Positions 1 to 60,346 of a stretch of 60,346 nt of DNA are shown here, one piece after another. Source of the stretch: a virus (lineage: Duplodnaviria; Heunggongvirae; Uroviricota; Caudoviricetes); the IMG/VR virus record IMGVR_UViG_3300045988_141393; one strand, written 5' to 3'. The translations under genes were made by a program, and so were the position numbers. Position 1 is the stretch's first letter. Every line of letters starts with the position of its first letter. A model generated the notes under the pieces. That model searched no databases. It saw nothing but the letters and a program-made list of their open reading frames with translations, and was not told where the DNA came from.

Positions 1-193
1 CGCGTGGATGCCATTTATCGCACAAGATAGAGTGCATTTATCGCGCGGCGCATCATCATTTGTTGATATGCGAATGTATCCAATAAGCATATGTCTCCCT
101 TGTATGCTAAGGATACGATCCTAGAAGATGTCCTGTAAGGAAATAACAAACTGACTAAGTTAGTGGCGCATTAGATGTTATTTCTGGAGGGGT

Positions 194-520
194 ATGTTTG
201 CAGATTATGAAAATCTGGCTGTAGTAGTCATAACATCCCTACTAAGTGGAACCGGCGTATTCCTTCTCGGAGTTAGAGACGGGCGCATTTCTGCGTCCCT
301 GCTCAATCTTGCGAGTGAATTGTTTACTGCGGTAACAGCCGGGCTTGCGGGGTATGGGGTGGCGGTTAGCCAAGAATGGCCTGAAGGTATCATTTTCTGC
401 GTTGTTCTGATTGCCAGTAACAACGGTAGTGAAATTTTACAGGGCTTGAAGTCCAGAGCTAGTAACGTCTTGAATCTCTTAAGCGTAATAGCGAATGGGG
501 GAAAAGGTGGAGAGAAATAA
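194..520 (+). CDS. Small membrane protein, possible holin (LydA-like by size and position)
   Basis: 108 aa, hydrophobic segments; first gene of an operon whose order and sizes resemble the P1 lydA-lydB-darA region; synteny only. Confidence 0.3.
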   Translation: MFADYENLAVVVITSLLSGTGVFLLGVRDGRISASLLNLASELFTAVTAGLAGYGVAVSQEWPEGIIFCVVLIASNNGSEILQGLKSRASNVLNLLSVIANGGKGGEK

Positions 521-966
521 TGGGTAACTTTGGAAATTATTTCATTTTTATCATGGCATTTGTTGCCATCATTGACCGTTTCATTTTTCGTCGCAAGAGT
601 GTTGAGATTTTGAGTATTGGTGACGCTGTAGTGAAAGAATCTGCTATAGCATTTCCTGTTTCGCTACGTGTTAAGCGAAGCTGGGTCAGCAATGCTCAAA
701 TCGAATATTGGTTGCAAGACCTGAAAAATCCATCTGTGGTTATTTCAGGGAAAACGCGACCAGTTGACGCCTCAAAACGCGGTGAGAGAGAAGAGTATTT
801 GCTCATCGATACGAAATATCTTGAGCCAACGAAGTGGGATCTGAAAGTCACATTGACTAACGGTAACTGCCGACTGAATCCGCTTTATCGCATTTTCCCT
901 ATCAATGACTGCATAGAGCGCCAGTTTACGATCGAAAAGCGTAAAGGAGACTGGGATGTCAAATAA
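520..966 (+). CDS. Possible antiholin (LydB-like by size and position)
   Basis: 148 aa, start overlaps stop of upstream ORF; synteny only. Confidence 0.25.
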   Translation: MGNFGNYFIFIMAFVAIIDRFIFRRKSVEILSIGDAVVKESAIAFPVSLRVKRSWVSNAQIEYWLQDLKNPSVVISGKTRPVDASKRGEREEYLLIDTKYLEPTKWDLKVTLTNGNCRLNPLYRIFPINDCIERQFTIEKRKGDWDVK

Positions 967-1576
967 GAATAATTATGTTCTTCTTAATTATGATGAGTTA
1001 AACGAAAAGGGGCTGGCAAAACTCGTCAAAGAAATCAGCAAAGGTGGTTACAAGATAGCGAGGGTGATCCCTGCAAGTAATGGCAGGAAGAAAGATGGGA
1101 TCATGACGCGCACGTTTACCCTTATTGGTATTGATGAACAGACAATGGAAGTTCAGGTTAACGATACCGGTGATATATCTGGGATCAAACTGAATGGTAA
1201 AACAGTACCGTTCAAGCCAGTAAAAACAATGTCGGCTTTGGGGCAATCTCTTGCGGCTTTATTTAATCGCGGAGCAACTTCTTTCCAGAAGTCATTAGCT
1301 CGAAAACTTGCTCGTGCAGCAAAAAATATTGATGACGGAAATAAGAAGCGGCAGGGAGTTAAATCTAACGCTCAGAAATTAGCTGAAGCGAAAGAATCAC
1401 GTGATGCACTCCGTGAAGATATCGCTAATGCTAACGACAAACTGTCTAAACTCCAGAGCAAGTCAGACAAAGTAATACAAGATACGGGTAACGTTAAAGC
1501 TGCCTTGTCTCAGGAAGTAGCTAAGACACGTGCTCTTAAAGAAGAAATCGCGCGCCTGGAGGATGAGCATGATTAA
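956..1576 (+). CDS. Coiled-coil protein, Hdf-like position upstream of DarA-like gene
   Basis: 206 aa, K/E/A-rich coiled-coil C-terminus; synteny only. Confidence 0.3.
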   Translation: MSNKNNYVLLNYDELNEKGLAKLVKEISKGGYKIARVIPASNGRKKDGIMTRTFTLIGIDEQTMEVQVNDTGDISGIKLNGKTVPFKPVKTMSALGQSLAALFNRGATSFQKSLARKLARAAKNIDDGNKKRQGVKSNAQKLAEAKESRDALREDIANANDKLSKLQSKSDKVIQDTGNVKAALSQEVAKTRALKEEIARLEDEHD

Positions 1577-3506
1577 CAATCCTTTACGAATTAATATTCA
1601 GTCTACTTTTGCTGATACGATCCCCGGCTATGTGCCAAGTCGCTGGTCTTCAGAAGAATTAAGCGAAGATGACCTGATTTTTGAGGCGGCGACCTTAGAA
1701 GATATTGAGCTTGCCTATATGGGCAATGAAATACTGGTTGTGTCTGACGAAGCTATGTTTGAGTCCATAACTACAACCAGAATTCGGTTAGCTCAAACAA
1801 TGCGAGCTTTCGTCCGTGCGCTGAATCGTGGCCTGAATGGTACGAATATTATGGCAGGGACTGATGAAGCCGGGACCGATGAAAATGGACGTAATTGTAT
1901 TGGTGGTGCGATTATCGGTCGTGTGCGTCGGGTAGCTAATATCCCTGTTTTGACCGCGCAGATACCGCTTACTGACGGGCAGAGTACAAGCATAATTTTC
2001 CACTCTCCAACAGCTGACGGGGCAAAAATAAAGAGTAACGACGAGCTTGTTGCATTTCAGTTTTTACTTAATAAGCGTAACGTAACTCACGTTGTCGCCC
2101 CGATTGGTGGGAGAGATGTTTCTTTAAGCCAGGTATGCCAGGCGCTATCTAATTTGATTGAGCGTAACAGCGAAAAATTTAAGAAAGCAAAAGAGCGCCA
2201 GGACAAAATGAAGGCAGATATTGAGAGTTATCTCAATGAAGCAGATAAACTGGCAGAAGAACGGTCAATAATGATTGATCAGGTGGACGTTGCGCAACGT
2301 GGGCTGACTGAAAAGCGTGCTGCTCTTACGGAGATGCAAAAAAAACTTGATGCCCAGAAAGCTATCAATGAGGAGTTACAAGCAAAACGCGATAAATTGT
2401 TGTCTTCTAAAGGAGAAAAAACGAAAGAACGAGCGTTTAGTGACCAGCTGCGACATGTAAAACATAATCTTGCCATTGACGGAAAAACAGTGCTGGATAA
2501 TGGCGCTGAAGTTAATTATGTCACGTCCGGCAGTGACAATTTCGTTACGATAGTAGCACCTGAAGGTAAATTCAGTATTGATGCCAGTGCTGTCAAAGGA
2601 GGCAGTTTGGCAGATGCTGCAACCAAATTACTTAAAGCCTACCGAGAGCATAACGCAGAAAAATATAAAGTTGATTTGTTACCAGGCCAGCTGGAAGACT
2701 CCGAACCACCACAGACGGACCCCGAAACAAACCCAGTATCACAACCAGAGAGCCAAGATGTAGGTAAATACCACTATGCACTTCAATCTCGCCCGGCTGG
2801 TGTTGGTGCTGTTCCGGATGGAAATAAAGCCGTGCTTGATCGTCCTGACCAGGCTGATCAGTATTACGAATATGCTCGTCACGGTATCATTACGTATGAC
2901 CGTAAACTGACAGATGAAGAAGTCAGCCAGTACGAGTTGCTTTATCTTCCTGATGAAGATGAGCTGAAAGATTTTGCAGGCCAATTGGTTGCGTCCAGCA
3001 TGTCGAAACATATTGATGGCTATGTGGACCTGTTTGGCAGTGACCTGAAAACATTCAAGGCGCAAGTGAAAATTCTTTTCCGCAAAGCGTTTCCAAACGT
3101 GGCGTATCCACTTAGTGATGGGGAGAACCTTTTCATTATGGACGTGTATAACGCCCTTCAAAATCATTCAAGCGAAGTAAAAACAGAGAATGTGGTTGAG
3201 CCAGAATCACAACCACAACCACAACCACAACCAGCACCAGAACAGGAGTCGGAGCCAGAAGAAGCGGGTGAATCAGCAAGTGAAGCTGATCAGGAAGCAG
3301 ATAAAGCGCTGGAGTACCTGAAATCCGTGCCGGAGCAGTTTACATCCCGCGATCTGACGGTCATCAGTGCTGAACTTGATCATGTGCAGGAAGCAGCAAA
3401 CGCTCTAATCAGTGCAGGTCGATACGACGAGAACGAAGCCACTGTGGGTGCAGCAGTTGACTACCTGATCAATATTCTGGCTGAAATTCAGCAGGGAGGT
3501 GTTTAA
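1563..3506 (+). CDS. DarA-like internal head/antirestriction protein (putative)
   Basis: About 647 aa from ATG 1563 preceded by GGAGG; coiled-coil centre, in-frame (QP)n linker, acidic C-terminus; size and operon position match P1 DarA; not verified by alignment. Confidence 0.35.
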   Translation: MSMINNPLRINIQSTFADTIPGYVPSRWSSEELSEDDLIFEAATLEDIELAYMGNEILVVSDEAMFESITTTRIRLAQTMRAFVRALNRGLNGTNIMAGTDEAGTDENGRNCIGGAIIGRVRRVANIPVLTAQIPLTDGQSTSIIFHSPTADGAKIKSNDELVAFQFLLNKRNVTHVVAPIGGRDVSLSQVCQALSNLIERNSEKFKKAKERQDKMKADIESYLNEADKLAEERSIMIDQVDVAQRGLTEKRAALTEMQKKLDAQKAINEELQAKRDKLLSSKGEKTKERAFSDQLRHVKHNLAIDGKTVLDNGAEVNYVTSGSDNFVTIVAPEGKFSIDASAVKGGSLADAATKLLKAYREHNAEKYKVDLLPGQLEDSEPPQTDPETNPVSQPESQDVGKYHYALQSRPAGVGAVPDGNKAVLDRPDQADQYYEYARHGIITYDRKLTDEEVSQYELLYLPDEDELKDFAGQLVASSMSKHIDGYVDLFGSDLKTFKAQVKILFRKAFPNVAYPLSDGENLFIMDVYNALQNHSSEVKTENVVEPESQPQPQPQPAPEQESEPEEAGESASEADQEADKALEYLKSVPEQFTSRDLTVISAELDHVQEAANALISAGRYDENEATVGAAVDYLINILAEIQQGGV

Positions 3507-3874
3507 TGACCATCTCTGTTTTAGACCGCCTGAAATTAGGTAAAGAGCTATCAGATCTAATGCAGGCGCAGAAAACTGCGCCAGTATTGCAACGCGTCAC
3601 CATTGGTAAGCAGATTGTTGATGTGATGCTGAAATTGGGCCTGGGGACTGCCGCGCAACCGGCAGCGGAACCGCAACAACAGGCTGATCCTGTTGTAGAT
3701 GAAGTCCCTAAGATAGTGACTGACTTCCTGGGCGGTGTGTTCACAAAGTCCACACAAATGGAATTTATTGATGCGCTGCGTGGGATCTCAAACTATGTTG
3801 GCGAGTTCCTTACGTTGGAGCAGGCTAAAGAGCAGACCATAAGCTGGGTGAAAGCTAACGGTTATGCCGGGTAA
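3506..3874 (+). CDS. Small protein, DdrA-like position
   Basis: 122 aa, ATGA-type overlap with upstream stop; followed by hairpin. Confidence 0.3.
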   Translation: MTISVLDRLKLGKELSDLMQAQKTAPVLQRVTIGKQIVDVMLKLGLGTAAQPAAEPQQQADPVVDEVPKIVTDFLGGVFTKSTQMEFIDALRGISNYVGEFLTLEQAKEQTISWVKANGYAG

Positions 3875-3876
3875 TC

Positions 3877-3903
3877 AAAAGGGGCTGAAATGCCCCTTTC
3901 ACT
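3877..3903 (+). terminator. Hairpin terminator-like element
   Basis: AAAAGGGGC-tgaaat-GCCCCTTT stem-loop directly after CDS end. Confidence 0.35.
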
Positions 3904-3956
3904 TATCTGTTCTCACATAAATCACACACTTTTTACACTCACAGCTTTCTCTATAG

Positions 3957-5354
3957 TTGGAGTGTATTTTGAACAAATCAGTTACTTCTGCGCTTTCCGA
4001 GGCCGCAGATATTAACAGCGTCATTGCTCTGGTTTCTTCATTAGAGAGGAAAGAAACACGCCTGGGGCGAAGTAGCTACGTAGTCACCAGCAAAGGTGCA
4101 GAGGTAAAGACGGCTTTTAAGGTCGTTGACGCCAGCAGTCTGATCATTTCGAACAACCTTGACGGTGCGATTAACCCGGCCTTCCCGGAAGAACTCCAAC
4201 CACGAGATCGTACCCGGCTATCCAGCAAACTCCAGGTTAACCGTATTGCCTCCAATTTACGCCCGGCACAATTAACGGATTCCGGTATGAGCAGCCACGG
4301 AGCGCCTATAGTTGGTCCGGACAACGTTGTTGAATCCGGCAACGGAAGGAGTATGGGTATCTGGCGTGCCTATGAGCAAGGACAGGCGGATGAGTATCGC
4401 CAGTACCTGATCGACCATGCGAAAGAGTTTGGTCTGAATCCTGACGAAATTTCGCAAATGTCTATGCCCGTACTGGTGCGAGAAAGACTCACAGATGTAG
4501 ACCGCGCTCAATTTGCCCGCGATTCAAACATTAGTGATCTGCAAGAGATGGCAGCAAGTGAAAAAGCGTATGCGGATGCGCAATTTCTCACTGAGAGCGT
4601 CATGGCGCTATTTAATCCTTCAGATGATGGAAATCTGCTGGCGCGGTCCAATGATGCGTTTATTCGTGCGTTTTTGCGCGAAATTGGCGATACAGCGATG
4701 GCAGGCTTGCTTACTGCCGATGGGCGTCCCACGAAACAGCTTATCGATCGCATCCAGAATGCAATTTTTGCCAAAGCGTACAAGGATGAAAGGCTTGTTC
4801 GGCTGGTGTCGGAAGAGCCAGATCCGGAAATGCGTAATATCCTGACCGCATTAAATACGGCAGCCAGCGATTTTGCGCAAATGCAGTCGCTGTCTGGCGA
4901 CGCTCACCATGACGCAGTAACAGGCTTAGTGGACGGTATAGAGCAGGTTAATGGCCTGGATACACAGGCGATAGCAGCACTCCAGGAAGCAATTAATCTT
5001 GTTCGTGAAGCCAAAGACAACGGTCAGGCCGTTGAAGAAGTGATCGCCCAAAGGGGGTTATTCGGCGACAGTACACCGGAAGCTGAGGCATTGGCGCTAT
5101 TCATCGTAGCAAATAATCGCAGTGCGAAGCGTATGGGGGCAGCATTCAAAAAAATGGCGCAAAAAATCAACGACGAGCTGACTCATAAACAACAGGCATT
5201 GGGCGATATGTTCGGCGGTGGCGATGTTGATCTGCGTCGTATTTTGTCTGCTGTATCTGATGAAATTGAGGGTGAATTTGGCGAAGGGAAAGGTCTGAAC
5301 TTTGCTATGTTTGAAAATTCTACAGATCTAAATAATTGCCGTACGGAAAACTAA
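3957..5354 (+). CDS. Hypothetical protein (465 aa; start may be TTG 3969)
   Basis: Long ORF, uniform coding character, GGAG upstream of 3969. Confidence 0.35.
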   Translation: MECILNKSVTSALSEAADINSVIALVSSLERKETRLGRSSYVVTSKGAEVKTAFKVVDASSLIISNNLDGAINPAFPEELQPRDRTRLSSKLQVNRIASNLRPAQLTDSGMSSHGAPIVGPDNVVESGNGRSMGIWRAYEQGQADEYRQYLIDHAKEFGLNPDEISQMSMPVLVRERLTDVDRAQFARDSNISDLQEMAASEKAYADAQFLTESVMALFNPSDDGNLLARSNDAFIRAFLREIGDTAMAGLLTADGRPTKQLIDRIQNAIFAKAYKDERLVRLVSEEPDPEMRNILTALNTAASDFAQMQSLSGDAHHDAVTGLVDGIEQVNGLDTQAIAALQEAINLVREAKDNGQAVEEVIAQRGLFGDSTPEAEALALFIVANNRSAKRMGAAFKKMAQKINDELTHKQQALGDMFGGGDVDLRRILSAVSDEIEGEFGEGKGLNFAMFENSTDLNNCRTEN

Positions 5355-5418
5355 ACCAACCGCTGAAATCACATACTGATTATGCTGCCGCAAAACTGGA
5401 AACAATTTGCGGTGATTC

Positions 5419-7101
5419 ATGGCAACGAAAGACAAAAACAAAGGCTTTCTGTCAGCATTGAAGAAAGCCTTCAACGGTGGTGATGTTACGCCCGCCGATC
5501 CGGTCGTTTTTACGAGCGGGCATAGTGTCGTTGCTCGTTCCGGCCTGTCTGCTTTACGCCCAGGTATACTGGGGAGCAACAGCGATGGCATGACGAGTGC
5601 AGCAGATTCAATTTCTTTATCCTCTGAACTGCCCGGCGAGCGCCTGCAAAAGTACAACATCCTGGAAACGATGGCTAAAAGCCCGACTATCTCGACGGCT
5701 TTAAATATTCACATTGCACATGCGCTTGCGCCTTCAAAAAAAACCGGACAAGCATTCATCCTTTCGCCAAAGGATGGTTCCGATGCTGAGGCAGTAAGTA
5801 GATGTGAAGAGTTAACTGCTGATTTGGGGGCGATGATTAATGACGGACTTCCTTCATGGGCCATGATTATGGCGATCTTTGGGGTGTCTTATGTCCGCCC
5901 TTATGCTGAACAGGGCAGGGGGATAACAGGCATTGAGTCCAGTTATTACACTCTGCCACACTTCGTCCAGGAGTTTTATCGTGGTAGCCAGCTGGTAGGT
6001 TTCAGTGGTGATTACATCCTGGATACGCATAGTTTGCGCAGAGTAATAACCGAACCGTGGAATCTGGTTTCCATGAAAAATCCCTATTGGACGCCGCAGC
6101 ATAAAGTTATTCCGGTCAGCTACGGCACAAAAGGGTACTCACTGTTAAGTGAGCAGGCTGATAAGCCGTTAATGGAGACGCAGAATTACGGAACTTCATT
6201 CCTTGAATACAGCTATGAACCTTACCTGAATTTATGTGCTGCGCTCGCCGCGCTGAAATCAACGCGAAATAATGCAGCCAAAATTGACCGCCTGATTGCT
6301 CTTACGACGAACACACTGGACCCGGTTAATGCGGCGAACTATACGCGTGGCGTCAGCCAGGCATTGAAGCGACATAGTGACCTGGTGGCGCAAAGGTCGA
6401 TTAATGCCAACGCTATTCCGACGGTGCTTAACCACCTGATACCTGTTATGGGAGACGGGAAGAACGGTATCACTATTGATACGCAATCCATACCCGCAGA
6501 TATCAGTGGTATCGAAGACGTTATGTTTCACCTCCGGCAGCTTGCTGCAAGCCTAGGCATTGACGCAACAATGCTTGGCTGGGCTGATCAGATGAGTGGT
6601 GGACTTGGGGAAGGCGGTTGGCAGCAAACAGCTATCCAGGCCGCATTACGTGCGAACTGGATCAGACAGGCCGCGCAGCGAACTATTTATCGGCTTCATG
6701 ATATTCACCTCGCTTATAAATACGGGAAGGTTTACACCGAAAAAAACCGTCCTTATGACGTGCAATTCAACTCAATGAACACTGCTATCCAGGAAGAGGA
6801 AAACCGGGAACTGGATGCACGCGCCAACTTTGTTGCTGTCATCTCCCAAATTATGGACCAGATCCAGAACAACCCGAAACTGGCTGGTAGTGACGCGTTT
6901 ATGCGTTATCTGTTCACCGAGCAGTTGCACATCGACGATGACACTCTCAACACCATGATCAAAGAGTTTAAGGCGAATGAATCAGAGCAAAACAACGAGC
7001 ATGGTATGTACGAATCCGCGCCGTTGTCGTCCGGTGACGATCCGGAAAACTGGACGCCAGAACAGTTAATAAACTTTGCAAAATTTGTGATGAGCAATTA
7101 A
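5419..7101 (+). CDS. Hypothetical protein, possible portal (Prt-like position)
   Basis: 560 aa ORF after the Dar-like operon; portal assignment is by size and synteny with P1 only. Confidence 0.3.
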   Translation: MATKDKNKGFLSALKKAFNGGDVTPADPVVFTSGHSVVARSGLSALRPGILGSNSDGMTSAADSISLSSELPGERLQKYNILETMAKSPTISTALNIHIAHALAPSKKTGQAFILSPKDGSDAEAVSRCEELTADLGAMINDGLPSWAMIMAIFGVSYVRPYAEQGRGITGIESSYYTLPHFVQEFYRGSQLVGFSGDYILDTHSLRRVITEPWNLVSMKNPYWTPQHKVIPVSYGTKGYSLLSEQADKPLMETQNYGTSFLEYSYEPYLNLCAALAALKSTRNNAAKIDRLIALTTNTLDPVNAANYTRGVSQALKRHSDLVAQRSINANAIPTVLNHLIPVMGDGKNGITIDTQSIPADISGIEDVMFHLRQLAASLGIDATMLGWADQMSGGLGEGGWQQTAIQAALRANWIRQAAQRTIYRLHDIHLAYKYGKVYTEKNRPYDVQFNSMNTAIQEEENRELDARANFVAVISQIMDQIQNNPKLAGSDAFMRYLFTEQLHIDDDTLNTMIKEFKANESEQNNEHGMYESAPLSSGDDPENWTPEQLINFAKFVMSN

Positions 7102-7114
7102 CCGGAGGGAAATA

Positions 7115-8113
7115 ATGCAATCACTGAATACTGTTACGGATCGCTTCTCCCTGGTAGAGAAAATCCGCAAACACACACCGCAGAACAACCGAAATTATGT
7201 CATTCAGTCGGTACGAGACACATTCAACTCGCCAGAAACAAAAGAGCGTATCGCGCTGGGTGAGATGTATGGTTATTACGGTCATGGTCGCCGGGCGATG
7301 CACTATAACAAAACGAAAAGCCTGAACTTGCCGGAAGTCTCTGTTGTGATGGTAGATGGGAAGCCTGTTGTATTGGAGAACGTGCCGTCAAACAGGACTA
7401 TCGACATTTCGATTGACGACAACGGCATTGTTACGCATACGCAGGAAATACTGGATACAGACACCGGGCGTATTGTTCAGGGCATGATTAATTCTGGTGC
7501 TGGTGGTTGGTCGTGGGCTACATCTGGTCCAGATTCATCGGTATCCCTGGTAAAGTCTTTCCACGGCTTTGATTACGTAACTGTGCCTAACTATATCAGC
7601 CTCGACAAGAAAAGCCTGATGCTTGAATCAGCAGAAGAGCGCGATGCGGCTATTCATGCAGCACTTATCGAACAAGGTTTTACCGATAACGCTGCTACGG
7701 ATCTGGTTCACCACTTTTCAGCAATGAAAAATCAGCAAGCCATGCTCGAATCTGCACATCGTGAAGCCCTGGAATCAGAATTGATGCTCCTTGAAGTGGA
7801 AAACATACAGCTTCGAGATAAGCTGCGCGCTCAAACAGCGATGATGGAAAGCCAGGGGGAAAATGCAAAGCAATGCCGCCGGATTTTGCGTGACGCTATC
7901 CAGGAAATGCCTGTTTTTATCAGCGCAGAACAGCGCCGGGCGCTCTGCCGTATGCAGTCTGAAGATGATGCCCGCATAGTGGCTGCGATGCTTGAATCTC
8001 TTGGGGCAAATGCTACTTATGGCTTACCGGTATCAGGCAAGAAAGAACCAGAGTTATCACCGAAGGAGAACAAAAACACCACCCCGTTACTCTTCGTTTC
8101 TAGAAGGGGGTAA
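7115..8113 (+). CDS. Hypothetical protein, possible head-processing protease (Pro-like position)
   Basis: 332 aa ORF immediately after the putative portal; synteny only. Confidence 0.28.
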   Translation: MQSLNTVTDRFSLVEKIRKHTPQNNRNYVIQSVRDTFNSPETKERIALGEMYGYYGHGRRAMHYNKTKSLNLPEVSVVMVDGKPVVLENVPSNRTIDISIDDNGIVTHTQEILDTDTGRIVQGMINSGAGGWSWATSGPDSSVSLVKSFHGFDYVTVPNYISLDKKSLMLESAEERDAAIHAALIEQGFTDNAATDLVHHFSAMKNQQAMLESAHREALESELMLLEVENIQLRDKLRAQTAMMESQGENAKQCRRILRDAIQEMPVFISAEQRRALCRMQSEDDARIVAAMLESLGANATYGLPVSGKKEPELSPKENKNTTPLLFVSRRG

Positions 8114-8226
8114 CCGCCTTGTTAAGTTAAATTTCTAACATAGTGTATTTATATACACTGTTGATCCTGGTGGATGGGATCGAGTAGGATCGCGGTCACT
8201 GCTCCGGTAGCGACTGCCAAAAAAGC

Positions 8227-8253
8227 AAAAGCCGCTGAGAAGCGGCTTTTTGG
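8227..8253 (+). terminator. Rho-independent terminator
   Basis: AAGCCGCT-gaga-AGCGGCTT followed by TTTT. Confidence 0.5.
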
Positions 8254-8313
8254 GTGTATAAATCCACTGCCATAGATTTATACGGTAGATAGATTTTTTC
8301 ACGGAACTATCTG

Positions 8314-9276
8314 GTGAGTATTTTAAATTCAGTTTCAGTAACTTTCAACACTTCTGAGTATAAAAACAACACTGAATACCACAAAAAAATCAAAGGTCAT
8401 CAGTTGAGTTTTTTTGCTCGTCATAGCGGTCTTCTTTCCCCTTCACATAGCGCCATTATTGCCGAGTTCGCCAACCTGGCAGGGTCTACCGATGAATACA
8501 TGATCCGTCGCTCATATGCTGATATGTCCGAGATTACAGGACGCAGCATTTCTACTGTGCGCCGGGCATTTGCTGAAGCGACGAAGTGCGGAATGCTTGT
8601 TAAGCAACATCAGGTAGCGAATAACAATGCCCAGGTGTGTAACGTATATCGGTTTACGACACAATTTCTCCACTTCATTCATGTAGCAATGGAGATAGGG
8701 GGTAAGCAGGGCATCAAATTTGCCAACGCCACAAAGCTGGTTAAGCAGTTGATTTCAAAGGTTCGTTATTTTTTTGAAACTGGGAACCCCCTGTTCAAAT
8801 TGAACAAGTCCCCCCATGTTCAAAATGAACAGCCAATAGAAAATAAGAGTCACTCTATAGCCAAAAGAAGAGAAAGATCATGCGCGGTTCAGCCAAAGGC
8901 TTCACCAGCAAATAGTTCTCAAGCGGATAATGGGGGGCTGGATAAAAAACCAGTAATCAGGGAAGAACATACCAACCACTGCCTGGCGGCGGCAAAAGCG
9001 AGAGCTGCAAAGCGTCGTTCAGACGAGGGGCACGCAAAACGGCAGGCTCTGTATCGTACCGCTGAAAAGCTGGCAAAAAAATTTGCATGGATACGTAGTG
9101 CCGCTACCGCAGTGAATAAGCCTAAACAATCCAGTGCCCTGGATTTCTCAATGGATTATTCTGGCTCCCAGGGGTGTGCAACCATTGGTGAAGCCTTTGA
9201 CCTGATGAAACAGCGTGGCTATCGGTCTGAATTTGACCGTGAGGATTGGTCAATCCCGGCGGGCTTTAGGGGGTGA
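8314..9276 (+). CDS. Helix-turn-helix protein, possible replication or regulatory protein
   Basis: 320 aa; HTH-like segment TGRSISTVRRAFAEATKCGML; basic C-terminus. Confidence 0.35.
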   Translation: MSILNSVSVTFNTSEYKNNTEYHKKIKGHQLSFFARHSGLLSPSHSAIIAEFANLAGSTDEYMIRRSYADMSEITGRSISTVRRAFAEATKCGMLVKQHQVANNNAQVCNVYRFTTQFLHFIHVAMEIGGKQGIKFANATKLVKQLISKVRYFFETGNPLFKLNKSPHVQNEQPIENKSHSIAKRRERSCAVQPKASPANSSQADNGGLDKKPVIREEHTNHCLAAAKARAAKRRSDEGHAKRQALYRTAEKLAKKFAWIRSAATAVNKPKQSSALDFSMDYSGSQGCATIGEAFDLMKQRGYRSEFDREDWSIPAGFRG

Positions 9277-9330
9277 CCTGTGTGTCTACAAAACATCCCA
9301 ATGATCGGAAAATGCTCGTTCGATAATTTG

Positions 9331-9360
9331 TGTTAGAAAATTAATTTGCTGTTTCTAAAT
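9331..9360. promoter_or_regulatory. Inverted pair of the recurrent TGTTAGAAA / TTTCTAAA motif (candidate repressor operator) upstream of the first Icd/Ant module
   Basis: tgttagaaaa (9331..9340) and gtttctaaat (9351..9360) in inverted orientation. Confidence 0.4.
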
Positions 9361-9559
9361 CGGAATGTATGATCTGCATCATCGACTGAAGTCATCCATT
9401 GCTGAAATTTTTAGTTGATCTTCCATGTTTTCAGGCTTATATTCATGCCGTCGTAGCAAATTCTGCGACCAGGTTTGACAGCCTGAATGTTAGTGCGGAC
9501 AACCGCAGATTTCCGATATTGCGGTATTTTTGTGTCCGTAAACCGCGTTACGCCCGAAT

Positions 9560-9689
9560 TATGGTGGGGCGTGATGGGGAGGCTTCGGCCTGCTGGTTTC
9601 ACTAACGCCAGTCTGTCAACCCTGTCACGTCCTGCCACCTGTTTGACAGCGGGTAGCAGGTTGTTAAACCTGTTAGTGAGGCCGTAACT
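9560..9689 (+). ncRNA. Candidate c4-like antisense RNA / structured leader of Icd-Ant module 1
   Basis: Non-coding stretch directly upstream of icd-like ORF with hairpin CAGGTT-gtta-AACCTG, palindrome CTGTTTGACAG and complementary segments CACTAAC / GTTAGTG on the same strand. Confidence 0.3.
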
Positions 9690-9914
9690 ATGGTTAATGC
9701 CAATCCTTGCTCACGTCCTGAATTCATCTGGCGTTTCCACTCCCTGCAAAAACACTGCGATCACTTCGCAATTGCCGCAACCGAAAAAGAAGCCCGTTCT
9801 CTGATCCCTGATCAGCATGGTGTTCTTACTGGTCGTTTCTCTACTTCCCCACAACCAAACACTAATCCCTGGTATCGCAATATTACCAATCCCGGCATTG
9901 CGGAGGCACACTGA
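9690..9914 (+). CDS. icd: Icd-like protein (cell division inhibitor family), copy 1
   Basis: 74 aa; motif EFIWRFHS...AAT-EKEARSL; stop overlaps ATG of downstream Ant-like gene; paralogue at 47297..47512. Confidence 0.5.
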   Translation: MVNANPCSRPEFIWRFHSLQKHCDHFAIAATEKEARSLIPDQHGVLTGRFSTSPQPNTNPWYRNITNPGIAEAH

Positions 9915-10621
9915 TGGATATCTGCATTCTTGAAAAGCCATCAATGACCAGCATTGAGATCGCGGAGCTGGTGGGAAAACGTCATGACAATGTGAAGCGT
10001 ACCATTGAAACATTAGCCGAATCCGGCGTTATTGTTCGTCCTCAAATTGAGGATGAACCAAAAATAGATGTAATGGGGCGTTCTCGATTAATTCAGGTGT
10101 TCCGATTTAGCGACGAGCAAGGCAAACGAGACAGTATCATTGTCGTTGCGCAGCTCTCTCCGGAATTCACCGCCCGGCTGGTGGACCGCTGGCGCGAACT
10201 GGAAGAACAAGTACGCCAGCCGTTGACCGAAATAGAGATGATCGCCGCAATGGCTGCAAATGCAGTTCAGCAGCAAAAGCGGCTTCATGCTGTTGAGTCA
10301 AAGGTTAGCCAGGTCGCTGAAACCGTCGAGCAAATCAAGAAGGGCAATATGCCAGATGGTTACATTGGCTACCGCCAGCTGGCGGCGAAATGCGGCCTGA
10401 CTGAAGCCAAATGTCGCAACCTTGTCAACGCTTACCGGATTCCCACCGATACACATGAGTTTTTAACTCCAGAGGGGGTATTGTCGCGTCGTTCCATCGT
10501 GGCCTTATCTCCCTTCATGAATGCTTTTAACCGGATGATGTCGGAGGCTGAACACCGAGGAAAACGCTGGTATCACCCCAAAATGGGGCAATTCCAGGTG
10601 ATCGGTTGGGGAGGTGAGTGA
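9914..10621 (+). CDS. ant: Antirepressor (Ant / Rha-KilAC type), copy 1
   Basis: 235 aa; N-terminus MTSIEIAELVGKRHDNVKRTIETL; C-terminal block shared nearly verbatim with 47512..48453. Confidence 0.55.
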   Translation: MDICILEKPSMTSIEIAELVGKRHDNVKRTIETLAESGVIVRPQIEDEPKIDVMGRSRLIQVFRFSDEQGKRDSIIVVAQLSPEFTARLVDRWRELEEQVRQPLTEIEMIAAMAANAVQQQKRLHAVESKVSQVAETVEQIKKGNMPDGYIGYRQLAAKCGLTEAKCRNLVNAYRIPTDTHEFLTPEGVLSRRSIVALSPFMNAFNRMMSEAEHRGKRWYHPKMGQFQVIGWGGE

Positions 10622-10818
10622 TGGACATCATGCAGGCGGTAAAAAAAATCAGGGAAGGACAGGCTGAAGTGTGCCGCCGTAAAGCATGGAGTGTTGGTGT
10701 ATGGGCCTGGCCTGATAATTACTCTACTACCGGATGGTTTTGTATTAATGGACTCCAGATCCGGGAAGTTGATTTATCGACGGCTGATATAGTCGGTAAT
10801 GATTGGATCGTGACTTGA
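10618..10818 (+). CDS. DUF2829-like small protein (Tad2-type fold candidate)
   Basis: 66 aa; VCRRKAW ... DIVGNDWIVT; homologous to the C-terminal extension fused to the second Ant copy. Confidence 0.4.
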   Translation: MMDIMQAVKKIREGQAEVCRRKAWSVGVWAWPDNYSTTGWFCINGLQIREVDLSTADIVGNDWIVT

Positions 10819-10826
10819 AGCGTGAT

Positions 10827-10851
10827 GCCCCGGCCTGGCCGGGGCTTTTTT
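10827..10851. terminator. Bidirectional hairpin terminator between convergent genes
   Basis: GCCCCGG-cctgg-CCGGGGC followed by TTTTTT. Confidence 0.5.
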
Positions 10852-11336
10852 CATGCCTCATTAGTTGAGGTTGCTGCGTCTCCGACTGGTAACAGAGCGG
10901 TATTGTGTGGTTCGCCAGCAGGCCAGCGATAGCCAGACACTCTTGATGTTGGGAATGCGCGAATATTAACCGCATCCCCCTGGTTCCCACCCAAGACAAG
11001 CAGATCGCCATTGGCGCGGCGTCCGACAACGAAGCCTACGTGCCCACCGCCTACGCGGGTAAATACAACGATACATCCGTATGCCGGTGTATCTAATTTC
11101 TCGCCCCAATCCAGATAGGATTTTGCCGACTCAAATCTTGTTGAGCGGATGCCTACACGTTCCAGCATTGCACCGACAAATGCTGCGCACCACGGCGTTT
11201 CATCGTCTTTAATTCCGCCGCGCTTGATGTCGCGCCAGAACTGAACGATTTCAGGGTTGTGTTTAGCGCCTTTTATTTCAGTCAGGCCAATGTGCTTACG
11301 GGCTTCAATTAGCCAGCGAGGTTCAATGTTTGCCAT
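10851..11336 (-). CDS. Cell-wall hydrolase-like protein (TIGR02594-type signature)
   Basis: 161 aa; IGLTEIKGAKHNPEIVQFW ... PWCAAFV motif typical of this phage hydrolase family. Confidence 0.5.
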   Translation of the reverse strand: MANIEPRWLIEARKHIGLTEIKGAKHNPEIVQFWRDIKRGGIKDDETPWCAAFVGAMLERVGIRSTRFESAKSYLDWGEKLDTPAYGCIVVFTRVGGGHVGFVVGRRANGDLLVLGGNQGDAVNIRAFPTSRVSGYRWPAGEPHNTALLPVGDAATSTNEA

Positions 11337-11487
11337 ATTTTTCTCCCGGTAATGGGTTAATAAGTAGGCAAACTATGGGGAGTATGTGATTTTGACGGTA
11401 GTATCGTCCCCCTGAAAATAACATTCTCCATACCCTCTCAACCGTACCGCATAGCGGAATTTTTTACGGTTTAGAGGGGGAAATCCT

Positions 11488-14400
11488 TTGGACAAACTAC
11501 TTCATTCAATCAGTGAAGCCTCCAGCTTAGGCGAACTGATTGAAATTGTTAGTCGGTTGCATAAATTACGTGCTGTTGCGACCTTTGGCGTCAGGAAAGC
11601 CGATGGCGTCAGTATTCAGAAAACACGCCGGGCAGCAAACAATGCCGCAGTAAATCTTCTTAATTCCCTTCCGCCCGGCTTCGATGGGGCGAAATTAACT
11701 GACGAACAACGTCAGATTCTTGCCGGGTATACCGGTGAAGGCGGCCTGACAGATGGTGAGGGCAGCCAATACGAATACTACACGCCACAGTTTATGGCTG
11801 AAGGTATATGGGATCTGTTTGCTGACTACGGTATTGATGGCGGGCACGTACTGGAACCATCAGCGGGCACAGGTATTTTCCAGGAGACAAAACGGCAGGG
11901 CATGATAATGACCAGCGCCGAACTGTCTCCGATTTCCGGTCGAATAAACCAGCTTTTGCACCCGGAAGACGATGTGAATATCGGGGCGTTTGAGGCGCTG
12001 GCGGCGAAAGACGCAATGTATGATCACGCTGTAGGTAACGTACCGTTTGGTGAAGGGCGTTCCGGTGTCGCCGGGCTTGATCCGGCATATGCAAACGAGA
12101 AGAACGTTGGCAATTACTTTGTGCTGCGCACGATCGACAAGGTTAAGCCTGGTGGGCTTATCGTATTGGTGGTGCCGAATGGCATGACCGATGGTGCGAA
12201 ATATAAAAAATTGCGCGATAAAGTCAGCCGTAAAGCGGAATTTTTGGGCGCACATCGTATGCCTTCTGGTACGTTCAGCGAATCCGGTACAGATACCGTG
12301 GTGGACGTATGGGTATTGCGTAAACACCCGGAAACCTTCCTGGAGATGATCCCCGACACGGATGATTCAACACTCAAATCGGCAAACGTCCTTTGGGATA
12401 CCTTCCTCAAAGGAAAATGGTTTACAACCGAAGGGAAGCGATTTGTTTACGGCGACATGGAACGTACCAGCTTCCGCAATACCCTGGTGGTGAAAAAAGA
12501 CGGTCGTGTATCCAATGAGTCGATGAAAACCGCGCTATCTCGTCGCTTTGATAGTCGCATCAATTGGGATTTGCTCGGCGTAACTACTCAGGCATGGCAG
12601 GGCGCGAAAGTGGGCGATAAACGCCTTGTAGGCGGTATCTGGCATGAGTTTGATGGTCTGAAATGGGTTAAGGACACGACAACCAAATCCTCCGCGCTTG
12701 ATGTAAGTCGATATGGTGTTTCGACGTTTGGCGATCTGCAGATCGCGTTCCAGTCAACAAACGGGATTCTGGCTTTGTCATGGGACCAGATATCGGCGAT
12801 CGCGTCCGACTATCCATCGGTTGTCAGTGATGAAGTGGCAGCAATGATTCGCTTTGCTGGCAAGCAGCGAGAAAAAGACAGGGAGCGCGTTATGCGCGGT
12901 GCGCTGATAGGTCAGTTGATCAACAAGGCACTTGATTTGCGTAACCTGGGTGTGAACGTTGATGACAAACTGGCAGATGCATCCCGCCTGGCGGCAGCAG
13001 AAGTTGCGAAGTATGGACCACCGCACGCCATTAAGCTGAATGGGCTTGCTGAAGCTGGCGCTAAAAACTGGATGACGTTCACTGGCAATGTGAAACAGGA
13101 TGGTTCCACTTCTGACCTTCTGGCAGGGCGACTTGATGTAACGGATGGTGCTGCCGGTATTGACTTTACACGTCCTGAACAAGTGATAGCACATCTTTTC
13201 AGTGATGTAGCCCTTAATCCTATAACGCTGGGAGACTTTCGTGAGGCGTTTGCTGGTGAACTGCCAGAGGACGACGACGCGGCCCTTGAATACCTGGCGA
13301 AATTTGATGATATCGCTATTGATGGGTATGGCTGCCTGCTGCCGATGGACCGCGCCACCAGCGGCGATATTGCAACCAAAACAGCATTGCTGATGGGCTG
13401 GCGTGATGCGTCAACAGGTGAGCAGAAAGCGAACTTTGAGCGTCAGTTGGCGAAAATCGAAGAGAAACGTATTTTCACGCCACTAAATAAAGTCACCGTT
13501 AATCTGAATGCCCGCTGGCTGGATCGCCGCTTGATAAAAGAGTTCCTGGCAGAGCAGGGCTATGACGAGTTTAAGTACACTGAACCTGATCTGAAGGTCG
13601 TCGATGGCATTCTGGTATCTCCGGACGATTACGAAGGTAAGGACGGGGTATTTACCGGCTATCAGCTACGAACCGTAAACGGCAAAAACGGGAATGAGTT
13701 CAAGAAGGCCAACAATAAAGACGGCTTCCTGAACCAGTTAGAAAACTACCTGAACGGTGTTAAACCGCGTGGGCAGAACGCTAACGAGTACCTGGATAAA
13801 ATTGCTCAACTGGAAGTTAGTTTTAACGACTGGTTACGCACTCACCCGCAGGCTGATCAGATAGCCCGCGAGTATAACGACGCATTCAATGGTTTCATTC
13901 CGTTCACGCATTCTGACGCACCGCTTGGCCTGGAAGGGCTTAGTGGAAAGCGCATTCCTCTTACTTATCAGAATGAAGAAGTTCGGCGCTTGTCAGAAGA
14001 TGGGCGCGGCATCATGGGATTTGGTACCGGGCTGGGTAAAACCACGACCGCGCTTGCGCTTGAGGCGTATAACTTCGAAACAGGTCGCACTAAACGCACG
14101 TGTATTGTTGTTCCGAAGGCGGTTTATCAGAACTGGTATCACGAGGCACAGAGTTTCTACAGTGCTGATGCCTTCGCCAATATGATGTTTATCGGTTTGG
14201 ATGAAGTTCGTGATGACAGCGGAAATATTCTGACCGCGCCGGTGCTTGATGAAAATGGCGAACCACGCCTCGACAGTAACGGGCAGCCTCTTACCAGAAA
14301 TGTTGTGAAAGAGTCCGCCAGCGCCGTTATCGTTCAGCGCATGAACATGATCCCGTCGTCAAATTGGCGAACGGTCATCATGACAAAAGAACAATTCGCG

Positions 14401-17400
14401 TCTATCCCGCTACGAGAAAAAACCATCGAGGAGAACTCACAGCAAGCTGTCTTTAATGCTGTGGAAATGGGGCGTCTTGACCTGGCGTCCGGTAAACACC
14501 GTGATGCGCAGAAGAAGAACAAGATTAAGGATCAGGCCGCGAATACCGGTACAACGAAGAAGCAGAATATCCCGTACTTTGAGGATATGAACTTCGATAG
14601 CGTGATTGCCGACGAGGGGCATAACTACCGCAACTCCTTTAATGCCGGGCGTGAAGCGGGACAACTGGCATATTTGCCTAACCCGGCAGTATCCAAGATG
14701 GCCCGCGACATGGCTGTAAAAGCTGCGTACATGATGAAACGCAACAACGGGCGTGGTGTAGTCATGCTGACGGCAACTCCGCTGGTGAACAGTCCGATTG
14801 ATGCCTTCAACATGCTGTCTACTGTCATTCCGCAGGAAGAGTGGATGCGCATGGGCATCATTACGCCTGATGATTTCGTTCGTGTGTTTGGCAAAACAGC
14901 CACAGTTCAGGTCCAGAAAATTTCCGGGGAAGTGGAAGAGAAGCAGGGGCTGGTGGGCTTCCAGAACCTTGACGGCCTGCGTGGTATTTTCCATCGTTGG
15001 ACCACTCTGAAGACTGCTGCAGATGTCGGAGCAACGGTTAAAATTCCCGACATCATTGAGAACACCTTGCAGATCCCGATGACAGGGGAGCAGGAGACTG
15101 CTTATGAAGAGCTTCGTAAGCGTGCTCAGGAGTTAAGTCGCAATGATGAGCTGACAGTCGATGAAAACGGGCATATCACTAACGACAAACCGGATGATTT
15201 CATCTTCTCCATCATCCGTGACATGGACAAGGTTGCTATAGACCCGGATCTGTATGCCAGTGCGATTACATTCCAGTTCCCCGTTGAGCTTGCAGACCAG
15301 GTAAAAGCTATTGCTGATGCCTTGCCAAAAGTAGCTGGCGGTAAAGTGGCAGATGATGTTGATGAGGCCGAGGAAGACGGCGCTGGCGGGCTGGTCAGTA
15401 CGCGTACCAGCAAGGTAGTGAAGACCGCTTTTAGTGAACATCCGACGCATGTTGAAATACGTGCCAGCATTGAACTGGAAGCTGAAATACTTAAGGCCAT
15501 TGCGGCTGCCGGTATTGATATGCAGCAGGTATCGCACCCCATCCCGCCGAAGTATGCCGCGCTGATCGAAAATCTTCGTGAAGGTCTGAAGAACGGTAAG
15601 CAGATCGTCTTTATTGATGAAAAAGCCCAGCACCAGAAGCTGCGCCGTATTATCGCCAGTGCACTGCAAATGCCGGAGCAGGAGATTGGCATTATCAATG
15701 CGACGACAGTTAGCCAGGCTGGCGGCATCAAGCTGAAGAAGGTGAATAAGCCGACCGAACCTACTCCAAACAAAAACGGTGAATACAAAGAAGGGGCATG
15801 GGAAACCTACTACAGCAAACTTGCCCAATATGAGGATTATCTCTCAGCCAAAAATGATGCTGGCCTTGAGGGCATGGAAGGTATTGCCGCCGACTATAAC
15901 GAAGGTCGCACGCGCATCATAATCTGTAACAAGAAGGCTGAAGTAGGTATTAACCTGCACATCGGGACAACCGATATCCACCACCTGACACTACCCTGGA
16001 CACCAGCCAGTATCGACCAACGAAATGGGCGCGGTGCGCGCGTAGGTTCACCGCAAGAGAAGGTCAATGTTCACTACTATTGTGGCAAAGGCACATTCGA
16101 CGACTTCCGTCTGGATACGCTGAAACGTAAGAAAGACTGGATCAAGATGGTGATGACCTCCGACATGTCAGAGATCGCCAATGGTGATGCGGATGATGCT
16201 GATGAACGCGCCATTATGCTGGCGGCAAACCCGGAAGAACGCCGCGCAATCATGGCTCGCCAGGCTCAAGAGCGTGAAGAACGTCTGAAACTGAAAGCAC
16301 AGCGCGAGGCCAACAATGCTCTCGATATCTACCTGAAAGCGGCAAACGCCGCCGGAAAAGATATCGGCATGATGGAGACAGAACTGAAAAGCGCGATGGA
16401 ACAGATAGAGTATTACCAGCGCAATCTTGACGACCTGATAAAAGCGGGTACGAACAGGAATGGGCAAAAATACGCGCTTGAGCAGTTGAGTAGCTACAGA
16501 AAACGTGCGCGGGTGCTGAAGTTTGCGATCACCAGGGCAAAAGACGCGGATACCATAATGAAACGCTCTCGTGGTGATGTGGAGCGCGCTATTAAGTCTG
16601 GTGTGCTGGATATCAGTATCGATGTTATTCAGAACCCACAGGAATATATGCGCACTGACAAGAATATCCTGTTGCATAAAGGTAGTTATTACCGTGCAGT
16701 CATTGATGATCGCGAAACAACAGCGATTGTCCGGGTGGAAAAAATTGACGGTGAAAAAGCACAATACATCTGCCGTATCGCCTGGCTGGATAGAGCAAGT
16801 CGTTACGCTCGATCACCGGGGTCAATCGTTACATTGCCGTTTGACTCTGTGATTGAAGCGGTAACTTTTGAAGAGGGGGTAGCTGAATCGCGCGCAACGG
16901 CTGCGCGTGGTGTTCAGTGCCACCAGCTATCAACGTCACTTACTCGCGATCAGTTCTATGATGCTATTCGTAACGGAGTAATGAAGGTCACTACAGGCCA
17001 GCCTGGTAGAGCATGGGGCGGTGAACCAGGTATTAAATACTGGGCCTATCGCACCGATGATGGTCAGATCGCGCTGTCATCGACCTATGATGGCATGATA
17101 GGACAGAAAATCGGGCGTACATCGGATATTGCACCAGAGCAGTGGATTTACCCTGATATCAACAATGAGGCGCTGAAGCGTGAAGTGGCAAAAATACAAG
17201 CCAGTGATAATCCGCTGAATATCGTGGACGGAGAGGGATTCCTCCAGGCATTGTATGGGTATGATTACATCCAGGGAATGCAGGCATGGGGCGCACAAGC
17301 AACGATGGATGATGTTGCCCAGGAGTTCGAAAACTGGATGGCTGGGCGTGGTCTGTCAGGTCGCTCGCTTAATAAAGTCACTTCTGAAGATATTCTTAGC

Positions 17401-18324
17401 TTGTTCCGCAAACCGTCCGGAGAAGGTCTGGAATCATTCTGGAGGACCGTGCTGGCATACCGTTTATTCCAGGGCAGGATGAAAGCCTTTAGCAATATCG
17501 ATGATATTGAACGGATGTTTAATCAGGTCAAGATAGCGAAAATTAAGACGAAGATCGAAAAAACACGTTCTGCGCTGGTGGCCTGGCGCGATGCATTGTT
17601 TGAGCAATATAAATCACTCAGTGATGCAGATGGATGGGCGGCATTGGAACAGCTGGCGAATAATGGGGTAGATGGAGCGAAACTCGCCATTGTTCAGGCT
17701 GATAACCCCCTGGAATCACCGGCAGCACAGTGGATTAAGGTGGGGGCTGTCATCAATGCATTTGATGAAAAATACATTAGTAAGGACGATTTTGCTGATG
17801 CTGTTTCTGTTAATCGCCTGGTAGAAATGGCTACCCGCCGCGCCCGTGAGTTGAAAGACGGCGACTATGTGAATGAGTTGCCGGATACGCTCAAATCGGC
17901 AACGTGGCAGGACTATGTATCGCTGAAAAACGGCGGGGCCACTGAATCAGAGATCGCGGAAAGGCTTGAGCAGGCTGAAAGCAAAAGAGAAGAGCAGGCG
18001 GCAGTGGCTGAAGCCAGAGCTGATGAAGCGGCGAATGATGACTATATCATTGTGGTTAATGATAAGCCGATTCGCGCTAAGGCGCGTGTTCGCGGGCGCT
18101 GGTGGAGCGTCAGCGAGGACGTTGGCGCGGTTTATCTCATTGCCGACCAACCAGGTTCCTCGACAATACGGAACGCCAAAGACGCGATTAAGAAGATTGG
18201 CGGGCGTTTCTGGAATTTTGAAGCAAACCCGGTTGCTGATGTGAACTTTGACCGTCCTGCATGGATGGTATCTACGCGTTACTCGGTAGATGAACTGCGT
18301 AAAATAATCGCCGATGCGGCCTAA
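11488..18324 (+). CDS. darB: DarB-like giant antirestriction protein (N6-adenine methyltransferase + SF2 helicase domains)
   Basis: 2278 aa single ORF (TTG start after GAGGGGGA RBS); methyltransferase motif GNVPFG; helicase motifs GFGTGLGKTTTA, DEGHNYRN, QRNGRGAR; size and architecture match P1 DarB (about 2255 aa). Confidence 0.7.
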   Translation: MDKLLHSISEASSLGELIEIVSRLHKLRAVATFGVRKADGVSIQKTRRAANNAAVNLLNSLPPGFDGAKLTDEQRQILAGYTGEGGLTDGEGSQYEYYTPQFMAEGIWDLFADYGIDGGHVLEPSAGTGIFQETKRQGMIMTSAELSPISGRINQLLHPEDDVNIGAFEALAAKDAMYDHAVGNVPFGEGRSGVAGLDPAYANEKNVGNYFVLRTIDKVKPGGLIVLVVPNGMTDGAKYKKLRDKVSRKAEFLGAHRMPSGTFSESGTDTVVDVWVLRKHPETFLEMIPDTDDSTLKSANVLWDTFLKGKWFTTEGKRFVYGDMERTSFRNTLVVKKDGRVSNESMKTALSRRFDSRINWDLLGVTTQAWQGAKVGDKRLVGGIWHEFDGLKWVKDTTTKSSALDVSRYGVSTFGDLQIAFQSTNGILALSWDQISAIASDYPSVVSDEVAAMIRFAGKQREKDRERVMRGALIGQLINKALDLRNLGVNVDDKLADASRLAAAEVAKYGPPHAIKLNGLAEAGAKNWMTFTGNVKQDGSTSDLLAGRLDVTDGAAGIDFTRPEQVIAHLFSDVALNPITLGDFREAFAGELPEDDDAALEYLAKFDDIAIDGYGCLLPMDRATSGDIATKTALLMGWRDASTGEQKANFERQLAKIEEKRIFTPLNKVTVNLNARWLDRRLIKEFLAEQGYDEFKYTEPDLKVVDGILVSPDDYEGKDGVFTGYQLRTVNGKNGNEFKKANNKDGFLNQLENYLNGVKPRGQNANEYLDKIAQLEVSFNDWLRTHPQADQIAREYNDAFNGFIPFTHSDAPLGLEGLSGKRIPLTYQNEEVRRLSEDGRGIMGFGTGLGKTTTALALEAYNFETGRTKRTCIVVPKAVYQNWYHEAQSFYSADAFANMMFIGLDEVRDDSGNILTAPVLDENGEPRLDSNGQPLTRNVVKESASAVIVQRMNMIPSSNWRTVIMTKEQFASIPLREKTIEENSQQAVFNAVEMGRLDLASGKHRDAQKKNKIKDQAANTGTTKKQNIPYFEDMNFDSVIADEGHNYRNSFNAGREAGQLAYLPNPAVSKMARDMAVKAAYMMKRNNGRGVVMLTATPLVNSPIDAFNMLSTVIPQEEWMRMGIITPDDFVRVFGKTATVQVQKISGEVEEKQGLVGFQNLDGLRGIFHRWTTLKTAADVGATVKIPDIIENTLQIPMTGEQETAYEELRKRAQELSRNDELTVDENGHITNDKPDDFIFSIIRDMDKVAIDPDLYASAITFQFPVELADQVKAIADALPKVAGGKVADDVDEAEEDGAGGLVSTRTSKVVKTAFSEHPTHVEIRASIELEAEILKAIAAAGIDMQQVSHPIPPKYAALIENLREGLKNGKQIVFIDEKAQHQKLRRIIASALQMPEQEIGIINATTVSQAGGIKLKKVNKPTEPTPNKNGEYKEGAWETYYSKLAQYEDYLSAKNDAGLEGMEGIAADYNEGRTRIIICNKKAEVGINLHIGTTDIHHLTLPWTPASIDQRNGRGARVGSPQEKVNVHYYCGKGTFDDFRLDTLKRKKDWIKMVMTSDMSEIANGDADDADERAIMLAANPEERRAIMARQAQEREERLKLKAQREANNALDIYLKAANAAGKDIGMMETELKSAMEQIEYYQRNLDDLIKAGTNRNGQKYALEQLSSYRKRARVLKFAITRAKDADTIMKRSRGDVERAIKSGVLDISIDVIQNPQEYMRTDKNILLHKGSYYRAVIDDRETTAIVRVEKIDGEKAQYICRIAWLDRASRYARSPGSIVTLPFDSVIEAVTFEEGVAESRATAARGVQCHQLSTSLTRDQFYDAIRNGVMKVTTGQPGRAWGGEPGIKYWAYRTDDGQIALSSTYDGMIGQKIGRTSDIAPEQWIYPDINNEALKREVAKIQASDNPLNIVDGEGFLQALYGYDYIQGMQAWGAQATMDDVAQEFENWMAGRGLSGRSLNKVTSEDILSLFRKPSGEGLESFWRTVLAYRLFQGRMKAFSNIDDIERMFNQVKIAKIKTKIEKTRSALVAWRDALFEQYKSLSDADGWAALEQLANNGVDGAKLAIVQADNPLESPAAQWIKVGAVINAFDEKYISKDDFADAVSVNRLVEMATRRARELKDGDYVNELPDTLKSATWQDYVSLKNGGATESEIAERLEQAESKREEQAAVAEARADEAANDDYIIVVNDKPIRAKARVRGRWWSVSEDVGAVYLIADQPGSSTIRNAKDAIKKIGGRFWNFEANPVADVNFDRPAWMVSTRYSVDELRKIIADAA

Positions 18325-18360
18325 CAGATAAGGAGCGGCCCCAACCGGGGCCGAATTTGA

Positions 18361-18795
18361 ATGACGACATTAATTGACACTGTAAAACCGACGGAATCCT
18401 ACCTTGAGGACATTTTGCCGCAGGCGCTCAATGGCAGGAGTGAAGAAGAATACCTGACAGTTTATCTTGATGGCATGGTAGAAAGACTGAAGAAAAATCC
18501 ACAGCTTTATCACCTTTATGGGCCGTGGTGGCCTGCGCTTAAAACGTTATTGCTGGAGCGCGGCGACATATCATTTGGACAAGTTGTAGATAGTGATGTG
18601 GCAGAGATCTACAAAATGAGTCGCCCGGCGCTTACGGTTTTGGCTGGGCATCTGTATTCGAGCGATCGCCTGGGAAATGACGCGGTATACAATCCCGTTC
18701 ATGCTCTGGAAGTCGCACCTTATGCTGATGATACAGAGCCATACGTGTACATAAGTTACGACGAGTCTATAGAGAAATATCGAATCATGGGGTAG
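18361..18795 (+). CDS. Hypothetical protein
   Basis: 144 aa ORF. Confidence 0.35.
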   Translation: MTTLIDTVKPTESYLEDILPQALNGRSEEEYLTVYLDGMVERLKKNPQLYHLYGPWWPALKTLLLERGDISFGQVVDSDVAEIYKMSRPALTVLAGHLYSSDRLGNDAVYNPVHALEVAPYADDTEPYVYISYDESIEKYRIMG

Positions 18796-18797
18796 CC

Positions 18798-19058
18798 ATG
18801 CGAAAGAATCGTAGGTTTACGGTCGAAGACCTAAAGGAATATTCCATATCGAAGGGGTATATCCTTGAGTTCCACCGATACAAGAAGGTTTTTACGCTGC
18901 GAAAAGCAGAAAACCCTGCGAACTGGAGCTGGATATACTTTCCTCACACCGATGATAAGTTGGTAGAACTTGTTGATGATTTAACCTATGAAGGTTGGTT
19001 GATCGCAATCGACAAGACAATCAAAGAATTATCCGAACAGGATAAAATAACCCTTTAA
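18798..19058 (+). CDS. Hypothetical protein
   Basis: 86 aa ORF tightly following upstream gene. Confidence 0.3.
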   Translation: MRKNRRFTVEDLKEYSISKGYILEFHRYKKVFTLRKAENPANWSWIYFPHTDDKLVELVDDLTYEGWLIAIDKTIKELSEQDKITL

Positions 19059-19379
19059 AAATAACAGGTTGGGTAAATGCCATGCGATTTACCCTCCTTG
19101 TTGATTAAGGTCACTCTTTACTCTAAAAGCAAATCCGACCTGTTGCATATAGACCATCCTTGAGTAGTATCTCTCTTGTTTTACAAATCTAACGTTGTTG
19201 TTATTATTTCGCATATTTACTATCAATGGGTGTGTTAGAAAATAGCGCGAAAGAGAAGGCGTCGCAGTGAATATTCTGAAACATCCCCACATGCCGCAGC
19301 TCTTAGAGAACTGGAGAAAAACCCAGATCTAATCAAAAGGAACCATGAGCATTACGAGCAGGTTCGCGTCCTGGACTGG

Positions 19380-19688
19380 TTGTATCGCAATATGCGTTAT
19401 GTGTATGAGCATACTCACGCCACTCCAAACGGTGGCCTGCGAGGCATAAGGACGGCAATAAAAATGGTGGCAGAGGGCCAAAAGAAGGGATATCCCGATC
19501 TTTCTATAGACCTTGCTTGTGGGGGATACCACGGAATGCGCATTGAGATGAAACATGGGAGAAATCGCCTGACTCCCGAACAACTCGTCTGGATGACCCG
19601 CCTCACTGAAGCCGGTTACTACTGCTTTGAGGCGCGCAGTGCCGCTGAAGCCATAAAAGCTATCACGGAGTATGTTTGTCTTGATTAA
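19380..19688 (+). CDS. VRR-NUC-like nuclease domain protein
   Basis: About 100 aa; GYPDL ... GG-HGMRIEMK motif typical of VRR-NUC (PD-(D/E)xK) proteins; TTG or ATG start. Confidence 0.45.
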   Translation: MYRNMRYVYEHTHATPNGGLRGIRTAIKMVAEGQKKGYPDLSIDLACGGYHGMRIEMKHGRNRLTPEQLVWMTRLTEAGYYCFEARSAAEAIKAITEYVCLD

Positions 19689-19702
19689 ACGGAGAAATCG
19701 TT

Positions 19703-19903
19703 TTGCGTTTACTTAACGTGGCAGAACTTATCCCTGCAGGAACTAATGCTATCGCTCGTCGTCGCTCATGGCAGCAGGCTCTATGTATTGAGATCTCGAA
19801 ACGTATCAATGGAAGTTTTGAAGCTCGCAATATTGTTACTGGCGATAAGGTTCACATAACCCCGGAAAGTGCAAGCGCTGATGATTGGGAGTTTGTACAT
19901 TGA
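19703..19903 (+). CDS. DUF2829-like small protein
   Basis: 66 aa; IARRRSW ... ADDWEFVH. Confidence 0.4.
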   Translation: MRLLNVAELIPAGTNAIARRRSWQQALCIEISKRINGSFEARNIVTGDKVHITPESASADDWEFVH

Positions 19904-20199
19904 GCAAAAAATATTATGTGAGTCTGGCGTTCGCTGACGATGCGGGGAGGACGCGGAGTATCACGTTGAGCACACCGGTTAAGGCTGTGACAGCGCCGTT
20001 AATCCGTGAAGCTCTCAGAGAGCTGGAATTGGGTGAAAACTCGGCACTGTTGTCGGTTAGTTGGTTAGGGAAAATGTCAGAGAAACAATACGTGGATGGA
20101 GTTACCCCAATAACAGTAATGAGGCTACTTTCATTGCTGCAATGGGCCATCGTACCTGTATTTATCGCGTATCTTATTTATCAGGCTGCAACACAGTAA
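19885..20199 (+). CDS. Hypothetical protein with C-terminal transmembrane helix
   Basis: 104 aa; hydrophobic C-terminus LLSLLQWAIVPVFIAYLIY. Confidence 0.3.
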   Translation: MGVCTLSKKYYVSLAFADDAGRTRSITLSTPVKAVTAPLIREALRELELGENSALLSVSWLGKMSEKQYVDGVTPITVMRLLSLLQWAIVPVFIAYLIYQAATQ

Positions 20200-20207
20200 T
20201 TGCATAA

Positions 20208-20232
20208 AAACCCGCCAATTAGCGGGTTTTTT
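20208..20232 (+). terminator. Rho-independent terminator
   Basis: AAACCCGC-caatta-GCGGGTTT followed by TTTT. Confidence 0.55.
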
Positions 20233-20274
20233 GTTTATTGCATCTTCCGGTACCGCCATCAAACTAATAAAATA

Positions 20275-20284
20275 TGTTAGAAAA
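20275..20284. promoter_or_regulatory. Recurrent TGTTAGAAA motif upstream of 20298 gene
   Basis: tgttagaaaa 14 bp upstream of ORF. Confidence 0.35.
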
Positions 20285-20297
20285 CTAATTTAACAAA

Positions 20298-21521
20298 GTG
20301 ACGGGAACAGCAATGAGTCAACACACTGATACTTCTAATCTGGAAATTATCTCGACAGCAATTGAAACGCTGCGCACACAAATCGCTCTTATACAGAAAC
20401 GGAATCCGGGTGATGACCTGTCAAAGCGACTGCACGAGAGTGTCATTGCCACTACAGATAACCTGGTGGCGGAAATCAACAAGCTGCTTGATGATGGGGC
20501 AGTTGATTACAATAAGCTGGTGGATCAGTTTGAGGAATACCAACAAGCCGTTAATGATGGCTTGATCCGTTTTTCACAAGTCACAGGCGTATCAGCGACA
20601 GTTGAAAGCCTGGGTGATGCAGTTAATCAATTTGCCGCGAATATGCGTAATGAGATCGGCAATCTGGAAGCGCGTCTTGAACAGGCAAATACACTGCGTA
20701 AATCTGCCGAAGCCGATTTGAACCGTTACAAAAAAGACTATCCGCCCAGCCTGACAAAGCGGCTGGATGTTGCGGAGAAGGATAACCGCGCGCTGAAAAG
20801 AGAGCGCCGGGAACTAAAAGAGCGTTTAACCAAGCTCAATCAGCAATGCATTGATTATCAAGGCGAAGGCGTCACACTGCGTAAAAAGTTGGCTACAGCG
20901 CAGAGCATTATCGAAACATTAAAGCGAGAGTGCTCACAGCTTGGTCACGATCTGAACCGTGCTTGTGGCATGGGACAAAGACCAGAGACATTTCCACTCA
21001 TGTATGATGGAAGGGATGCCATTGCCTACATCCATGAGTATCCGCACGGCCTGGTTGCGGAAACAGGGCAGCGTGGCGAAGCACTGTTGACGGCTAATTA
21101 CCATCAACAAATCAGAACCAATCGCCTGTTAACGATGGATGTGATCCCATCGGTATGGGGAACGCCGCTTTACTATCGCCTGCCGGGCTTCGAAAAGGAC
21201 TGGAATACCGACATAGACGAATGTCTCGCAGATAAAATTATGGCGTACCTGGAGACGGATTTTCCGCGCTTATATCGCCGGATTATGGACTCTAAGGATG
21301 CGCCAATCGATGAATTAAAAATGCGTCCGGAGACGCTGGAGGCAATCAAGCAGACGGAGTTTGATACTGTATTCAGTGTGGCCTGCATTCCAAGCTGTTT
21401 CCATGAAAGCATCCCGTTCATGCAAGGAGATCGTCGTCAGGAAATCATTGACGCTTGCCGGGTATGGGCGAACGAATGGGATAAGAAGAATGGGGGTGTA
21501 GAAGATCTTTATGGGAAATAA
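20298..21521 (+). CDS. Hypothetical protein with N-terminal coiled coil
   Basis: 407 aa ORF. Confidence 0.4.
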   Translation: MTGTAMSQHTDTSNLEIISTAIETLRTQIALIQKRNPGDDLSKRLHESVIATTDNLVAEINKLLDDGAVDYNKLVDQFEEYQQAVNDGLIRFSQVTGVSATVESLGDAVNQFAANMRNEIGNLEARLEQANTLRKSAEADLNRYKKDYPPSLTKRLDVAEKDNRALKRERRELKERLTKLNQQCIDYQGEGVTLRKKLATAQSIIETLKRECSQLGHDLNRACGMGQRPETFPLMYDGRDAIAYIHEYPHGLVAETGQRGEALLTANYHQQIRTNRLLTMDVIPSVWGTPLYYRLPGFEKDWNTDIDECLADKIMAYLETDFPRLYRRIMDSKDAPIDELKMRPETLEAIKQTEFDTVFSVACIPSCFHESIPFMQGDRRQEIIDACRVWANEWDKKNGGVEDLYGK

Positions 21522-22099
21522 TGTGTTAGAAATCTAAAATCACAATTCGAATGTATTGATTGTGGAGATAACTTAACATAGAATTTTCCTTGCTGGTGGG
21601 CAGTACCCACGTTTCGCTTGCTGGGCTTGATAGTCACTTATTGGTTATTGTTCGCCCACCAGCATTTAACAAATTAAAGTGTTAGAAAAGTATGGTAATG
21701 CAAGAGCACGCTTTGGCACCGTGCAGGCCAAAGTTCAGCAGGTTTAGTGCGGAAAGTGGTTTCAGAGAGAGCACTTTGCGGAGTAAACGACAATACATGT
21801 TGAGCCACGGAAGGTCTTTTTAAGGTGTTCATTGATGATGGTCCGGCAGAGAGTAACGGTACATGCTGCATCTAATCATCAATGCACATCTTCAACATTA
21901 AGGAGGCATAGGGATTTTTGTGGCGGTTACCTTTTGCCCTGAGTCTCCTTAATGTTGCGGTAATGCACCTATGCGGATGTGGCCTTGCATTGTGTCTTGA
22001 AAGAATGGGGTAAGGCCGGGGATATCCCCAGGGGGAGGCACCCCCGCTGCAACGAACAGCCACAGACGGCAGTCGAGTGATGGAAACGTGTAAAGACTT

Positions 22100-22295
22100 T
22101 AAACCTCGTTACGGCTGGCGTGGCAAACGCGACAACCGAGACAGAGCGGTGACGGGCGGAGAGAGTGCCGCATCAAGAAAGAAGCCGACTTGTGATCCCT
22201 TTCTGCGGGCATTTGAAAGTGAATCCAGCTCAGGCAGTCGGCTTCTTTCTTGTGTGAGATGTAGCGTATTTGCCCATCTTCGGGTGGGCTTTTTT
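22100..22295 (+). ncRNA. Candidate structured small RNA ending in a Rho-independent terminator
   Basis: Perfect 17-bp inverted repeat (22174..22190 / 22236..22252) and terminator GCCCA-tcttcg-GGTGGGC-TTTTTT (22272..22295); no convincing ORF. Confidence 0.25.
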
Positions 22296-22755
22296 AGGGT
22301 TTTCGTCATGGTTAGCGACTTTGCGGCGGTTTAGAAACCGACCATTAAAGTAAATGCAAACGATGATCTGATGATGGTAGCGGCCTAAGAAGCCAGACGC
22401 CACGGGGTATGAGTCGTCCCCCGTCAAAAAATCGACCGCAGAGTGTCCCCGTCTGTGTATTAGGGAACGGGGAGGCATAACAGGCAAGGGCGCTGGTGTG
22501 ATTAACCAGATGAATGAGAAGGGTCAGGTCTTTCTGGTCAGCGCCCTTACCTGTTACGTCCCTCCCGCGTAACAGCCATTGATTAATGGCTTTCTGGGAT
22601 AACATCCTACTACGGGTATATCCCGTCATGCTGAAGGCGCTAATCACGCTGGAAGCCAGGGTTGTGCATCCCCTGTTACCGAATTGCAGCCAGGGCGCGG
22701 TGCGCCGAAAAGCATACGGAGGTGGAAGCCCTCGCCGGAGACGTACCCGGCAAGT

Positions 22756-22832
22756 GATGGTGTAGCTCAGTAGGATAGAGCAGCAGCCTTCTAAGCTGTC
22801 GGTCGGTGGTTCGAATCCACCCACCATCGCCA
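22756..22832 (+). tRNA. tRNA-Arg (anticodon UCU)
   Basis: Manual cloverleaf: acceptor GATGGTG/CACCATC, D GCTC/GAGC, anticodon loop CUUCUAA, T-loop TTCGAAT, 3' CCA encoded. Confidence 0.8.
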
Positions 22833-22837
22833 ATTTA

Positions 22838-22924
22838 GGGGAGTTAGTCCGTAGGGGTAGCGGGGTAGACTGTAAATCTACTGTCATTGCGACTCGGGTG
22901 GTTCGACTCCATCACTCCCCACCA
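22838..22924 (+). tRNA. tRNA-Tyr (anticodon GUA), long variable arm
   Basis: Acceptor GGGGAGT/ACTCCCC, anticodon stem GTAGA/TCTAC with loop CTGTAAA, T-loop TTCGACT, CCA encoded. Confidence 0.7.
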
Positions 22925-22928
22925 AATT

Positions 22929-23004
22929 GCCGGTTTAGCTCAGTTGGTAGAGCGCCTGCCTTGTAAGCAGGATGTCAGCGGTTCGAGTCCGTTAACCGGC
23001 ACCA
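22929..23004 (+). tRNA. tRNA-Thr (anticodon UGU)
   Basis: Acceptor GCCGGTT/AACCGGC, anticodon stem CCTGC/GCAGG loop CTTGTAA, T-loop TTCGAGT, CCA encoded. Confidence 0.8.
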
Positions 23005-23406
23005 ACACAACAGGTAAGGGCATTCTCCCTTATGGGGCTTGGCTTAAATGCATCGAGTGCTCTTACCGTTGTGATGAAGTGCAGCTCTTTGAAGCAACCA
23101 GAAGATAAGCATCTGGCTTCACAACATAAACCGCAGGAACGACCAATAAACGGTAGTCCGTATGGAGAACACCCCGTTGAGGAAGAGGCCTGGCCGGAAC
23201 CGTAACCGGCACCACAACGTTGAGAACACTGGCGTAACGGGGTCATATCCCAATCTATGAATAAATGTTGCGTTGCAGCGTGACAACCAGTGTTCTCAAC
23301 ATTGTGGTGAATGCACAGGCTGATGTGCCGCAACTACAGTAGTGCGCGCTTTGCGGGGCTTGCTACAACCCTGTGTCGGAGTTCAGCACCGACCATCACA
23401 ATCACT

Positions 23407-23493
23407 GGAGAGTAGGGAGCATGGTGCTCAAGCGGTCTTGAAAACCGTCCCATTGCGCAAGCGATGATGGTTCGATTCCATTACTCTCCGCCA
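23407..23493 (+). tRNA. tRNA-Ser (anticodon UGA) candidate, class II
   Basis: Acceptor GGAGAGT/ACTCTCC, anticodon stem GCGGT/ACCGT loop CTTGAAA, 17-nt variable arm, T-loop TTCGATT, CCA encoded; short D-loop makes it less certain. Confidence 0.55.
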
Positions 23494-23756
23494 GTGCAAC
23501 GTTAAGAGTATTTGGCTAATTAAGCGAATGCCGGAAGCAGAACCGGATCACCAAATGCGTACAGGCGTCATCGCCGCCCAGCCAGCCAAGTGCTCTTACC
23601 ATTGCGGTGAATGCGGCTAAGCGCACGCGGAACAGTTAAAACAATCCTCCTTAGTGGTTAAGTCAAACATCCCGGCGTTAATTGTTAACTGGTTAACGTC
23701 ACCTGGAGGCACCAGGCACCGCAGCTTTTTTATTCGGTAAATAATGGAGTGAGAGG

Positions 23757-23993
23757 ATGCAGAACAATCCGAACAAATGTCGAACGCTATGGGTGCGGTT
23801 ATATATTTATGTCGTCCTCTGTTTGATTGTGTCACTGGTTCTGTATGTTTGGCTTTTGCCAAATATGATCTCATCTGACAGCACAATACTTGTATTGTTG
23901 GGAGTCCTTCTCGCGCTCATTTACCCGGCTTTTGCAGTAGTCTTTTTTCGTGAAAAAACCAGGAAATTGATTAATGAAAAAAACGTTGATTAG
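23757..23993 (+). CDS. Small membrane protein
   Basis: 78 aa with two hydrophobic helices; overlaps start of downstream SPFH gene. Confidence 0.3.
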   Translation: MQNNPNKCRTLWVRLYIYVVLCLIVSLVLYVWLLPNMISSDSTILVLLGVLLALIYPAFAVVFFREKTRKLINEKNVD

Positions 23994-24801
23994 TGCAGCG
24001 ATTATTTTTGGTTCTTTATGTCTGACCGGATGCGATCGGGTAGAGCCAGGTAACGTAGGGATCAAAGTAAATAAGCTGGGGGATGATAAAGGTATCGGTG
24101 AAGTAGTTGGCGTTGGTCGCTACTGGACAGGCTTGAATACTGAAGTTTATATCTTCCCGACCTTTAAGCAAATGAAGACATACGATGAGCCGTTCAGCTT
24201 CCAGATGAGCGACGGAACAACCATTGGTTACCACATCGGCGTAGCCTACAAGGTTGATCCAGCAAAAGTCACAACGGTATTTCAGACCTATCGCAAAGGT
24301 GTAGATGATATTACTGATACCGATCTACGCCAGAAGGTTGCAGATGCTCTGAACCGGTTAGCCAGCAAAATGACCACCGACAAATTTATCGACGGTGGCA
24401 AATCTGAATTGCTTGATGCAGCCCTTAAAGACATTCAGGAAGAAATGACGCCCATCGGTATTCAGGTAATGAGCCTCTCATATGTGGGCAAGCCGGAGTA
24501 CCCGCCAACCGTTATCGACAGCATTAATGCCAAAGTCACGGCGAACCAGAAAACTCTGCAACGCGAGCAGGAAGTCAAGCAACGCGAAGCAGAAGCCAAC
24601 ATGCTGCGCGCAGAAGCTGCTGGACAGGCCGATGCCATTCGCACAAAAGCCCAAGCTGAAGCTGATGCCATTCGTTTACGCGGTGAGGCTCTGCGCCAGA
24701 ACCCCGGCGTTATGGAGTTGGAAGCGATCAACAAATGGAACGGAACGCTACCGCAGTATATGACCAGTAATACCGCTGTTCCGTTTGTTCCGGTGAAATA
24801 A
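23974..24801 (+). CDS. SPFH/band-7 domain lipoprotein
   Basis: 275 aa; signal peptide with lipobox LCLTGC; coiled-coil A/E/Q-rich C-terminus typical of prohibitin/HflC-like proteins. Confidence 0.5.
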   Translation: MKKTLISAAIIFGSLCLTGCDRVEPGNVGIKVNKLGDDKGIGEVVGVGRYWTGLNTEVYIFPTFKQMKTYDEPFSFQMSDGTTIGYHIGVAYKVDPAKVTTVFQTYRKGVDDITDTDLRQKVADALNRLASKMTTDKFIDGGKSELLDAALKDIQEEMTPIGIQVMSLSYVGKPEYPPTVIDSINAKVTANQKTLQREQEVKQREAEANMLRAEAAGQADAIRTKAQAEADAIRLRGEALRQNPGVMELEAINKWNGTLPQYMTSNTAVPFVPVK

Positions 24802-24955
24802 CCAAATAGATAACATGATGGAATTTTGGACGTTTGCCGACAAGAACCCTTGGTGGACATTTTTATTTCTGCTGGTGGTTGCATATGGGGTCGAGCAAGC
24901 AGCAAAAGCCTTACGCGGTCCTGGCAAAAAGCGTAAGCGGAATTAACAGTAATCT

Positions 24956-25031
24956 GGCCCTTTAGCTCAGTGGTTAGAGCTGGCGACTCATAATCGCACG
25001 GTCACCGGTTCAAGTCCGGTAGGGGCCACCA
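24956..25031 (+). tRNA. tRNA with CAU anticodon (Ile2 lysidine-type or elongator Met)
   Basis: Acceptor GGCCCTT/AGGGGCC, anticodon loop CTCATAA, T-loop TTCAAGT, CCA encoded; resembles enterobacterial ileX-type tRNA. Confidence 0.7.
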
Positions 25032-25485
25032 TATTTGGTTGTAACACGGCGTCTGGCACATGCGTCGTTAGCGGTCTGGTGACGTTAAAGGGGTATCTTT
25101 GACTCTTGCTCAGGCAAACGGACCAGGTAGCCGGAATGTGCAAGCCCCGATAACAGTGGCGGACCGAGGACTCACCATCCTGGCGATTCGGTGTGACAGC
25201 CGGAAGAGCACGGCGCACAACAGGAAAAGGCGTTAAATTAGCGTGAGCGCCGTTTCCGTTGTGGAAATTGCGGCTATGCGCTCGTGACGAAGCCATTTTT
25301 ATTCACTACGTTCTGATAAGTGACGTCGCCAGGAGTGGCTAACCTGGCAGGTGGAGGCACCACCGCCACAACTCCTTTCAATTCATCATATAGCCGCTCA
25401 GGCTGTACCCCTTAATTAATACGAATTTACGACATCACTACCGGCACTTCCGGGGGATAGTCGCGCGTGTAAAAAAGGAGACGTT

Positions 25486-26061
25486 ATGTTAATGGCGAAC
25501 GATAACGCATATGCAGAAGAAGATCTCATTTTGAGTGACTTCATAGGGAAGCGGGAACGCTGGACCCAAAAGCGAGAGGAACTTTACGCCTCATTAGTTC
25601 GCAAAGGCGTCAATATCGAAACCGCACAGAGCGGCGATATGACAGTGGTAAGCGTTGGATTGCACGGTGTAAGCGTGTCAGCAATCAATCATGAGCCATA
25701 CGTTGCGTTATCCGAGTCAATGGTAAGGTTAGTTAAGTTCCTGAAGTACACAGAAGCGAATAATGTAATCATTGGCAAAAAGAATATCCCTTTTTCCTCG
25801 GCTTTTTACTGGATGATGAAAGGGCTTGATGCCCGGCGGACATCATGGCCTAAAGGGAGCTATATATCGATGTTCCGTGGCAGCATTGGCAGCAAAGAAA
25901 AGCTCTTCGAATTCTTGCCGGAAGAGGCATTCGATATTGTGGAAGGGTGCGATGTGATGGTGATGCCTCGCCTGGTAATGATGAATGGGGATTTACAGGC
26001 GCAGACAGACTGGTTTGCAACTGGTGTGGATATTATCGCGACTGACTGGGAGGCTTTCTGA
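25486..26061 (+). CDS. Protein with C-terminal DUF2829-like domain
   Basis: 191 aa; DARRTSW ... DIIATDWEAF. Confidence 0.4.
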   Translation: MLMANDNAYAEEDLILSDFIGKRERWTQKREELYASLVRKGVNIETAQSGDMTVVSVGLHGVSVSAINHEPYVALSESMVRLVKFLKYTEANNVIIGKKNIPFSSAFYWMMKGLDARRTSWPKGSYISMFRGSIGSKEKLFEFLPEEAFDIVEGCDVMVMPRLVMMNGDLQAQTDWFATGVDIIATDWEAF

Positions 26062-26453
26062 TGTACGGGACTACCAAATTAAGCACTCAACAGGCCACCA
26101 ATATGGAGTGGTCTATCGCTAACTGTAAGATCGTGTCATGCAATGCCACGCGTACTGATGTGGGCCATAAAAGCACTATAACAGGCTATCTAGTAATGAC
26201 CACCAGGGGGATGAGGGTTAGATTTCGCTGGAAAGCAGAGCAAGTAACGCCATTCAGAGAGCCATCAATGCCGCTGCAGGTTGAGCAGGATTATCTATGT
26301 TTACCAGAAATAGATGGAGGAATGCTGGTGGAGTCTGATGGTAGTAAGGCTGATTTTGAAGCCAATTTGAAGCTGGCACAGGCCGTAATCAATAGTTATC
26401 GCGGAAAGTGGATCGCAAAAGTGAAACATGTTGTTCGTTTGTCTCGCTGGTAG
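26061..26453 (+). CDS. Hypothetical protein
   Basis: 130 aa, ATGA overlap with upstream gene. Confidence 0.35.
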   Translation: MYGTTKLSTQQATNMEWSIANCKIVSCNATRTDVGHKSTITGYLVMTTRGMRVRFRWKAEQVTPFREPSMPLQVEQDYLCLPEIDGGMLVESDGSKADFEANLKLAQAVINSYRGKWIAKVKHVVRLSRW

Positions 26454-26561
26454 CGTTAGGTATTTAATATTAATTATCTAATATAATCATCTTTTTACCA
26501 GTCTATACAGTTTTAACATTCTCATTATCATCCCCTCGGTCATTTCCTGCCCGGGGGATTA

Positions 26562-26954
26562 ATGGAACAAATCAGCAGCGCAGAAATTGCGGATATCATG
26601 ATCAGGGCTGACTGCTATCTGACAGTCACTGAAATTACCACTCTCGCCAAAGAAAAATACCCTCATCTCCATGTTTCACGAGTAAGTGTAACTAACATCA
26701 TTCGTCATTTTGTTCGTTCAAGCAGGGCAATCTGTGAGCTGGATGATCGTGTGTATCCACGAAAATACTGGCTACATGGTCTGAACGGATATCAGTTCAA
26801 GGTGCGCGGGCGCACGCCTGAATACGGTAGCTTACTGGTTAAAAACTGTAGCAGGAAATCAGTCGAACAGGCGCGAAAAGAGCAACGAGAGCTGGTGGAC
26901 ATGGCGAATAAGCTGTGGAATGCCGCCGTTAAAAAGCGTGGTGTTGCTTTATGA
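26562..26954 (+). CDS. Hypothetical protein (Lpa-like position upstream of terminase genes)
   Basis: 130 aa; position equivalent to the P1 late activator gene; synteny only. Confidence 0.3.
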   Translation: MEQISSAEIADIMIRADCYLTVTEITTLAKEKYPHLHVSRVSVTNIIRHFVRSSRAICELDDRVYPRKYWLHGLNGYQFKVRGRTPEYGSLLVKNCSRKSVEQARKEQRELVDMANKLWNAAVKKRGVAL

Positions 26955-28315
26955 GTCTGGTTAATTGGGAGGAGCACCGCGCCCGCTTTATAGCGTTGCG
27001 TGAAGAAAAAGGGATCACTGTAAAGGAATACTGTGAGGAGCATGGCCTTAGCTTCAATACAGCCAGAAAGCATCTCAATATGAAAAAAAATGAGGTGCGG
27101 TCGCAGGTAAAGACAACAAAAAAAAGCACCAAATCACCTGAAAAAAAACGGGCGGGAAGAGCAACAAAAAAGCTGGAAGAGGGTGCAGAAAAAACAAAAT
27201 TTACAGAAATTGACAATTCGCAGGGCGCAGGTTCTTTCCGAAGTATGCCGAGAAAGAAAACTTCGGATCATGAAAATAATGCAAATAATAACAATGAGAT
27301 AAAAGAATCTGTCAGGAGATCATTGCGCGAAAAAATGGCGAAAATGATCCCCGAAGAAGATAAAAGCGCCCCAAAAATTGAGGGATCTTCAGCAATGATC
27401 CCTGGCGGTGCTGTGCAACGTGCCACATTGCCCACTACGAATGTGGCTCGCGACATGATGAAGAACGGCGCAGAAGAACACCTGCGGTTAGCAATTCAAA
27501 TGGCGCAAGAGCGCGCACTTCAGTATCAAAGCATTGTTGATCAGGAGGCCGAACGTCTACAGGCGGAAATAGACGCCTTGGGCGATAAAGAGCCAGAAGG
27601 AATGCACCCTGGGCAGCGCCTTCTCGGTCTAATCAGTGACGCGGCCTACTACATGAATGATTTTATCAGTAGGTTGGCAGCTATATATCAGTCCGAACAA
27701 AAGCTGCGACAGGGGGATGAAAAGCTTCGTCAGAGCGCTCGCCAGCAAGCATTCAAAGAGGCTGAGGCCAGAGAAAAACTCGAATTAGCACGCCTACAGG
27801 CCGAACAGCGTGGCAAAGAGATTGAATATCGCATTGGCGCTGACGCACGCGCTGCCAGAGTTATCGCCGCCGCTATACGTATGCGTGAGCGCGAGGAACT
27901 GGATGATATCGGTGTTGCTGAATACATCGAGCGCCAGGGGGTCAGCGTCCCGGCTATCCTCGCGGCGCGCGCGGCGAAAGCTATCACTCTTCTCGAACCA
28001 CCTGTTTCTGACGTCAATGATGTTGATGATGAACAGCTGGACAAAGAGGCAAGGGAGTTTGCAACGCTTCAGGCTAACCATCCGCAATGGCTGGCAGAGC
28101 GCCGGGCGGATGTGGCAACCATTGTTGAAGAATTGGGGTGCGGAGATTACGACCGCAATGGCGAGCGTAAAGCTGGAGAATTCGAGGCCAACGACGAAGA
28201 GCTGGATATTGACCCTTCGGCAACGGCTGAAATTTACGGTGATTATGATGCATCTGATGCAGGGTATGACGCCGGAGATGATGATATCGCGATAGAACCG
28301 CCGGAGGATGATTAA
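26951..28315 (+). CDS. Terminase small subunit-like protein (PacA-like)
   Basis: 454 aa; N-terminal HTH-like region, very acidic C-terminus, immediately upstream of ATPase-bearing terminase; contains GATC cluster. Confidence 0.4.
   Translation: MSLVNWEEHRARFIALREEKGITVKEYCEEHGLSFNTARKHLNMKKNEVRSQVKTTKKSTKSPEKKRAGRATKKLEEGAEKTKFTEIDNSQGAGSFRSMPRKKTSDHENNANNNNEIKESVRRSLREKMAKMIPEEDKSAPKIEGSSAMIPGGAVQRATLPTTNVARDMMKNGAEEHLRLAIQMAQERALQYQSIVDQEAERLQAEIDALGDKEPEGMHPGQRLLGLISDAAYYMNDFISRLAAIYQSEQKLRQGDEKLRQSARQQAFKEAEAREKLELARLQAEQRGKEIEYRIGADARAARVIAAAIRMREREELDDIGVAEYIERQGVSVPAILAARAAKAITLLEPPVSDVNDVDDEQLDKEAREFATLQANHPQWLAERRADVATIVEELGCGDYDRNGERKAGEFEANDEELDIDPSATAEIYGDYDASDAGYDAGDDDIAIEPPEDD
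27266..27544. repeat. GATC-rich cluster, candidate pac site
   Basis: Six GATC in about 280 bp (27266, 27318, 27346, 27384, 27397, 27539), several as TGATCC/TGATCA, inside the PacA-like gene. Confidence 0.35.
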
Positions 28316-29823
28316 TGGCTGGCGGGCGCAAGATTAAATGCGTCACCAGCGATCCACGCTGGCGCGATATGGTAATCAAATACCGCTACAACTTTACCCA
28401 GGCTGTTGTCGATATTTTTGGGATGTTCCCCTCCCACCAGCAGCAGCAGATCATTCAGTCAGTGCAGGAAACGGGGAGTAGGACGACCGTCACGTCCGGA
28501 CACGGAACGGGGAAGTCGTCCCTTACCGCGATGTTGCTGTTGATTTTTATGATCCTGTTCCCCGATGCCCGTGTCATCATTGTTGCTAACAAGATAGGCC
28601 AGGTAAAAACAGGCGTATTCAAATACGTTAAACAGTATTGGGCGAATGCAGTTAAGCGTCATGGGTGGTTGCAGACCTATTTTGTCCTCTCTGACACCAT
28701 GTTTTATGAGCGCTCCCGTAAGGGGATTTGGGAAGTTCTCTGCAAAGGTTATCGACTCGGCAACGAAGAAGCGCTGGCGGGGGAACACGCGGCACATTTG
28801 CTTCTAATTCTGGACGAAGCATCTGGTATATCTGATAAGGCGATCGGCGTAATGACCGGTGCTCTTACTGAAGAAGATAACCGGATGTTGATGCTATCCC
28901 AGCCAACAAGGCCAAGTGGTTATTTCTACGATTCGCACCATTCTCAAGCAAAAACCCCAGACAACCCGAAAGGGATCTGGACAGCAATTGTTCTTAACTC
29001 GGAAGAATCACCGTTCGTCACACCACAATTCATCAAGCAGAAGCTTCTGGAATATGGCGGGCGCGATTCTATTGAGTACATGGTCAAGGTGCTTGGTCAG
29101 TTCCCACGAGAAATTAACGGCTATTTGCTTGGTCGTGATGAATGCGATCGCGCTGCTCGCCGCAAGGTGTTGTTGGAGAAAAACTGGGGATGGGTGGCAA
29201 CGGCTGACGTTGGTAATGGGCGAGATAAGTCGGTCCTCAACATCTGCAAAGTATCTGGTCACAGGGATAAGCGGCGCGTTGTTAACTTTAAGGTAATGGA
29301 GATGCCTGGCACTATGGACCCATTGGCCTTTGCTGACTTCATATATAACGAATGTACGCCGGAAAAATACCCGAATATAACAATCGCGGTTGATGCTGAT
29401 GGTTTTGGTTCTGATACGTGTGCGCAGTTGGTGCGTCGTGGTGCGAACCCGGTACGTATTCGGTGGGGAAAACCCATGTTTGCGAACAAAGACAGGGAGC
29501 GATTTGTTAATCAGCGTGCCTACGCAAATATTATGGCGCGAGATGCCATAAAGTCAGGGCGTATGCGGATAGACAGTGACCCTAAAACGGCAGAGCAAGC
29601 GTCAAAAATCCCCTTTTTACTGAATGAAGAAGGGAAAATGGCGATGATGCGCAAAGAGCACATGCGGCAAAAGCTAAACATCAAATCGCCTGACCGATGG
29701 GATACCTACTGCTTCACTATGCTGGTGGACTATGTGCCTGCTAATGAAGATATTGGTGCCGAAATGGCAACTTTCCGAGATCAGGTTCTGGCGGATATCG
29801 AAATGCCGGATCTGGATATATAA
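28315..29823 (+). CDS. Terminase large subunit (PacB-like ATPase-nuclease)
   Basis: 502 aa; Walker A SGHGTGKSS, Walker B HLLLILDEASG, C-terminal acidic AVDADG nuclease-like motif. Confidence 0.55.
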   Translation: MAGGRKIKCVTSDPRWRDMVIKYRYNFTQAVVDIFGMFPSHQQQQIIQSVQETGSRTTVTSGHGTGKSSLTAMLLLIFMILFPDARVIIVANKIGQVKTGVFKYVKQYWANAVKRHGWLQTYFVLSDTMFYERSRKGIWEVLCKGYRLGNEEALAGEHAAHLLLILDEASGISDKAIGVMTGALTEEDNRMLMLSQPTRPSGYFYDSHHSQAKTPDNPKGIWTAIVLNSEESPFVTPQFIKQKLLEYGGRDSIEYMVKVLGQFPREINGYLLGRDECDRAARRKVLLEKNWGWVATADVGNGRDKSVLNICKVSGHRDKRRVVNFKVMEMPGTMDPLAFADFIYNECTPEKYPNITIAVDADGFGSDTCAQLVRRGANPVRIRWGKPMFANKDRERFVNQRAYANIMARDAIKSGRMRIDSDPKTAEQASKIPFLLNEEGKMAMMRKEHMRQKLNIKSPDRWDTYCFTMLVDYVPANEDIGAEMATFRDQVLADIEMPDLDI

Positions 29824-29824
29824 A

Positions 29825-29841
29825 GCCCCGCGATGCGGGGC
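29825..29841. terminator. Hairpin between convergent genes
   Basis: GCCCCGC-gat-GCGGGGC. Confidence 0.35.
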
Positions 29842-29850
29842 CGGTTGTGA

Positions 29851-30888
29851 TTACCAGAGCTTCGCGGCGTACTGCGTTTGGGGGAATGTGTATCCGTAAC
29901 GTTCTTCGATTGCTTTGCCGTATTTTTTACGAGCTTCATTCAGTTTAATGCCGGTCAGGTCGTCTCCAGAGGCCATCATTACGTCTAACAATTCCAGATC
30001 CATTTTATCCAGCCTTGCCATTGCTTCACGTGATGTACGTATCTTACGTTCAATGATATGGCGAATAGCCGGATCGGCATCCTCCAGCATCTTAGCGGAT
30101 TTCTGCTTAAGGCTTTCATTGCGAATATCGATGTTCCTTAAGATGTACGACTTCGCAACGTAGCTTGGCTGGTGTTTTTCCAGGTCACGAACACGATATA
30201 AGTTAAAATCGCCGAGAAGGCTGCAAGGTACCGATTCGACGCCAGAATAAATTGTAATGCTCCGGCGTTCACCAACATTATTGACAACGGGGATCGTTGT
30301 CTTCGGTAGTCTTGCGAAAACCAATGCGCCATGTGCGCCAACTCTAAAGCGAGAAAGGGCATTGCTGCCTTCGATGTTTGTTGTCAGCACAACATCTGTA
30401 TATGCCTCTTTACGCGCCCGGTAGATCTCGCCTTCAGGCTCAGCTTCAAAGAAGCGCTGTTCTTCTTCAAGAGCACCTACGATTTGAGAAAAAACCCTAT
30501 TTTTCAGGCTTTTCTTTATGATTTTGTCGTATTTTTTTAGCAATTGTTCACGTGTAAATGTACGTGTTGTTGTAGCGCTTTGCACAACGACATGCGTGCT
30601 TTGATTGGTGTCCTCAATGATGAATGGGATCGGAGAATATACAGACTCAACAATGTTCGACGCTTTGCCGTCGGCATCGCGGCACATGTCAACGAAGGCT
30701 TTCCATTCAGCAAGACATTTTTCAGCTTCTTCTAATATGTTTTGGTCATGCGTTAATGCAACATGGCGGAATTCCTCGCCAGCATAACTGGTATCATGGA
30801 AAACAGAGTTTGCGACCACCAGCTCTTTCCACCGTTCAGCGGTTTGCAGGAACCGTTTGTACTCTTTCTCGATCGACTTCTTACTCAT
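29851..30888 (-). CDS. Hypothetical protein in the immunity-repressor (C1) position
   Basis: 345 aa, AGGA RBS; lies between terminase genes and lox-Cre as c1 does in P1; recurrent operator-like motif 20 bp upstream of its start; identity not verified. Confidence 0.3.
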   Translation of the reverse strand: MSKKSIEKEYKRFLQTAERWKELVVANSVFHDTSYAGEEFRHVALTHDQNILEEAEKCLAEWKAFVDMCRDADGKASNIVESVYSPIPFIIEDTNQSTHVVVQSATTTRTFTREQLLKKYDKIIKKSLKNRVFSQIVGALEEEQRFFEAEPEGEIYRARKEAYTDVVLTTNIEGSNALSRFRVGAHGALVFARLPKTTIPVVNNVGERRSITIYSGVESVPCSLLGDFNLYRVRDLEKHQPSYVAKSYILRNIDIRNESLKQKSAKMLEDADPAIRHIIERKIRTSREAMARLDKMDLELLDVMMASGDDLTGIKLNEARKKYGKAIEERYGYTFPQTQYAAKLW

Positions 30889-30906
30889 TATTCCTACTCG
30901 ATTTAG

Positions 30907-30916
30907 TTTTCTAACA
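30907..30916. promoter_or_regulatory. Recurrent TTTCTAACA motif in promoter region of C1-position gene
   Basis: ttttctaaca immediately upstream of the minus-strand start at 30888. Confidence 0.4.
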
Positions 30917-31097
30917 TAAAATTACTATGACAAATTTATGTCGAATAACAGAGTGAGTAAAGGATCGAACTGTGATTTTTTGTCATCAATTTTAGAAAAC
31001 CAACCGTAGAAACCACACTTCGCAAATTAAAGACCATGAAGGCAACGTGTTACTGGTCATCATCAATCTATGATGGATTTAAAAAAATCGGCATTTT

Positions 31098-31131
31098 ATA
31101 ACTTTAAATAATTGGCATTATTTAAAGTTAA
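31098..31131. other. lox-like site (13-bp inverted repeats flanking 8-bp spacer)
   Basis: ATAACTTTAAATA-ATTGGCAT-TATTTAAAGTTAA; arms match 12/13; shares ATAACTT...ATA with loxP arms; 150 bp upstream of cre-like gene. Confidence 0.55.
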
Positions 31132-31282
31132 GCTATAATCATGGGTGGATGATCAGTGTTGACATCACTGAAAATACGTGCCTCGAATCAAAGGTTTGAA
31201 TCTTGAAAATTAACTTATAGCTACCCTGTCATTTTTATATTTTTCGCGTAGCGTCATCTGTATATAGAGGTTAAATAGTTTC

Positions 31283-32311
31283 ATGAGTGAATTAATTATC
31301 TCTGGCAGTTCCGGTGGTTTTCTGCGCAACATTGGCAAAGAGTACCAGGAAGCCGCAGAAAACTTTATGCGGTTCATGAATGACCAGGGAGCTTATGCGC
31401 CGAATACTCTGCGCGACCTCCGTTTGGTGTTTCATTCCTGGGCGCGCTGGTGTCACGCTCGCCAGCTTGCCTGGTTTCCGATCTCACCAGAAATGGCCCG
31501 CGAGTATTTTCTTCAGCTGCATGATGCCGATCTGGCTTCGACCACCATTGATAAGCACTACGCCATGCTGAACATGCTGCTTTCGCATTGTGGCCTTCCG
31601 CCACTTTCGGATGATAAAAGTGTTTCTCTGGCTATGCGGCGCATCCGGCGCGAAGCGGCAACTGAAAAAGGCGAACGAACAGGCCAGGCTATACCGCTGC
31701 GGTGGGACGATCTGAAACTGCTCGACGTCCTGTTGTCCAGGTCAGAACGGCTGGTGGATCTGCGCAACCGGGCTTTTCTCTTTGTTGCATACAATACGCT
31801 GATGCGTATGTCGGAAATCTCGCGTATTCGTGTAGGAGATCTGGACCAAACAGGTGACACTGTCACGCTACATATTTCACACACGAAGACAATAACGACC
31901 GCCGCCGGGCTTGATAAGGTGCTTTCCCGTCGCACTACCGCTGTGCTGAATGACTGGCTGGATGTTTCCGGGCTTCGCGAACATCCTGACGCAGTGCTGT
32001 TCCCGCCGATACACCGTAGCAATAAGGCCAGGATCACGACAACGCCCCTTACTGCACCTGCAATGGAGAAAATATTCAGCGACGCCTGGGTGTTGCTGAA
32101 TAAAAGAGATGCTACGCCAAACAAAGGAAGATACCGGACGTGGACCGGGCATAGTGCACGCGTCGGGGCCGCTATTGATATGGCTGGAAAGCAGGTGTCT
32201 ATGGTGGAGATCATGCAGGAAGGAACCTGGAAGAAACCGGAAACACTTATGCGGTATCTTCGCCGTGGCGGCGTGTCTGTGGGGGCTAATAGCCGCCTGA
32301 TGGATTCGTAA
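31283..32311 (+). CDS. cre: Cre-like tyrosine site-specific recombinase
   Basis: 342 aa (P1 Cre is 343); blocks WARWCHARQLAWFP, RNRAFLFVAYNTLMRMSEISRIRVGDLD, WTGHSARVGAAIDMA, IMQEGTWKKPETLMRYLR parallel Cre. Confidence 0.8.
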   Translation: MSELIISGSSGGFLRNIGKEYQEAAENFMRFMNDQGAYAPNTLRDLRLVFHSWARWCHARQLAWFPISPEMAREYFLQLHDADLASTTIDKHYAMLNMLLSHCGLPPLSDDKSVSLAMRRIRREAATEKGERTGQAIPLRWDDLKLLDVLLSRSERLVDLRNRAFLFVAYNTLMRMSEISRIRVGDLDQTGDTVTLHISHTKTITTAAGLDKVLSRRTTAVLNDWLDVSGLREHPDAVLFPPIHRSNKARITTTPLTAPAMEKIFSDAWVLLNKRDATPNKGRYRTWTGHSARVGAAIDMAGKQVSMVEIMQEGTWKKPETLMRYLRRGGVSVGANSRLMDS

Positions 32312-32384
32312 ATTAAATTTCTAACACATCTTTTTAGATTAACGTCTTTGCTGTAAAGTACCCTCGCCTATTTAGGAGGGTGCT

Positions 32385-32729
32385 TTGCAGAGTCAAATCA
32401 CGGAATCAAGACGCTTCAAGGTGGATGGTTACACCGTAACCTTCGCCGCTGGTGTTAAGAACAGTCATGCTGTCGTTGTGTTCGGCATCATGACCGGGCT
32501 TGAGGCCGTCCCTGTGTTTACCCTCGAAAAAAACTGGCGAAATCTGGAGGAAGCAGAAAGCTACGTCCGGAAAGTAACCATCATTGCCGCCGAAAAACTC
32601 CTGGCCCACTATCAGGAAAATTATCGCACTATGGTCGAGAAGATTAATCTCGCTTTCACTCGCCCCACTACCGGCTTTATTGCACCGGATACTAATGCAG
32701 GTCGATATCCGGCAAGGGGGCGTCGGTGA
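32385..32729 (+). CDS. Hypothetical protein
   Basis: 114 aa ORF. Confidence 0.3.
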   Translation: MQSQITESRRFKVDGYTVTFAAGVKNSHAVVVFGIMTGLEAVPVFTLEKNWRNLEEAESYVRKVTIIAAEKLLAHYQENYRTMVEKINLAFTRPTTGFIAPDTNAGRYPARGRR

Positions 32730-33202
32730 AAACTTATTACCCATCTCTGAATTGTTACCCGTCTTCCTATCCAGAATTGTCCGGGAAGCTGTTAGCTCTA
32801 TTAGCTAAAGCACCTACGGAATGGTTTAAGCCAGTCGTTATCAATCCACACTTCCTGGATTACGGATCTGTTCGCACTCGTAACGAACTCAAAAACCTAC
32901 TGGCGCATGGATTCATTCGACACCGTGCCGGGAAAGGCTATCAGTTAGCGATTGCGCCAGAAGAGGCCGTGCGGCTATTCGCATATCGTGACAGCCAGAC
33001 AAAAGCTCGGGTAATAGCTCAAATACTTCATAACGGCAGCACCTATGCCCGCCAGTTTGGCGGCGACACGTCGCAGTTCTTGCGGGCGGTGCGATCGCTG
33101 GAGGAGCAAGGAGTTATTGAAAGTTCCTGTCTTCCTGTTCCTACCGTTCCACATATCAAACGTCGGGTTTACACCTTCACGCAGAGAGCTAAAAAACAAT
33201 GA
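32726..33202 (+). CDS. Hypothetical protein
   Basis: 158 aa, overlapping stop/start with neighbours. Confidence 0.3.
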   Translation: MKTYYPSLNCYPSSYPELSGKLLALLAKAPTEWFKPVVINPHFLDYGSVRTRNELKNLLAHGFIRHRAGKGYQLAIAPEEAVRLFAYRDSQTKARVIAQILHNGSTYARQFGGDTSQFLRAVRSLEEQGVIESSCLPVPTVPHIKRRVYTFTQRAKKQ

Positions 33203-33693
33203 TTTACGTAAAAGTGAAACGCCTACATCCGGCAGCAAAACTTCCAGCTTATGCCACCTCCGGATCGGCGGCGATGGATTTTGAGGCTGTTGAAATAAAA
33301 CCATGCGTCGATAGCAATGGTGCAATTTCCTCAAGCTGGTGGGTGTATACCGGACTGGCTATGGAGATCCCGCCCGGCTGGTGTCTGAAACTCTATCCGC
33401 GATCAGGATTGGGCTGCAAAAAACATACTCGCCTGGCTAACTGCGTAGGAATTATCGACTCCGATTATCGCGGCGAAATCATGGCAAAACTGATTACTGA
33501 TCCAGGCGGGGAAGGCGTTTGTCTCAAGCCTGGAATGGCTGTCATGCAAGGAATTTTTGAGCGTGTTGAACAAGTCTCACTAGTCGAGGTTGAGGAACTC
33601 AACGAAACGGAGCGTGGTGCTGGTGGCTTTGGTAGCACATCGGAAGGCCGCGTTGAAATCAAGCGTACACCGCTTCAGTACGCAAAGTTTTAA
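33199..33693 (+). CDS. dut: dUTPase
   Basis: 164 aa; motifs AMDF, RSGL, IIDSDYRGE, RGAGGFGSTS. Confidence 0.65.
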   Translation: MIYVKVKRLHPAAKLPAYATSGSAAMDFEAVEIKPCVDSNGAISSSWWVYTGLAMEIPPGWCLKLYPRSGLGCKKHTRLANCVGIIDSDYRGEIMAKLITDPGGEGVCLKPGMAVMQGIFERVEQVSLVEVEELNETERGAGGFGSTSEGRVEIKRTPLQYAKF

Positions 33694-33707
33694 GTAGAGG
33701 AAGGATT

Positions 33708-34370
33708 ATGGCCAGCACTTTTCAGGTGTTCCCCAAATACAAATGCCACAGCATCATTCGGGCATCGAAAATCAAAGATATTGTTATTGTCGGCAAAGCT
33801 TATGCGCCAATTTTTGGCAGCATCGAAGTCGTGGAGCCAAAAGGAATGACGCTTCGTGTTGATGGTGTGTTCTTGGAAAAGTTCCGACCGCAAATAGGAG
33901 GATATCTCGTCACTGCTGAAAATGGTTATCTGGTCTATGTGCCAGAGAAAGCATTTGAAAAATGCTATAGCCGGGTTAACGACGCCTCCGAAAATGGGGT
34001 ATCGCTCAGCATTGAAGGTCACAATGGGGTGACATTCATTACAGCCAGGGACGTAACTATTTCTGCTGGCGGTATCGCTACTCTACAAGAAGAAATCGAC
34101 CTTGAAGCAGCCGACTTTTCTGACGCGCTGATGTGGATGAAGGATGGCAAGAAAGTTGCTCGACGCGGGTGGAACGGCGAAGACCAATTCTGCTGGCTGG
34201 TTCCTGAAGGACAGTACCCGGCACGAATGGAAGCCATTAAGGGATATTTCCCCGGCGACCTCGTTCCGTATGGTGCTTATTTCGCCTTAAAAAATGCACA
34301 AGGTGTAGTTGTTCCGTGGGTGCCTTCAGTTGGCGACCTGCTGGCCTGTGACTGGTTTGTTGTGGAGTGA
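33708..34370 (+). CDS. Protein with C-terminal DUF2829-like domain (Tad2-type candidate)
   Basis: 220 aa; ALMWMKDGKKVARRGWNG ... LLACDWFVVE. Confidence 0.45.
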   Translation: MASTFQVFPKYKCHSIIRASKIKDIVIVGKAYAPIFGSIEVVEPKGMTLRVDGVFLEKFRPQIGGYLVTAENGYLVYVPEKAFEKCYSRVNDASENGVSLSIEGHNGVTFITARDVTISAGGIATLQEEIDLEAADFSDALMWMKDGKKVARRGWNGEDQFCWLVPEGQYPARMEAIKGYFPGDLVPYGAYFALKNAQGVVVPWVPSVGDLLACDWFVVE

Positions 34371-34376
34371 TTTGAC

Positions 34377-35144
34377 ATGGAAAGCACTAAAACAATTCAA
34401 TACCGCTTGCGTAATGGCCTGCTGGTGGCTGTTAACGCCGACATGTCACTGCCGTTTGACACGATTGAACGCACTATCATGACGTATCTCGGCTTTAATG
34501 AAGAGCTGAATGAAGAGCATGGCGTAGCTATATGGAGTGATGCAGACAGCGGCGTTCGTCGTTACATCACCGCCAGGGGCAAAGACTACTCTCTGGAAGA
34601 ACTGTTTGCCCTTGCGCAGTCTTTCGAATGTGTAGCATTAGACCTGTTTAATGATCCTGCTATAGCGCAACGACTTATACGCGAGCTTGGGCTATCCGTT
34701 ACACCAATTATCTTTAAAAATGGCAGCCTGACTGGCACATGGCGCGTAGAACGCATCTCAAACTACCTTCCATATAACCGACAGTTAAATGGAGTAATCT
34801 CCGGCGTTAATCAGCCCGTAGCGTGTGAAAATGTAAACCTGGTTGTCGCTGTTTTGGCAACCGCATGTCGTGTTATCGGTTTGGCTAAACAGGCATTTAT
34901 TCATTTCCCAAATGGTGCAGAAGGTAGCGCAGAGATTATCGCGTGTGATTTCGAATTTACCTGGATGCTACGCGAATATCTGGACCAAACAGTATTCCGT
35001 GCCGAAGAACTGGATATGTATATCACGTCAACGATTCCAGACGATGTGCGAGCTGAAGCAATCGCTACAGCCAGGGCGAAATGCCGTGCGGCGATTGCAG
35101 AACAGGCCAAAGAAGAAGTTAAGGAAGTGGCAGATGGCGACTAA
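34377..35144 (+). CDS. Hypothetical protein
   Basis: 255 aa ORF. Confidence 0.35.
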   Translation: MESTKTIQYRLRNGLLVAVNADMSLPFDTIERTIMTYLGFNEELNEEHGVAIWSDADSGVRRYITARGKDYSLEELFALAQSFECVALDLFNDPAIAQRLIRELGLSVTPIIFKNGSLTGTWRVERISNYLPYNRQLNGVISGVNQPVACENVNLVVAVLATACRVIGLAKQAFIHFPNGAEGSAEIIACDFEFTWMLREYLDQTVFRAEELDMYITSTIPDDVRAEAIATARAKCRAAIAEQAKEEVKEVADGD

Positions 35145-36228
35145 GAGCAATATTTATAAAGATCCGCGCTGGCTGTCGCTGGTGGAGAAATATAAAGACA
35201 ATTGGGTACTGGCAGCAAAAGAATTGTTTGATATTGATTTAAGCCACCAGCAACAACAAATTGTTGAAGCTATACAGCCCAACAATGCAAAAGCTACTGT
35301 CACCACTCCGTATGGGATCGGACGACCGCAAGTGCTTGCTGTTATTAGTACCCTTTATACGATTATGTATCCTGATTCCCGGACAGTAATTGTTTATCCA
35401 AAATCAAATGCTTGCAAAAGAGGAATTGTTGCATATGTGTGGCAATGTTGGGAGGCATTACTGAAAAAACAACCTTTTATCATTGAGTATTTTAAGGTCG
35501 GTGATAGCGGTCTGATGTTCAATGAATTTTGGGGAATGTGCTTTTGTAACTACCGCCTTAACTATGAAGATAGCATTGCAGGTCACTACGCCGACCATCT
35601 TTTATTCATTATTGTGGATTCCGCACATATCAGCGATCGGGCATACAGCATTGTGTGGGCAAGCATGACTAGTGGTGATTCACGCATATTGCTCACTTCA
35701 ATTCCGTCACCAGAGGAAATAGGCTTTTTTTATGATTCACATCATGGACGTGCTTTAGCTGAAGATAATACGAGTGGTGTATATAAAGCCATTAAGCTGA
35801 GTGCGGAGGATTCACCATTTATTACCCAAGAATATCTTGATCATTTTGCCGAAAGGTATGGCGGGCGAAATAGTGATGACTATCGTCGTATGATTCTTGG
35901 TGAGTTCCCTGGTATTAGGGAGGCTGTTCTTGAATCAGATATGCCGAAGACAATGCGCTTTTCGATGCCTGATGGTAGTGAATGGACAATGCCATTACGA
36001 GTGATAGCCCGGCATCATGCGCAGCACCACGCCAAAAAACATGGCGTCACGACATTAGAATGGTTGAAATCGCACACTATTCCACTCTTCACTGCAGATC
36101 ACAATGCTATCGTTGAGTGGGCAAAAACAATTCCGTGGGAGCATGTCGCTGAATATGCTCACATGCTAAAACCGCCGAAAGACAGGCACGAAATTAGCTG
36201 GCTGACAGCCGAAAAAATCATTGAATGA
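35134..36228 (+). CDS. Terminase-large-subunit paralogue with degenerate ATPase motifs
   Basis: 364 aa from ATG 35134; shares DPRW, SHQQQQI, FYDSHH, SPF-T, YGGR, LG-FP blocks with 28315..29823 but Walker A is TPYGIGRPQ and Walker B is LLFIIVDSAH; no nuclease-like C-terminus. Confidence 0.45.
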   Translation: MATKSNIYKDPRWLSLVEKYKDNWVLAAKELFDIDLSHQQQQIVEAIQPNNAKATVTTPYGIGRPQVLAVISTLYTIMYPDSRTVIVYPKSNACKRGIVAYVWQCWEALLKKQPFIIEYFKVGDSGLMFNEFWGMCFCNYRLNYEDSIAGHYADHLLFIIVDSAHISDRAYSIVWASMTSGDSRILLTSIPSPEEIGFFYDSHHGRALAEDNTSGVYKAIKLSAEDSPFITQEYLDHFAERYGGRNSDDYRRMILGEFPGIREAVLESDMPKTMRFSMPDGSEWTMPLRVIARHHAQHHAKKHGVTTLEWLKSHTIPLFTADHNAIVEWAKTIPWEHVAEYAHMLKPPKDRHEISWLTAEKIIE

Positions 36229-36235
36229 TATCAAC

Positions 36236-36266
36236 AAAAAGCCCGCCTGGTCTGGCGGGCTTCTTT
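36236..36266. terminator. Bidirectional terminator between convergent genes
   Basis: AAGCCCGCC-tggtc-TGGCGGGCTT followed by T-rich run. Confidence 0.5.
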
Positions 36267-36273
36267 ATGCGCC

Positions 36274-36663
36274 TTAAATCACAGGTCTATAATCAAACTC
36301 CCCACTTCGGGCATCATTGATGACATGAGTGATCACACCAAAAACAGCATTACTGCCCGTGTATCCATCGTCATCTACTGGTAACGCCTCTTTCTTCCCG
36401 GTGCTTAAATCCTCCAGGTGCTGGCGCGGATACTTCCTGTATCTCTTTATGCGATATTCACCCTCCATAGCGCATATAAGCAGTGAACCATCAACCGGAG
36501 TAAGTGAGGAATCAACCACCAGCAAAGCACCTTGCAATATTCCCTCACGGTGATGGCTGTCTGCCGCCCGCATGAAGTAGGTCGCGGAAGGATGTCTGAT
36601 TAGTTGCTGATCAAGAGAAATGCGGCTCTCTGCATAATCCGCCGCAGGAGAAGGGAAGCCCAT
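36274..36663 (-). CDS. humD: UmuD'-like protein (HumD-like, pre-truncated UmuD homologue)
   Basis: 129 aa starting MGFPSPAADY...; aligns to UmuD from residue about 24 onward; LexA box directly upstream. Confidence 0.7.
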   Translation of the reverse strand: MGFPSPAADYAESRISLDQQLIRHPSATYFMRAADSHHREGILQGALLVVDSSLTPVDGSLLICAMEGEYRIKRYRKYPRQHLEDLSTGKKEALPVDDDGYTGSNAVFGVITHVINDARSGEFDYRPVI

Positions 36664-36681
36664 AGCGTTTTACCTCAATGA

Positions 36682-36701
36682 TACTGTTTATTCATACAGT
36701 A
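36682..36701. promoter_or_regulatory. LexA (SOS) box
   Basis: TACTGTTTATTCATACAGTA = CTGT-N8-ACAG, 19 bp upstream of humD-like start. Confidence 0.6.
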
Positions 36702-36786
36702 TACATTGAAAAGGCATAGTTTGTGAAAGCGGGGTTTGTAGGCGCGCCACGCTGGGGGCTAATCACATTTCTCCCCCATCTTGCCG

Positions 36787-37038
36787 TTATTTTTTTGGTG
36801 CATCCTCGTTCTGATACACCGGATCGCTCCCTTTTGGCAACTGGAGGCTTAACTGCCGGTAGTGCCGTAGCCGTTCCATGAAATAGGCGCGCAGGTTTTC
36901 CGGTTGCTCACGGGCCACCTGCTCTGCAATCACAGGTATATTCAGCCGTTCTTTGTAAGCAACGCCGCTGGCGGCAAGGTCTACGTTCACCTTGTCTCGC
37001 TCTTCCTGGCTTTTAGCTGCTATATTTCGATCTGACAC
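36787..37038 (-). CDS. Hypothetical small protein
   Basis: 83 aa ORF upstream of humD-like gene. Confidence 0.35.
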
Positions 37039-37070
37039 AAGAAACCTCCCGGAGTTAGTGGATCAGGCAC

Positions 37071-37421
37071 ATGCACAATAACGTTCTCAATGTTAGCCGT
37101 TCAATTCAGACAATCAGAGACTGCACCAGTGTGGTGGCATCAATCCCATTGCGAAATAGCATAGACGAACTGCAAATTCGGGTATTGAATCTGAATCAGG
37201 CTAACAAGCAATTGCGCTTTATTTTGACGCTGAAAAGTGAAACAGAGGGGATAAAGCACAGCGTAAAAGTGTTTTCTGAGGCCATTCTGCTTAATGGGAA
37301 GCTCCGGCATCTGGTAAGGCCAGAACGTCAATATCCTGACGTCCTGGGTCGTGAAAAATACCTTCTTTCCGAAGTTCAAGATAAGGTGATCGATTTCGTT
37401 AAATCTCATCCCCTGCATTGA
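37071..37421 (+). CDS. Hypothetical protein (strand ambiguous; antisense alternative 37140..37418)
   Basis: 116 aa ATG-initiated ORF; fully overlapped by a 92-aa antisense ORF. Confidence 0.25.
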   Translation: MHNNVLNVSRSIQTIRDCTSVVASIPLRNSIDELQIRVLNLNQANKQLRFILTLKSETEGIKHSVKVFSEAILLNGKLRHLVRPERQYPDVLGREKYLLSEVQDKVIDFVKSHPLH

Positions 37422-37460
37422 GAGCAGGTGTTCCTCTTTGTAACAAAGATGCCACCAGCA

Positions 37461-37727
37461 TTATGGTTCGCATTTCCAAATGGTGTTCTGAACGCCCGTA
37501 CCGGGCGCGAGATGGGGATTAGCGTTCGCGCTATGCTGATATACGGCTTTAGACTTCCCATATTGCTGACAGGCTTTATCTGCGGTTTTTTGCAGACTAT
37601 CCAGCCCATACCAGCCATCTGACTGGATGCTTACCTTTTCACCGTCGTTGTATTGCACCATTGCACACCCAGACACTGCCAGCATCGCACCGACAATAAC
37701 GCTTTTCCATAAAACTCTATGCAACAT
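37461..37727 (-). CDS. Small lipoprotein
   Basis: About 88 aa from ATG 37727; signal peptide with lipobox LAVSGC; GAGGGGA RBS. Confidence 0.4.
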   Translation of the reverse strand: MLHRVLWKSVIVGAMLAVSGCAMVQYNDGEKVSIQSDGWYGLDSLQKTADKACQQYGKSKAVYQHSANANPHLAPGTGVQNTIWKCEP

Positions 37728-37772
37728 ATACAAAAATCCCCTCTGTGAATTGAGGGGATTTTAGCATGGTGA

Positions 37773-38507
37773 TCAGATATCGGCTTTATTCGGAATTTTA
37801 TCAGCCACCAGCGGCAATAAAGCCTTCGCCATTTCATGAACCAACATGGCATCAATGACGCCTAGCGTATGGCCCGGCTTAATCTTTAATGCGGCCTCAA
37901 GATAGCCTCTTTCCAGAGTGGTTTTTACGCTTTTCTTGGGCGATTGTTGGGAACTATCCGGAAAATCCGGATGGTTGCCAGCCTCATAAGCTACCCGCAA
38001 CCAGTGCATGAATGTTTCAGTAGACACACAACCGCAGTCCAAGTCGATTTTTTCGCGTTGTTGCCCCAGCCATTGCTCAAAATTTAACTTATTGGATGCT
38101 TCAAGAGCCTCTTCGTATTGTTTGCGCGAAATTATTTCCGTGTATTCCTCGCGATCAAGGTTACTTATCGGAAGCCTGACCTCAAGGCAAAAATTGCGCC
38201 CACGCGGGCTTTTCGCTGGATCAGAGCCAAAAGCAAAGAAACCATATGATGGTTCACAGCAGTCCTCTCTAACCATGCGACAATCGAGCACATCATCAGG
38301 CCACCCTCCACGCTTTGGCAGCTCCTGCACCAACAAGTCAATCAGCTTTATACTCTCACCGTCTTTGCAGGTTGCTAACGCTATTTGGGCAAGCTCCAAT
38401 ACCTCATCTGCCGTGTATCCAGCGCCGTGTCCATACATTTCGATGCGTGCAATAATCTCTGATATGCGAAATTTAGTGATTTTAGTCATAGTTTTATTTC
38501 CTTGCAT
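37773..38507 (-). CDS. Hypothetical protein
   Basis: 244 aa ORF. Confidence 0.4.
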   Translation of the reverse strand: MQGNKTMTKITKFRISEIIARIEMYGHGAGYTADEVLELAQIALATCKDGESIKLIDLLVQELPKRGGWPDDVLDCRMVREDCCEPSYGFFAFGSDPAKSPRGRNFCLEVRLPISNLDREEYTEIISRKQYEEALEASNKLNFEQWLGQQREKIDLDCGCVSTETFMHWLRVAYEAGNHPDFPDSSQQSPKKSVKTTLERGYLEAALKIKPGHTLGVIDAMLVHEMAKALLPLVADKIPNKADI

Positions 38508-38695
38508 GGTTCGCCTTTACGGCATACGGCTACACGGTCATTTCTTACATTAACCACTGTCACCGTTCCGTCATCACATTGAATAACGATGAAAGGGTGT
38601 TCATTCTCTTTTGTGCAATGTTGCTGTTCTCCAGCCATTGCAGCCGGAGGAGCAAATAGCGCCAGAACAAATGCCAACCTTAAAAAATGCTTCAT
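38486..38695 (-). CDS. Small secreted Cys-containing protein
   Basis: 69 aa; N-terminal signal peptide MKHFLRLAFVLALFAPPAAMA. Confidence 0.3.
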   Translation of the reverse strand: MKHFLRLAFVLALFAPPAAMAGEQQHCTKENEHPFIVIQCDDGTVTVVNVRNDRVAVCRKGEPCKEIKL

Positions 38696-38950
38696 TTGGC
38701 CTTATCCGTTATCAAAATTGGAATATCCGTTATCACGAGCGTGATATCCGTTATGAAGTGGGGAATAAGACCACTTACCAATACCCTCCGCCTGACTCAA
38801 AGTTGGCGATAAGCCAGGCTGCGAAAAGAGTAACCCCGCTCCAAAAACCACACCCCACCGTACCCCATTTAACACCACCAGCTAATAAAATAAATAAACC
38901 GCAAAGGCATACAAACAAAAAAGTAATCCAAAATTTCTTTCTGTTTTTCA

Positions 38951-39244
38951 TTATGGTTGACTCCAGTTATCTTCAATAGCAATGCTCAATCTTTGTAACC
39001 ATTCTGCTAATTTCAGCATTGCTTCTCTTTCGCTTAAACCACACGGAAACTCATCAAGCGATATTGTTGGCTTGAAGTTTCCCAAATTATCCATTTCGAC
39101 GGTCAGATTTTGCTCCAGCACGGTATTCCTTACGCGGCTATTGTGCCGAAGCAAATATACTGAACGTGATTTATTGGTTTTGTGGTCGAGCTGATATTCG
39201 GTAAGTATCATCTGGCTTCCGCCATGATTATTACCGCGCCACAT
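38951..39244 (-). CDS. Hypothetical protein
   Basis: 97 aa ORF. Confidence 0.3.
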   Translation of the reverse strand: MWRGNNHGGSQMILTEYQLDHKTNKSRSVYLLRHNSRVRNTVLEQNLTVEMDNLGNFKPTISLDEFPCGLSEREAMLKLAEWLQRLSIAIEDNWSQP

Positions 39245-39267
39245 AATTACTCCGTGTTAATTGAAAT

Positions 39268-39549
39268 TTAGCTATTAATCTTCACTTTTATCGCGAACAC
39301 CTTTACCGGTTTATCACCGAAGTGTGGATGTGTGATTGTTTTTATTTCATATCCGTTATACGGGACGTCAATTCTGCGACTGAAGTCGTCGCGCTTCGGA
39401 TATCCCTTTGTGATAATCAGGCGGTCATATTCCCGGAACATGATTCGCTTATTCCAGTAGTCATTACACAGGCGATACTCTTCCGTTTTCTCTCCGCGAA
39501 TCATGGCATCGAAAAATTCACCTTTAACGGCAAGTTGCAGGTTAGCCAC
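39268..39549 (-). CDS. ASCH/PUA-like domain protein
   Basis: About 93 aa from GTG 39549 preceded by AGGAGG; LAVKGEFFDAMIRGEKTEEYR resembles ASCH-type small proteins. Confidence 0.4.
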   Translation of the reverse strand: MANLQLAVKGEFFDAMIRGEKTEEYRLCNDYWNKRIMFREYDRLIITKGYPKRDDFSRRIDVPYNGYEIKTITHPHFGDKPVKVFAIKVKINS

Positions 39550-40237
39550 GGTTAACCTCCTGCGGCGGTTCTGGTAGAGGCATCCAGTGTGATGGTATCC
39601 ACGACGCACCAGGAATTATCCACCCATCATTAGCGTCAGGATGCCCAGGGATGTAAGTCGCCCATTTCATTCGCCAGTCACCTTTCCTGTCAAACTCCCT
39701 GGCAACAAGAACGGCTGTTTTGCTATCCGGCATTCGCTCACTACAGCTTATCCAACCATCCGGAGTTACCGGAGAGTTGCCAGCCAGTCTACGCAAAACA
39801 GCCTTAACAGCCTCAATACGCTCATCATCGCAACTTTCTGCAGTATCTATGCGGTCGAGCATGATGATGGCGTTATCAATATCAGGATTGCCGGTCCACT
39901 CATTACCGCGATTGGATTCGGCAGCCTGGTTGCACATAATCTCAGGCGTAAGCTCTTTGTAAGCATAAGCAAGAGGCTCTGATGCATTATCCGGCACAAC
40001 CGACGCAGGCGCGGCAGCATAAACAGGAATAACGTCCGCTTGCTCTTTATTGCTTTCATCCGTTAAAGCCCAGAATAATTTCCCGGCAGGATGTTTGAAA
40101 ATATAAGCAACTGGATCTGCTTCCAGCGATGCCAGTGCAATTTCATAAGCCCGGCGTTCAATATTGTCTCGAACGTCCAGGCTGCTGATACGCTCTTTGA
40201 TTTCTTTAATCAGTTCTTTGTCGGTGAAAGTGGTCAT
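39542..40237 (-). CDS. DUF551 domain protein
   Basis: 231 aa from ATG 40237 preceded by AAGGAGAG; C-terminal signature WIPSHWMPLPEPP. Confidence 0.5.
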   Translation of the reverse strand: MTTFTDKELIKEIKERISSLDVRDNIERRAYEIALASLEADPVAYIFKHPAGKLFWALTDESNKEQADVIPVYAAAPASVVPDNASEPLAYAYKELTPEIMCNQAAESNRGNEWTGNPDIDNAIIMLDRIDTAESCDDERIEAVKAVLRRLAGNSPVTPDGWISCSERMPDSKTAVLVAREFDRKGDWRMKWATYIPGHPDANDGWIIPGASWIPSHWMPLPEPPQEVNRG

Positions 40238-40238
40238 A

Positions 40239-40427
40239 TCACTCTCCTTTAGTGCGAAAGTGGTTTTTCCAGCGGTTTTGCGCCGCGCTGGGCTTTTTGC
40301 AAAAACCACAATCCATCATCCCGTAATATTTCATCAACCCCATCCGTCGGTTGCTGAGTCTCACCCACTGCCAGACGCCAGGAGCGTTTCTACGAACTAA
40401 CAGAATCTTTGCTTTACGGTTTTTCAT
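40239..40427 (-). CDS. Small basic protein (MKNRKAK family, copy B)
   Basis: 62 aa; ATGA-coupled to upstream paralogue. Confidence 0.3.
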   Translation of the reverse strand: MKNRKAKILLVRRNAPGVWQWVRLSNRRMGLMKYYGMMDCGFCKKPSAAQNRWKNHFRTKGE

Positions 40428-40600
40428 CTTACAGCGTACCCTTTCTTCCGCCTGTTCTGTGACGCAGTAGGCTTACGCTTTGCGGCAAAAGCCACCTGAC
40501 CAAATGGATGGAGTACCGCTATCTTATGGTTGCTAATAACCAGCTCCACCACACGCACAGGTCGCTGTAAAAAAAGTCGTTTTGCCTTACGGTTTTTCAT
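40424..40600 (-). CDS. Small basic protein (MKNRKAK family, copy A); not in ORF track
   Basis: 58 aa read by eye: MKNRKAKRLFLQRPVRVVELVISNHKIAVLHPFGQVAFAAKRKPTASQNRRKKGYAVR; overlaps neighbours by ATGA. Confidence 0.3.
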   Translation of the reverse strand: MKNRKAKRLFLQRPVRVVELVISNHKIAVLHPFGQVAFAAKRKPTASQNRRKKGYAVR

Positions 40601-40773
40601 CGCTTTGCTCTCCTGCGTCTCTTTGCTGCTCGTCGTGCCGCTGCAATACCGGTATGGCGGCGCTTTGGTGCCGGGATGATGTTGTCAGCCATCAGGACAT
40701 ACGGCTTTGCAATTAGCGCAGAAGCCCAAAAACGAGTCGGGTACGGTAACAAGCCGATACATGCCACACGCAT
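40597..40773 (-). CDS. Small protein with hydrophobic N-terminus and poly-basic C-terminus; not in ORF track
   Basis: 58 aa read by eye: MRVACIGLLPYPTRFWASALIAKPYVLMADNIIPAPKRRHTGIAAARRAAKRRRRAKR; TAATG overlap with upstream gene. Confidence 0.25.
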   Translation of the reverse strand: MRVACIGLLPYPTRFWASALIAKPYVLMADNIIPAPKRRHTGIAAARRAAKRRRRAKR

Positions 40774-41408
40774 TACTCACCTCCTTTGATGCGAATGCCT
40801 GCGGCGCGGATTGCATCGATGACTTCAGAAACTTTGTATGCCATTACCGTTTGGTAATCATCGTTAAAATCTGTTCGATGAAGCATACTGCTACGTTCCG
40901 GGAGCAGTATTTCCCGCGCTTCCAGTTCTGCTATGCGCTTCTCTGCGGATTCCAGCGCCGCAACCAATTCGTCTACATTTCCGGCAGCTTGCAGTGCGTA
41001 ATCGGTAATAGCCATCTCATGATCAATTTCAGTACCGTTCTCATTCGTTGAGGTGATAGCAAAATAATCAGAGTCGATTTCGTTATCAGCTAAGTGGCGT
41101 AGCGTATCGGCAACAAGCCGGCCGTTTTCGATTAGCAGCTTCCCTACCGTTAGAGCAATATCCTCGTTCTCCTGGTCGCGGCGTTTTATGTATTGCAGGT
41201 TTCTTTCCCGTTCATCCAGTAGTGCCAGCACGGTTTCTGGTCCGGCCAGAAATTTGAAGGCGTTGAGCGCATCAATATCCACACCGTAATCTTTAAGTTC
41301 CTGTTCACTTAACAAATCATCATCAGCTGGCAACATTAACAGGCGTTCCATTGCTGGAATTGCACGTTCCGCCGCCTCACGCAGTGCCTGGTAATTAATT
41401 TTGCTCAC
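40773..41408 (-). CDS. Ead/Ea22-like prophage protein (tentative)
   Basis: 211 aa acidic protein of the kind found in lambdoid early regions. Confidence 0.35.
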   Translation of the reverse strand: MSKINYQALREAAERAIPAMERLLMLPADDDLLSEQELKDYGVDIDALNAFKFLAGPETVLALLDERERNLQYIKRRDQENEDIALTVGKLLIENGRLVADTLRHLADNEIDSDYFAITSTNENGTEIDHEMAITDYALQAAGNVDELVAALESAEKRIAELEAREILLPERSSMLHRTDFNDDYQTVMAYKVSEVIDAIRAAGIRIKGGE

Positions 41409-41694
41409 TGGTTGCCTCCGCTTTCCACGTTTTCAGACTTTCACCACAGAACGGGCAAAATGAAACCCGAATCGGCGATTTAGAAAACTCGCCTGACCGA
41501 AGCATGATCAGATCTTGTGAATGAATTAATTCATGGTTATAGATTTTGTATTTCAGCAGACCTTTTCGCGTCGTGTATTCAGCATCCTGCTCCAGAGATT
41601 GCGCCAGCGCCGCGCACGGTTCTATTTTTCTGTCATTAATCAAACAAGTGGAGATTCTGCACTTTGCAGCTCCGTCACCGTTACCTTGACTCAT
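41395..41694 (-). CDS. Small zinc-ribbon-like protein
   Basis: 99 aa; Cys pairs C..C ... CPFCG. Confidence 0.35.
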   Translation of the reverse strand: MSQGNGDGAAKCRISTCLINDRKIEPCAALAQSLEQDAEYTTRKGLLKYKIYNHELIHSQDLIMLRSGEFSKSPIRVSFCPFCGESLKTWKAEATSEQN

Positions 41695-41707
41695 TGCGTT
41701 GTTTCCA

Positions 41708-42703
41708 TCAGTTATTGAACGTGATCACTCCGCGCTCAATGGCGAAGTCGAAAAGCTGGTTAGCGGCTACGTAAAGGCGGATGCCATGTGCTTTTTCCCA
41801 TGCCCGGACATCGTTTTCTGCGCTTCTGGCGCAGTCATCGCAAAGAGGAACAGCCCAGCGGTCGTGTTCGTTTAACGAGCGGGCGCGGTACATGAATGGG
41901 TGGTTAACTTTGCCACCGCATCCGATGCACGGACGAGAAACCACAAACCGGAGATAAGCCGGGCTTTTACCGAGGACCGCTTTTGGTCGGCGCATATAAA
42001 GCAGGCCGGAATCCTCATCTACAGACAGGTTGACGATCTGCTCTGCGGTTATGTCCACCAGCTCGCGGGTACTGTGCTCCCAGGTGATATCTGATTCTTT
42101 CAGCGTACCGGTAGGGATTTCAGTTTTTGGCTGACAAAATGCAATGCGACCGGCTTCATCTGGCAGCTCATCTTTCAGATTCCGGCGAATGGCCCAAAAA
42201 GTGAGTTCAACCATGCTCAGATCGCGTTCTGGCGGTAGTTTTAACTCGCTCGCAGCCCAGTTCATAACCCAGTTGGCACGATTCAGGGATAACTGGTCGT
42301 CCAGCTTGCTGTACCCCTTCATCATGTATTCCGCATCATGCTTCCAGCACAGGCGAACGGCAGAGCCGTTATAGAAATGAGTGGTTAGCTGGTGGCTGCA
42401 ATCGCGCTTATCGTGCGCCTGGCAATCGTGGATATTGGAACTTACCCAATGAACAAGCGAATCTTCACCGCCCAACGCGTTAAATACGCGCTCGCTTTGA
42501 AAAAACGGTTTCAGGGACTGGTTGGCAACCAGCGAATAATTCAGATCCACTACGCCATCTGGCGTGTTTTCAGCCTGTTCACGCGGAAGTGGGGAGATAA
42601 TGAAACGGCGACCTACGCCAATGTAGTTACTGGTGGGCTTGTCTACCGGAAAGACAGCCACACCAGCTCCGTTTACGAAATGAGGTGTGATTATTGCACT
42701 CAT
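41708..42703 (-). CDS. DUF968-like protein with C-terminal Cys/His cluster (HNH-like)
   Basis: 331 aa; CIGCGG ... H ... C..C cluster near C-terminus. Confidence 0.4.
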   Translation of the reverse strand: MSAIITPHFVNGAGVAVFPVDKPTSNYIGVGRRFIISPLPREQAENTPDGVVDLNYSLVANQSLKPFFQSERVFNALGGEDSLVHWVSSNIHDCQAHDKRDCSHQLTTHFYNGSAVRLCWKHDAEYMMKGYSKLDDQLSLNRANWVMNWAASELKLPPERDLSMVELTFWAIRRNLKDELPDEAGRIAFCQPKTEIPTGTLKESDITWEHSTRELVDITAEQIVNLSVDEDSGLLYMRRPKAVLGKSPAYLRFVVSRPCIGCGGKVNHPFMYRARSLNEHDRWAVPLCDDCARSAENDVRAWEKAHGIRLYVAANQLFDFAIERGVITFNN

Positions 42704-42745
42704 AATGTATACCGACTCTGTTTTGTTCCGAGCGGTAAAATAATA

Positions 42746-42776
42746 TGTTAGAAAACTAAAATCAATGTTCTAACAC
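42746..42776. promoter_or_regulatory. Inverted pair of recurrent motif (candidate operator) upstream of DUF968 gene
   Basis: tgttagaaaa (42746..42755) and tgttctaaca (42767..42776). Confidence 0.4.
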
Positions 42777-42800
42777 ATTTTGAGTGCGTAAATGATTTGA

Positions 42801-43493
42801 TCAGACTTTAAGCTGTCCTCCCTTCACCTGCATTAGCGTCAGGTTTCCGCAAAATACGGCACCAGTGTCGATATACTGCTGATTCCAGAATGTCTTCGGG
42901 CTTTTCACCGGAGTGTGACCAAAGATAAAACGATCTGCGCCCGAAATTTCGCCACCAATATCATCCATCGAATCACTGATACGCTCGCGCGCCCAGACAA
43001 CGTTGAAAAGCGGCACCTCCTTACCGAATTGGTATTCATTATCCGGATAGTCGGCATGGGCTATAACGATAGTTTCATTCCCGGTGTTCAGCTCAATGAT
43101 ATAGGGCAGACGTCTTACCAGCTCCACCAGCGCCCTGGCTAATATTTCCCGATCAGCGTCCAGCATGAAGAACCATTGACCGCCATTCATTAGCCAGTTA
43201 TTCACATTGCCTGCGGGACTTAACGCATCGATCATTAATCGCTCGTGGTTTCCCATAACCGACCGAAACCAGGGCATCTGCAATAGCTCCAGGCATTCAA
43301 CATTTTCGGCGCCGCGATCGATAAGGTCGCCAACCGATATCAGTAAATCCTGTGTCGGGTCAAAATCCACACGATGGAGTTCATTCATAAGTAGGGTGTA
43401 GCAACCGTGCAAATCACCAACAACCCATATGTTTCTGTAGCCTGAACCATCAATACGGCTATATAAATTCACTTCATGCAGAGCCTGGATCAT
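42801..43493 (-). CDS. Ser/Thr protein phosphatase (lambda PPase-type metallophosphoesterase)
   Basis: 230 aa from ATG 43493; motifs GDLHG, GDLIDRG, GNHE. Confidence 0.65.
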
Positions 43494-43801
43494 GCGGCAA
43501 CCTTCTCCCGCAGCCAGATACAAACTGGACCATCTTCAGTGTCATGAATAGAGCCAACAAACCAGCCTTCACCCTCTGGTCGCTCCGGTTCCCAGGCGGC
43601 AATATCGGGACCAGCTGCGTCCAGATCAAAATCATCTTCATCCATACTGCGAATAGTCCACTGAAGATTATTTTCCTTCATCCAGGCGTCAAATTCCTCA
43701 GTGGATATATATTCACGACCTGCGCAAAACTTTTCATACTCCGGATGTGTCCAGCAGCCATATTCATCACGTTCTACCGGCATTTCTTTAATGATGCTCA
43801 C
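43490..43801 (-). CDS. Hypothetical protein
   Basis: 103 aa; ATGA overlap with downstream phosphatase gene. Confidence 0.35.
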
Positions 43802-44022
43802 TCTTCATCCTCCAAGTCGGCAACGGCATCCATCACATCCGAACCGCGAATAACCTCAAAAGCACGGCAGGCCATTTCAAACACCTGTTGTTCTTGCGGA
43901 TGCGGTGACTCCCAATACTTAAAACCAGGTCGATGCTCGTAACCCATCATGGAATAAAAATCGCCAGCAAGTTCAATCGCGGCATCAACAAGTTCGCGAT
44001 TTGTCATCGTCTGTTCTGTCAT
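43798..44022 (-). CDS. Hypothetical protein
   Basis: 74 aa ORF in overlapping gene chain. Confidence 0.3.
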   Translation of the reverse strand: MTEQTMTNRELVDAAIELAGDFYSMMGYEHRPGFKYWESPHPQEQQVFEMACRAFEVIRGSDVMDAVADLEDEE

Positions 44023-44294
44023 TTGGTTTTCTCCTGTCTGAACATCACTATCATCAGGTCGCCTTTTGTCGCTATCCTCGCTGTTGTGCCTGGTTCAATG
44101 CGGCTAAGTTCAAATGCGTCATAGAACGCTTCTAATGCCTTCTGGCGTAGTTCCTGTTTGCGCCGTTTTTTCCACTGTTTTAGGAAAATGGAACCCAGCC
44201 ATCGCCATGTGCGGGACATGATGTAAAGCCAACCGAGAAGTGCCAGACCGGAATTTAGGAGCGTATCGATCGTTATTGTCGTGTCGATATTCAC
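44019..44294 (-). CDS. Small membrane protein
   Basis: 91 aa with hydrophobic helix. Confidence 0.3.
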   Translation of the reverse strand: MNIDTTITIDTLLNSGLALLGWLYIMSRTWRWLGSIFLKQWKKRRKQELRQKALEAFYDAFELSRIEPGTTARIATKGDLMIVMFRQEKTK

Positions 44295-44707
44295 TTGCTG
44301 ATTCCTCTTCGAAGCTCATCGGCAAAGTCAGTTGCATGTTCACCGAGTAGTTTCCAGTTATCGCGTATATCAGATGCAAGCGACTGTTCGGATTTTGAGT
44401 TACATTTCTGTGCAAACATCTCCAATCCCTGCGCCCGGACTTCAGCCAGGAAAGCGTCGGTGGCTGGCGTTTCGATATCGTTAATTTCAGGAAGAATCTC
44501 TTCCCATGTGGCGATATCGCCATTCAAATGCCATCCGGCAATTCCACTGGAGTTATCCGCAACACTGCGAACGGCTTCAATAGTTTCATGCATTGCCGCA
44601 TTCTCCGCCGCCAGCGCCGCGCGCTCTTTCTCAAGTCGGGAAATTTCCGTTACATACTCAGCGTTACGCTCTGCCAGTTGTGCGGGCGTTAAACCTTCAG
44701 ACTTCAT
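44291..44707 (-). CDS. Hypothetical protein
   Basis: 138 aa ORF. Confidence 0.35.
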   Translation of the reverse strand: MKSEGLTPAQLAERNAEYVTEISRLEKERAALAAENAAMHETIEAVRSVADNSSGIAGWHLNGDIATWEEILPEINDIETPATDAFLAEVRAQGLEMFAQKCNSKSEQSLASDIRDNWKLLGEHATDFADELRRGISK

Positions 44708-45014
44708 TCACTCTCCTTTCGAAATAAACGTACTGATTAATCATTCCCAGGGGCATTTCGAGTTTTTCTGCGATCTCACGGCGGGGAACACCACACTGAT
44801 GAAGCTGCCGCGCCAGTTCTATATCGCTCTGCCGGTATTTGGCTGACTGGTGAAAGTCTCCTTTCAGAATCATGCTGATCCGCAGTTGCCGCGCTTTAGT
44901 CCTGACTGCGCCACCGGTACGTCCGATCAGTCTCCCAATAGTCTCGACTGTCATAGTCCCGGCGCACTGGCGGAGTATCATGATTTCCGCCCTTCCCCAT
45001 CCCCGCCAGCTCAC
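44697..45014 (-). CDS. Small HTH-containing protein
   Basis: 105 aa; HTH-like segment VPRREIAEKLEMPLGMINQYV. Confidence 0.35.
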   Translation of the reverse strand: MSWRGWGRAEIMILRQCAGTMTVETIGRLIGRTGGAVRTKARQLRISMILKGDFHQSAKYRQSDIELARQLHQCGVPRREIAEKLEMPLGMINQYVYFERRVNEV

Positions 45015-45634
45015 GCCGACATCCTCTGAGACATAAACTCCACAAAACGAACTGCATCTTCAGAAACAACGCCGCATGACTTCAGATAATTCATTGCGTC
45101 ATTAGGTAGCGGATTAGTTGGTTCGGCATTTGCCAGGGATTGAGATAAACGCGTGATTAATTTGACCATTCTCCGCTGTCGGAGGTTGTATCCTTCGGCT
45201 AAAGACAGGTAACTGGAAAGGGTATTGCTTAAGCGAGCGCGAAGCTGATCCGTGCCGTGACATTCAATAGCAACATCACGTAACGCATCGACCAGTTCGC
45301 GGTAAATATGCGCTGCCATTCTGCAATCTGTGTCAGATGGCGCTTCATAAATTACCGTCAGCTCCAGTTTTTCAGCCAGGGCGTGTTCTGCTCGTGCTCC
45401 TGCGGACGCTTCCCAGCCCTTAAGCAGATAGATAGCATCAGCAGAACGCACCATTGCCAGGCAAATATCCATGTATTCACTCTGACAAAGGCCACCAGGT
45501 AACACAGCTGGATTCAGAACGATATGCCCTTCAGCCATCAGCTCGCTCGCTTTCGCATTAAACGCCGCACGGTTGTAATCTGGATAACCAGTCATCGGCC
45601 CCGCGATGTAAATTTTCAAAACTCGTTTCACCAT
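45011..45634 (-). CDS. DUF4406 (nucleoside 2-deoxyribosyltransferase-like) domain protein
   Basis: 207 aa from ATG 45634; KIYIAGPMTGYPDYNRAAF ... AIYLLKGWEASAGARAEHALA. Confidence 0.5.
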   Translation of the reverse strand: MVKRVLKIYIAGPMTGYPDYNRAAFNAKASELMAEGHIVLNPAVLPGGLCQSEYMDICLAMVRSADAIYLLKGWEASAGARAEHALAEKLELTVIYEAPSDTDCRMAAHIYRELVDALRDVAIECHGTDQLRARLSNTLSSYLSLAEGYNLRQRRMVKLITRLSQSLANAEPTNPLPNDAMNYLKSCGVVSEDAVRFVEFMSQRMSA

Positions 45635-45789
45635 CAAAATTTCCCCAGAATCGTGACGCAAAACATAAGCACTGCGAAAAGCTCAATACCAAGCTCAAGT
45701 AGCGCCAACGCCCCGAAAAACAACACATAGAACAGGCCAATCTCATTCACAGATGGCTGGTGGATCGCACTTAAAGCTATAAGCATCAT
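45634..45789 (-). CDS. Small hydrophobic membrane peptide; not in ORF track
   Basis: 51 aa read by eye (MMLIALSAIHQ...VLMFCVTILGKF), GGAGGA RBS, stop overlaps start of DUF4406 gene. Confidence 0.3.
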   Translation of the reverse strand: MMLIALSAIHQPSVNEIGLFYVLFFGALALLELGIELFAVLMFCVTILGKF

Positions 45790-45828
45790 GTCCTCCAAAC
45801 ATTTATCAGTGATGATATTAATGTTTTG

Positions 45829-45838
45829 TGTTAGAAAA
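45829..45838. promoter_or_regulatory. Recurrent TGTTAGAAA motif upstream of ref-like gene
   Basis: tgttagaaaa about 70 bp upstream of 45907. Confidence 0.4.
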
Positions 45839-45906
45839 TCAATTTTGAATATCTAACTGTTTTGATCAATCATAGAAAAATCGTTGAAAAGTAAGAGACT
45901 GCCATC

Positions 45907-46485
45907 ATGCAGAAACAGAGTTATTGGGAGAAACAGAGACAAAAAGCCATGCAAAAATTGGCTGACCCGGCCTGGCGAGAGGAACAAAGGGCAAAGCGCC
46001 TTCAACAAGCTCAACGCCAGCAGCAGCGAGCGAGAGAAAAAGCCGCATCGCCTGAATATCGGCAAAAGAAAATTGAAAAAGCAAAGCAATATGAACAGCG
46101 GAGAAAAGATAAAGCTGTATCCGCTCCGCCCAAGAAAACACGCACGTCACGCGGCCTGAAAGGCAGATCACTCACAGCCGATGAACGCCGGATACAGACC
46201 GCTATCGGTACTCTCCCCTGCATTGCCTGCCATATTCACGGGCAACATAGCCCAGTGGTATCCCTGCACCATATCTTCGGGAGAACGGCAGAGAACGCGC
46301 ATAAATATGTCCTCCCTTTGTGTAAATGGCACCACCAGTACGCAGCGCCAGCCGAGGTCCGAGAACAATATCCCTGGCTGGTCCCGGTTCATGCTGACGG
46401 AAAAATAGGCGGAAAAGCAGATTTCATGCGGCACAATGCCGATGAAATGGCGTTGTATCAGATGGCGATTGAATTGATAAATTAG
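45907..46485 (+). CDS. ref: Ref-like HNH endonuclease (recombination enhancement function family)
   Basis: 192 aa; basic low-complexity N-terminus followed by HNH core CIACHIHGQH ... HHIFG ... CKWHH. Confidence 0.6.
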   Translation: MQKQSYWEKQRQKAMQKLADPAWREEQRAKRLQQAQRQQQRAREKAASPEYRQKKIEKAKQYEQRRKDKAVSAPPKKTRTSRGLKGRSLTADERRIQTAIGTLPCIACHIHGQHSPVVSLHHIFGRTAENAHKYVLPLCKWHHQYAAPAEVREQYPWLVPVHADGKIGGKADFMRHNADEMALYQMAIELIN

Positions 46486-46816
46486 TTTTCTAACATTTTA
46501 AGTTGAATTGAAAAATGCTCCGATGTACATTCACTACCGATTGGCACACCGGTCAACTTTTTGAGACAAACTATTTAGTTTTTCGTATGATTGCCGCCGC
46601 CATACCAATGGCGGTGCAATATAGGTGGCTGAAAAGCCCCCGTTGACTCACGGTGTTCCAGCCTTTATTGCGCCGCCACCAGACCGTGGAACAGTCGATG
46701 GCGGCTCCGAAAGCAAGGAGTCACTACACTATGAACAGCTACTGTCTTTTCCCATCACTCGTTGTCCGCCACTCACGCGATAATCTGCATTCTTTACTCG
46801 CGCTGGGGGTGTCAAA

Positions 46817-46984
46817 ATGACCGTTCGCTACCTCAACTTTCAAATCCAGAACATCACTGGCGGTTGCTATGACTGGTTTGTCGCTCTCGGAAAAGAAGTG
46901 ATCACCGGGAAGCTGGATGAAGTGAAAGCTAAAGCAATGGCCTACGCCTGCAAGCAAGCCCGGAAGAAATCCGCCAAAGCATAA
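46817..46984 (+). CDS. Small hypothetical protein; not in ORF track
   Basis: 55 aa read by eye (MTVRYLNFQIQNITGGCYDWFVALGKEV...), followed by hairpins and terminator. Confidence 0.25.
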   Translation: MTVRYLNFQIQNITGGCYDWFVALGKEVITGKLDEVKAKAMAYACKQARKKSAKA

Positions 46985-47087
46985 AATACTGACTGTTGCG
47001 CCCTGGCATTATCGTGGGGTATATTTCTACGGCACCTTAGAAAAACGGGTGCCGGGATTGGAACCCCGGATAATGCAAAAGGCGACA

Positions 47088-47111
47088 CAGACGCCGAAAG
47101 CGTCTTTTTTT
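47088..47111 (+). terminator. Rho-independent terminator
   Basis: GACGC-cgaaa-GCGTC followed by TTTTTTT. Confidence 0.55.
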
Positions 47112-47149
47112 GTGTCATGCCATCGCACAGCCATACGTAGCGTTTAGCT

Positions 47150-47296
47150 CAGAGATCAATGGTAGTGCTGGCTGGGCTGCCGAAAGGCAGGCCGGTTCCC
47201 TTTTGCGCCGGTAGTTCCAACCCAGTCAGTGCTACCGCCATTGAGATTGGAACCTCACGCGGTAGCTCCTTAAATTAGCAAAAGGAGGCTGCCATT
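47150..47296 (+). ncRNA. Candidate c4-like antisense RNA / structured leader of Icd-Ant module 2
   Basis: Interleaved complementary segments GTTCCAA / TTGGAAC and GCTACCGC / GCGGTAGC upstream of the icd-like start. Confidence 0.3.
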
Positions 47297-47512
47297 ATGG
47301 CTACTACCCCTACCCCAACTCATTCTGAATTTATCTGGCGTTTCTATTCCTGCCAAAAACACCTGTATATCTGCGTCATGGCTGCAACCGAAGCAGAAGC
47401 GCGCTCATACCTTCCCGAAGAACCCTGCATTTTTGCTGCTCGCTTCACTCTTGATGCGATGGAGATCCTCAATTACTGGAATCTGCCAATGAACTGCGTG
47501 GAGGTGCACTGA
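47297..47512 (+). CDS. icd: Icd-like protein, copy 2
   Basis: 71 aa; EFIWRFYS ... AAT-EAEARSYLP; same stop/start overlap with downstream Ant. Confidence 0.5.
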   Translation: MATTPTPTHSEFIWRFYSCQKHLYICVMAATEAEARSYLPEEPCIFAARFTLDAMEILNYWNLPMNCVEVH

Positions 47513-48453
47513 TGAATCTGTCCATCTCTCAAAAAGCGACAATGACCAGTATTGAGATCGCGGAACTGGTAGGAAGTCGCCCAGATAGTGTGAAGAGAAC
47601 TATCGAAACACTGGCTAAAAAGAGTGTGATCCAATTTCCACAATCTGTGGAAATTGAAAATAAACAATCAGTTGGCCCTCGTCGATTTTCCAAGGCTTAC
47701 ATCTTTGAAGGCGAACAAGGCAAGCGTGACAGTATCATTGTCGTCGCACAGCTTTCTCCCGAATTTACCGCCCGGCTGGTGGACCGCTGGCGCGAACTGG
47801 AGAATGCCCGGGTACAGTTAAAATCAAAAGCCGAAATTCTGGCTGAAATGGCGCAAATGCATCTTGAGCATGAACGCCGGATCAACGCCGTTAATGCCCA
47901 GGTAGCCGAAGTATCGGCACAAGTGTCCAAAGTCGCTGAAACCGTCGAGCAAATCAAGAAAGGCAATATGCCGGAAGGCTACATTGGCTACCGCCAGCTG
48001 GCGGCGAAATGTGGCCTGACTGAAGCCAAATGCCGCAACCTTGTCAACGCTTACCGGATTCCCACCGATACGCATGAGTTTTTAACTCCAGATGGTTTGC
48101 TTGCGAGACGCTCCATTGTGGCCCTGGCCCCCTTCCGGAAAGCCTTTAAGCAGGTGATGTCGGAGGCAGAACCACGCAATAAACGCTGGTATCATCCAAA
48201 GATGGGGATGTTTCAGGCAATCCACCATCCTGTGCCTGAAAGCCCAAAGGATAATCTGTCACTACATACCGTCAGAGAGAAGATCAGGACTGGATACGCA
48301 ACAGTGTGTCGTCGTTCTTCCTGGCCTGAAGGTATATGGGTGTGGCCCGAAGGTGGATCACGAAAGCACTGGCGCACTATCCGGGACGGGAAAATCCATG
48401 CTATTGATTTAGCGCCAGAGGATATTGTTGCTACGGACTGGATTGTTAGTTAA
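47512..48453 (+). CDS. ant: Antirepressor (Ant) fused to C-terminal DUF2829-like domain, copy 2
   Basis: 313 aa; Ant blocks shared with copy 1; residues from about 255 onward carry VCRRSSW ... DIVATDWIVS. Confidence 0.55.
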   Translation: MNLSISQKATMTSIEIAELVGSRPDSVKRTIETLAKKSVIQFPQSVEIENKQSVGPRRFSKAYIFEGEQGKRDSIIVVAQLSPEFTARLVDRWRELENARVQLKSKAEILAEMAQMHLEHERRINAVNAQVAEVSAQVSKVAETVEQIKKGNMPEGYIGYRQLAAKCGLTEAKCRNLVNAYRIPTDTHEFLTPDGLLARRSIVALAPFRKAFKQVMSEAEPRNKRWYHPKMGMFQAIHHPVPESPKDNLSLHTVREKIRTGYATVCRRSSWPEGIWVWPEGGSRKHWRTIRDGKIHAIDLAPEDIVATDWIVS

Positions 48454-48462
48454 TTACTGTTG

Positions 48463-48483
48463 CCCCGGCCTGTCCGGGGCTTT
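48463..48483 (+). terminator. Rho-independent terminator
   Basis: GCCCCGG-cctgt-CCGGGGC followed by TTT. Confidence 0.5.
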
Positions 48484-48512
48484 AACTACTAAATAACCGG
48501 ATTCTCCGCACG

Positions 48513-48797
48513 ATGAAGAAAATAGATTTCACTTACTCTGCTGCCACAATCCAGCGACGTTTCCGTCTCATAAGGGAAGTGGAACTATCAAAAAACTGGT
48601 ATCAAATTCTACTGGATGAAGAGTTTTCACTGATGGTTATAGCAGAAAAATTGGCTATGCCGAATGACCGGCACAAGGTCATAGCCAGCCTGGATCTGGT
48701 GACAAACAGATACTGGGAATCCGAGGAACTACTTGAAGTTGGCTTGATACGCGAGATGATAGAACAGGCTGTTCCCCTCCACTTACAGCAACCATAA
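48513..48797 (+). CDS. Hypothetical protein
   Basis: 94 aa ORF. Confidence 0.3.
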   Translation: MKKIDFTYSAATIQRRFRLIREVELSKNWYQILLDEEFSLMVIAEKLAMPNDRHKVIASLDLVTNRYWESEELLEVGLIREMIEQAVPLHLQQP

Positions 48798-48933
48798 TTG
48801 AAAGGTCTTAACGATAGTCTGCCACGAATAGTTACTTTCACTGCCTAAAGTTATTTAATTGCATTACAAAGTGTAAATTAGTAACATTAGAATCTCACAC
48901 AGCACTATAACTATATGTTTTTTATGTAAAAGG

Positions 48934-49293
48934 ATGATAATCGTGGCTACTAAAATTAAACTTGAAAACCCTCAAACTGGCGAATCAATCACCGGTTTTT
49001 ATGGTTTTTCCTGGACTACATTCTTGTTTGGTGCTTTTCCAGCTTTGTTCAGGAAAGACTTTATAACTTTTATTGGGGTATTCGTAGTGATGCTGATACT
49101 GGCATTCCTCACAGCCGGAATTGGCCCGTGGATTGCCTCATTTATCTGGGCGTTCATGTATAATAAATATTTCACCGTAAATAAGATAAAACAAGGCTTC
49201 ATTTTTGCTGGTTCTCACACAGAAAATGAGTTGGCTGCTAGCAAGCTAGGATTGTCATTAAATCAAAACAACTGCAAAACTATTACCGAGTAA
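48934..49293 (+). CDS. Small integral membrane protein (AT-rich cassette)
   Basis: 119 aa; two or three hydrophobic helices; lower GC than flanks. Confidence 0.35.
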   Translation: MIIVATKIKLENPQTGESITGFYGFSWTTFLFGAFPALFRKDFITFIGVFVVMLILAFLTAGIGPWIASFIWAFMYNKYFTVNKIKQGFIFAGSHTENELAASKLGLSLNQNNCKTITE

Positions 49294-49332
49294 AGCCAAA
49301 AAGCAGGCTTAATAGTAAGCCTGCTATATCAA

Positions 49333-50154
49333 TCACGAATCTCTCTGACAATTCAGAAACATAAACGCCCGCTTGTCTGTTAAATCCGTAACATAATACT
49401 CTCTCATGCCTGTAGGTTTTATTCTACGAGCATATACAAACTTATGAACTGGTTGTTTTTCCCCATAACTTACATCAGTCCTAAATTCATCAACCACGCT
49501 ACCATCTTTTTCGACTTCCTTTCTCACCAGCTTATTTTCTAATGCTGGCTTTGATTCGTCCATGCCACTAAAAGCATCCTGGCCTGTACTATTGCCTCGA
49601 TTTCCGCGCGGCAAATCCCATGAGAAATAAGTGCCATAGTCAGTAATCACACGATCCCAGACTCCAGTATCCCCCATATAGTTAGAGCGCTTTCCATTGT
49701 AGGTTACAGCCACTTTACAGGAGTACGTTTCTTCATTCCCTCCAGCCTTACTCGCTGTGGTTGCAGGGATATTTTGGATAGATGCGCTTACGTCATCTTG
49801 CGTTAACTCCTCAACTGGAGCAAATTCATATATGGGGGTGCCGAGGCTATTTAAATATAACTTATATCTAACCCTAAGCGCACTTCCATCTGAGAATTCA
49901 TACGTTCCCAGGCATTGGAGCTTATTTTTTTCTCTTATCTCATTGATCTGATTATAAGCATCGATTACAGAAATTGCTTCCTGATCGTCCTTCAGCAGTT
50001 CATTATAATCATCGATTAACATCTGCCTAGTTTTAGGGGAATTGCAGTCAATTTTGCTAAAATCATAAGCAAAGGTGAGTGTGGGGACAAAAAGAGCAAC
50101 AACAGTAGCTAGTATTGTTGAGGAAAATCTTTTTCCATTTTTTATAAAAAACAT
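49333..50154 (-). CDS. Secreted hypothetical protein (AT-rich cassette)
   Basis: 273 aa from ATG 50154; signal peptide MFFIKNGKRFSSTILATVVALFVPTLTFA; lower GC than flanks. Confidence 0.4.
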   Translation of the reverse strand: MFFIKNGKRFSSTILATVVALFVPTLTFAYDFSKIDCNSPKTRQMLIDDYNELLKDDQEAISVIDAYNQINEIREKNKLQCLGTYEFSDGSALRVRYKLYLNSLGTPIYEFAPVEELTQDDVSASIQNIPATTASKAGGNEETYSCKVAVTYNGKRSNYMGDTGVWDRVITDYGTYFSWDLPRGNRGNSTGQDAFSGMDESKPALENKLVRKEVEKDGSVVDEFRTDVSYGEKQPVHKFVYARRIKPTGMREYYVTDLTDKRAFMFLNCQRDS

Positions 50155-50447
50155 TTCATTAACTCCATACCTTACCATCTTTGCCGCGAGCGCGGTCCCT
50201 AAAACCCTTAACTTCACTGCACCGTCCTTCATGCAATCAAAATGACTTTTATGTTATAAAAATAATCAGCCAAATCAACATGATTTAGGCCAAATTTCTG
50301 TCAAAAAATAAAATCCACAAAAAGTGGTTGACACTATTTTGGAAATCACAAACTGCACATAATCCATCGCGCTAACGGCTCCCGTTGAAGGTTCTTTTGA
50401 CGATTAACTTTCAGCCGAAGCGCGGTAGGGAGTCATAACGCCAAAGC

Positions 50448-50472
50448 AGGCCGCCATGTGCGGCCTTTTTTT
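50448..50472 (+). terminator. Rho-independent terminator (possible 3' end of a short non-coding transcript)
   Basis: AGGCCGC-catgt-GCGGCCT followed by TTTTTTT, 28 bp upstream of the 50500 gene start. Confidence 0.4.
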
Positions 50473-50499
50473 GTATCCGTCATCCGTGGAGGAAGGACA

Positions 50500-51153
50500 A
50501 TGGAAAAGATCGCAATATTCAGCCTGACCACCAGCAAGCCTCAAATGCTCACTGCAATACTGAAAGACGGTGCTCTCATTATTAACGAAGTAAAACCCCT
50601 TCCCGCGTCAGCATTGGAGCAAAAGCAAAAAATTCCTCCAGCTATAGCAGCCCTGCGGAAAAGCAAATTTAAGGTACTGGTAGACGAAATTACGCCAACG
50701 ATCTCCGCTGGCACCGGAGCAAGCCAGGTGACTCTCAAGACCCGTCATGCCGATGGCAGAGCAGCAATCATCGTCGGGATGGAAAGATACAGAGAGTTAA
50801 AACTCCAGAAGCTATTATCCCTGCCGCAAAATAACAAAGGTGCTTTCGAAATCCCCGACTCTATCGTTGATACCGAATACAACGGTAACGGAGAAGAAGT
50901 CTACAGGGTGAACTGGCAGGATATCAGGCCGGAACATATTCTGATGATCCTGTGTTGCTACGCTACCGTATACCACAACGTTGCCAGTGCGGATTACGTA
51001 GAGCAGATGACCGGTACAGTCGAGAAAGAGCAAAAAACAGGCATACTCACTTCGTTCCTTTCCATTATTGGGCATGAAAAAGTTGAAGCAGGCACCTCCC
51101 AGGCAAAGTCACTGGCTGGGAAAGAAGTTGATGAAGATACCGTGATACTTTGA
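50500..51153 (+). CDS. Hypothetical protein
   Basis: 217 aa from ATG 50500 with GGAGG RBS. Confidence 0.4.
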   Translation: MEKIAIFSLTTSKPQMLTAILKDGALIINEVKPLPASALEQKQKIPPAIAALRKSKFKVLVDEITPTISAGTGASQVTLKTRHADGRAAIIVGMERYRELKLQKLLSLPQNNKGAFEIPDSIVDTEYNGNGEEVYRVNWQDIRPEHILMILCCYATVYHNVASADYVEQMTGTVEKEQKTGILTSFLSIIGHEKVEAGTSQAKSLAGKEVDEDTVIL

Positions 51154-51489
51154 TCACATTAGTAGCTTTGTTAACTCCCTCAATACCAGGTAGAAGAGTA
51201 ACAAAAACACTGACGTGGACACCTGCTTAGTTAAAGAGGCACTAATGAATTTATTCAATAAATCAATCAGCTTATTAAAAGTATTCATCTTGTCGAATCC
51301 CTTCGATCTGTAGATAACAACCAGCTCACTATCGAGCTGGTCCATGCCTTAAGTTTAATGAAAGTCACTTGTTGACAATCAATAAATTCCAGAACAACGA
51401 ACTAACTCTGTTCATCCGAATAGTGCTTGCACTTTGCCCTCTCCGCGTGTACTGTGTATACACAGGATACAGGCACGGATGAAGTTATT

Positions 51490-51771
51490 TTGATTAAGTC
51501 ATTTCGCCATAAAGGGCTTGAACGATTTTTCAAGACAGGATCAACAGCAGGCATTCAAGCTAAACATGCGATTAAGCTACGCATTCAATTGACTGCTCTT
51601 AATGCAGCTAAACGCCCGGACGATATGTCTGCGCCGGGATGGGAATTGCACCCACTAAAGGGGGCAGACCTTAAAGGTCACTGGGCAATATCAGTAAACG
51701 GTAACTGGCGACTTACCTTCCGATTTGAAGGCGAAGACGCAATTCTTGTTGACTATCAGGATTATCATTGA
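51490..51771 (+). CDS. higB: HigB-type toxin (RelE/ParE superfamily killer protein)
   Basis: About 93 aa; [13 protein letters not shown] ... [40 protein letters not shown] matches killer-protein family; start uncertain (TTG 51490); palindrome CTGTGTATACACAG in leader. Confidence 0.65.
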
Positions 51772-51779
51772 GGAACACT

Positions 51780-52061
51780 ATGAGTCGTATGCATAATCCC
51801 GCGCATCCTGGCGCGGTTCTTCGTGAGTATCTGGGAGACATATCAGTCACAGATGCAGCTGCCGCATTAGGCATTACTCGCACGGCGCTTTCTCGGATTC
51901 TGAACGAGAAAGCAGGGATTTCTGCTGATATGGCGCTTCGTCTGGAATCTGCTCTGGGAACCAGTGCCGAGATGTGGACTGGTATGCAATCCCAGTATGA
52001 GCTTTGGGTCGCTTCACAAACCGCTCGCCCAAATATCCGCCCGTTATTTTTCCACGCTTAA
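51780..52061 (+). CDS. higA: HigA-type HTH antitoxin
   Basis: 93 aa; [10 protein letters not shown] ... [31 protein letters not shown] ... [12 protein letters not shown]. Confidence 0.65.
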
Positions 52062-52152
52062 TTTCACAGCGTCACCCGCCCTGGTGACGCTGCTTTCTCG
52101 CATTTCACATCCTCCATAAAGTTTCCCCAGGTTATGACTGAGGAGCTTTGTT

Positions 52153-52482
52153 ATGGGCTATAGCAGACTCGACGATAGGTACATTGAAGACGATATTTTT
52201 CGTGCACTGTTCCACCAGGAGATGATTAAACGGGTATCGGAATATCACCCGGATAATTTCCAGTACACGATAAAAATTGATGAAGTCTATCGTTCAGACC
52301 TGGCTGCCTACCGGGCGTATGGGAACGCCGATTTGCGCTGGGTATTCCGGGTGCTGGTGGGCCATGAGTCAGAAATGGAAGAAATGCCCGCCGGGACCAC
52401 GTTAACTCTTCCTGATGTGGCATGGCTGAGGAACAAGATCCGTGATTACGCGAGCGCGGAACCGGAGATAGAAAATGCCTGA
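52153..52482 (+). CDS. Hypothetical protein
   Basis: 109 aa ORF. Confidence 0.35.
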   Translation: MGYSRLDDRYIEDDIFRALFHQEMIKRVSEYHPDNFQYTIKIDEVYRSDLAAYRAYGNADLRWVFRVLVGHESEMEEMPAGTTLTLPDVAWLRNKIRDYASAEPEIENA

Positions 52483-53671
52483 TTTCCTGAAAAACCAGGA
52501 CGGGCGCTATATCACTGACGGCCTGTCCTCTAAGGACTTCACGCGTTTATTCGACCTTATCAGGAAAGAACAAACCCGTAAGCGCCGACAAGCTCACCGG
52601 ACGCTGACGCCAGGTAGACTGAGGAACAAATCCGCCGAAGATATTCTCAAGTTAGGGAAGAAAAAAGGCGGCACGTTCTTCACGCGAGACGACCTGAAAG
52701 GTTTCGAAAAGCTACGGAGTAAAACGCGCGAAAAATATGACAGTAAGACGGCAGGCATCACATACGCCCAGCTGGTGGCATCCAGCCAGGCTATCGATAT
52801 TAAGCGTGCAAATAACGCCGTGGATGACGGATCTGGTATCAAAAGAGCTACACCCGTATCTCTTCGCCACAATGTGATTAATATCCGCGTAGAAGCATCG
52901 GATATATCCGTCCACCAGCACCATATCGTCCGTATACGCTTTGAAGAATGGGATCAGATGGTCGATGACATCGCAGAAGACGATAAATCAGCTCTGAAAA
53001 TCACTAAATCACTGTGCGCCGGGCGGGTGTCTTTCGATTGTGACTGTGGTCGTCATCAATACTGGTATCGTTACATCGCTACTGCGGGTAACTTTGCCCT
53101 GGCCCCGCCAAAAGAATACGCCTATCCAAAAGTTCGTAACCCTAAGCTACAAGGCGTCGCCTGTAAACACGTGATCCACTCAATGACGCGGTTACAGTCC
53201 GCCAGTTGGCAAATGAGTATTGCTCGTGCGTTACAAAAGGCCGCAACGCAAATTGCATTTGGTGACGATCGCCGCCGTACAACTAAACACTTCTCAAAAG
53301 AAGACGAGAAGGAGTTTAATCGCAATCGTAGCAGTAAAACGAACGTTGAAGCCGCCAAACGCGAATGGAGGCTCTATCAGAAACGCCAGGCCGCTTTAAG
53401 CACAAAACTGGCAAAGGACAACGGGAAGATTGACAAGCTACGTGACCAGCTGACCAGGGCCAGAAAGTTGTCAGACGCACAGAAAAAACGGGCAGCAGCA
53501 AAAGAAGCAGCCTTGCAACGTGAGAAACAGAAAAACAAGGAGCTTCAGCAACGCCTTGCCGATCAATTCGCACTGAAGAAGCAAGCGTTCATTGATGCAC
53601 TGGTCATGGCAGGAACGTCACCTGAGCAAGCTGAAAAAATGTTTATGGAGTACGTGAAGAAAGGTTCTTGA
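52475..53671 (+). CDS. Hypothetical protein with SWIM-like zinc-finger motif
   Basis: 398 aa; CxC...CxH arrangement FDCDCGRHQYWY ... ACKHVIH; basic coiled-coil C-terminus. Confidence 0.4.
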   Translation: MPDFLKNQDGRYITDGLSSKDFTRLFDLIRKEQTRKRRQAHRTLTPGRLRNKSAEDILKLGKKKGGTFFTRDDLKGFEKLRSKTREKYDSKTAGITYAQLVASSQAIDIKRANNAVDDGSGIKRATPVSLRHNVINIRVEASDISVHQHHIVRIRFEEWDQMVDDIAEDDKSALKITKSLCAGRVSFDCDCGRHQYWYRYIATAGNFALAPPKEYAYPKVRNPKLQGVACKHVIHSMTRLQSASWQMSIARALQKAATQIAFGDDRRRTTKHFSKEDEKEFNRNRSSKTNVEAAKREWRLYQKRQAALSTKLAKDNGKIDKLRDQLTRARKLSDAQKKRAAAKEAALQREKQKNKELQQRLADQFALKKQAFIDALVMAGTSPEQAEKMFMEYVKKGS

Positions 53672-53705
53672 TTGACAACACAGGCGGTCATACAGACCGC
53701 CAAAC

Positions 53706-54065
53706 TCATACACCAACCAGGCTTTCAAGAGGAATGCCAAACTGGGAATGTAAACGACGAATCATAGGTAACGTTAAATTTCGTGTCCCATTTAGCACTT
53801 CGTAAACACGATTTGACTTACCAATCGCCGGTTCCAGATCCTTCACGGTCAGCCCTTGCTGTTCCATACGGAATTTAATGGCTTCAATAGGTGATGGTGG
53901 CTCAATTGGGTAATGCTTTTTCTCGTACTCTTCAATGAGCAGGCACATTACTTCAAAGAAATCGCCTTCCGGTGTGTTCATTTCCGGTTCGTTATCGAAC
54001 ATCGGTTCGACCGCACGCAGTGCGGCCTCATAATCTTGTTCTGTACGGATAGGTTTAATGTTCAT
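53706..54065 (-). CDS. higA: HigA-type antitoxin (second, unrelated module)
   Basis: 119 aa; ... QGLTVKDLEPAIGKSNRVYEVLNGTRNLTLPMIRRLHSQFGIPLESL typical of HigA C-terminal HTH. Confidence 0.6.
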   Translation of the reverse strand: MNIKPIRTEQDYEAALRAVEPMFDNEPEMNTPEGDFFEVMCLLIEEYEKKHYPIEPPSPIEAIKFRMEQQGLTVKDLEPAIGKSNRVYEVLNGTRNLTLPMIRRLHSQFGIPLESLVGV

Positions 54066-54068
54066 GAT

Positions 54069-54371
54069 TTACTCCAGTTCTATTGTATCAGCTTCAATGG
54101 CATCGTATTCCTTATGTGTTCCAATAAACTTAACGAACATCCATCCTCGCTGATAAGCAATTGCGACAATTAACCTGTAATCATTTCCCTTAATATTGAA
54201 CACCACGCGCCTGTTTTTAAGGATGCTGGCTGTCCGGTACTGTTCTTTGATCTCAGCCGGATTTTTCCAGTCAGCCTTTGTTGCTTCATCAACCCATGCC
54301 TTTAATGGCTGTTCTGCATCGGGATTCTTCGCCCAGAAATCCCTTAGTGTTTTTACCGAAATTATTTTCAT
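54069..54371 (-). CDS. higB: HigB-type toxin (second module)
   Basis: About 100 aa from ATG 54371; MKIISVKTLRDFWAKNP ... FIGTHKEYD resembles HigB toxin family; encoded upstream of its antitoxin. Confidence 0.6.
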   Translation of the reverse strand: MKIISVKTLRDFWAKNPDAEQPLKAWVDEATKADWKNPAEIKEQYRTASILKNRRVVFNIKGNDYRLIVAIAYQRGWMFVKFIGTHKEYDAIEADTIELE

Positions 54372-54516
54372 CACAGATTCCTTCTCGCTGAAAGTATAGT
54401 AGTCCCAATATGGGACAATGTAAAGCACTTTAGTCCCATGTTGGGATATGAATTGAAATCACAATCTCCAGACAATGCACCCTCGATACCTGATAAATCG
54501 ACCTTTGAGGATGCTT

Positions 54517-55308
54517 ATGGGCCGTTTTGACGAATGGTTTGCTGACGATGCAAACCTGGCAAGTAAGGAGTCAGAACATGACAGCACGCAGAGAGAAACG
54601 CCAGCGACGGTTGAAGCGGATGCAGGAAGCGCGCCGGAACATGGCAATGCCGGACCGGATTCATTCAGCATTCTGGAAGAGCAATCCACCGCCGAAGCTG
54701 ATAGCCATGATAATTTTGCTGATAGCAACGGTGGCCTTACTCCGGACGCTGGCGAATCAGATATAGCCATACTTCCACCTTCCCTGGCTGGCAGAGAACC
54801 GACTCCACAGTTAAAAGCACGCTATAACGGGCATAAAGCCTTTAATGACCAAATCCGCGCAGACTGGATGCTGATTATTGAATCCAGCCCAGACGCGTTT
54901 CAGGCTCTCTTATATCGACCAGATGTTGGCACATATGGGGTAGTCAGCGACGAAACAGGAGAAGAGTCATTCACTGAACTGGATAACAACCAACGCGAAC
55001 TGACTTACCAGGAACCTGAAATCGTTTATGTGCTGGATAACCCTGACGGGCGTGACTCTTTCCATGCGATTGACGCAGACGGTGAGCAGGATGGCTTAAC
55101 CGATGATGTTCTGATTCTGCGTATTGCAGCAAATAACGTCCCCGTCGGCTCAATTCTTGAATGGAATGAAGAGATGGTAAACGGCGTAGCCCGCCGCTGG
55201 TGGTACGTGCACCGTATTTTTAGCTACGGCACACAGCATGTTGGTTCGCTTTACTACTGCATACCTGCCAGGAATTTTGATACGACTCAAAACGGAGTGA
55301 TCGAATGA
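54517..55308 (+). CDS. Acidic hypothetical protein
   Basis: 263 aa from ATG 54517 with GAGGA RBS. Confidence 0.35.
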   Translation: MGRFDEWFADDANLASKESEHDSTQRETPATVEADAGSAPEHGNAGPDSFSILEEQSTAEADSHDNFADSNGGLTPDAGESDIAILPPSLAGREPTPQLKARYNGHKAFNDQIRADWMLIIESSPDAFQALLYRPDVGTYGVVSDETGEESFTELDNNQRELTYQEPEIVYVLDNPDGRDSFHAIDADGEQDGLTDDVLILRIAANNVPVGSILEWNEEMVNGVARRWWYVHRIFSYGTQHVGSLYYCIPARNFDTTQNGVIE

Positions 55309-56072
55309 CTTCAAATAAAACCCTCCTGGCGCGAACAGGTGAATGGCAAACCTCACGCACAGGAAAATTCCAGACCACGGGCTTTGAAAACGTGGATAAC
55401 GCGTTTGCGACGCTAATCAGCAACATTTTTTCTGATATCTTACTTGTGGCCCCCGCGCCGGAAGAAAAACGCTTTGCGTCATTCCTGAATCGTCCACCAG
55501 CAGAGCGTGTCTATGTGGCCCGTTTCGACAATGCGATCGAGTTTCTTAAAGCAGTTCGTCGCGCAAATGCCGGGCAAGGGAGAAAACCTGAAAACCAGAA
55601 CATTAACCGGGATGCTCTCCCCCTGGTCAATATCTCACGCACTATGGATATCAATTATATCAACGATGATCAGCAGATTGACCGCAAAAAAGTAGCCAGT
55701 TTTTGCGAACCGGATACCGGAATGCCTTTAGCAGAACTGGAATACACCCAGGCCATTCTGACGTATGACGTTACGTTAATGGCAACTGATAAAGCGACCA
55801 TGAGTCTGATGTGTAATTCGCTGGGCGCACGGCTTCGCCTGATGACAGGTACACAATTTGAAGCAACCACTCACCTTGTTCGTGTCCCGGTCCCGCTGAT
55901 TTGCTCGATACAGGATGCCAAAGAAGTCGGCTTTACGGATGTTTCAGCACCAATTGGAGAAGAGCGTATTTATGCCACACAAGCGCCGATAAGTGTGATT
56001 GCAGACGTGATCACAGCATGGGAGTTGGACGCAAAACGTATTATTACCGAAACCTCGATATCTATGGGGTGA
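55305..56072 (+). CDS. Hypothetical protein (possible virion/baseplate component)
   Basis: 255 aa ORF, ATGA overlap with neighbours. Confidence 0.35.
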   Translation: MTSNKTLLARTGEWQTSRTGKFQTTGFENVDNAFATLISNIFSDILLVAPAPEEKRFASFLNRPPAERVYVARFDNAIEFLKAVRRANAGQGRKPENQNINRDALPLVNISRTMDINYINDDQQIDRKKVASFCEPDTGMPLAELEYTQAILTYDVTLMATDKATMSLMCNSLGARLRLMTGTQFEATTHLVRVPVPLICSIQDAKEVGFTDVSAPIGEERIYATQAPISVIADVITAWELDAKRIITETSISMG

Positions 56073-56075
56073 TAA

Positions 56076-57056
56076 GTGGCCCAGGAGTTACAACAATATT
56101 TTCTACAGTCAGTGCTCATTAACGATAACAAAGTGCCACGAGACTGGATTTTTACCGCAGTATATGTAGAAAAAACCAGCCTCAAAGCCCCTTTGCTAAA
56201 ACTGGAAATTCATGACGCTACCGGCACCGTAATTGATGACTGGAAAGCCAAATACGGTGCATCGCTGGTGGCTGAAATGGGCGATCCAAACGGTAATGCA
56301 GGCACTTTTAAAACAGATTTCTTTGTTACGTCTGCAATGCTGGCTGGTGATGTTGTTACCGTTATTGCTGTCAGTGAAGACGTGCGCAGGTTTAAGATCC
56401 CCTCCCCGCGCACAAATTTACATACCAACAAAACACCAGACGCTATATTCAAGGCATATTCCGGCAAGCTTAAAATTACCAGCAGCGTGCTAAAACGCGC
56501 AGTTACATATCATCTGAATGCCGGTGACAAACCGTCAAAAATGCTCTCGCAGATAGCGCGAGACAAAGGTGCATTATGTTGGGTATGCCGTGGGGAATTT
56601 AACTTTTACACCCTGGCTGATCTGATGAAGCAAACGCCATCATTTACCTACGAGGGGAATAACCCTAAAGCAGAATACACTTTGTCCAAAATGCGCCTAC
56701 TCCAACAGGAACATGCGACAACAGCAAAGAATCAATATCGTTTTGTTGGGTATTCCATGACCGATGGCTACGTCGAATATGGCGATAGCTCACTCCCAGT
56801 GCGTTATATATCCGACTCTGATATGGAAACTCTTCGCAATATGCAGCTGTCTCTCGTCCCCAAAATGGATATAGAAGTCGCAGGCAATCCGGATATAAAA
56901 CCGGGAATGGTAATAGAGATTATCGTATACCGCTATGACCAGGAAAACCGCATTGATGAATCAATGCCCCGCAAGCTGATAGTAAAAAATGTTGCGCACT
57001 TTGAAGACCGCGTAGGCTACACAACACGAATGATATTAGGAGTGCCGAACAAATGA
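56076..57056 (+). CDS. Hypothetical protein (possible baseplate component)
   Basis: 326 aa ORF directly upstream of spike-like gene. Confidence 0.35.
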   Translation: MAQELQQYFLQSVLINDNKVPRDWIFTAVYVEKTSLKAPLLKLEIHDATGTVIDDWKAKYGASLVAEMGDPNGNAGTFKTDFFVTSAMLAGDVVTVIAVSEDVRRFKIPSPRTNLHTNKTPDAIFKAYSGKLKITSSVLKRAVTYHLNAGDKPSKMLSQIARDKGALCWVCRGEFNFYTLADLMKQTPSFTYEGNNPKAEYTLSKMRLLQQEHATTAKNQYRFVGYSMTDGYVEYGDSSLPVRYISDSDMETLRNMQLSLVPKMDIEVAGNPDIKPGMVIEIIVYRYDQENRIDESMPRKLIVKNVAHFEDRVGYTTRMILGVPNK

Positions 57057-57706
57057 AGCGTAGAGCGCAAATTGTTGGAACTGTGCACCCGGCAGGGCTT
57101 ATGCGTGCTCAGGTCCGTGTTTTACCAGACTGGAATGGCGTTCCTGATGACGATCTACCCTGGGCAGAATACCTGTTACCCATAGGTAACGCGTTTGTAC
57201 CTACAGTAAAAGGCGACCTGGTATGGGTAGAGTTTCCTTATCTGGATGTTAATGGTCGAATTGATACCAGACGCCCAATGATAGTTGGCGCAGCTCAGGA
57301 TGCGCCTGGCGGAGTACCAAACGTCGCGCCGGAGGCGTCAGGCAATGGTAGCGGCTGGACGCCACCAGAAGTAGACGGAGCGCCTCCCCGCCCGCAATTT
57401 TCGGCGACAAAAGATTTCGTGATTCACCGCAACAATGTGCTCGAAGTGCGAACGGCTGGCGGTGGATATGAAATAGCGAATACGGCAGCAGGCTCAAGGA
57501 TTGGAATGAATGAATCAGGGCAGATATACATCATTGGTCCGGCTGATGTAGTAGTGAATGCGGGAGGGAGTGTTAACGTCAAATCAGCCGATAACATCAG
57601 CGTTAATGGCAAAAACATTACTGTGACAGCCGACGAAAATATTGATTTCAAGGCTGGAGGCACCTTCCAGGCTATCGCAAGCAACTTTGATTTCAAGAAG
57701 GGATAG
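57053..57706 (+). CDS. Baseplate central spike protein (gpV-like)
   Basis: 217 aa; N-terminal IVGTVHPAGLMRAQVRVLPDWNGVPDDDLPWAEYL ... GDLVWVEFPYLDVNG resembles gpV OB-fold; Gly/Asn-rich beta-helix-like C-terminus. Confidence 0.45.
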   Translation: MKRRAQIVGTVHPAGLMRAQVRVLPDWNGVPDDDLPWAEYLLPIGNAFVPTVKGDLVWVEFPYLDVNGRIDTRRPMIVGAAQDAPGGVPNVAPEASGNGSGWTPPEVDGAPPRPQFSATKDFVIHRNNVLEVRTAGGGYEIANTAAGSRIGMNESGQIYIIGPADVVVNAGGSVNVKSADNISVNGKNITVTADENIDFKAGGTFQAIASNFDFKKG

Positions 57707-57722
57707 AAAACACATCCAATTG

Positions 57723-57753
57723 TGTTAGATAATTGAATAGAATTTTCTAACAC
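57723..57753. promoter_or_regulatory. Inverted pair of recurrent motif (candidate operator) upstream of rdgC-like gene
   Basis: tgttagat (57723..57730) and ttttctaaca (57744..57753). Confidence 0.4.
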
Positions 57754-57765
57754 AATTGGTGAAAC

Positions 57766-58671
57766 ATGAGATCAGTCGCTTTCAAAAACATCTTCATCTA
57801 TCGTCTTTCACGTGAAGTTAACTGGAGTGCCGCAGAAGTATCCGATGCTCTTAGCAAATTCGTGTTTACTCCTTGCGGTTCTCAGGACACAGCTAAAGTC
57901 GGTTGGACACCTGTTCTTGGTGACAACCTCACCCATGAATACCAGGGTTTTCTGCTAATACAGCATAAGCGAGAAGAAAAAATTCTCCCCTCGCAGGTGC
58001 TCAAGGAAGAGTTGCAGAAAAAAGTCCTGAAACTCGAAGAAGAGCAAGCCCGCAAGCTGAAGAAAACGGAAAGAGACAGTCTTAAAGATGAAGTCCTGCA
58101 TTCACTTTTGCCTCGCGCGTTCACGAGAAAATCACTCGCCAAAATCCTGATCGACCGCAGCAACCATCTGGTATTCGTTGAGGCAAGCAGCGCCAAAAAG
58201 GCAGAGGACCAGCTGGCTTTATTGCGAAAGTCGCTCGGCAGCCTGCCTGTCATTCCATTCACACCACGCGAACCGCTGGAAATTACAATGACCGAGTGGT
58301 TTAAAAGCGGCTTCCCTGCCGGATTTACAGCAGGTGAAGACGCCACATTAAAGGGTCTGCTCGATAATGGTGGTGCCGTTCGCTGCAACAAAGTTGATCT
58401 ACAGTCCGACGAGATTATGTCTCACATTGAGGCGGGGAAAGTAGCTACGACCGTTGCAATTAACTGGATGGACCGTGCGTCGTTCAGAGTCAACGATGAT
58501 ATGAGTATCAAAGCCCTGACATTCTGTGATGATCTCTATGACCAGAACGACGATATCGACCGGGAGGATGTAGCACAACGATTTGATGCTGATTTCGTGC
58601 TCTTTACGGGCGAATTATCTGCACTGTTTAACGCGCTGGTGGAGGCCATTGGCGGTGAAGCAGAACGATAA
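57766..58671 (+). CDS. rdgC: RdgC-like recombination-associated protein (HrdC-like)
   Basis: 301 aa; near-collinear similarity to RdgC including [69 protein letters not shown]. Confidence 0.75.
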
Positions 58672-58687
58672 TAACCGACCGCTTGTT

Positions 58688-59335
58688 GTGAGTCTTTGTG
58701 ATTTCACGGGGAAAATGGTCGCCCCCTGGCTGGAGCATGGTATAGATGCTGTTATCGTCGATCCACAACACGCAAAGACCACAGATGAGCTGATGCAATC
58801 AGGCGCAGTTCTGACACGTATCAGTGCGATTATCGATAGTGATGAAGTTTATGCTTTTCTCCGAAATAATTTACAACGTATTGTGTTTTTAGCTGGTTTT
58901 CCGCCGTGCACGGACCTTGCTGTTTCCGGTGCGCGCTGGTTTGCACATAAGGCTGACAAAGATCCGGTTTTCCAGTTCAAAGCGATGCAAGTCGTCTGGC
59001 AGTGTTACGACATTGCAAAGATGATTGGTTGCCCGTACATGATTGAAAACCCGGTCAGCCAAATATCGACATTCTGGCGTAAACCTGATCACATCTTCCA
59101 TCCTTACCACTTCACTGCATATTGCAAGGAAGACAATTACACCAAAAAAACATGCCTCTGGAGCGGGCAGGGCTTTGTCATGCCTGATGCCCTAATGGAC
59201 GAATCATTAGGCAAGCCAGATAACAGAATCCATACCGCGCCACCTGGGCCTGAAAGGGCTAATTTTCGAAGTGCTACTCCGAATGGATTCGCAAAAGCAG
59301 TTTTCGAAGCAAATAAGGGGGTGCTCTATGAGTAA
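58688..59335 (+). CDS. Divergent C5-cytosine methyltransferase-like protein
   Basis: About 215 aa from GTG 58688; motif IV-like GFPPCTDLAVSGA and motif VI-like MIENP; too short for a canonical C5-MTase; start uncertain. Confidence 0.35.
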   Translation: MSLCDFTGKMVAPWLEHGIDAVIVDPQHAKTTDELMQSGAVLTRISAIIDSDEVYAFLRNNLQRIVFLAGFPPCTDLAVSGARWFAHKADKDPVFQFKAMQVVWQCYDIAKMIGCPYMIENPVSQISTFWRKPDHIFHPYHFTAYCKEDNYTKKTCLWSGQGFVMPDALMDESLGKPDNRIHTAPPGPERANFRSATPNGFAKAVFEANKGVLYE

Positions 59336-60233
59336 ATCTCTAGTAAGCACAGCCATAGAAAGACATGATTCGATGGCGGAAATTAGCTATATGCGCACCA
59401 TTCGGACTCCGGATGAATACGAGCGTCCGATCTTCAAATGGGTAGGCGGTAAATTTTCAGAGTTGCCTATAGTGCTTGAGCATCTACCACACGGTAAGCG
59501 GTTAATAGAACCATTCGTTGGTGGCGGTTCCGTATTTACGAATGCAGGATTTCGCCACAACCTGCTTAATGATATTAACGGTGACTTGATTAACTTCTAT
59601 CAGACATTGCAGCGAGAAAGACATTCTCTAGTCACGCTGTCATATAGTTTTTTCCAAAATTACAACAACGCTGACGCTTACCTCGAAGTGCGTGAGGCAT
59701 TTAACAGAGGAAAGTATGACCAACTACATCATGCTGCTGCCTTTTTGTACCTTAATCGGCACTGTTTTAATGGCGTAACACGGTACAACCAAAATGGCGA
59801 GTTCAACGTAGGGTATGGTAAATACAAAGCGCCCTACTTCCCACATGCAGAGATGGAGGCATTTTTGGCTGATGACGTACTCAAAAACACTTCCTTTGTA
59901 TCAGGTGACTTTGCTGGCGTCATCGAGGCGGCTGGTGAAGGCGATGTGATTTTTTGCGATCCGCCGTATGAACCGCTGCCGGATACAGAAGGGTTTACCA
60001 GTTATTCAGGAAATAGCTTCCGTTTCGACGAACAGAAACGGCTGGTATCTCTATTGGTGGAAGCCCACCAGCGCGGCGCTAAGGTAGTGATTACAAATAG
60101 TGGTGCTCCAAACATCCGTGAACTATATGAAGGAAACGGGTTTAAAGTACATCATATGGCAGCCAGACGGTCGGTTTCCTGCAAGGCGTCAACACGTGTA
60201 GTTGCTAACGATATAATTGCAATAATGAAGTAA
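59328..60233 (+). CDS. dam: N6-adenine DNA methyltransferase (Dam family)
   Basis: 301 aa from ATG 59328; KWVGGKF ... EPFVGGGSV and catalytic DPPY (FCDPPYEP). Confidence 0.75.
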   Translation: MSKSLVSTAIERHDSMAEISYMRTIRTPDEYERPIFKWVGGKFSELPIVLEHLPHGKRLIEPFVGGGSVFTNAGFRHNLLNDINGDLINFYQTLQRERHSLVTLSYSFFQNYNNADAYLEVREAFNRGKYDQLHHAAAFLYLNRHCFNGVTRYNQNGEFNVGYGKYKAPYFPHAEMEAFLADDVLKNTSFVSGDFAGVIEAAGEGDVIFCDPPYEPLPDTEGFTSYSGNSFRFDEQKRLVSLLVEAHQRGAKVVITNSGAPNIRELYEGNGFKVHHMAARRSVSCKASTRVVANDIIAIMK

Positions 60234-60234
60234 A

Positions 60235-60265
60235 AAACGCCGCAGTAGCGGCGTTTACTTTTTCA
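60235..60265 (+). terminator. Rho-independent terminator
   Basis: AAACGCCGC-agta-GCGGCGTTT followed by T-rich run. Confidence 0.5.
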
Positions 60266-60346
60266 TGTGGCGAAATACCTATTAACCTAACTTCGCCCAG
60301 GTATCACGCAGCCCAACGGTGCGGTTAAATACCGGTTTTTCCGCCG

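What the first reader, a model, noticed from the sequence alone, without database searches (positions are those of the whole stretch)
22060..22740. Hairpin-dense non-coding stretch upstream of the tRNA cluster, including a perfect 17-bp inverted repeat and terminator
About 700 bp with only short, implausible ORFs contains a perfect 17-bp inverted repeat CAAGAAAGAAGCCGACT / AGTCGGCTTCTTTCTTG (22174..22190 and 22236..22252, 45-nt loop), a canonical terminator (22272..22295), and further stems (ACGGGG...CCCCGT near 22400..22460; AAGGGCGCTG...CAGCGCCCTT near 22480..22545). This looks like one or more stable small RNAs co-transcribed or processed with the tRNAs, of unknown function.
Basis: seen in the sequence. 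Interest (0 to 1): 0.5.

Follow-up and report, generated by a model that had tools for sequence, protein, structure and literature searches.

The report
Phage tmRNA-like tag RNA without tRNA part
The hairpin-rich stretch is the transcribed leader of a P1/D6-type phage's tRNA operon, and its core is an unannotated RNA, shared by over 200 enterobacterial phage genomes, that resembles the message half of the ribosome-rescue RNA tmRNA (a ten-codon tag ANDDLMMVAA plus two pseudoknots) but has no tRNA half.

Summary
The window is a D6-like P1-family phage-plasmid. The stretch lies in a 1.23-kb gene-free leader between a pmgS-like gene and tRNA-Arg. It starts at a sigma-70-like promoter flanked by two copies of a dispersed operator-like motif.

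The leader is a chain of separately conserved RNA modules:
- a lineage-specific 79-nt hairpin (the 17-bp repeat) with compensatory changes;
- the terminator, shared with P1's ban-operon leader;
- a 177-nt element (22297-22473);
- a long-stem "cassette" of a repeated family;
- a P1-family 3' leader.

The 177-nt element is the main result. It has a tmRNA-type resume context (UAAAU|GCA), a 33-nt tag frame (ANDDLMMVAA-stop), a helix closing the frame's end, and two H-type pseudoknots. It recurs in P1-like, T1-like, N4-like and Ackermannviridae phages. On an unguided alignment 83% of cells pair, against 41-45% in controls. ARAGORN, Rfam at its thresholds and every fetched annotation miss it, and no tRNA-like domain was found anywhere.

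Its invariant 5' motif is complementary to host ssrA tag codons 3-5. I infer that it acts on trans-translation; the mechanism is untested.

The parts
21520..21532 (+). Operator-like motif AATGTGTTAGAAA, copy 1, just upstream of the promoter. A candidate D6-type C1 repressor site.
   Evidence: Pattern AAWKTGTTAGAAA with at most 1 mismatch occurs 8 times in the window against 0.38 expected, 0 of 100 shuffles. It is conserved in all six homologues. P1 has C1 operators (Op72) at the equivalent promoter.
21556..21584 (+). Sigma-70-like promoter TTGATT-17-TAGAAT. Candidate start of the leader/tRNA operon transcript, near 21591.
   Evidence: The only promoter-like site found in 21300-23700. Both hexamers are conserved in the homologues. 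Function is inferred.
21676..21688 (+). Operator-like motif AAAGTGTTAGAAA, copy 2, downstream of the promoter.
   Evidence: (D4).
21700..22055 (+). D6-lineage leader module with two conserved hairpins (21819-21839/21875-21895 and 21893-21913/21937-21957) and a nearly invariant 3' part.
   Evidence: Inverted repeats I3 and I4. Conserved in six plasmids that are 80-100% identical overall. Absent from P1.
22056..22173 (+). Optional spacer module. Present in four of six homologues and cleanly deleted in two.
   Evidence: Alignment A2.
22174..22252 (+). 79-nt hairpin: 17-bp perfect stem with an inner CUUUC/GAAAG stem. Specific to the D6 lineage.
   Evidence: I5. The stem is kept in diverged homologues by two-sided changes at 22179/22247 (A-U to U-A) and 22181/22245 (G-C to A-U to C-G).
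22272..22295 (+). Intrinsic terminator/attenuator: 7-bp stem, UUCG loop, U6. This is the point where homology to the P1/P7 ban-operon leader begins.
   Evidence: In P1 it is the 3' end of the stretch annotated 'dicF-like region'.
22297..22307 (+). 5' motif GGGUUUUCGUC of the tmRNA-like element. GUUUUCG(U) is invariant across the family.
   Evidence: Alignments A3 and A4. It is the reverse complement of E. coli ssrA GACGAAAAC: a 10-11 bp duplex of -12 to -15 kcal/mol in every subfamily.
22319..22350 (+). Domain-1 hairpin. CUUUG/UAAAG closes CGGUUUAGAAACCG. It ends 5 nt before the resume codon.
   Evidence: CUUUG/CAAAG changes to UUAUG/CAUAA in N4-like and Serratia phages (helix 2).
22356..22388 (+). 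Tag reading frame GCA AAC GAT GAT CTG ATG ATG GTA GCG GCC TAA = ANDDLMMVAA-stop, preceded by UAAAU. There is no start codon or Shine-Dalgarno sequence.
   Evidence: Sequence. Rfam tmRNA_permuted aligns here at 22.7-24.1 bits against a gathering score of 47. All 58 family copies have a 33-nt frame; 21 nucleotide variants encode 11 peptides.
22375..22402 (+). Helix closing the end of the frame (UGGU/GCCA), with an inner GGC/GCC hairpin that carries the stop codon in its loop. Analogous to tmRNA helix 5.
   Evidence: helices 4 and 5. Column 87/110 is A-U in 12 sequences and G-C in 10.
22403..22436 (+). Pseudoknot A. Stem 1: CGGGG 22403-22407 with CCCCG 22419-22423. Stem 2: GUCG 22413-22416 with CGAC 22433-22436.
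   Evidence: helices 6 and 7: three pairs in each stem change on both sides, for example GUCG/CGAC to CCGA/UCGG, CCAG/CUGG and CCAA/UUGG.
22439..22473 (+). Pseudoknot B. Stem 1: CAGA 22439-22442 with UCUG 22452-22455. Stem 2: UCCCCG 22446-22451 with CGGGGA 22468-22473. The loop ...GUAUUAG.../...GAUUAAUAA... is conserved. This is the 3' end of the element.
   Evidence: helices 8 and 9: two and five pairs respectively change on both sides.
22469..22565 (+). Long-stem cassette (27-nt arms, 43-nt insert). One member of a repeated family with arm consensus ACAACAGGTAAGGGCATTG / CAGTGCTCTTACCGTTGTG. Possibly an RNase III-type processing signal.
   Evidence: I1. Further copies at 23006-23073 and, in variant form, 23210-23309. 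The same arms flank variable inserts in T1-like phage contigs. The function is inferred.
22566..22755 (+). P1-family 3' leader running up to tRNA-Arg(UCU) at 22756. It contains a hairpin whose sequence is replaced while the stem is preserved (GCCATTGATTAATGGC in the window, GTGCTTAACAGCAC in P1).
   Evidence: 567 plasmid records cover at least 80% of 22296-22755.

Best explanation
The stretch is the transcribed leader of the repressor-controlled tRNA (ban-type) operon of a D6-like, P1-family phage-plasmid. The leader is a chain of exchangeable RNA modules.

Its core, 22297-22473, is a tmRNA-derived RNA that keeps the mRNA-like half and lacks the tRNA-like domain. The kept features are:
- the resume context UAAAU|GCA;
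- a 10-codon tag ANDDLMMVAA followed by a stop codon;
- a helix closing the end of the frame;
- two H-type pseudoknots.

Likely sequence of events, all inferred:
1. When C1-type repression lifts, transcription starts near 21591.
2. Part of it stops at the terminator at 22272-22295; the rest reads through.
3. RNase E, RNase III and RNase P cut out the tRNAs and the 177-nt RNA. The long-stem cassettes and the RGUUUU motif would serve as cutting signals.
4. The RNA then acts on ribosome rescue. Its invariant 5' motif anneals to codons 3-5 of the host tmRNA tag frame, masking the host template.
5. The host tmRNA-SmpB complex supplies the missing tRNA-like domain, as in a natural two-piece tmRNA, so stalled chains would receive the phage tag instead of ANDENYALAA.

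What is shown: the sequence features, the family distribution, the covariation, and the failure to find a tRNA-like domain with these tools. What is inferred: transcription, processing, annealing to host tmRNA, and use of the frame as a template.
For: Context:
- Window matches D6 at 95% and plasmid NZ_CP027309 at 100%.
- In P1 the homologous leader follows the C1-controlled Pban promoter and precedes trnA.
- Promoter-like site and an 8-copy operator-like motif.

The family:
- 22296-22755 matches 206 phage records. About 186 of them are non-P1 phages that match only the first 70-190 nt. It also matches 618 plasmid records.
- In Ackermannviridae, Schitoviridae, Drexlerviridae and Buchananvirus records the element sits in unannotated gaps, in several of them upstream of tRNA or tRNA-like sequences.

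Link to tmRNA:
- The best non-tRNA Rfam match is tmRNA_permuted or beta_tmRNA in the window and in five further phages.
- The resume context and the GCAAACGAU start are the same as in 52 ARAGORN-confirmed two-piece phage tmRNAs recovered by the same scan. The tag ANDNAFLMAA occurs in both groups.

Structure:
- 83.3% of cells pair, against 41-45% with slid partners.
- 16 pairs change on both sides, against 6-12 in controls.
- 0 of 500 shuffles reach the observed value.
- Both pseudoknots are included in this count.

Reading frame:
- All 58 copies are 33 nt, and 133 of 134 pattern matches are in frame.
- ANDDVVLMAA is encoded by 7 different nucleotide sequences and ANDDLMLMAA by 5.

Independent gene: in phage Sa179lw a TTGACA-17-TAGATT promoter sits directly upstream of the element.

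5' motif against host ssrA.
Against: - No tRNA-like domain was found in cis or elsewhere in the 60-kb window. No known route therefore puts this frame into a ribosome.
- Rfam scores are far below gathering (22-33 bits against 47). Similarity to E. coli ssrA outside the tag is not significant (score 32 against a shuffle mean of 27, sd 4.5).
- The evidence for peptide-level selection is modest. My search pattern fixed parts of the frame; at unconstrained positions single-step changes are 5 synonymous to 6 non-synonymous.
- The 5' motif has simpler readings. It fits an RNase E-type site plus a small stem (the RNase E consensus is recalled from my own knowledge, not tested). In one T1-like subgroup it is also the 3' arm of the upstream cassette stem.
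- Host-motif covariation could not be tested.
- The single-sequence fold of the element is unremarkable (z = -1.2).
- There are no expression data.
Confidence: 0.45

Rival explanations
1. Antisense or decoy only. The RNA is a tmRNA-derived small RNA whose job is to bind and silence host tmRNA, or to soak up SmpB, S1 or RNase R. Its own tag frame is never translated. The frame would be conserved because it is part of the mimic, or as an evolutionary leftover.
For: The invariant GUUUUCGU is complementary to ssrA GACGAAAAC. In T1-like and P1-like forms the pairing extends towards the resume codon through GUUAGC. The absence of a tRNA-like domain then needs no explanation.
Against: A pure antisense RNA has no need for an intact 33-nt frame, a stop codon in the hairpin loop, degron-like endings (...MAA...VAA...AVA), or silent third-position changes. 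All of these are kept across four phage families.
Confidence: 0.2
2. Cis-acting leader only. The hairpins, terminator and pseudoknots control read-through into the tRNAs and ban-type genes, or guide nuclease processing of the tRNA precursor. The tmRNA-like part is a relic carried along with a mobile tRNA module and has no function in trans.
For: It always lies in tRNA-rich or small-RNA regions. Long-stem cassettes shared between P1-like and T1-like phages point to modular exchange. A terminator sits in the middle of the leader.
Against: A relic would not keep two pseudoknots by compensatory change, nor an open frame, at about 70% identity across unrelated phage families. Sa179lw and a Pantoea prophage give it its own strong promoter. 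ESP2949-1 and Sa179lw carry it with no tRNA nearby.
Confidence: 0.2
3. A complete but unrecognised split tmRNA. The tRNA-like domain is encoded separately. Candidates are the anticodon-arm-less tRNA-like cassettes next to the element in T1-like and Kuttervirus genomes, or something in the third of the P1/D6 genome outside this window. It would pair with the coding RNA.
For: Inserts with a T arm and a long acceptor-like stem lie directly beside the element in L033, L040, L081 and L013. Two-piece tmRNAs are common in phages (PMC9004378).
Against: The window has no such cassette and no T arm plus CCA apart from its five tRNAs. No sequence complementary to the 5' motif was found in the window or the fetched loci. 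The cassettes lack an encoded CCA and a G3:U70 pair in register (sequence).
Confidence: 0.1
4. A DicF-like Hfq-dependent small RNA, as the P1 annotation ('dicF-like region') might suggest: hairpin plus terminator acting on ftsZ or other host mRNAs.
For: P1 annotates 68791-68892 as dicF-like, and the window shares its terminator. A hairpin followed by a U-tailed terminator is the usual 3' end of an Hfq-binding small RNA.
Against: The window shares only the last ~38 nt of that P1 stretch. The upstream part is replaced by the unrelated 79-nt hairpin. There is no DicF match even at E <= 10.
Confidence: 0.05

Closest known systems
Two-piece (circularly permuted) tmRNAs of phages and Alpha/Betaproteobacteria (Rfam RF04321 tmRNA_permuted, RF01850 beta_tmRNA; for example phage Melnitz, PMC9004378)
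   Same: Resume context (G/A)UAAAU|GCAAACGAU. A 10-12-codon tag of the form AND...(L/M/V)(A/V)A, with the identical tag ANDNAFLMAA in both groups. The stop codon lies in a hairpin. An H-type pseudoknot follows directly after the frame. Located in phages. This is the best Rfam match in all six phages tested.
   Different: No acceptor piece and no acceptor 5' strand or D-loop analogue. ARAGORN, which calls the 52 two-piece genes from the same scan, calls none of the 58 copies of this family. Scores are below gathering. A simple hairpin stands where pseudoknot 1 would be. Found only in phages and prophages of Enterobacterales, plus one Alteromonas-phage-like contig.
Host one-piece tmRNA (SsrA, RF00023)
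   Same: The overall order: upstream structure, then tag frame, then closing helix, then pseudoknots. The tag starts with the same three residues (AND) and ends in AA.
   Different: About 177 nt against 363 nt. No tRNA-like domain, no P2 helix, two pseudoknots instead of four. Sequence similarity is not significant outside the tag. Codons 3-5 differ exactly where the phage 5' motif is complementary to the host.
P1 ban-operon leader (Pban/Op72 ... 'dicF-like region' ... trnA, trnT), NC_005856
   Same: From the terminator (22269) to the tRNAs the window is about 91% identical to P1. It holds the same position downstream of a repressor-controlled promoter.
   Different: Upstream of the terminator the window carries a 750-nt D6-lineage leader instead of P1's 170 nt. 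The upstream gene differs (pmgS-like, not dmt). The operator motif differs. P1's annotation has no RNA feature over the tmRNA-like element.
Stable small RNAs co-transcribed with phage tRNAs (T4 species 1 and 2 RNAs; recalled from my own knowledge, not tested)
   Same: Small structured RNAs embedded in a phage tRNA transcription unit and presumably released by the tRNA-processing nucleases.
   Different: No sequence relationship was examined. The T4 RNAs have no tag frame.
GOLLD and ROOL large structured RNAs of phages, often next to tRNAs
   Same: Structured non-coding RNA beside tRNA genes in phage genomes.
   Different: No Rfam match at E <= 10. Here the leader is a mosaic of small modules, not one large fold.

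Membership tests
tmRNA (one-piece or two-piece) | tRNA-like domain: acceptor stem with G3:U70, T arm, 3' CCA, chargeable with alanine | tested here: not met
   ARAGORN finds no tmRNA in the window or in any family member. A scan for T arm + 7 nt + NCCA across the whole window returns only the five tRNAs. Charging itself cannot be tested here.
tmRNA (one-piece or two-piece) | Internal tag reading frame that begins at a resume codon (usually GCA), has no start codon, ends at an in-frame stop, and encodes a hydrophobic ...AA-type C-terminus | tested here: met
   22356-22388 encodes ANDDLMMVAA-stop. All 58 copies are 33 nt. The tags are AND(D/E/N)....(A/V)A.
tmRNA (one-piece or two-piece) | Pseudoknots around the frame and a helix holding the stop codon, supported by covariation | tested here: met
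   Two downstream H-type pseudoknots and the closing helix covary. The upstream pseudoknot is replaced by a hairpin.
tmRNA (one-piece or two-piece) | Score at or above the Rfam gathering threshold for a tmRNA model | tested here: not met
   tmRNA_permuted scores 22.7-24.1 bits in the window and 22.5-33.4 bits in the other phages, against a gathering score of 47. beta_tmRNA scores 11.6-21.5 against 84.
tmRNA (one-piece or two-piece) | Binds SmpB and tags stalled nascent chains | not testable with these tools
   Needs biochemistry or mass spectrometry.
DicF small RNA (RF00039) | Match to the DicF covariance model, and a seed pairing with ftsZ | tested here: not met
   No DicF match at E <= 10 in 21400-23700. 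Only the terminator of P1's 'dicF-like region' is shared. Pairing with ftsZ was not examined.
Intrinsic (Rho-independent) terminator | G+C-rich stem-loop directly followed by a U run, on the transcribed strand | tested here: met
   22272-22289 has 7 pairs, 5 of them G-C, a UUCG loop, then T6. Conserved in P1, P7, D6 and six plasmids. Termination efficiency is untested.
C1-repressor-controlled ban/tRNA operon leader of P1-type phages | Sigma-70 promoter overlapped or flanked by repressor operators, followed by a long untranslated leader, tRNA genes, tciA-like genes and a ban-type helicase gene | tested here: inconclusive
   The promoter-like site, the two flanking copies of a motif found 8 times in the window, and the tRNAs in the same orientation are present. 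D6 has tciA/tciB-like genes downstream. That the motif is the D6 repressor's operator is inferred by analogy with P1 Op72.
GOLLD / ROOL | Match to the family covariance model | tested here: not met
   No match at E <= 10.

The most novel reading that the evidence does not exclude
Enterobacterial phages of at least four families, the classic P1 among them, make a 'headless' tmRNA. This is a tag template with no tRNA-like domain. It would dock by an invariant 5' seed onto the tag codons of the host's own tmRNA and use the host's alanine-charged tRNA-like domain and SmpB. The result would be a hybrid two-piece tmRNA that rewrites the degradation tag added to stalled proteins during infection, from ANDENYALAA to ANDDLMMVAA, ANDDVVLMAA and the like.
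Probability: 0.2. Interest if true: 0.95.

Novelty: new variant of a known kind. Interest (0 to 1): 0.72.

Why it matters
P1 is one of the most thoroughly annotated phages, and its ban-operon leader has been treated as featureless apart from a "dicF-like" note. This work finds there a conserved RNA with the hallmarks of a trans-translation template but without the part that makes tmRNA work, and finds the same RNA in T1-like, N4-like and ViI-like phages.

If the frame is used, ribosome rescue can be reprogrammed by a separate template RNA. That would be a new way for a virus to take over host quality control, and a natural example of a tag template supplied in trans.

If the RNA only blocks host tmRNA, it would be, as far as I could find in the held literature, the first phage antagonist of tmRNA.

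Either reading can be tested directly in E. coli with P1. In practice, more than 200 phage genomes and over 600 phage-plasmids carry an RNA gene that standard annotation tools miss.

Tried and rejected
Protein-coding reading
- ORFs in 21522-22755 have no Pfam or PHROG match.
- The most gene-like one is 21918-22013: a 31-aa hydrophobic peptide behind AAGGAGG. It is frameshifted in the E. fergusonii homologue and has no in-frame start codon in pSa1423, while the overlapping RNA stems covary. I rejected it as the main feature and list it under things noticed.

Known RNA families
- DicF, GOLLD, ROOL and all other Rfam families: nothing beyond tRNAs and weak tmRNA matches.

Search for a tRNA-like domain
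- ARAGORN and a custom scan for T arm plus CCA found none.
- I inspected the P1 3' leader by eye. GAAGCCC at 22725-22731 could pair with GGGCUUU at 22286-22292, but no T arm precedes it and no CCA follows it.
- I inspected the neighbouring tRNA-like cassettes. None is convincing.

Search for a phage-encoded partner of the 5' motif: none found.

Recent capture of host ssrA: rejected. Similarity outside the tag is not significant.

Full-length duplex prediction against ssrA: uninformative, because shuffled sequences score better.

Host-motif covariation
- The only non-enteric relative (L090) is close to Alteromonas phage P24.
- I could not obtain Alteromonas ssrA. Two attempts to assign hosts to contigs carrying ANDETYALAA-type tmRNAs failed.

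Literature: no paper in the held library mentions these tags, a P1 tmRNA-like RNA, or a phage inhibitor of trans-translation. The 2004 P1 genome paper could not be opened.
Full report
**1. The observation**

- The perfect 17-bp inverted repeat lies at 22174-22190 / 22236-22252, with 45 nt between the arms.
- The hairpin GCCCAUC-UUCG-GGGUGGGC at 22272-22289 is followed by six T.
- There are two ACGGGG/CCCCGU helices between 22402 and 22472.
- The AAGGGCGCTG/CAGCGCCCTT stem is part of a 27-nt-arm repeat at 22469-22495 / 22539-22565.

The gene-free gap is larger than reported. It runs from the stop codon of a pmgS-like gene (21521) to tRNA-Arg(UCU) at 22756.

The short ORFs inside it have no Pfam or PHROG match and are not preserved in homologues. 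Both halves of the gap fold better than shuffled sequence, with z = -4.7 and z = -3.4.

**2. Context**

The window is a D6-like member of the P1 family of phage-plasmids.
- It is 95% identical to phage D6 over 21500-23600.
- It is 100% identical to E. coli plasmid NZ_CP027309 over 21522-22300.

In P1 the homologous position is the untranslated leader of the ban operon. That leader starts at the C1-controlled promoter Pban (operator Op72), contains a stretch annotated "dicF-like region", and runs into trnA and trnT. Homology to P1 and P7 begins exactly at the terminator (22269) and continues to the tRNAs. Everything upstream of the terminator is specific to the D6 lineage.

At the start of the gap there is one sigma-70-like site, TTGATT-17-TAGAAT at 21556-21584. 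It is flanked by two copies of the motif AAWKTGTTAGAAA. With one mismatch allowed, that motif occurs eight times in the window against 0.38 expected. By analogy with the dispersed C1 operators of P1, I read these as the repressor sites of this lineage. This is an inference.

**3. The leader is a mosaic**

An alignment of six plasmids that are 80-100% identical shows modules that come and go independently:
- a conserved block at 21700-22055 with two hairpins;
- a 118-nt spacer (22056-22173) that two plasmids lack;
- the 79-nt hairpin;
- in three plasmids only, an inserted copy of the P1-type segment before the terminator;
- the terminator itself;
- the part shared with P1.

The 17-bp stem is maintained by two-sided changes at two positions: A-U to U-A, and G-C to A-U to C-G. 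The inner stem changes from CUUUC/GAAAG to CUUCU/AGAAG. The hairpin is therefore selected, but only within this lineage, and its role is unknown.

Rfam finds nothing in the whole gap except the tRNAs and weak tmRNA matches. DicF, GOLLD and ROOL are absent even at E <= 10. Only the terminator of P1's "dicF-like region" is present here.

**4. The main finding**

A sensitive DNA search with 22296-22755 hit 206 phage records. Twenty cover most of the query; these are P1, P7, D6, RCS47, SJ46 and similar phages. The rest match only the first 70-190 nt at 70-89% identity. They belong to unrelated groups:
- Ackermannviridae (Serratia 3M, Salmonella PhiSH19, Shigella Ag3);
- N4-like Schitoviridae (Bp4);
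- Drexlerviridae and other T1-like siphoviruses (ESP2949-1, Sa179lw);
- Klebsiella phages.

SSU5-sized Klebsiella plasmids match as well.

In the records I opened, the matching stretch is unannotated and lies in a gap, in several of them upstream of tRNA genes.

The conserved core reads: GUUUUCGU...GCGACUUUGCGG...UUUAGAAAC.GACCA..AAAG.UAAAU GCA AAC GAU GAU CUG AUG AUG GUA GCG GCC UAA.

That is a tmRNA-style tag frame, ANDDLMMVAA-stop, at window 22356-22388. Other phages encode ANDDVVLMAA, ANDDLMLMAA, ANDEQFLAVA, ANDNAFLMAA and ANDNTFLAVA.

Two Rfam results had pointed the same way. The best non-tRNA match here is the permuted-tmRNA model (22.7-24.1 bits, E = 0.004-0.02), and its alignment covers exactly this frame. 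The same model, or the betaproteobacterial two-piece model, is also the best non-tRNA match in five other phages. All of these scores are below the curated thresholds.

**5. Two groups in viral contigs**

A pattern scan of IMG/VR for the tag start and end returned two groups.
- The first group consists of 52 loci, which ARAGORN recognises as circularly permuted (two-piece) tmRNAs. This kind is already known from marine phages (PMC9004378).
- The second group is the present family, with 58 copies. It has the same resume context and partly the same tags, but ARAGORN recognises none of the copies.

A scan of one genome per bacterial species found the family only in Enterobacterales: Escherichia, Pseudocitrobacter, Rouxiella, Erwinia, Rosenbergiella and Pantoea. 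In Sa179lw and in the Pantoea copy a strong promoter, TTGACA-17-TAGATT, sits immediately upstream. There the element is a self-standing gene whose RNA starts about ten nucleotides before GUUUUCG.

**6. Structure**

I derived a structure from the T1-like sequences:
- a small 5' hairpin;
- an extended hairpin that ends 5 nt before the resume codon;
- a helix that closes the last codons and presents the stop codon in an inner loop;
- two H-type pseudoknots.

I counted it on a MAFFT alignment of 23 sequences from four phage groups. That alignment was not fitted to the structure. Results:

| Measure | Proposed structure | Controls with slid partners |
|---|---|---|
| Cells forming a standard pair | 83.3% | 41-45% |
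| Pairs with a change on both sides | 16 | 6-12 |
| Cells with a change on both sides | 71 | 7-28 |

None of 500 shuffles reaches the observed values. Both pseudoknot stems that cross other helices covary, for example GUCG/CGAC to CCGA/UCGG to CCAG/CUGG.

The single-sequence fold is not exceptional (z = -1.2), as expected for pseudoknots. In window coordinates the element is 22297-22473.

**7. Is the frame read?**

Evidence that it is:
- All 58 copies keep a 33-nt frame.
- 133 of 134 pattern matches are in frame.
- 21 nucleotide variants encode 11 peptides.
- ANDDVVLMAA is written in seven ways and ANDDLMLMAA in five, differing at third positions.
- Non-synonymous single steps are conservative: D/N, E/D, M/L, V/A, M/I.

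A caution applies. My search pattern fixed parts of the frame. At positions the pattern left free, single steps are 5 synonymous to 6 non-synonymous, which is only suggestive.

There is no start codon or Shine-Dalgarno sequence in frame, so ordinary initiation is unlikely.

**8. The missing half**

No tRNA-like domain was found.
- ARAGORN is negative throughout.
- A scan of the whole window for a T arm followed by seven bases and NCCA returns only the five tRNAs.
- The transcript in Sa179lw starts too close to the element to hold an acceptor strand.
- The sequences that follow the element differ between phages.

Some T1-like and Kuttervirus genomes have, right beside the element, cassettes with a T arm and a long acceptor-like stem but no anticodon arm. 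These lack an encoded CCA and are absent from the window.

By the defining test, then, this is not a tmRNA. It is a relative that keeps only the template half.

**9. The 5' motif**

GUUUUCG(U) is invariant in the family. It is the reverse complement of E. coli ssrA GACGAAAAC, codons 3-5 of the host tag. With its flanks it gives a 10-11-bp duplex of -12 to -15 kcal/mol in every subgroup. In P1-like and T1-like forms a further GUUAGC could pair with the host GCAAAC. The phage's own tags differ from the host tag at exactly these codons.

The chance that a given 8-mer is complementary to some site in a 33-nt frame is about 4 in 10,000. I noticed this after the fact, and simpler readings exist. The motif fits an RNase E-type site plus a stem (the RNase E consensus is recalled from my own knowledge, not tested). 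In one T1-like subgroup it is also the 3' arm of the upstream cassette stem.

The one non-enteric relative is a contig 98% identical in neighbouring genes to Alteromonas phage P24. Its motif is AAGUUUCGUUGUUU, which would pair over 14 nt with a tag beginning AAACGACGAAACUU. Real tmRNAs with that tag start exist. I could not obtain Alteromonas ssrA, so this remains a prediction.

**10. Interpretation**

What is shown:
- a widespread, structured phage RNA related to the tmRNA template;
- no tRNA-like domain found with these tools;
- in this window, a position inside a probably repressor-controlled tRNA operon leader, between a terminator and a long-stem cassette.

What I infer, at about 0.45 overall: the RNA is released together with the tRNAs during lytic growth and acts on trans-translation. 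The most coherent version is that it docks on host tmRNA and supplies its own tag frame.

The rivals are:
- antisense or decoy action without translation of the frame (0.2);
- a purely cis-acting leader or relic (0.2);
- an unrecognised separate acceptor RNA (0.1);
- a DicF-like small RNA (0.05).

The other structures in the finding are ordinary by comparison:
- a lineage-specific hairpin of unknown role;
- a conserved attenuator;
- one copy of a repeated long-stem cassette, which probably marks processing sites.

**11. Novelty**

Phage tmRNAs, including two-piece ones, are known. I found no description of a tmRNA-like template without a tRNA-like domain, in P1 or anywhere else, in the held literature. 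None of the fetched annotations marks it.

The literature search was limited: the 2004 P1 genome paper and the specialised tmRNA databases could not be consulted.

I file this as a new variant of a known kind.

Noticed in passing
window 9437-9642 and 47032-47242: There are two C4 antisense-RNA genes: 9557-9642, with its a1/b1 target at 9437-9489, and 47155-47242, with an isrK-like RNA at 47032-47110. That suggests two immunity-I-type regions within one 60-kb window.
   Followed up: no
window 20271, 21520, 21676, 32318, 42742, 42767, 46487, 57744: The dispersed motif AAWKTGTTAGAAA has 8 copies against 0.38 expected. Two copies are inverted and 25 nt apart at 42742/42767. It is probably the operator of this lineage's C1-type repressor and differs from the P1 operator ATTGCTCTAATAAATTT.
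   Followed up: partly
window 21901-22013: AAGGAGG is followed 10 nt later by a TTG-initiated 31-codon hydrophobic ORF (MWRLPFALSLLNVAVMHLCGCGLALCLERMG). The ribosome-binding site and start codon are buried in a 15-bp stem, which resembles a type I toxin mRNA. The frame is kept with different codons in plasmid MINF_7C. It is frameshifted in the E. fergusonii copy and has no in-frame start codon in pSa1423. No family match.
   Followed up: partly
window 22756-22924, compared with L001 4257-4410: The first tRNA slot is variable. This window has Arg(UCU) + Tyr(GUA) + Thr, whereas D6 and P1 have Asn + Thr and other plasmids have Arg + Thr. The Arg and Tyr genes resemble those of ~135-kb coliphages.
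   Followed up: no
window 22469-22565, 23006-23073, 23210-23309; L030, L033, L040: A family of long-stem cassettes has conserved arms (ACAACAGGTAAGGGCATTG / CAGTGCTCTTACCGTTGTG) and hypervariable inserts. It is shared between the P1-family tRNA region and T1-like phages. One whole cassette (window 23006-23073) and the stretch 23518-23585 recur nearly unchanged in T1-like contig L030.
   Followed up: partly
L033 ~515-600, L040 ~245-335 (coordinates); L013 1818-1905: Some cassettes hold an insert resembling a tRNA without an anticodon arm: a D-like hairpin, a T arm GGGTTCGAATCCC, and a long acceptor-like stem. No CCA is encoded. They lie directly beside the tmRNA-like element in T1-like and Kuttervirus genomes.
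   Followed up: partly
L013 1691-1806 (Salmonella phage PhiSH19): A tRNA-like sequence of about 115 nt with acceptor GCCGUU/AACGGC, T arm GGGUUCGACUCCC, an encoded UCCA end and a large internal insertion. ARAGORN does not call it and the record does not annotate it.
   Followed up: no
window 23406-23493: tRNA-Ser(UGA) scores 44.6 bits on the selenocysteine-tRNA model, just under its threshold of 47. The D6 record notes that tRNAscan did not call its amino acid.
   Followed up: no
L002 3618-4187 (P1 plp, upl): The P1 genes plp and upl are annotated on the strand opposite to the tRNA operon, and plp overlaps trnT. The homologous stretch in this window is filled with conserved hairpin cassettes, so these two genes may be misannotations.
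   Followed up: no
L005 (pSa1423-90k): This plasmid record differs from its relatives by many single-base indels throughout the leader. That looks like sequencing error rather than divergence, so I gave it little weight.
   Followed up: no

What the first reader, a model, noticed from the sequence alone, without database searches (positions are those of the whole stretch)
23056..23618. Repeated box and 21-bp inverted repeat between tRNA genes
A motif of about 20 nt recurs three times after tRNA genes: GTGCTCTTACCGTTGTGATGAAGTGCAG (23058..23085), GTGTTCTCAACATTGTGGTGAATGCACAG (23290..23318) and GTGCTCTTACCATTGCGGTGAATGCGGC (23591..23618). The middle copy pairs with an upstream reverse-complement, CCACAACGTTGAGAACACTGG at about 23212 against CCAGTGTTCTCAACATTGTGG at about 23287, giving a 21-bp stem. 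A 3' tRNA-Thr-like fragment (CGTAACCGGCACCA, about 23201..23214) sits at the base of this stem. These could be RNase processing signals for the polycistronic tRNA precursor, stable RNAs, or a remnant of tRNA duplication.
Basis: seen in the sequence. Interest (0 to 1): 0.45.

Follow-up and report, generated by a model that had tools for sequence, protein, structure and literature searches.

The report
Phage RNA hairpin family punctuating tRNAs
The three repeated "boxes" are the right-hand arms of long RNA hairpins from a large, unannotated family that separates tRNAs and other small RNA genes in the transcripts of many enterobacterial phages, phage lambda included, and most likely marks where the long precursor RNA is cut.

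Summary
All three boxes, not only the middle one, pair with an upstream inverted partner. These partners start at the CCA end of tRNA-Thr, of a tRNA-Thr acceptor minihelix, and of tRNA-Ser. A model built from relatives finds five such hairpins in this window's P1-type ban-operon leader.

They belong to a family with the form CACAAC-A-GGUAAGAGCA…UGCUCUUUCC-GUUGUG-GUGAAU. It occurs in at least 294 phage and prophage contexts and in 1115 of 5426 E. coli genomes, between the Q antiterminator and the holin gene or on P1-like plasmids. Lambda has one directly after tR'. No Rfam family covers it.

The evidence points to function as RNA on the transcribed strand:
- 259 G·U pairs against 8 A·C mismatches in the arms.
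- Neighbouring tRNAs are co-oriented 260 to 4.
- 10 of 19 stem pairs show compensatory changes.

The stems are conserved while the loops fall into about 50 unrelated types. Conversely, two loop types are conserved inside quite different stems.

Best reading: processing and stability hairpins, probably RNase III substrates like the T7 R-sites, which also act as recombination joints between RNA-gene modules. Cleavage itself is untested.

Noticed nearby: a widespread tmRNA-like tag-coding RNA with no tRNA-like domain.

The parts
22474..22561 (+). E0: family hairpin downstream of the tmRNA-like tag module (UAACAGGCAAGGGCGCUG ... CAGCGCCCUUACCUGUUA).
   Evidence: Sequence. Model R1 scores 23 bits on the plus strand and 31.5 on the minus. 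The P1 copy scores higher on the plus strand (31.1 against 24). The plus strand is assigned from context.
22734..22751 (+). 5-bp minihelix GCCGG-AGACGUAC-CCGGC just before tRNA-Arg. One of three GCCGGA..CCGG hairpins in the locus.
   Evidence: family D4 (22734, 23193, 23530).
22756..23004 (+). tRNA-Arg(UCU), tRNA-Tyr(GUA) and tRNA-Thr(UGU). The CCA end of tRNA-Thr lies one base before E1.
   Evidence: ARAGORN; Rfam tRNA hits.
23006..23084 (+). E1: canonical family hairpin. 5' arm 23006-23022, L1 loop 23023-23057, 3' arm 23058-23073, tail AUGAAGUGCAG.
   Evidence: Fold -34.9 kcal/mol, z = -4.2. R1 69.4 bits, E = 4e-17. The loop core GGGGCTTGGCTTAAATGC is found inside at least 7 different stems in other phages.
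23091..23120 (+). Spacer hairpin GAAGC-AA-CCAGA...UCUGG-CUUC, followed by a second CACAAC. It is conserved in Sashavirus and in Klebsiella phages.
23193..23214 (+). Acceptor-stem minihelix GCCGG-AACCGUAA-CCGGC plus ACCA. It is invariant in P1, P7, D6 and this window.
   Evidence: The same kind of minihelix precedes family hairpins elsewhere, with covarying stems.
23210..23309 (+). E2: hairpin with a divergent arm sequence (CACCACAACGUUGAGAACACUGG / CCAGUGUUCUCAACAUUGUGGUG). It contains box 2.
   Evidence: Arms 23 nt, 96% complementary. Fold -50.1 kcal/mol, z = -5.3. R1 36.9 bits.
23313..23328 (+). Tail hairpin GCACA-GGCUGA-UGUGC after GUGAAU. It is the usual 3' neighbour of family hairpins. 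Its stem covaries: GCGCA/UGCGC, UCGCA/UGCGA, UGCA/UGCA.
23407..23493 (+). tRNA-Ser(UGA), whose 3' end is drawn into the base of E3.
23493..23617 (+). E3: hairpin enclosing the L3 module (23519-23583). It contains box 3.
   Evidence: Fold -44.7 kcal/mol. R1 31.0 bits. The loop is 98.5% identical to lambda 44866-44930 and about 88% identical to rV5-like phages. In those phages the enclosing stem has a completely different sequence but still pairs.
23603..23723 (+). Leader that starts inside box 3. It resembles the prophage sRNA STnc100 and the dicF-dicB spacer of E. coli K-12 Qin. In the STnc100 model, UGCGGUG of box 3 pairs with CACCGCA at 23717-23723, an alternative partner.
   Evidence: RF02076 scores 39.4 bits, below the gathering score of 47. 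K-12 match.
25199..25263 (+). Minihelix GCCG-GAAGAGCA-CGGC followed by E4, a short-loop family hairpin (CACAAC-A-GGAAAAGGCG ... CGCCGUUUCC-GUUGUG). It lies downstream of tRNA-Met/Ile2(CAU).
   Evidence: R1 35.7 bits, E = 1e-7. Sequence.

Best explanation
**What it is.** The boxes are the 3' arms of transcribed long hairpins. They punctuate the non-coding part of the P1-type ban operon, which runs: promoter, dicF-like sRNA, tmRNA-like tag RNA, E0, tRNA-Arg/Tyr/Thr, E1, minihelix, E2, tRNA-Ser, E3, STnc100-like leader, ORFs, tRNA-Ile2-like, E4, then further ORFs and ban.

Each hairpin starts directly after another helix: a tRNA CCA end, a 5-bp minihelix, or in lambdoid phages the tR' terminator.

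Each hairpin has these parts:
- a covarying 6-bp outer stem;
- a bulged A;
- a 10-13 bp inner stem of conserved sequence with a U·U mismatch;
- a loop of 14 to about 200 nt (14 nt in E4);
- a single-stranded GUGAAU tail, often followed by a small hairpin.

**Shown here.** The family exists. Selection acts on the RNA-sense strand. Pairing is maintained by compensatory changes.

**Inferred mechanism.** The roughly 20-bp duplex is a substrate for host RNase III. The GUGAAU tail is possibly an RNase E site. Cleavage would separate the modules of the polycistronic precursor. It would turn a blocked 3' trailer into one that exonucleases can trim back to CCA. It would also leave the neighbouring RNAs, and the enclosed loop RNA, with structured and stable ends.

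**DNA level.** The conserved arms act as short homologies at which RNA-gene modules and loops are exchanged between phages.
For: **RNA-level selection on the plus strand.**
- The arms hold 259 G·U pairs against 8 A·C single mismatches.
- One-sided changes go almost only to G·U.
- In alignment A3, 93.9% of cells are paired and 10 of 19 pairs show double changes, against 3.2 in shuffles (0 of 500 reach the observed value). Slid controls give 35-69% paired.
- The L1 loop sits in at least 7 different complementary stems.
- The L3 loop sits in three different stems: 23 bp in P1-like phages, 12 bp in rV5-like phages, 9 bp in lambda.

**Transcribed context.**
- tRNAs within 1.5 kb lie 260 on the same strand and 4 on the opposite strand.
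- In E. coli prophages the element lies between the Q antiterminator and the holin gene on the late strand.
- In Klebsiella phage MK54 the unit has its own sigma-70-like promoter on the element's strand.

**Position.** The hairpin always follows a helix: terminator, tRNA CCA end or minihelix.

**Module boundaries.**
- P1 and D6 carry a different E1 loop from P7 and this window, with compensatory arm changes.
- tRNA-Ser with its E3 loop is present in P7, D6 and this window. P1 has other sequence there and an E2-type loop in its third hairpin.
- One lambda-like prophage carries an extra block, E(L1) plus the tag module, between tR' and the next hairpin.

**Precedent.**
- The T7 RNase III sites are likewise a repeated family with a conserved stem sequence, CAAGGUC...GGCCUUUAU|GAU (site coordinates recalled from memory).
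- The title of Daniels et al. 1988 reports RNase III processing sites on the lambda late transcript in vivo. It is cited in PMC7547250.
Against: - No cleavage data were available, so the nuclease is inferred from anatomy only.
- The positions of the lambda RNase III sites could not be checked because the paper is not held. The published E. coli base-pair preference matrix could not be applied because the supplement is not held.
- In a global fold of the lambda late leader the long hairpin is not in the minimum-energy structure. Its 3' arm pairs instead with a downstream CAGCACAAC, and that pairing itself covaries.
- Strong sequence conservation of the inner stem, the fixed U·U mismatch and the bulged A go beyond what a plain dsRNA substrate needs. 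They could mean a different, sequence-specific partner.
- Conservation of the L1 and L3 loops across unrelated phages shows that at least some hairpins carry a function in the loop and are not only cut sites.
- G·T wobble asymmetry would also be expected for a hairpin folded from single-stranded DNA of this strand.
Confidence: 0.5

Rival explanations
1. The hairpins are themselves small-RNA genes. The conserved stem is a scaffold for processing, stability or protein binding. The loop is the effector, for example a regulatory, decoy or tRNA-like RNA. Any cutting serves mainly to release the loop RNA. This overlaps with the best explanation and differs in what is selected.
For: - The L1 core is exact in at least 120 viral stretches and sits inside at least 7 different stems.
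- L3 is 98.5% identical between this window and lambda, and about 88% identical in rV5-like phages with unrelated stems.
- Several loops carry T-loop-like hairpins of the GGUUCGAAUCC type next to an arm. P1's own E1 is one of them.
- About 50 unrelated loop types sit in one scaffold.
Against: - E4 has only a 14-nt loop.
- Many loop types were seen once only.
- No target or partner for any loop is known.
- No Rfam family matches, including Y RNA-like YrlA.
Confidence: 0.3
2. They are recombination sites used as folded single-stranded DNA, comparable to integron attC sites. Each 'cassette' would be an RNA gene followed by its hairpin, moved by a site-specific recombinase.
For: - The architecture resembles attC: a conserved AAC...GUU base, an extrahelical base, an internal mismatch, and a central region of highly variable length and sequence.
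- The units form same-orientation arrays of gene plus hairpin.
- Modules differ between relatives exactly at the hairpins.
- Strand-asymmetric G·T pairs are also expected for ssDNA hairpins.
Against: - The arms do not fit the attC R-box consensus RYYYAAC/GTTRRRY: they read GCACAAC and GTTGTGG.
- No recombinase gene is annotated next to the element in the three Q-to-holin contexts inspected.
- The host phages share no common recombinase.
- Homologous recombination at 20-bp arms explains the mosaics without one.
Confidence: 0.07
3. They are selfish repeated DNA of the MITE, REP/REPIN or ERIC type that happens to lodge in phage non-coding regions.
For: They are imperfect palindromes with conserved ends and variable interiors. 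They occupy non-coding gaps in otherwise unrelated phages, for example between head and tail genes in Sashavirus.
Against: - Median one copy per E. coli genome that has any, and only in prophages or P1-like plasmids.
- Orientation follows transcription: 260 to 4 relative to tRNAs.
- Stems covary while the loop stays constant, which a transposase-recognised end would not allow.
- No inverted loops and no copies elsewhere in the fetched loci.
Confidence: 0.05
4. They are decaying remnants of duplicated tRNA genes, or part of the protein genes plp and upl annotated on the opposite strand in P1.
For: - The minihelix at 23193-23214 equals the two acceptor strands of tRNA-Thr.
- The P1 record annotates plp and upl over this region.
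Against: - ARAGORN and Rfam find no tRNA in the hairpins.
- The minihelix and hairpins are invariant or covarying rather than decaying.
- P1 and D6 differ from P7 and this window by a 19-nt length difference and unrelated sequence inside the plp frame. The P7 record does not annotate plp or upl.
Confidence: 0.03

Closest known systems
RNase III processing sites of phage T7 (R0.3, R0.5, R1, R1.1, R1.3, R4.7, R18.5 and others)
   Same: Both are repeated, mutually homologous hairpins with conserved stem sequence. Both lie in the non-coding spacers of one long phage transcript, on the sense strand (one search shows CAAGGUC...GGCCUUUAU|GAU at the recalled sites).
   Different: There is no sequence homology. 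The T7 sites have short loops and an internal loop. The present family has a bulged A and a U·U mismatch, inserts of 14-200 nt, and spans many phage families. Cleavage is proven for T7 and untested here.
RNase III processing sites of the phage lambda late transcript (Daniels, Subbarao, Blattner, Lozeron 1988, Virology 167:568)
   Same: Lambda carries a family member at 44786-44862, directly after tR' in the Q-dependent late leader. It may be the very element reported.
   Different: Only the title is available (cited in PMC7547250). The mapped positions could not be compared. That a family exists beyond lambda is not implied by that work.
STnc100 / PasD prophage sRNAs (Rfam RF02076) and the dicF-dicB spacer of E. 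coli Qin
   Same: The sequence from inside box 3 to 23723 aligns to STnc100 model positions 31-147. It also matches the K-12 dicF-dicB spacer. All are prophage leader RNAs.
   Different: The score is below the gathering threshold (39.4 against 47). The match covers only the tail of box 3 and the downstream leader, not the hairpins.
Stable RNAs C and D of the phage T4 tRNA gene cluster, and herpesvirus MHV68 tRNA-pre-miRNA units (from memory)
   Same: In both, non-tRNA structured RNAs are co-transcribed with viral tRNAs and are released by the tRNA-processing machinery. In MHV68 a hairpin abuts the tRNA 3' end.
   Different: This is a resemblance of principle only. No sequence or structural comparison was made here.
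Integron attC sites
   Same: Both are imperfect hairpins with a conserved base, an extrahelical base and a central part of very variable length and sequence. Both follow each gene of a same-orientation array.
   Different: The R-box consensus is not met. There is no integron integrase. The cargo is RNA genes. The evidence favours an RNA-level role.

Membership tests
Phage RNase III processing hairpins (T7 R-sites, lambda sites) | Imperfect double-stranded RNA stem of about two helical turns. | tested here: met
   19-23 paired positions. Folds. 93.9% of cells paired across 39 relatives.
Phage RNase III processing hairpins (T7 R-sites, lambda sites) | Lies in a transcribed non-coding spacer or leader, on the sense strand, in several homologous copies per transcript. 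| tested here: met
   Five copies in the ban-operon leader. tRNA co-orientation 260 to 4. Q-to-holin contexts.
Phage RNase III processing hairpins (T7 R-sites, lambda sites) | RNase III-dependent cleavage that leaves 2-nt 3' overhangs. | not testable with these tools
   No transcript-end data. The Daniels 1988 paper is not held.
Phage RNase III processing hairpins (T7 R-sites, lambda sites) | Fit to the in vivo base-pair preference matrix of E. coli RNase III (Altuvia et al. 2018, Table S4). | not tested
   The supplement is not held.
Rfam STnc100 (RF02076) | Score at or above the gathering threshold over the element. | tested here: not met
   39.4 bits against 47. The match covers 23603-23723 only, model positions 31-147 of 206.
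Integron attC site | R''/R' boxes fitting RYYYAAC / GTTRRRY. | tested here: not met
   The consensus is GCACAAC / GTTGTGG. This has an A at a Y position and a T at an R position.
Integron attC site | An associated integron-type tyrosine recombinase. | tested here: not met
   None is annotated within 3.5 kb in three prophage contexts or in the P1, P7 and D6 loci. This was not searched exhaustively.
REP / REPIN / ERIC / MITE repeats | Many dispersed copies in host intergenic regions, in both orientations. | tested here: not met
   Median 1 and maximum 4 places per genome, all in prophages or P1-like plasmids. Orientation is tied to transcription.
tRNA gene or pseudogene | Cloverleaf detectable by ARAGORN or by the Rfam tRNA model. 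| tested here: not met
   No call on any hairpin. Only the 22-nt minihelix reproduces the tRNA-Thr acceptor strands.
Bacterial Y RNA (YrlA, RF02553) | Match to the family model: long terminal stem plus tRNA-like domain. | tested here: not met
   No hit on the hairpins at E up to 1-10. The only weak YrlA hits fall on true tRNAs.
tmRNA (for the neighbouring tag module, 22299-22475) | Resume context plus an in-frame degradation-tag ORF ending in hydrophobic residues and Ala-Ala or Val-Ala. | tested here: met
   ANDDLMMVAA* at 22356-22388. There are 11 variants, all of 10 codons. Rfam tmRNA_permuted coding piece scores 22.7 bits. ARAGORN recognises the resume consensus.
tmRNA (for the neighbouring tag module, 22299-22475) | tRNA-like domain with a G3·U70 acceptor stem, a T-arm and a CCA end. 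| tested here: not met
   ARAGORN finds no tmRNA in the window or in most loci. The one permuted call is assembled from halves of neighbouring tRNAs.

The most novel reading that the evidence does not exclude
The hairpin is a conserved scaffold recognised by a host factor, and it presents interchangeable 30-200 nt inserts. Phages would then carry arrays of 'RNA cassettes': tRNAs, tRNA-like loops with T-loops, the L1 and L3 RNAs, and a tmRNA-like tag RNA that lacks a tRNA-like domain. These cassettes would be processed from one precursor and swapped between unrelated phages at the hairpin arms in an integron-like way. The cassette contents would be aimed at the host translation or defence machinery.
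Probability: 0.15. Interest if true: 0.85.

Novelty: new variant of a known kind. Interest (0 to 1): 0.6.

Why it matters
If the reading holds, four things follow.

1. A sequence present in phage lambda, in P1 and in about a fifth of complete E. coli genomes gets an identity. It is currently unannotated, or in P1 mis-annotated as the protein genes plp and upl.

2. The reading gives a concrete, testable model for how phage tRNA arrays and late-operon leaders are matured.

3. The hairpin arms explain a class of mosaic joints between phage modules.

4. The scaffold with about 50 unrelated inserts is a natural catalogue of candidate phage small RNAs.

The family also led to a tmRNA-like tag-coding RNA in about 290 phage genomes. 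If that RNA is functional, it raises the question of how a tag template without a tRNA-like domain could be used.

Tried and rejected
- **Rfam at permissive thresholds.** I searched the window, P1, lambda, Felix O1, MK54, Sasha and 17 viral loci. No family covers the hairpins; only chance microRNA-type hits to long stems appeared.
- **Y RNA (YrlA) idea.** No model match.
- **Hairpins as part of a tmRNA (P2 helix or acceptor piece).** No T-arm or G3·U70 lies in the right place. The GGGG/CCCU mini-stem in L1 has its G·U at position 4:69.
- **Spacer or guide idea for the loops.** Loops have no matches elsewhere in the 2.5 Mb of fetched loci, and none is inverted. This was not tested against whole databases.
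- **Cross-check with published E. coli K-12 RNase III maps.** The DLP12 and Qin Q-to-lysis regions hold no family hairpin, only the box-3 tail downstream of dicF.
- **Scoring with the Altuvia et al. matrix.** The supplement is not held.
- **Reading Daniels 1988 and the P1 genome paper.** Neither is held.
- **Genome-wide taxonomic scan.** The pattern is too short for 596 Gb. Only 36 of 120 returned loci had a matching 5' arm; the other 84 are presumably chance matches. About half of those 36 are literal lambda DNA in unrelated assemblies, presumably contamination. The remainder are mostly Enterobacterales.
- **Crude ORF-orientation test.** Only about 70% lie on the same strand. I judged it unreliable because of spurious ORFs.
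- **MAFFT alignment of L1 hairpins (A2).** It put Felix O1-type stems out of register, so it was not used for pair counts.
Full report
**Context.** The window is a P1-type phage-plasmid, closest to P7 and D6 in this stretch. The finding lies in the leader of the ban operon. In P1 that operon is annotated as follows: C1-controlled promoter, dicF-like region, trnA, trnT, tciABC, trnI, ban. Two doubtful ORFs, plp and upl, are annotated on the opposite strand over the region in question. In this window ARAGORN finds five tRNAs, all on the plus strand:
- tRNA-Arg 22756-22832
- tRNA-Tyr 22838-22924
- tRNA-Thr 22929-23004
- tRNA-Ser 23407-23493
- tRNA-Met(CAU) 24956-25031

**The observation.** The three boxes exist at 23057-23084, 23289-23317 and 23590-23617. 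The 23-nt inverted repeat around the middle box is 96% complementary. CGTAACCGGCACCA lies at 23201-23214.

CACAACAGGUAAGGGCA (23006-23022) pairs with UGCUCUUACCGUUGUG (23058-23073). GUGCAACGUUAAGAGUAUUUGGCU (about 23495-23518) pairs with AGCCAAGUGCUCUUACCAUUGCGG (about 23584-23607).

As plus-strand RNA the three hairpins fold at -34.9, -50.1 and -44.7 kcal/mol. The z-scores against shuffles are -4.2, -5.3 and -2.5. In every case this is better than the minus strand. Each hairpin begins 0-2 nt after a CCA end. For E1 and E3 that end belongs to a tRNA. For E2 it belongs to GCCGG-AACCGUAA-CCGGC-ACCA, which is the two acceptor strands of tRNA-Thr closed by a loop.

**Relatives in P1-type phages.** P1, P7 and D6 all carry the three hairpins. 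Three differences between them are informative.
- The E1 loop in P1 and D6 is unrelated to, and 19 nt longer than, the loop in P7 and this window. It contains a T-arm-like GGGUUCGAAUCCC. The arms carry matching changes: GGGCA...UGCUC in one pair against GGGUA...UACCC in the other.
- tRNA-Ser and the E3 loop are present in P7, D6 and this window. P1 has other sequence there, and its third hairpin carries an E2-type loop.
- The 19-nt difference falls inside the annotated plp frame. This argues against plp being a gene.

**The family outside P1.**
- The E3 loop is 98.5% identical to phage lambda 44866-44930. It is about 88% identical to rV5-like phages.
- In the rV5-like phage phita32 the loop follows tRNA-Ser. 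There it is closed by a stem of unrelated sequence that still pairs: CAUUGUUGACCUUGU with ACAUGGUCAACAUAUUG.
- Lambda has a canonical hairpin, CACAACAGGUAAGAGCA...UGCUCUUUCCGUUGUG, six bases after the U-run of tR'. It is followed by the L3 sequence.
- The E1 loop recurs in a Klebsiella siphophage, in Felix O1 and in lambdoid prophages.

**Extent.** In the fetched loci I found 157 distinct hairpins in 294 distinct contexts. Their loops are 29-208 nt long and fall into 57 clusters with no mutual similarity. A few of those clusters are reverse-strand or spurious detections, so about 50 is the safer figure.

A 41-nt probe made of the 3' arm plus the tail hairpin matches 1115 of 5426 complete E. 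coli genomes. The median is one place per genome that has any. There are 969 places on chromosomes and 376 on plasmids of P1 size, and none is annotated. Three chromosomal examples lie between the Q antiterminator gene and the holin gene, on the late strand, next to three different Q types.

In the genome collection, real members come mostly from Enterobacterales: Serratia, Klebsiella, Pantoea, Erwinia, Citrobacter, Kluyvera, Rouxiella and Escherichia. Two further loci with a 5' arm came from a Martelella assembly and a Geobacteraceae MAG, possibly contamination. Many identical copies in unrelated assemblies are literal lambda DNA. No Rfam family covers the hairpins.

**Anatomy.** The consensus is CACAAC-A-GGUAAGAGCA-YUG [loop] CAG-UGCUCUU(U/A)CC-GUUGUG-GUGAAU.
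- *Outer stem.* The six outer pairs covary. Examples are CUAUC/GAUAG and AACUGG/CCAGUU.
- *Inner stem.* The ten inner pairs are nearly invariant in sequence.
- *Irregularities.* One position is U·U in most members, and the A after CACAAC is bulged.
- *5' neighbour.* It is always a helix: an intrinsic terminator, a tRNA CCA end, or a 5-bp minihelix followed by one purine. The minihelix stems covary: GCCGG/CCGGC, GCUCC/GGAGC, GCCUG/CAGGC, CCUCG/CGAGG.
- *3' neighbour.* It is most often GUGAAU followed by a small hairpin with loop GGCUGA and a covarying stem. The alternatives are the L3 module, the STnc100-like leader or the tag module.

**Strand and level of selection.**
- In 157 hairpins the arms hold 259 G·U pairs and only 8 A·C single mismatches.
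- One-sided substitutions are almost all to G·U.
- On 39 relatives with different loops, 93.9% of cells pair and 10 of 19 pairs carry changes on both sides. Shuffles give 3.2 ± 1.1, with 0 of 500 reaching the observed value. Slid registers give 35-69% paired.
- tRNA genes within 1.5 kb lie 260 on the same strand and 4 on the opposite strand.
- In MK54 the unit runs against the flanking structural genes. It has its own TTGACA-17-TAGATT promoter on its own strand.

Together these results show selection on a hairpin formed by the sense strand. RNA is the simplest reading. Single-stranded DNA of the same strand cannot be excluded by the wobble argument alone.

**Membership of the window's copies.** A covariance model built only from relatives (R1) scores as follows:
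- E1: 69.4 bits
- E2: 36.9 bits
- a previously unnoticed E4 (25214-25271): 35.7 bits
- E3: 31.0 bits
- E0 (about 22474-22561): 23 bits on the plus strand and 31.5 on the minus

The P1 copy of E0 scores higher on the plus strand. The window's copy differs by a change at the position that is usually mismatched anyway.

**Mechanism.** A duplex of about 20 bp, in several homologous copies between the functional RNAs of one transcript, is the arrangement of the T7 RNase III sites. Those sites also share a conserved stem sequence (site coordinates recalled from Dunn and Studier). RNase III processing sites are reported for the lambda late transcript (title of Daniels et al. 1988, cited in PMC7547250). 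The lambda family member sits at the start of that leader.

A hairpin abutting CCA would block exonucleolytic 3' trimming of the tRNA. A cut in the stem would remove that block. I therefore propose RNase III cleavage in the stem, perhaps with RNase E acting at the single-stranded GUGAAU. All of this is inference.

Four points weigh against a plain processing site:
- the strong sequence conservation of the inner stem;
- the fixed mismatch and bulge;
- the conservation of the L1 and L3 loops across unrelated phages;
- an alternative pairing in lambda of GUUGUGCUG with a downstream CAGCACAAC. This pairing covaries (GGUG with CACC) and wins in a global fold.

**Role at the DNA level.** Differences between relatives start and end at the hairpins. 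The evidence is the loop swaps and the tRNA-Ser difference in P1-type phages, and an extra E(L1)-plus-tag-module block in a lambda-like prophage relative to lambda. The arms therefore behave as joints for exchange of RNA modules. Homologous recombination suffices to explain this. An attC-like mechanism is a low-probability alternative: the R-box consensus is not met and no recombinase is nearby.

**Side observation.** Upstream, at 22299-22475, lies a module with the resume context and tag ORF of a tmRNA: UAAAU|GCA AAC GAU GAU CUG AUG AUG GUA GCG GCC UAA, giving ANDDLMMVAA*, at 22356-22388.
- It matches the coding piece of Rfam tmRNA_permuted weakly (22.7 bits).
- It occurs 99 times in the fetched loci in 11 variants, always of ten codons.
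- It shows a covarying post-tag hairpin and a pseudoknot-like element.
- It is found in 292 phage records from P1-like, Ackermannviridae, N4-like, lambdoid and siphophage groups. It is annotated as an RNA in none of the records listed; a few carry hypothetical-protein ORFs over it.
- No tRNA-like domain accompanies it.
- The tmRNA Website survey of 2014 lists phage ssrA only in mycobacteriophages and Bacillus phage G.

**Verdict.** The finding is real and is a member of a large, undescribed family of sense-strand RNA hairpins in phages of Enterobacterales. Its most likely role is processing and stabilisation of polycistronic RNA, with a second role as a module joint. The nuclease and the function of the inserts remain to be shown.

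Noticed in passing
window 22299-22475 (tag ORF 22356-22388); P1 NC_005856 about 68944-68976: A tmRNA-like tag-coding module (ANDDLMMVAA*) with resume context, a covarying hairpin and a pseudoknot-like element, but no tRNA-like domain. There are 11 tag variants, all of 10 codons. It is present in 292 phage records of several families and in none of the listed records is it annotated as an RNA (a few have hypothetical-protein ORFs over it).
   Followed up: partly
window 23603-23757; E. coli K-12 Qin (L295 about 12440-12610): The sequence from inside box 3 to the first ORF resembles the prophage sRNA STnc100 (below threshold). It is homologous to the dicF-dicB spacer of K-12. UGCGGUG of box 3 has an alternative downstream partner, CACCGCA, at 23717-23723.
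   Followed up: partly
L005 (lambda) 44857-44941; loci L234 and L091: In lambdoid leaders the end of the 3' arm (GUUGUGCUG) can pair with a downstream CAGCACAAC and so enclose the L3 module. This pairing covaries (GUUGUGGUG with CACCACAC) and may act as a switch between two folds.
   Followed up: partly
L001 (P1) 2681-3250: The annotated P1 genes plp and upl lie on the opposite strand over the hairpins. Relatives differ there by a 19-nt indel and unrelated loop sequence, so these ORFs are probably not genes.
   Followed up: partly
many loci, e.g. L001 2710-2806, L012, L013, L060, L074, L108: At least eight unrelated loop types contain a T-loop-like hairpin (5-bp stem with a UUCGAnU loop) next to one arm. 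This gives a tRNA-like shape with a very long 'acceptor' stem.
   Followed up: partly
L007 (Felix O1) 1254-1338: An unannotated tRNA-like gene lies 5 nt after the hairpin. Its acceptor stem is CGGGGCG/CGCCUCG, with G3·U70, A73 and CCA, which are alanine identity elements. Yet it has a UCU anticodon loop and a long extra arm. Rfam tRNA scores 31.7 bits and ARAGORN is silent.
   Followed up: no
L417 (Klebsiella phage KP8) about 1668-1797: A tRNA-like RNA of about 125 nt (UACUGGU ... GGUUCGAAUCC ... ACCAGUA-ACCA) lies directly after the tag module in an N4-like phage. An E-like hairpin follows it 2 nt after the CCA.
   Followed up: no
L004 (phage phita32) 1963-2061: An unannotated odd tRNA-like gene in the rV5-like tRNA cluster. 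ARAGORN gives it a 4-nt anticodon, and Rfam tRNA scores 35.5 bits.
   Followed up: no
window 22200-22296: A dicF-like region, annotated as such in P1, ends in the only clear intrinsic terminator of the leader (22272-22296). Transcription must read through it to reach the tag module and the tRNAs.
   Followed up: no
genome loci L301, L302, L316, L321, L338, L340, L347, L369 and others: Stretches identical to the lambda late leader occur in assemblies of Pseudomonas, Psychrobacter, Oceanobacillus, Segatella, Shewanella and other genera. This is most likely lambda control-DNA contamination of public assemblies.
   Followed up: no

What the first reader, a model, noticed from the sequence alone, without database searches (positions are those of the whole stretch)
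27266..27544. GATC-dense stretch inside the PacA-like gene, candidate methylation-controlled pac site
Six GATC tetramers fall within about 280 bp, several as TGATCC or TGATCA. About one is expected by chance at this GC content. P1 pac lies inside pacA, consists of repeated TGATC(A/G) hexamers and is cut only when Dam-methylated. This element encodes its own Dam-family methyltransferase (59328..60233).
Basis: partly seen in the sequence, partly recalled or inferred. Interest (0 to 1): 0.5.

Follow-up and report, generated by a model that had tools for sequence, protein, structure and literature searches.

The report
Likely packaging site of phage D6
Inside the small-terminase gene (pacA) of a D6-type phage-plasmid sits a strictly conserved array of five GATC-containing motifs, most likely the DNA signal where genome packaging starts; it is a differently built relative of the well-known phage P1 pac site rather than something new in kind.

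Summary
The window is a D6-like phage-plasmid, 99.5% identical to Escherichia phage D6 across this region, and the sites lie in pacA (26951-28315).

Density alone proves nothing. This is the densest GATC cluster in the window and in the whole D6 genome, yet equally tight clusters arise in 24-53% of randomised sequences.

The real evidence is comparative:
- In 30 distinct D6-clade pacA genes, down to 67% nucleotide identity, the first five sites are GATC in 29-30 of 30. They lie in the least conserved part of the protein.
- Synonymous positions inside GATC are fixed, while those just outside vary.
- The sixth site (27539) is lost by a synonymous change in the diverged lineages, so it is not part of the element.
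- The unit is a roughly 9-11 bp motif, AATGATCCC, in both orientations.
- Ten PacA lineages, P1 included, carry GATC arrays in the same part of the gene.

D6 differs from P1 in three ways: its flanks are TGATCC rather than TGATCA/G, it lacks the left-hand array, and it has no conserved IHF site. The Dam-family methylase is confirmed.

Verdict: a probable pac recognition element, a new variant of a known kind. Cleavage and methylation dependence remain untested.

The parts
26951..28315 (+). pacA, the small (recognition) subunit of the pacase/terminase (454 aa); the candidate pac element lies inside it
   Evidence: ORF. It is 99.3-100% identical to the annotated D6 pacA. It is homologous to P1 PacA: 25% identity in the alignment and tblastn E about 5e-9 over residues 4-433. 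The gene order lpa-pacA-pacB-c1-rox-dre matches P1.
27264..27402 (.). Core conserved GATC-motif array: five copies, 139 bp, pacA nt 314-452; the candidate pac recognition element
   Evidence: GATC is present in 30/29/29/30/30 of 30 distinct D6-clade sequences with 67-100% nt identity. The array lies in the least conserved part of PacA, aa 61-150, which is 20-50% identical against 75-100% elsewhere. Only 9.3% of other tetramers in this region are invariant.
27264..27272 (-). Motif copy 1 (CATGATCCG on the - strand; GATC 27266-27269; codons GAT CAT, Asp-His)
   Evidence: CGGATCA is invariant in six lineages. GAT is fixed while the His third position varies. This site is absent in the E. hormaechei-type relative L009.
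27316..27324 (-). Motif copy 2 (AATGATCTC on the - strand; GATC 27318-27321; codons AGA TCA)
   Evidence: GATCATT is invariant. The amino acid switches Arg to Gly (AGA/GGA) while the 'GA' is kept. In the 70-75% relatives it is a perfect AATGATCCC. It forms an inverted pair with copy 3 (I5).
27343..27351 (+). Motif copy 3 (AATGATCCC; GATC 27346-27349; codons ATG ATC CCC)
   Evidence: AAATGATCCC is invariant in all seven lineages including L009. The Ile codon is always ATC while the Pro third position varies.
27382..27390 (-). Motif copy 4 (GAAGATCCC on the - strand; GATC 27384-27387; codons GGA TCT)
   Evidence: GATC in 30/30 sequences. The amino acid switches between Gly and Arg with 'GA' kept, and the Ser third position varies. 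It is a perfect AATGATCCC in E. marmotae-type relatives, paired with copy 5 across a 3-nt spacer.
27394..27402 (+). Motif copy 5 (AATGATCCC; GATC 27397-27400; codons ATG ATC CCT)
   Evidence: AATGATCCC is invariant in all seven lineages. It is a direct repeat of copy 3 at 51-bp spacing (D6).
27011..27019 (-). Possible distal sixth motif copy (AGTGATCCC on the - strand; GATC 27013-27016), 245 bp upstream of the array; status uncertain
   Evidence: One mismatch to the motif. GATC is present in 30/30 D6-clade sequences, with the Gly (GGG) and Ile (ATC) codons fixed while the next Thr codon varies. It lies in the protein-conserved HTH domain and is absent in L009, so protein constraint cannot be separated from DNA constraint.
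27539..27542 (.).
   Evidence: Present in only 21 of 30 sequences. In the 70-75% lineages it is lost by the synonymous change GAT to GAC although the peptide V-D-Q-E is kept.
27524..27536 (+). Perfect IHF consensus match (TATCAAAGCATTG) next to the sixth GATC; probably incidental
   Evidence: One of 6 matches in the window against 3.3 expected. It is not conserved in the 70-75% lineages or in L009.
28315..29823 (+). pacB, the large terminase subunit (ATPase/nuclease) expected to cut at or near the element
   Evidence: ORF. Annotated pacB in D6. Weak Terminase_6N match.
31099..31130 (+). rox recombination site, 3.7 kb downstream of the array (P1 has lox about 4 kb from pac)
   Evidence: Exact match to the rox pattern, annotated in AY753669.
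59328..60233 (+). Dam-family N6-adenine DNA methyltransferase carried by the element
   Evidence: PF02086 at E = 2.5e-56. TIGR00571 'dam' at 248 bits against a cut-off of 115. The best solved relatives are E. coli Dam and DpnM, both GATC enzymes. D6 orf63 is annotated as similar to P1 dmt.

Best explanation
The 139-bp stretch at 27264-27402 is the recognition part of the D6-type packaging site (pac). It is embedded in the linker-coding part of pacA.

It consists of five copies of a roughly 9-11-bp motif, consensus (A)AATGATCCC(T), each with a Dam target GATC at its core. Copies 1, 2 and 4 point leftward and copies 3 and 5 rightward, so 2/3 and 4/5 form inverted pairs.

Proposed mechanism, by homology with P1:
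1. PacA binds the motifs through its N-terminal helix-turn-helix domain.
2. PacB then cuts nearby.
3. Headful packaging proceeds rightward through pacB and c1 to rox, which places rox in the terminal redundancy.
4. The invariant GATC cores let Dam methylation, from the host or from the element's own Dam, license cutting.

Shown here: the array exists, it is under DNA-level purifying selection, it sits where P1-family pac arrays sit, and a Dam-family enzyme is encoded. Inferred only: PacA binding, the cleavage position, the packaging direction and the methylation dependence.
For: Identity and context:
- The window is 99.5% identical to phage D6 across 26500-30000, with P1-like gene order lpa-pacA-pacB-c1-rox-dre.

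Conservation within the D6 clade:
- All five GATCs keep their exact position in pacA genes 67-75% identical at the nucleotide level. They are present in 29-30 of 30 distinct sequences.
- They sit in the most variable part of the protein.
- In that region only 9.3% of other tetramers are invariant, against 5 of 5 GATCs. Several of the longest invariant runs there are CGGATCA, GATCATT, AAATGATCCC and AATGATCCC.

Evidence that the constraint is on the DNA, not the protein:
- Third-codon positions inside GATC are invariant in 7 of 7 cases, against 36 of 110 outside (Fisher p = 6.5e-4).
- The GATCs use all three reading frames.
- At copies 2 and 4 the amino acid changes between Arg and Gly but 'GA' stays.
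- The E. hormaechei-type relative has an extra AATGATCCG copy in a different frame, read as N-D-P rather than M-I-P.
- As an internal control, the sixth GATC lies in a conserved peptide (VDQE) and is nonetheless lost by a synonymous change.

Family-wide pattern:
- Ten PacA lineages all carry GATC arrays at gene nt about 140-480: P1, P. alvi, Pantoea, Serratia, Citrobacter, Leclercia, E. kobei, L054, E. hormaechei-type and D6.
- Pooled GATC density there is 5.1 times that of the rest of the gene.
- In P1 this is the experimentally defined pac, with arrays at gene nt 195-229 and 325-348 and cleavage at 276-285. It needs the hexamers and their Dam methylation (PMC10028697).

Methylase:
- A Dam-family methylase is encoded in the window.
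Against: - No direct evidence of cutting or packaging initiation exists here. Neither D6 GenBank record annotates a pac site.
- The density itself is within chance for a sequence this long.
- The architecture departs from P1. There is no left-hand array: gene nt 140-310 contain no GATC and no motif-like copy, and the only other copy is at nt 61. No roughly 95-bp central gap marks a cleavage zone. No IHF consensus is conserved. In P1 both arms are needed (from memory: Sternberg & Coulby 1987).
- Two natural variants each lack one site through a T-to-C change, so single sites are dispensable, or those copies are defective or sequencing errors.
- Because each GATC also encodes conserved residues (D-H, x-S, M-I-P), some contribution of protein constraint cannot be fully excluded.
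Confidence: 0.68

Rival explanations
1. The array is a functional GATC/PacA-binding element that is not the packaging start. It could be a Dam/SeqA- or PacA-dependent regulatory site that times or autoregulates pacA-pacB expression. Alternatively it could be the surviving right arm of an ancestral two-armed pac, with cutting in D6 now specified elsewhere.
For: The left arm found in all other lineages is missing in the D6 clade. No conserved IHF site or central gap is present. DNA-level conservation shows function but does not say which function.
Against: No sigma-70 promoter-like site lies in 26900-27700 on either strand. The same gene segment holds the experimentally proven pac in P1. No other comparable GATC or motif array exists in the D6 genome at 135-280 bp scales. 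AATGATCC occurs only once elsewhere in the window.
Confidence: 0.17
2. The conservation reflects short peptide motifs in PacA (Asp-His, Gly/Arg-Ser, Met-Ile-Pro twice) rather than a DNA signal. On this view the GATCs are a by-product of codon choice.
For: Every conserved GATC overlaps residues that are themselves conserved in the D6 clade (D-H, S, M-I-P).
Against: Synonymous positions within GATC are fixed in 7 of 7 cases, against 36 of 110 nearby. Arg/Gly replacements keep 'GA'. The three reading frames give the same DNA motif. An out-of-frame extra copy occurs in L009. The motif occurs in both orientations as perfect 10-11-nt inverted repeats in relatives. Distant lineages with unrelated linker peptides still carry GATC arrays.
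Confidence: 0.05
3. The cluster is a chance local excess of GATC with no function.
For: Scan statistics: equally tight clusters occur in 24-53% of randomised sequences of this length.
Against: The sites are retained in position at 67-75% nucleotide identity in a hypervariable segment. The cluster sits in pacA, where P = 0.006 if the gene is specified in advance. Arrays recur family-wide.
Confidence: 0.02
4. The conserved islands are imposed by an overlapping antisense gene, the 62-aa ORF at 27268-27456 on the - strand.
For: A 62-aa ORF spans exactly the cluster on the - strand.
Against: In the 70-75% relatives it has no ATG start, and in three of the four it has an internal stop codon. Conservation is confined to the GATC motifs rather than spread along the ORF.
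Confidence: 0.01

Closest known systems
Bacteriophage P1 pac site (161-162 bp inside pacA; HEX4 and HEX3 arrays of TGATCA/G, central IHF site and cleavage zone; cleavage requires Dam methylation)
   Same: - It lies inside the homologous gene, in the variable linker-coding part after the N-terminal HTH domain.
- It is built from repeated short motifs with a GATC core.
- D6 copies 1-2 align with the P1 right arm and the GATC just after it.
- Gene order is the same, and a site-specific recombination site (rox in D6, lox in P1) lies about 4 kb downstream.
- The element encodes its own Dam-family methylase.
   Different: - The motif flanks are TGATCC, extended to AATGATCCC and therefore oriented, rather than the mostly palindromic TGATCA/G.
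- The copies are spread over 139 bp at 13-52-bp spacing, not packed at about 7-15 bp.
- There is no left arm, no obvious central cleavage gap and no conserved IHF consensus.
- PacA is only about 22-25% identical. It is divergent enough that a published survey scored pacA as absent from the P1-g2 subgroup (PMC7969092); I take that subgroup to be the D6-like one, which the passage read does not state.
GATC arrays in pacA of other P1-family phage-plasmids (Pantoea, Serratia, Citrobacter, Leclercia, Enterobacter kobei; uncharacterised)
   Same: GATC arrays occur in the same gene segment, pacA nt about 140-480.
   Different: Those lineages are two-armed with TGATCA-type motifs, often at a strict 12-bp period. 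Pantoea, for example, has seven copies at nt 154-237 plus two at 363-379. D6 has the TGATCCC-type motif and one arm.
pacA arrays of the two nearest outgroups with the D6-type motif (Enterobacter hormaechei plasmid p60214CZ_1, locus L009, 56% aa identity; IMG/VR locus L054, 34%)
   Same: They use the same (A)ATGATCCC(C) motif in both orientations. L009 shares D6 copies 2, 3 and 5 in register.
   Different: Both keep a left arm. L009 has three GATCs at nt 157-181, 12 bp apart, and L054 has five at nt 142-226. They therefore bridge the P1-like two-armed layout and the D6 one-armed layout.
pac sites inside small-terminase genes of other headful phages (P22, SPP1, Sf6; from general knowledge)
   Same: The recognition site is embedded in the small-terminase gene, and packaging proceeds by the headful mechanism.
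   Different: As far as I know, those sites are not built from GATC repeats and have not been reported to be methylation-controlled. I did not test this here.

Membership tests
P1-type pac site | Located within the pacA (small pacase subunit) gene of a P1-family phage-plasmid | tested here: met
   The array lies at pacA nt 314-452. pacA identity comes. P1 pac occupies pacA nt about 190-352.
P1-type pac site | Multiple repeated hexamers TGATC(A/G), each containing a Dam site | tested here: inconclusive
   The GATC core is present in five conserved copies. The flanks differ: the consensus is (A)ATGATCC(C). On either strand the window copies read TGATCC three times, TGATCT once and AGATCC once. 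None of the five conserved copies is TGATCA/G.
P1-type pac site | Two-armed layout (4 + 3 hexamers) flanking a central cleavage region of about 95 bp | tested here: not met
   No GATC and no motif-like copy lies between pacA nt 70 and 313. The five copies form a single array with gaps of 52, 28, 38 and 13 bp. A lone possible copy at nt 61 is 245 bp away.
P1-type pac site | IHF binding site next to the cleavage point | tested here: not met
   No IHF consensus match with one mismatch or fewer is conserved in position across D6-clade lineages. The perfect match at 27524-27536 is confined to the close D6 group. The consensus is weak, so an atypical site is not excluded.
P1-type pac site | Cleavage by PacA + PacB at the site, starting a headful packaging series | not testable with these tools
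   This needs virion DNA end mapping or in vitro cleavage. The only hint is one pair of isolate-genome contigs that end and start at window-equivalent 27279 and 27270.
P1-type pac site | Cleavage depends on Dam methylation of the GATC cores | not testable with these tools
   Only indirect evidence is available. The GATC cores are more conserved than the flanks at copies 1, 2 and 4, and a Dam-family methylase is encoded.
Dam-family (D12 class) GATC adenine methyltransferase (ORF 59328-60233) | Match to the family profile above the curated cut-off | tested here: met
   TIGR00571 scores 248.3 bits against a cut-off of 114.85. PF02086 scores 191.7 bits against a cut-off of 22.
Dam-family (D12 class) GATC adenine methyltransferase (ORF 59328-60233) | GATC sequence specificity | not testable with these tools
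   The closest solved relatives are E. coli Dam, DpnM and T4 Dam, all GATC enzymes from general knowledge. The score is below the E. coli Dam equivalog cut-off, 239 against 441 bits, so specificity is inferred.

The most novel reading that the evidence does not exclude
D6-type pacases have evolved a packaging signal of different design from P1. It is a one-armed array of an oriented 11-bp motif (AAATGATCCCT) arranged as inverted pairs, recognised by a PacA whose recognition helix has co-varied: NTAR-K in the three TGATCC-type lineages against NT[A/V/C]R-R (mostly NTAR-R) in the seven TGATCA-type lineages. The GATC core is kept as a Dam-methylation licence. This would make D6 and P1 packaging mutually orthogonal. 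It would also show that the methylation switch, not the site architecture, is the conserved essence of this terminase family.
Probability: 0.4. Interest if true: 0.45.

Novelty: new variant of a known kind. Interest (0 to 1): 0.35.

Why it matters
P1 pac is the textbook case of a packaging site switched by DNA methylation, and it underlies P1 phagemids and transduction tools. D6-like phage-plasmids are common in E. coli, Salmonella and Shigella: 121 plasmid records match this pacA. Neither D6 GenBank record annotates a pac site, and one survey could not recognise pacA in the P1-g2 subgroup at all.

A defined candidate site of 139 bp and five motifs makes several things directly testable:
- D6 packaging initiation.
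- D6-based phagemid design.
- Cross-packaging, or its absence, between co-resident P1 and D6 elements.
- Transduction risk for the resistance plasmids that co-occur with D6-like prophages.

The family comparison also gives a natural series for asking which features of a methylation-gated pac site are essential. The series runs from two-armed TGATCA arrays, through two-armed TGATCCC arrays, to one-armed TGATCCC arrays.

It is not a new principle. A specialist would expect D6 to have some P1-like pac.

Tried and rejected
- **Density as evidence.** Window-wide and genome-wide scan statistics show the cluster is not significant on density alone.
- **Sixth GATC (27539) and the adjacent perfect IHF consensus (27524-27536).** Neither is conserved in the 70-75% lineages, so both are excluded from the element.
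- **Antisense 62-aa ORF (27268-27456).** In the 70-75% relatives it has no ATG start, and in three of the four an internal stop codon; rejected.
- **Promoter within the array.** No sigma-70-like sites on either strand.
- **A-rich tract at about 27100-27215 as a conserved bend or IHF region.** Its sequence is not conserved in the 75% lineages (alignment); not pursued.
- **Degenerate left-arm motif copies lacking GATC.** None found with two mismatches or fewer between pacA nt 70 and 313.
- **Literature.** The D6 genome paper (Gilcrease & Casjens 2018, PMC5800970) and the P1 genome paper (PMC523184) are not held in the library. I therefore could not check whether D6 pac was discussed there. Full-text searches found no paper linking D6, pac and GATC.
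- **Genome-contig scan.** It returned only three P1-like loci. The plasmid and IMG/VR collections were far more informative.
- **More contig ends at the array.** Only one contig pair breaks there.
- **Structure prediction of PacA.** Judged peripheral and not run.
Full report
**1. What the window is**

Positions 26500-30000 are 99.5% identical to Escherichia phage D6 (AY753669, MF356679). D6 is a P1-related phage-plasmid.

The finding lies in pacA (26951-28315, +, 454 aa). The neighbouring genes are lpa (26562-26954), pacB (28315-29823) and c1 (29851-30888, -). rox lies at 31099-31130, followed by dre. This is the P1 order lpa-pacA-pacB-c1-lox-cre.

Neither D6 record annotates a pac site, although both annotate rox.

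**2. The observation**

GATC starts at 27266, 27318, 27346, 27384, 27397 and 27539.

The cluster is the densest in the window at 135-300 bp scales. It is also the densest in the complete 91,159-bp D6 genome at 135-280 bp.

Density alone is not evidence:
- A run of 5 sites in 135 bp appears somewhere in 24-26% of random or dinucleotide-shuffled 60-kb sequences.
- A run of 6 sites in 277 bp appears in 44-50% of them.
- For the full D6 genome the figures are 31% and 53%.
- Only with pacA named in advance is the cluster unusual: P = 0.006, or 0.001 for the linker-coding third of the gene.

**3. Conservation is the real signal**

I collected pacA genes from plasmids and from IMG/VR. Thirty distinct D6-clade sequences span 100% down to 67% nucleotide identity over the first 700 nt.

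| Site (gene nt) | Window position | GATC present |
|---|---|---|
| 316 | 27266 | 30/30 |
| 368 | 27318 | 29/30 |
| 396 | 27346 | 29/30 |
| 434 | 27384 | 30/30 |
| 447 | 27397 | 30/30 |
| 589 | 27539 | 21/30 |

The five conserved sites lie in the least conserved part of the protein. Residues 61-150 are 20-50% identical between lineages, against 75-100% elsewhere. In gene nt 131-480, only 9.3% of tetramers that do not touch a GATC are invariant across six lineages, yet all five GATCs are. Several of the longest invariant runs there are CGGATCA, GATCATT, AAATGATCCC and AATGATCCC.

**4. The constraint is on the DNA, not the peptide**

- Third-codon positions inside the GATCs are invariant in 7 of 7 cases, against 36 of 110 outside them (Fisher p = 6.5e-4).
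- The GATCs sit in all three reading frames: GAT-C, xGA-TCx and xxG-ATC.
- At copies 2 and 4 the residue flips between Arg (AGA) and Gly (GGA) while 'GA' is kept. The synonymous positions just outside GATC (His, Pro, Ser third bases) vary freely.
- The E. hormaechei-type relative (L009, 56% aa identity) has an extra AATGATCCG copy read as Asn-Asp-Pro instead of Met-Ile-Pro.
- The sixth GATC is a useful internal control. It lies in a conserved peptide (V-D-Q-E), and in the 70-75% lineages it is destroyed by the synonymous change GAT to GAC.
- The antisense 62-aa ORF covering the cluster has no ATG start in the 70-75% relatives, and an internal stop in three of the four.
- No promoter-like sites occur here.

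**5. Anatomy**

When oriented, the five sites are copies of one motif, (A)AATGATCCC(T).

| Copy | Window position | Strand | Sequence |
|---|---|---|---|
| 1 | 27264-27272 | - | CATGATCCG |
| 2 | 27316-27324 | - | AATGATCTC |
| 3 | 27343-27351 | + | AATGATCCC |
| 4 | 27382-27390 | - | GAAGATCCC |
| 5 | 27394-27402 | + | AATGATCCC |

In E. marmotae-type relatives, copies 2-5 are four perfect 10-11-mers. They form two inverted pairs with 16-nt and 3-nt spacers.

A possible sixth copy (AGTGATCCC, - strand) sits at 27011-27019. It is conserved in 30 of 30 sequences, with fixed Gly and Ile codons. Because it lies inside the protein-conserved HTH domain and is absent in L009, its status is open.

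**6. The family picture**

P1 pac is defined experimentally. It is 161-162 bp inside pacA, with seven TGATCA/G hexamers (HEX4 and HEX3), a central IHF site and a cleavage zone, and hexamer Dam methylation is needed for cleavage (PMC10028697; P1 annotation). In P1 the GATCs are at gene nt 195-229 and 325-348 (plus 376), and cutting occurs at 276-285.

Every other PacA lineage I could find has GATC arrays in the same segment:

| Lineage | GATC positions (gene nt) |
|---|---|
| Pantoea | 154-237 (seven, 12-bp period) + 363, 379 |
| Serratia | 199-255 + 338-375 |
| Citrobacter | 175, 187 + 327, 354 |
| Leclercia | 175-192 + 318 |
| E. kobei | 192-234 + 351 |
| P. alvi | 214-247 + 318-366 |
| L054 | 142-226 + 327 |
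| L009 | 157-181 + 380-471 |

L054 positions are counted from the start codon used, which is 42 nt downstream of the ORF start listed.

Pooled over ten lineages, GATC density at nt 140-480 is 5.1 times that of the rest of the gene.

Two motif classes emerge. The TGATCA class covers P1, Pantoea, Serratia, Citrobacter, Leclercia and E. kobei. The TGATCCC class covers D6, L009 and L054.

The D6 clade is the only lineage without a left arm. Its array aligns with the P1 right arm and the roughly 75 bp after it. L009 and L054 have the D6-type motif but keep two arms, so they bridge the two layouts.

**7. Methylase**

ORF 59328-60233 is a Dam-family enzyme. D6 annotates its counterpart as similar to the C-terminal half of P1 Dmt. 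GATC specificity is inferred from its closest relatives, not shown.

**8. Interpretation**

The array is a functional DNA element (confidence about 0.9). It is most likely the PacA recognition part of the D6 pac site (about 0.7). Methylation control is plausible because the GATC cores are the most conserved part, but it is untested (about 0.55).

The cleavage position is unknown. By alignment, the P1 cut zone corresponds to about 27205-27235. That interval has two small conserved islands, AATTTACA at 27198-27205 and TGACAA at 27211-27216.

One anecdote bears on this. Two contigs of an isolate genome end and start at window-equivalent 27279 and 27270, overlapping by 10 nt just after copy 1. This is the only contig break in pacA among 75 IMG/VR loci. 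It could be a physical end or an assembly accident.

**9. Membership and novelty**

The element works like P1 pac but fails two defining features that I tested: the two-armed layout and a conserved IHF site. Its motif flanks also differ. I therefore file it as a new variant of the P1-type, GATC-based pac site, not as a straightforward member.

I could not read the D6 genome paper, so prior description there cannot be excluded. Searches of the held library found nothing.

Interest is modest. The result is expected in kind, useful in practice, and offers a neat comparative series.

Noticed in passing
window-equivalent 27270-27279 (loci L053/L107 end, L042/L118 start): Two contigs of one isolate genome (IMGVR_UViG_2537562191_000026 and _000021) end and begin here with a 10-nt overlap, ATGAAAATAA, immediately after GATC copy 1. 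This is the only contig break inside pacA among 75 IMG/VR loci. It could mark a physical pac end or be an assembly accident.
   Followed up: partly
loci L018, L019, L016, L017, L021, L015, L054, L009 (pacA genes): All PacA lineages carry GATC arrays at pacA nt about 140-480. Pantoea has seven TGATCA copies at a strict 12-bp period. Two motif classes exist: TGATCA, and (A)ATGATCCC in D6, L009 and L054.
   Followed up: yes
PacA residues about 36-46 (window 27056-27088): The putative recognition helix reads NTAR-K-HL in the TGATCCC-class lineages D6 and L009, and STGR-K-KL in L054. In the seven TGATCA-class lineages it reads NT[A/V/C]R-R-x(L/F), mostly NTAR-R. This may be co-variation of protein and motif flank, but the TGATCCC lineages form one clade, so it may be a single event.
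   Followed up: no
window 8163-8191: Three GATCs fall within 29 bp (TGATCCTGGTGGATGGGATCGAGTAGGATCG) in an apparently intergenic stretch. A terminator-like hairpin follows at about 8228-8252. Function unknown.
   Followed up: no
window 3288-3784: Seven GATCs fall within 500 bp, the densest stretch in the window at that scale. I did not examine it further. It probably lies in ddrB/ddrA-like genes if the window is collinear with D6.
   Followed up: no
window 9437-9642 and 47032-47242: Rfam finds two C4 antisense RNA genes, at 9557-9642 and 47155-47242. The c4 target element a1b1 is at 9437-9489 and an isrK-like RNA at 47032-47110. The element therefore seems to carry two immunity (immI-like) regions, each next to icd/anti-repressor genes in D6.
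   Followed up: no
window 22756-23001 and 24956-25028: Four tRNA genes were detected by Rfam. D6 annotates tRNA-Thr, tRNA-Asn and an odd tRNA-Ser with a UGA anticodon in the matching region.
   Followed up: no
loci L022 and L048: Two natural D6-clade variants each lack one array site through a single T-to-C change (GATC to GACC), at copy 2 and copy 3 respectively. Either single copies are dispensable or these are defective or erroneous sequences.
   Followed up: partly
locus L020 (CP060164.1, labelled Acinetobacter venetianus): A Pantoea-type P1-family phage-plasmid is recorded from an Acinetobacter isolate. Its annotated pacA start (862) is about 160 nt downstream of the tblastn match start (701), so the GATC array falls at the very 5' end of the annotated gene. 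This is probably a mis-called start.
   Followed up: no
window 27524-27536: A perfect IHF consensus, TATCAAAGCATTG, abuts the sixth GATC. It is present only in the close D6 group and not in the 70-75% relatives or L009.
   Followed up: yes
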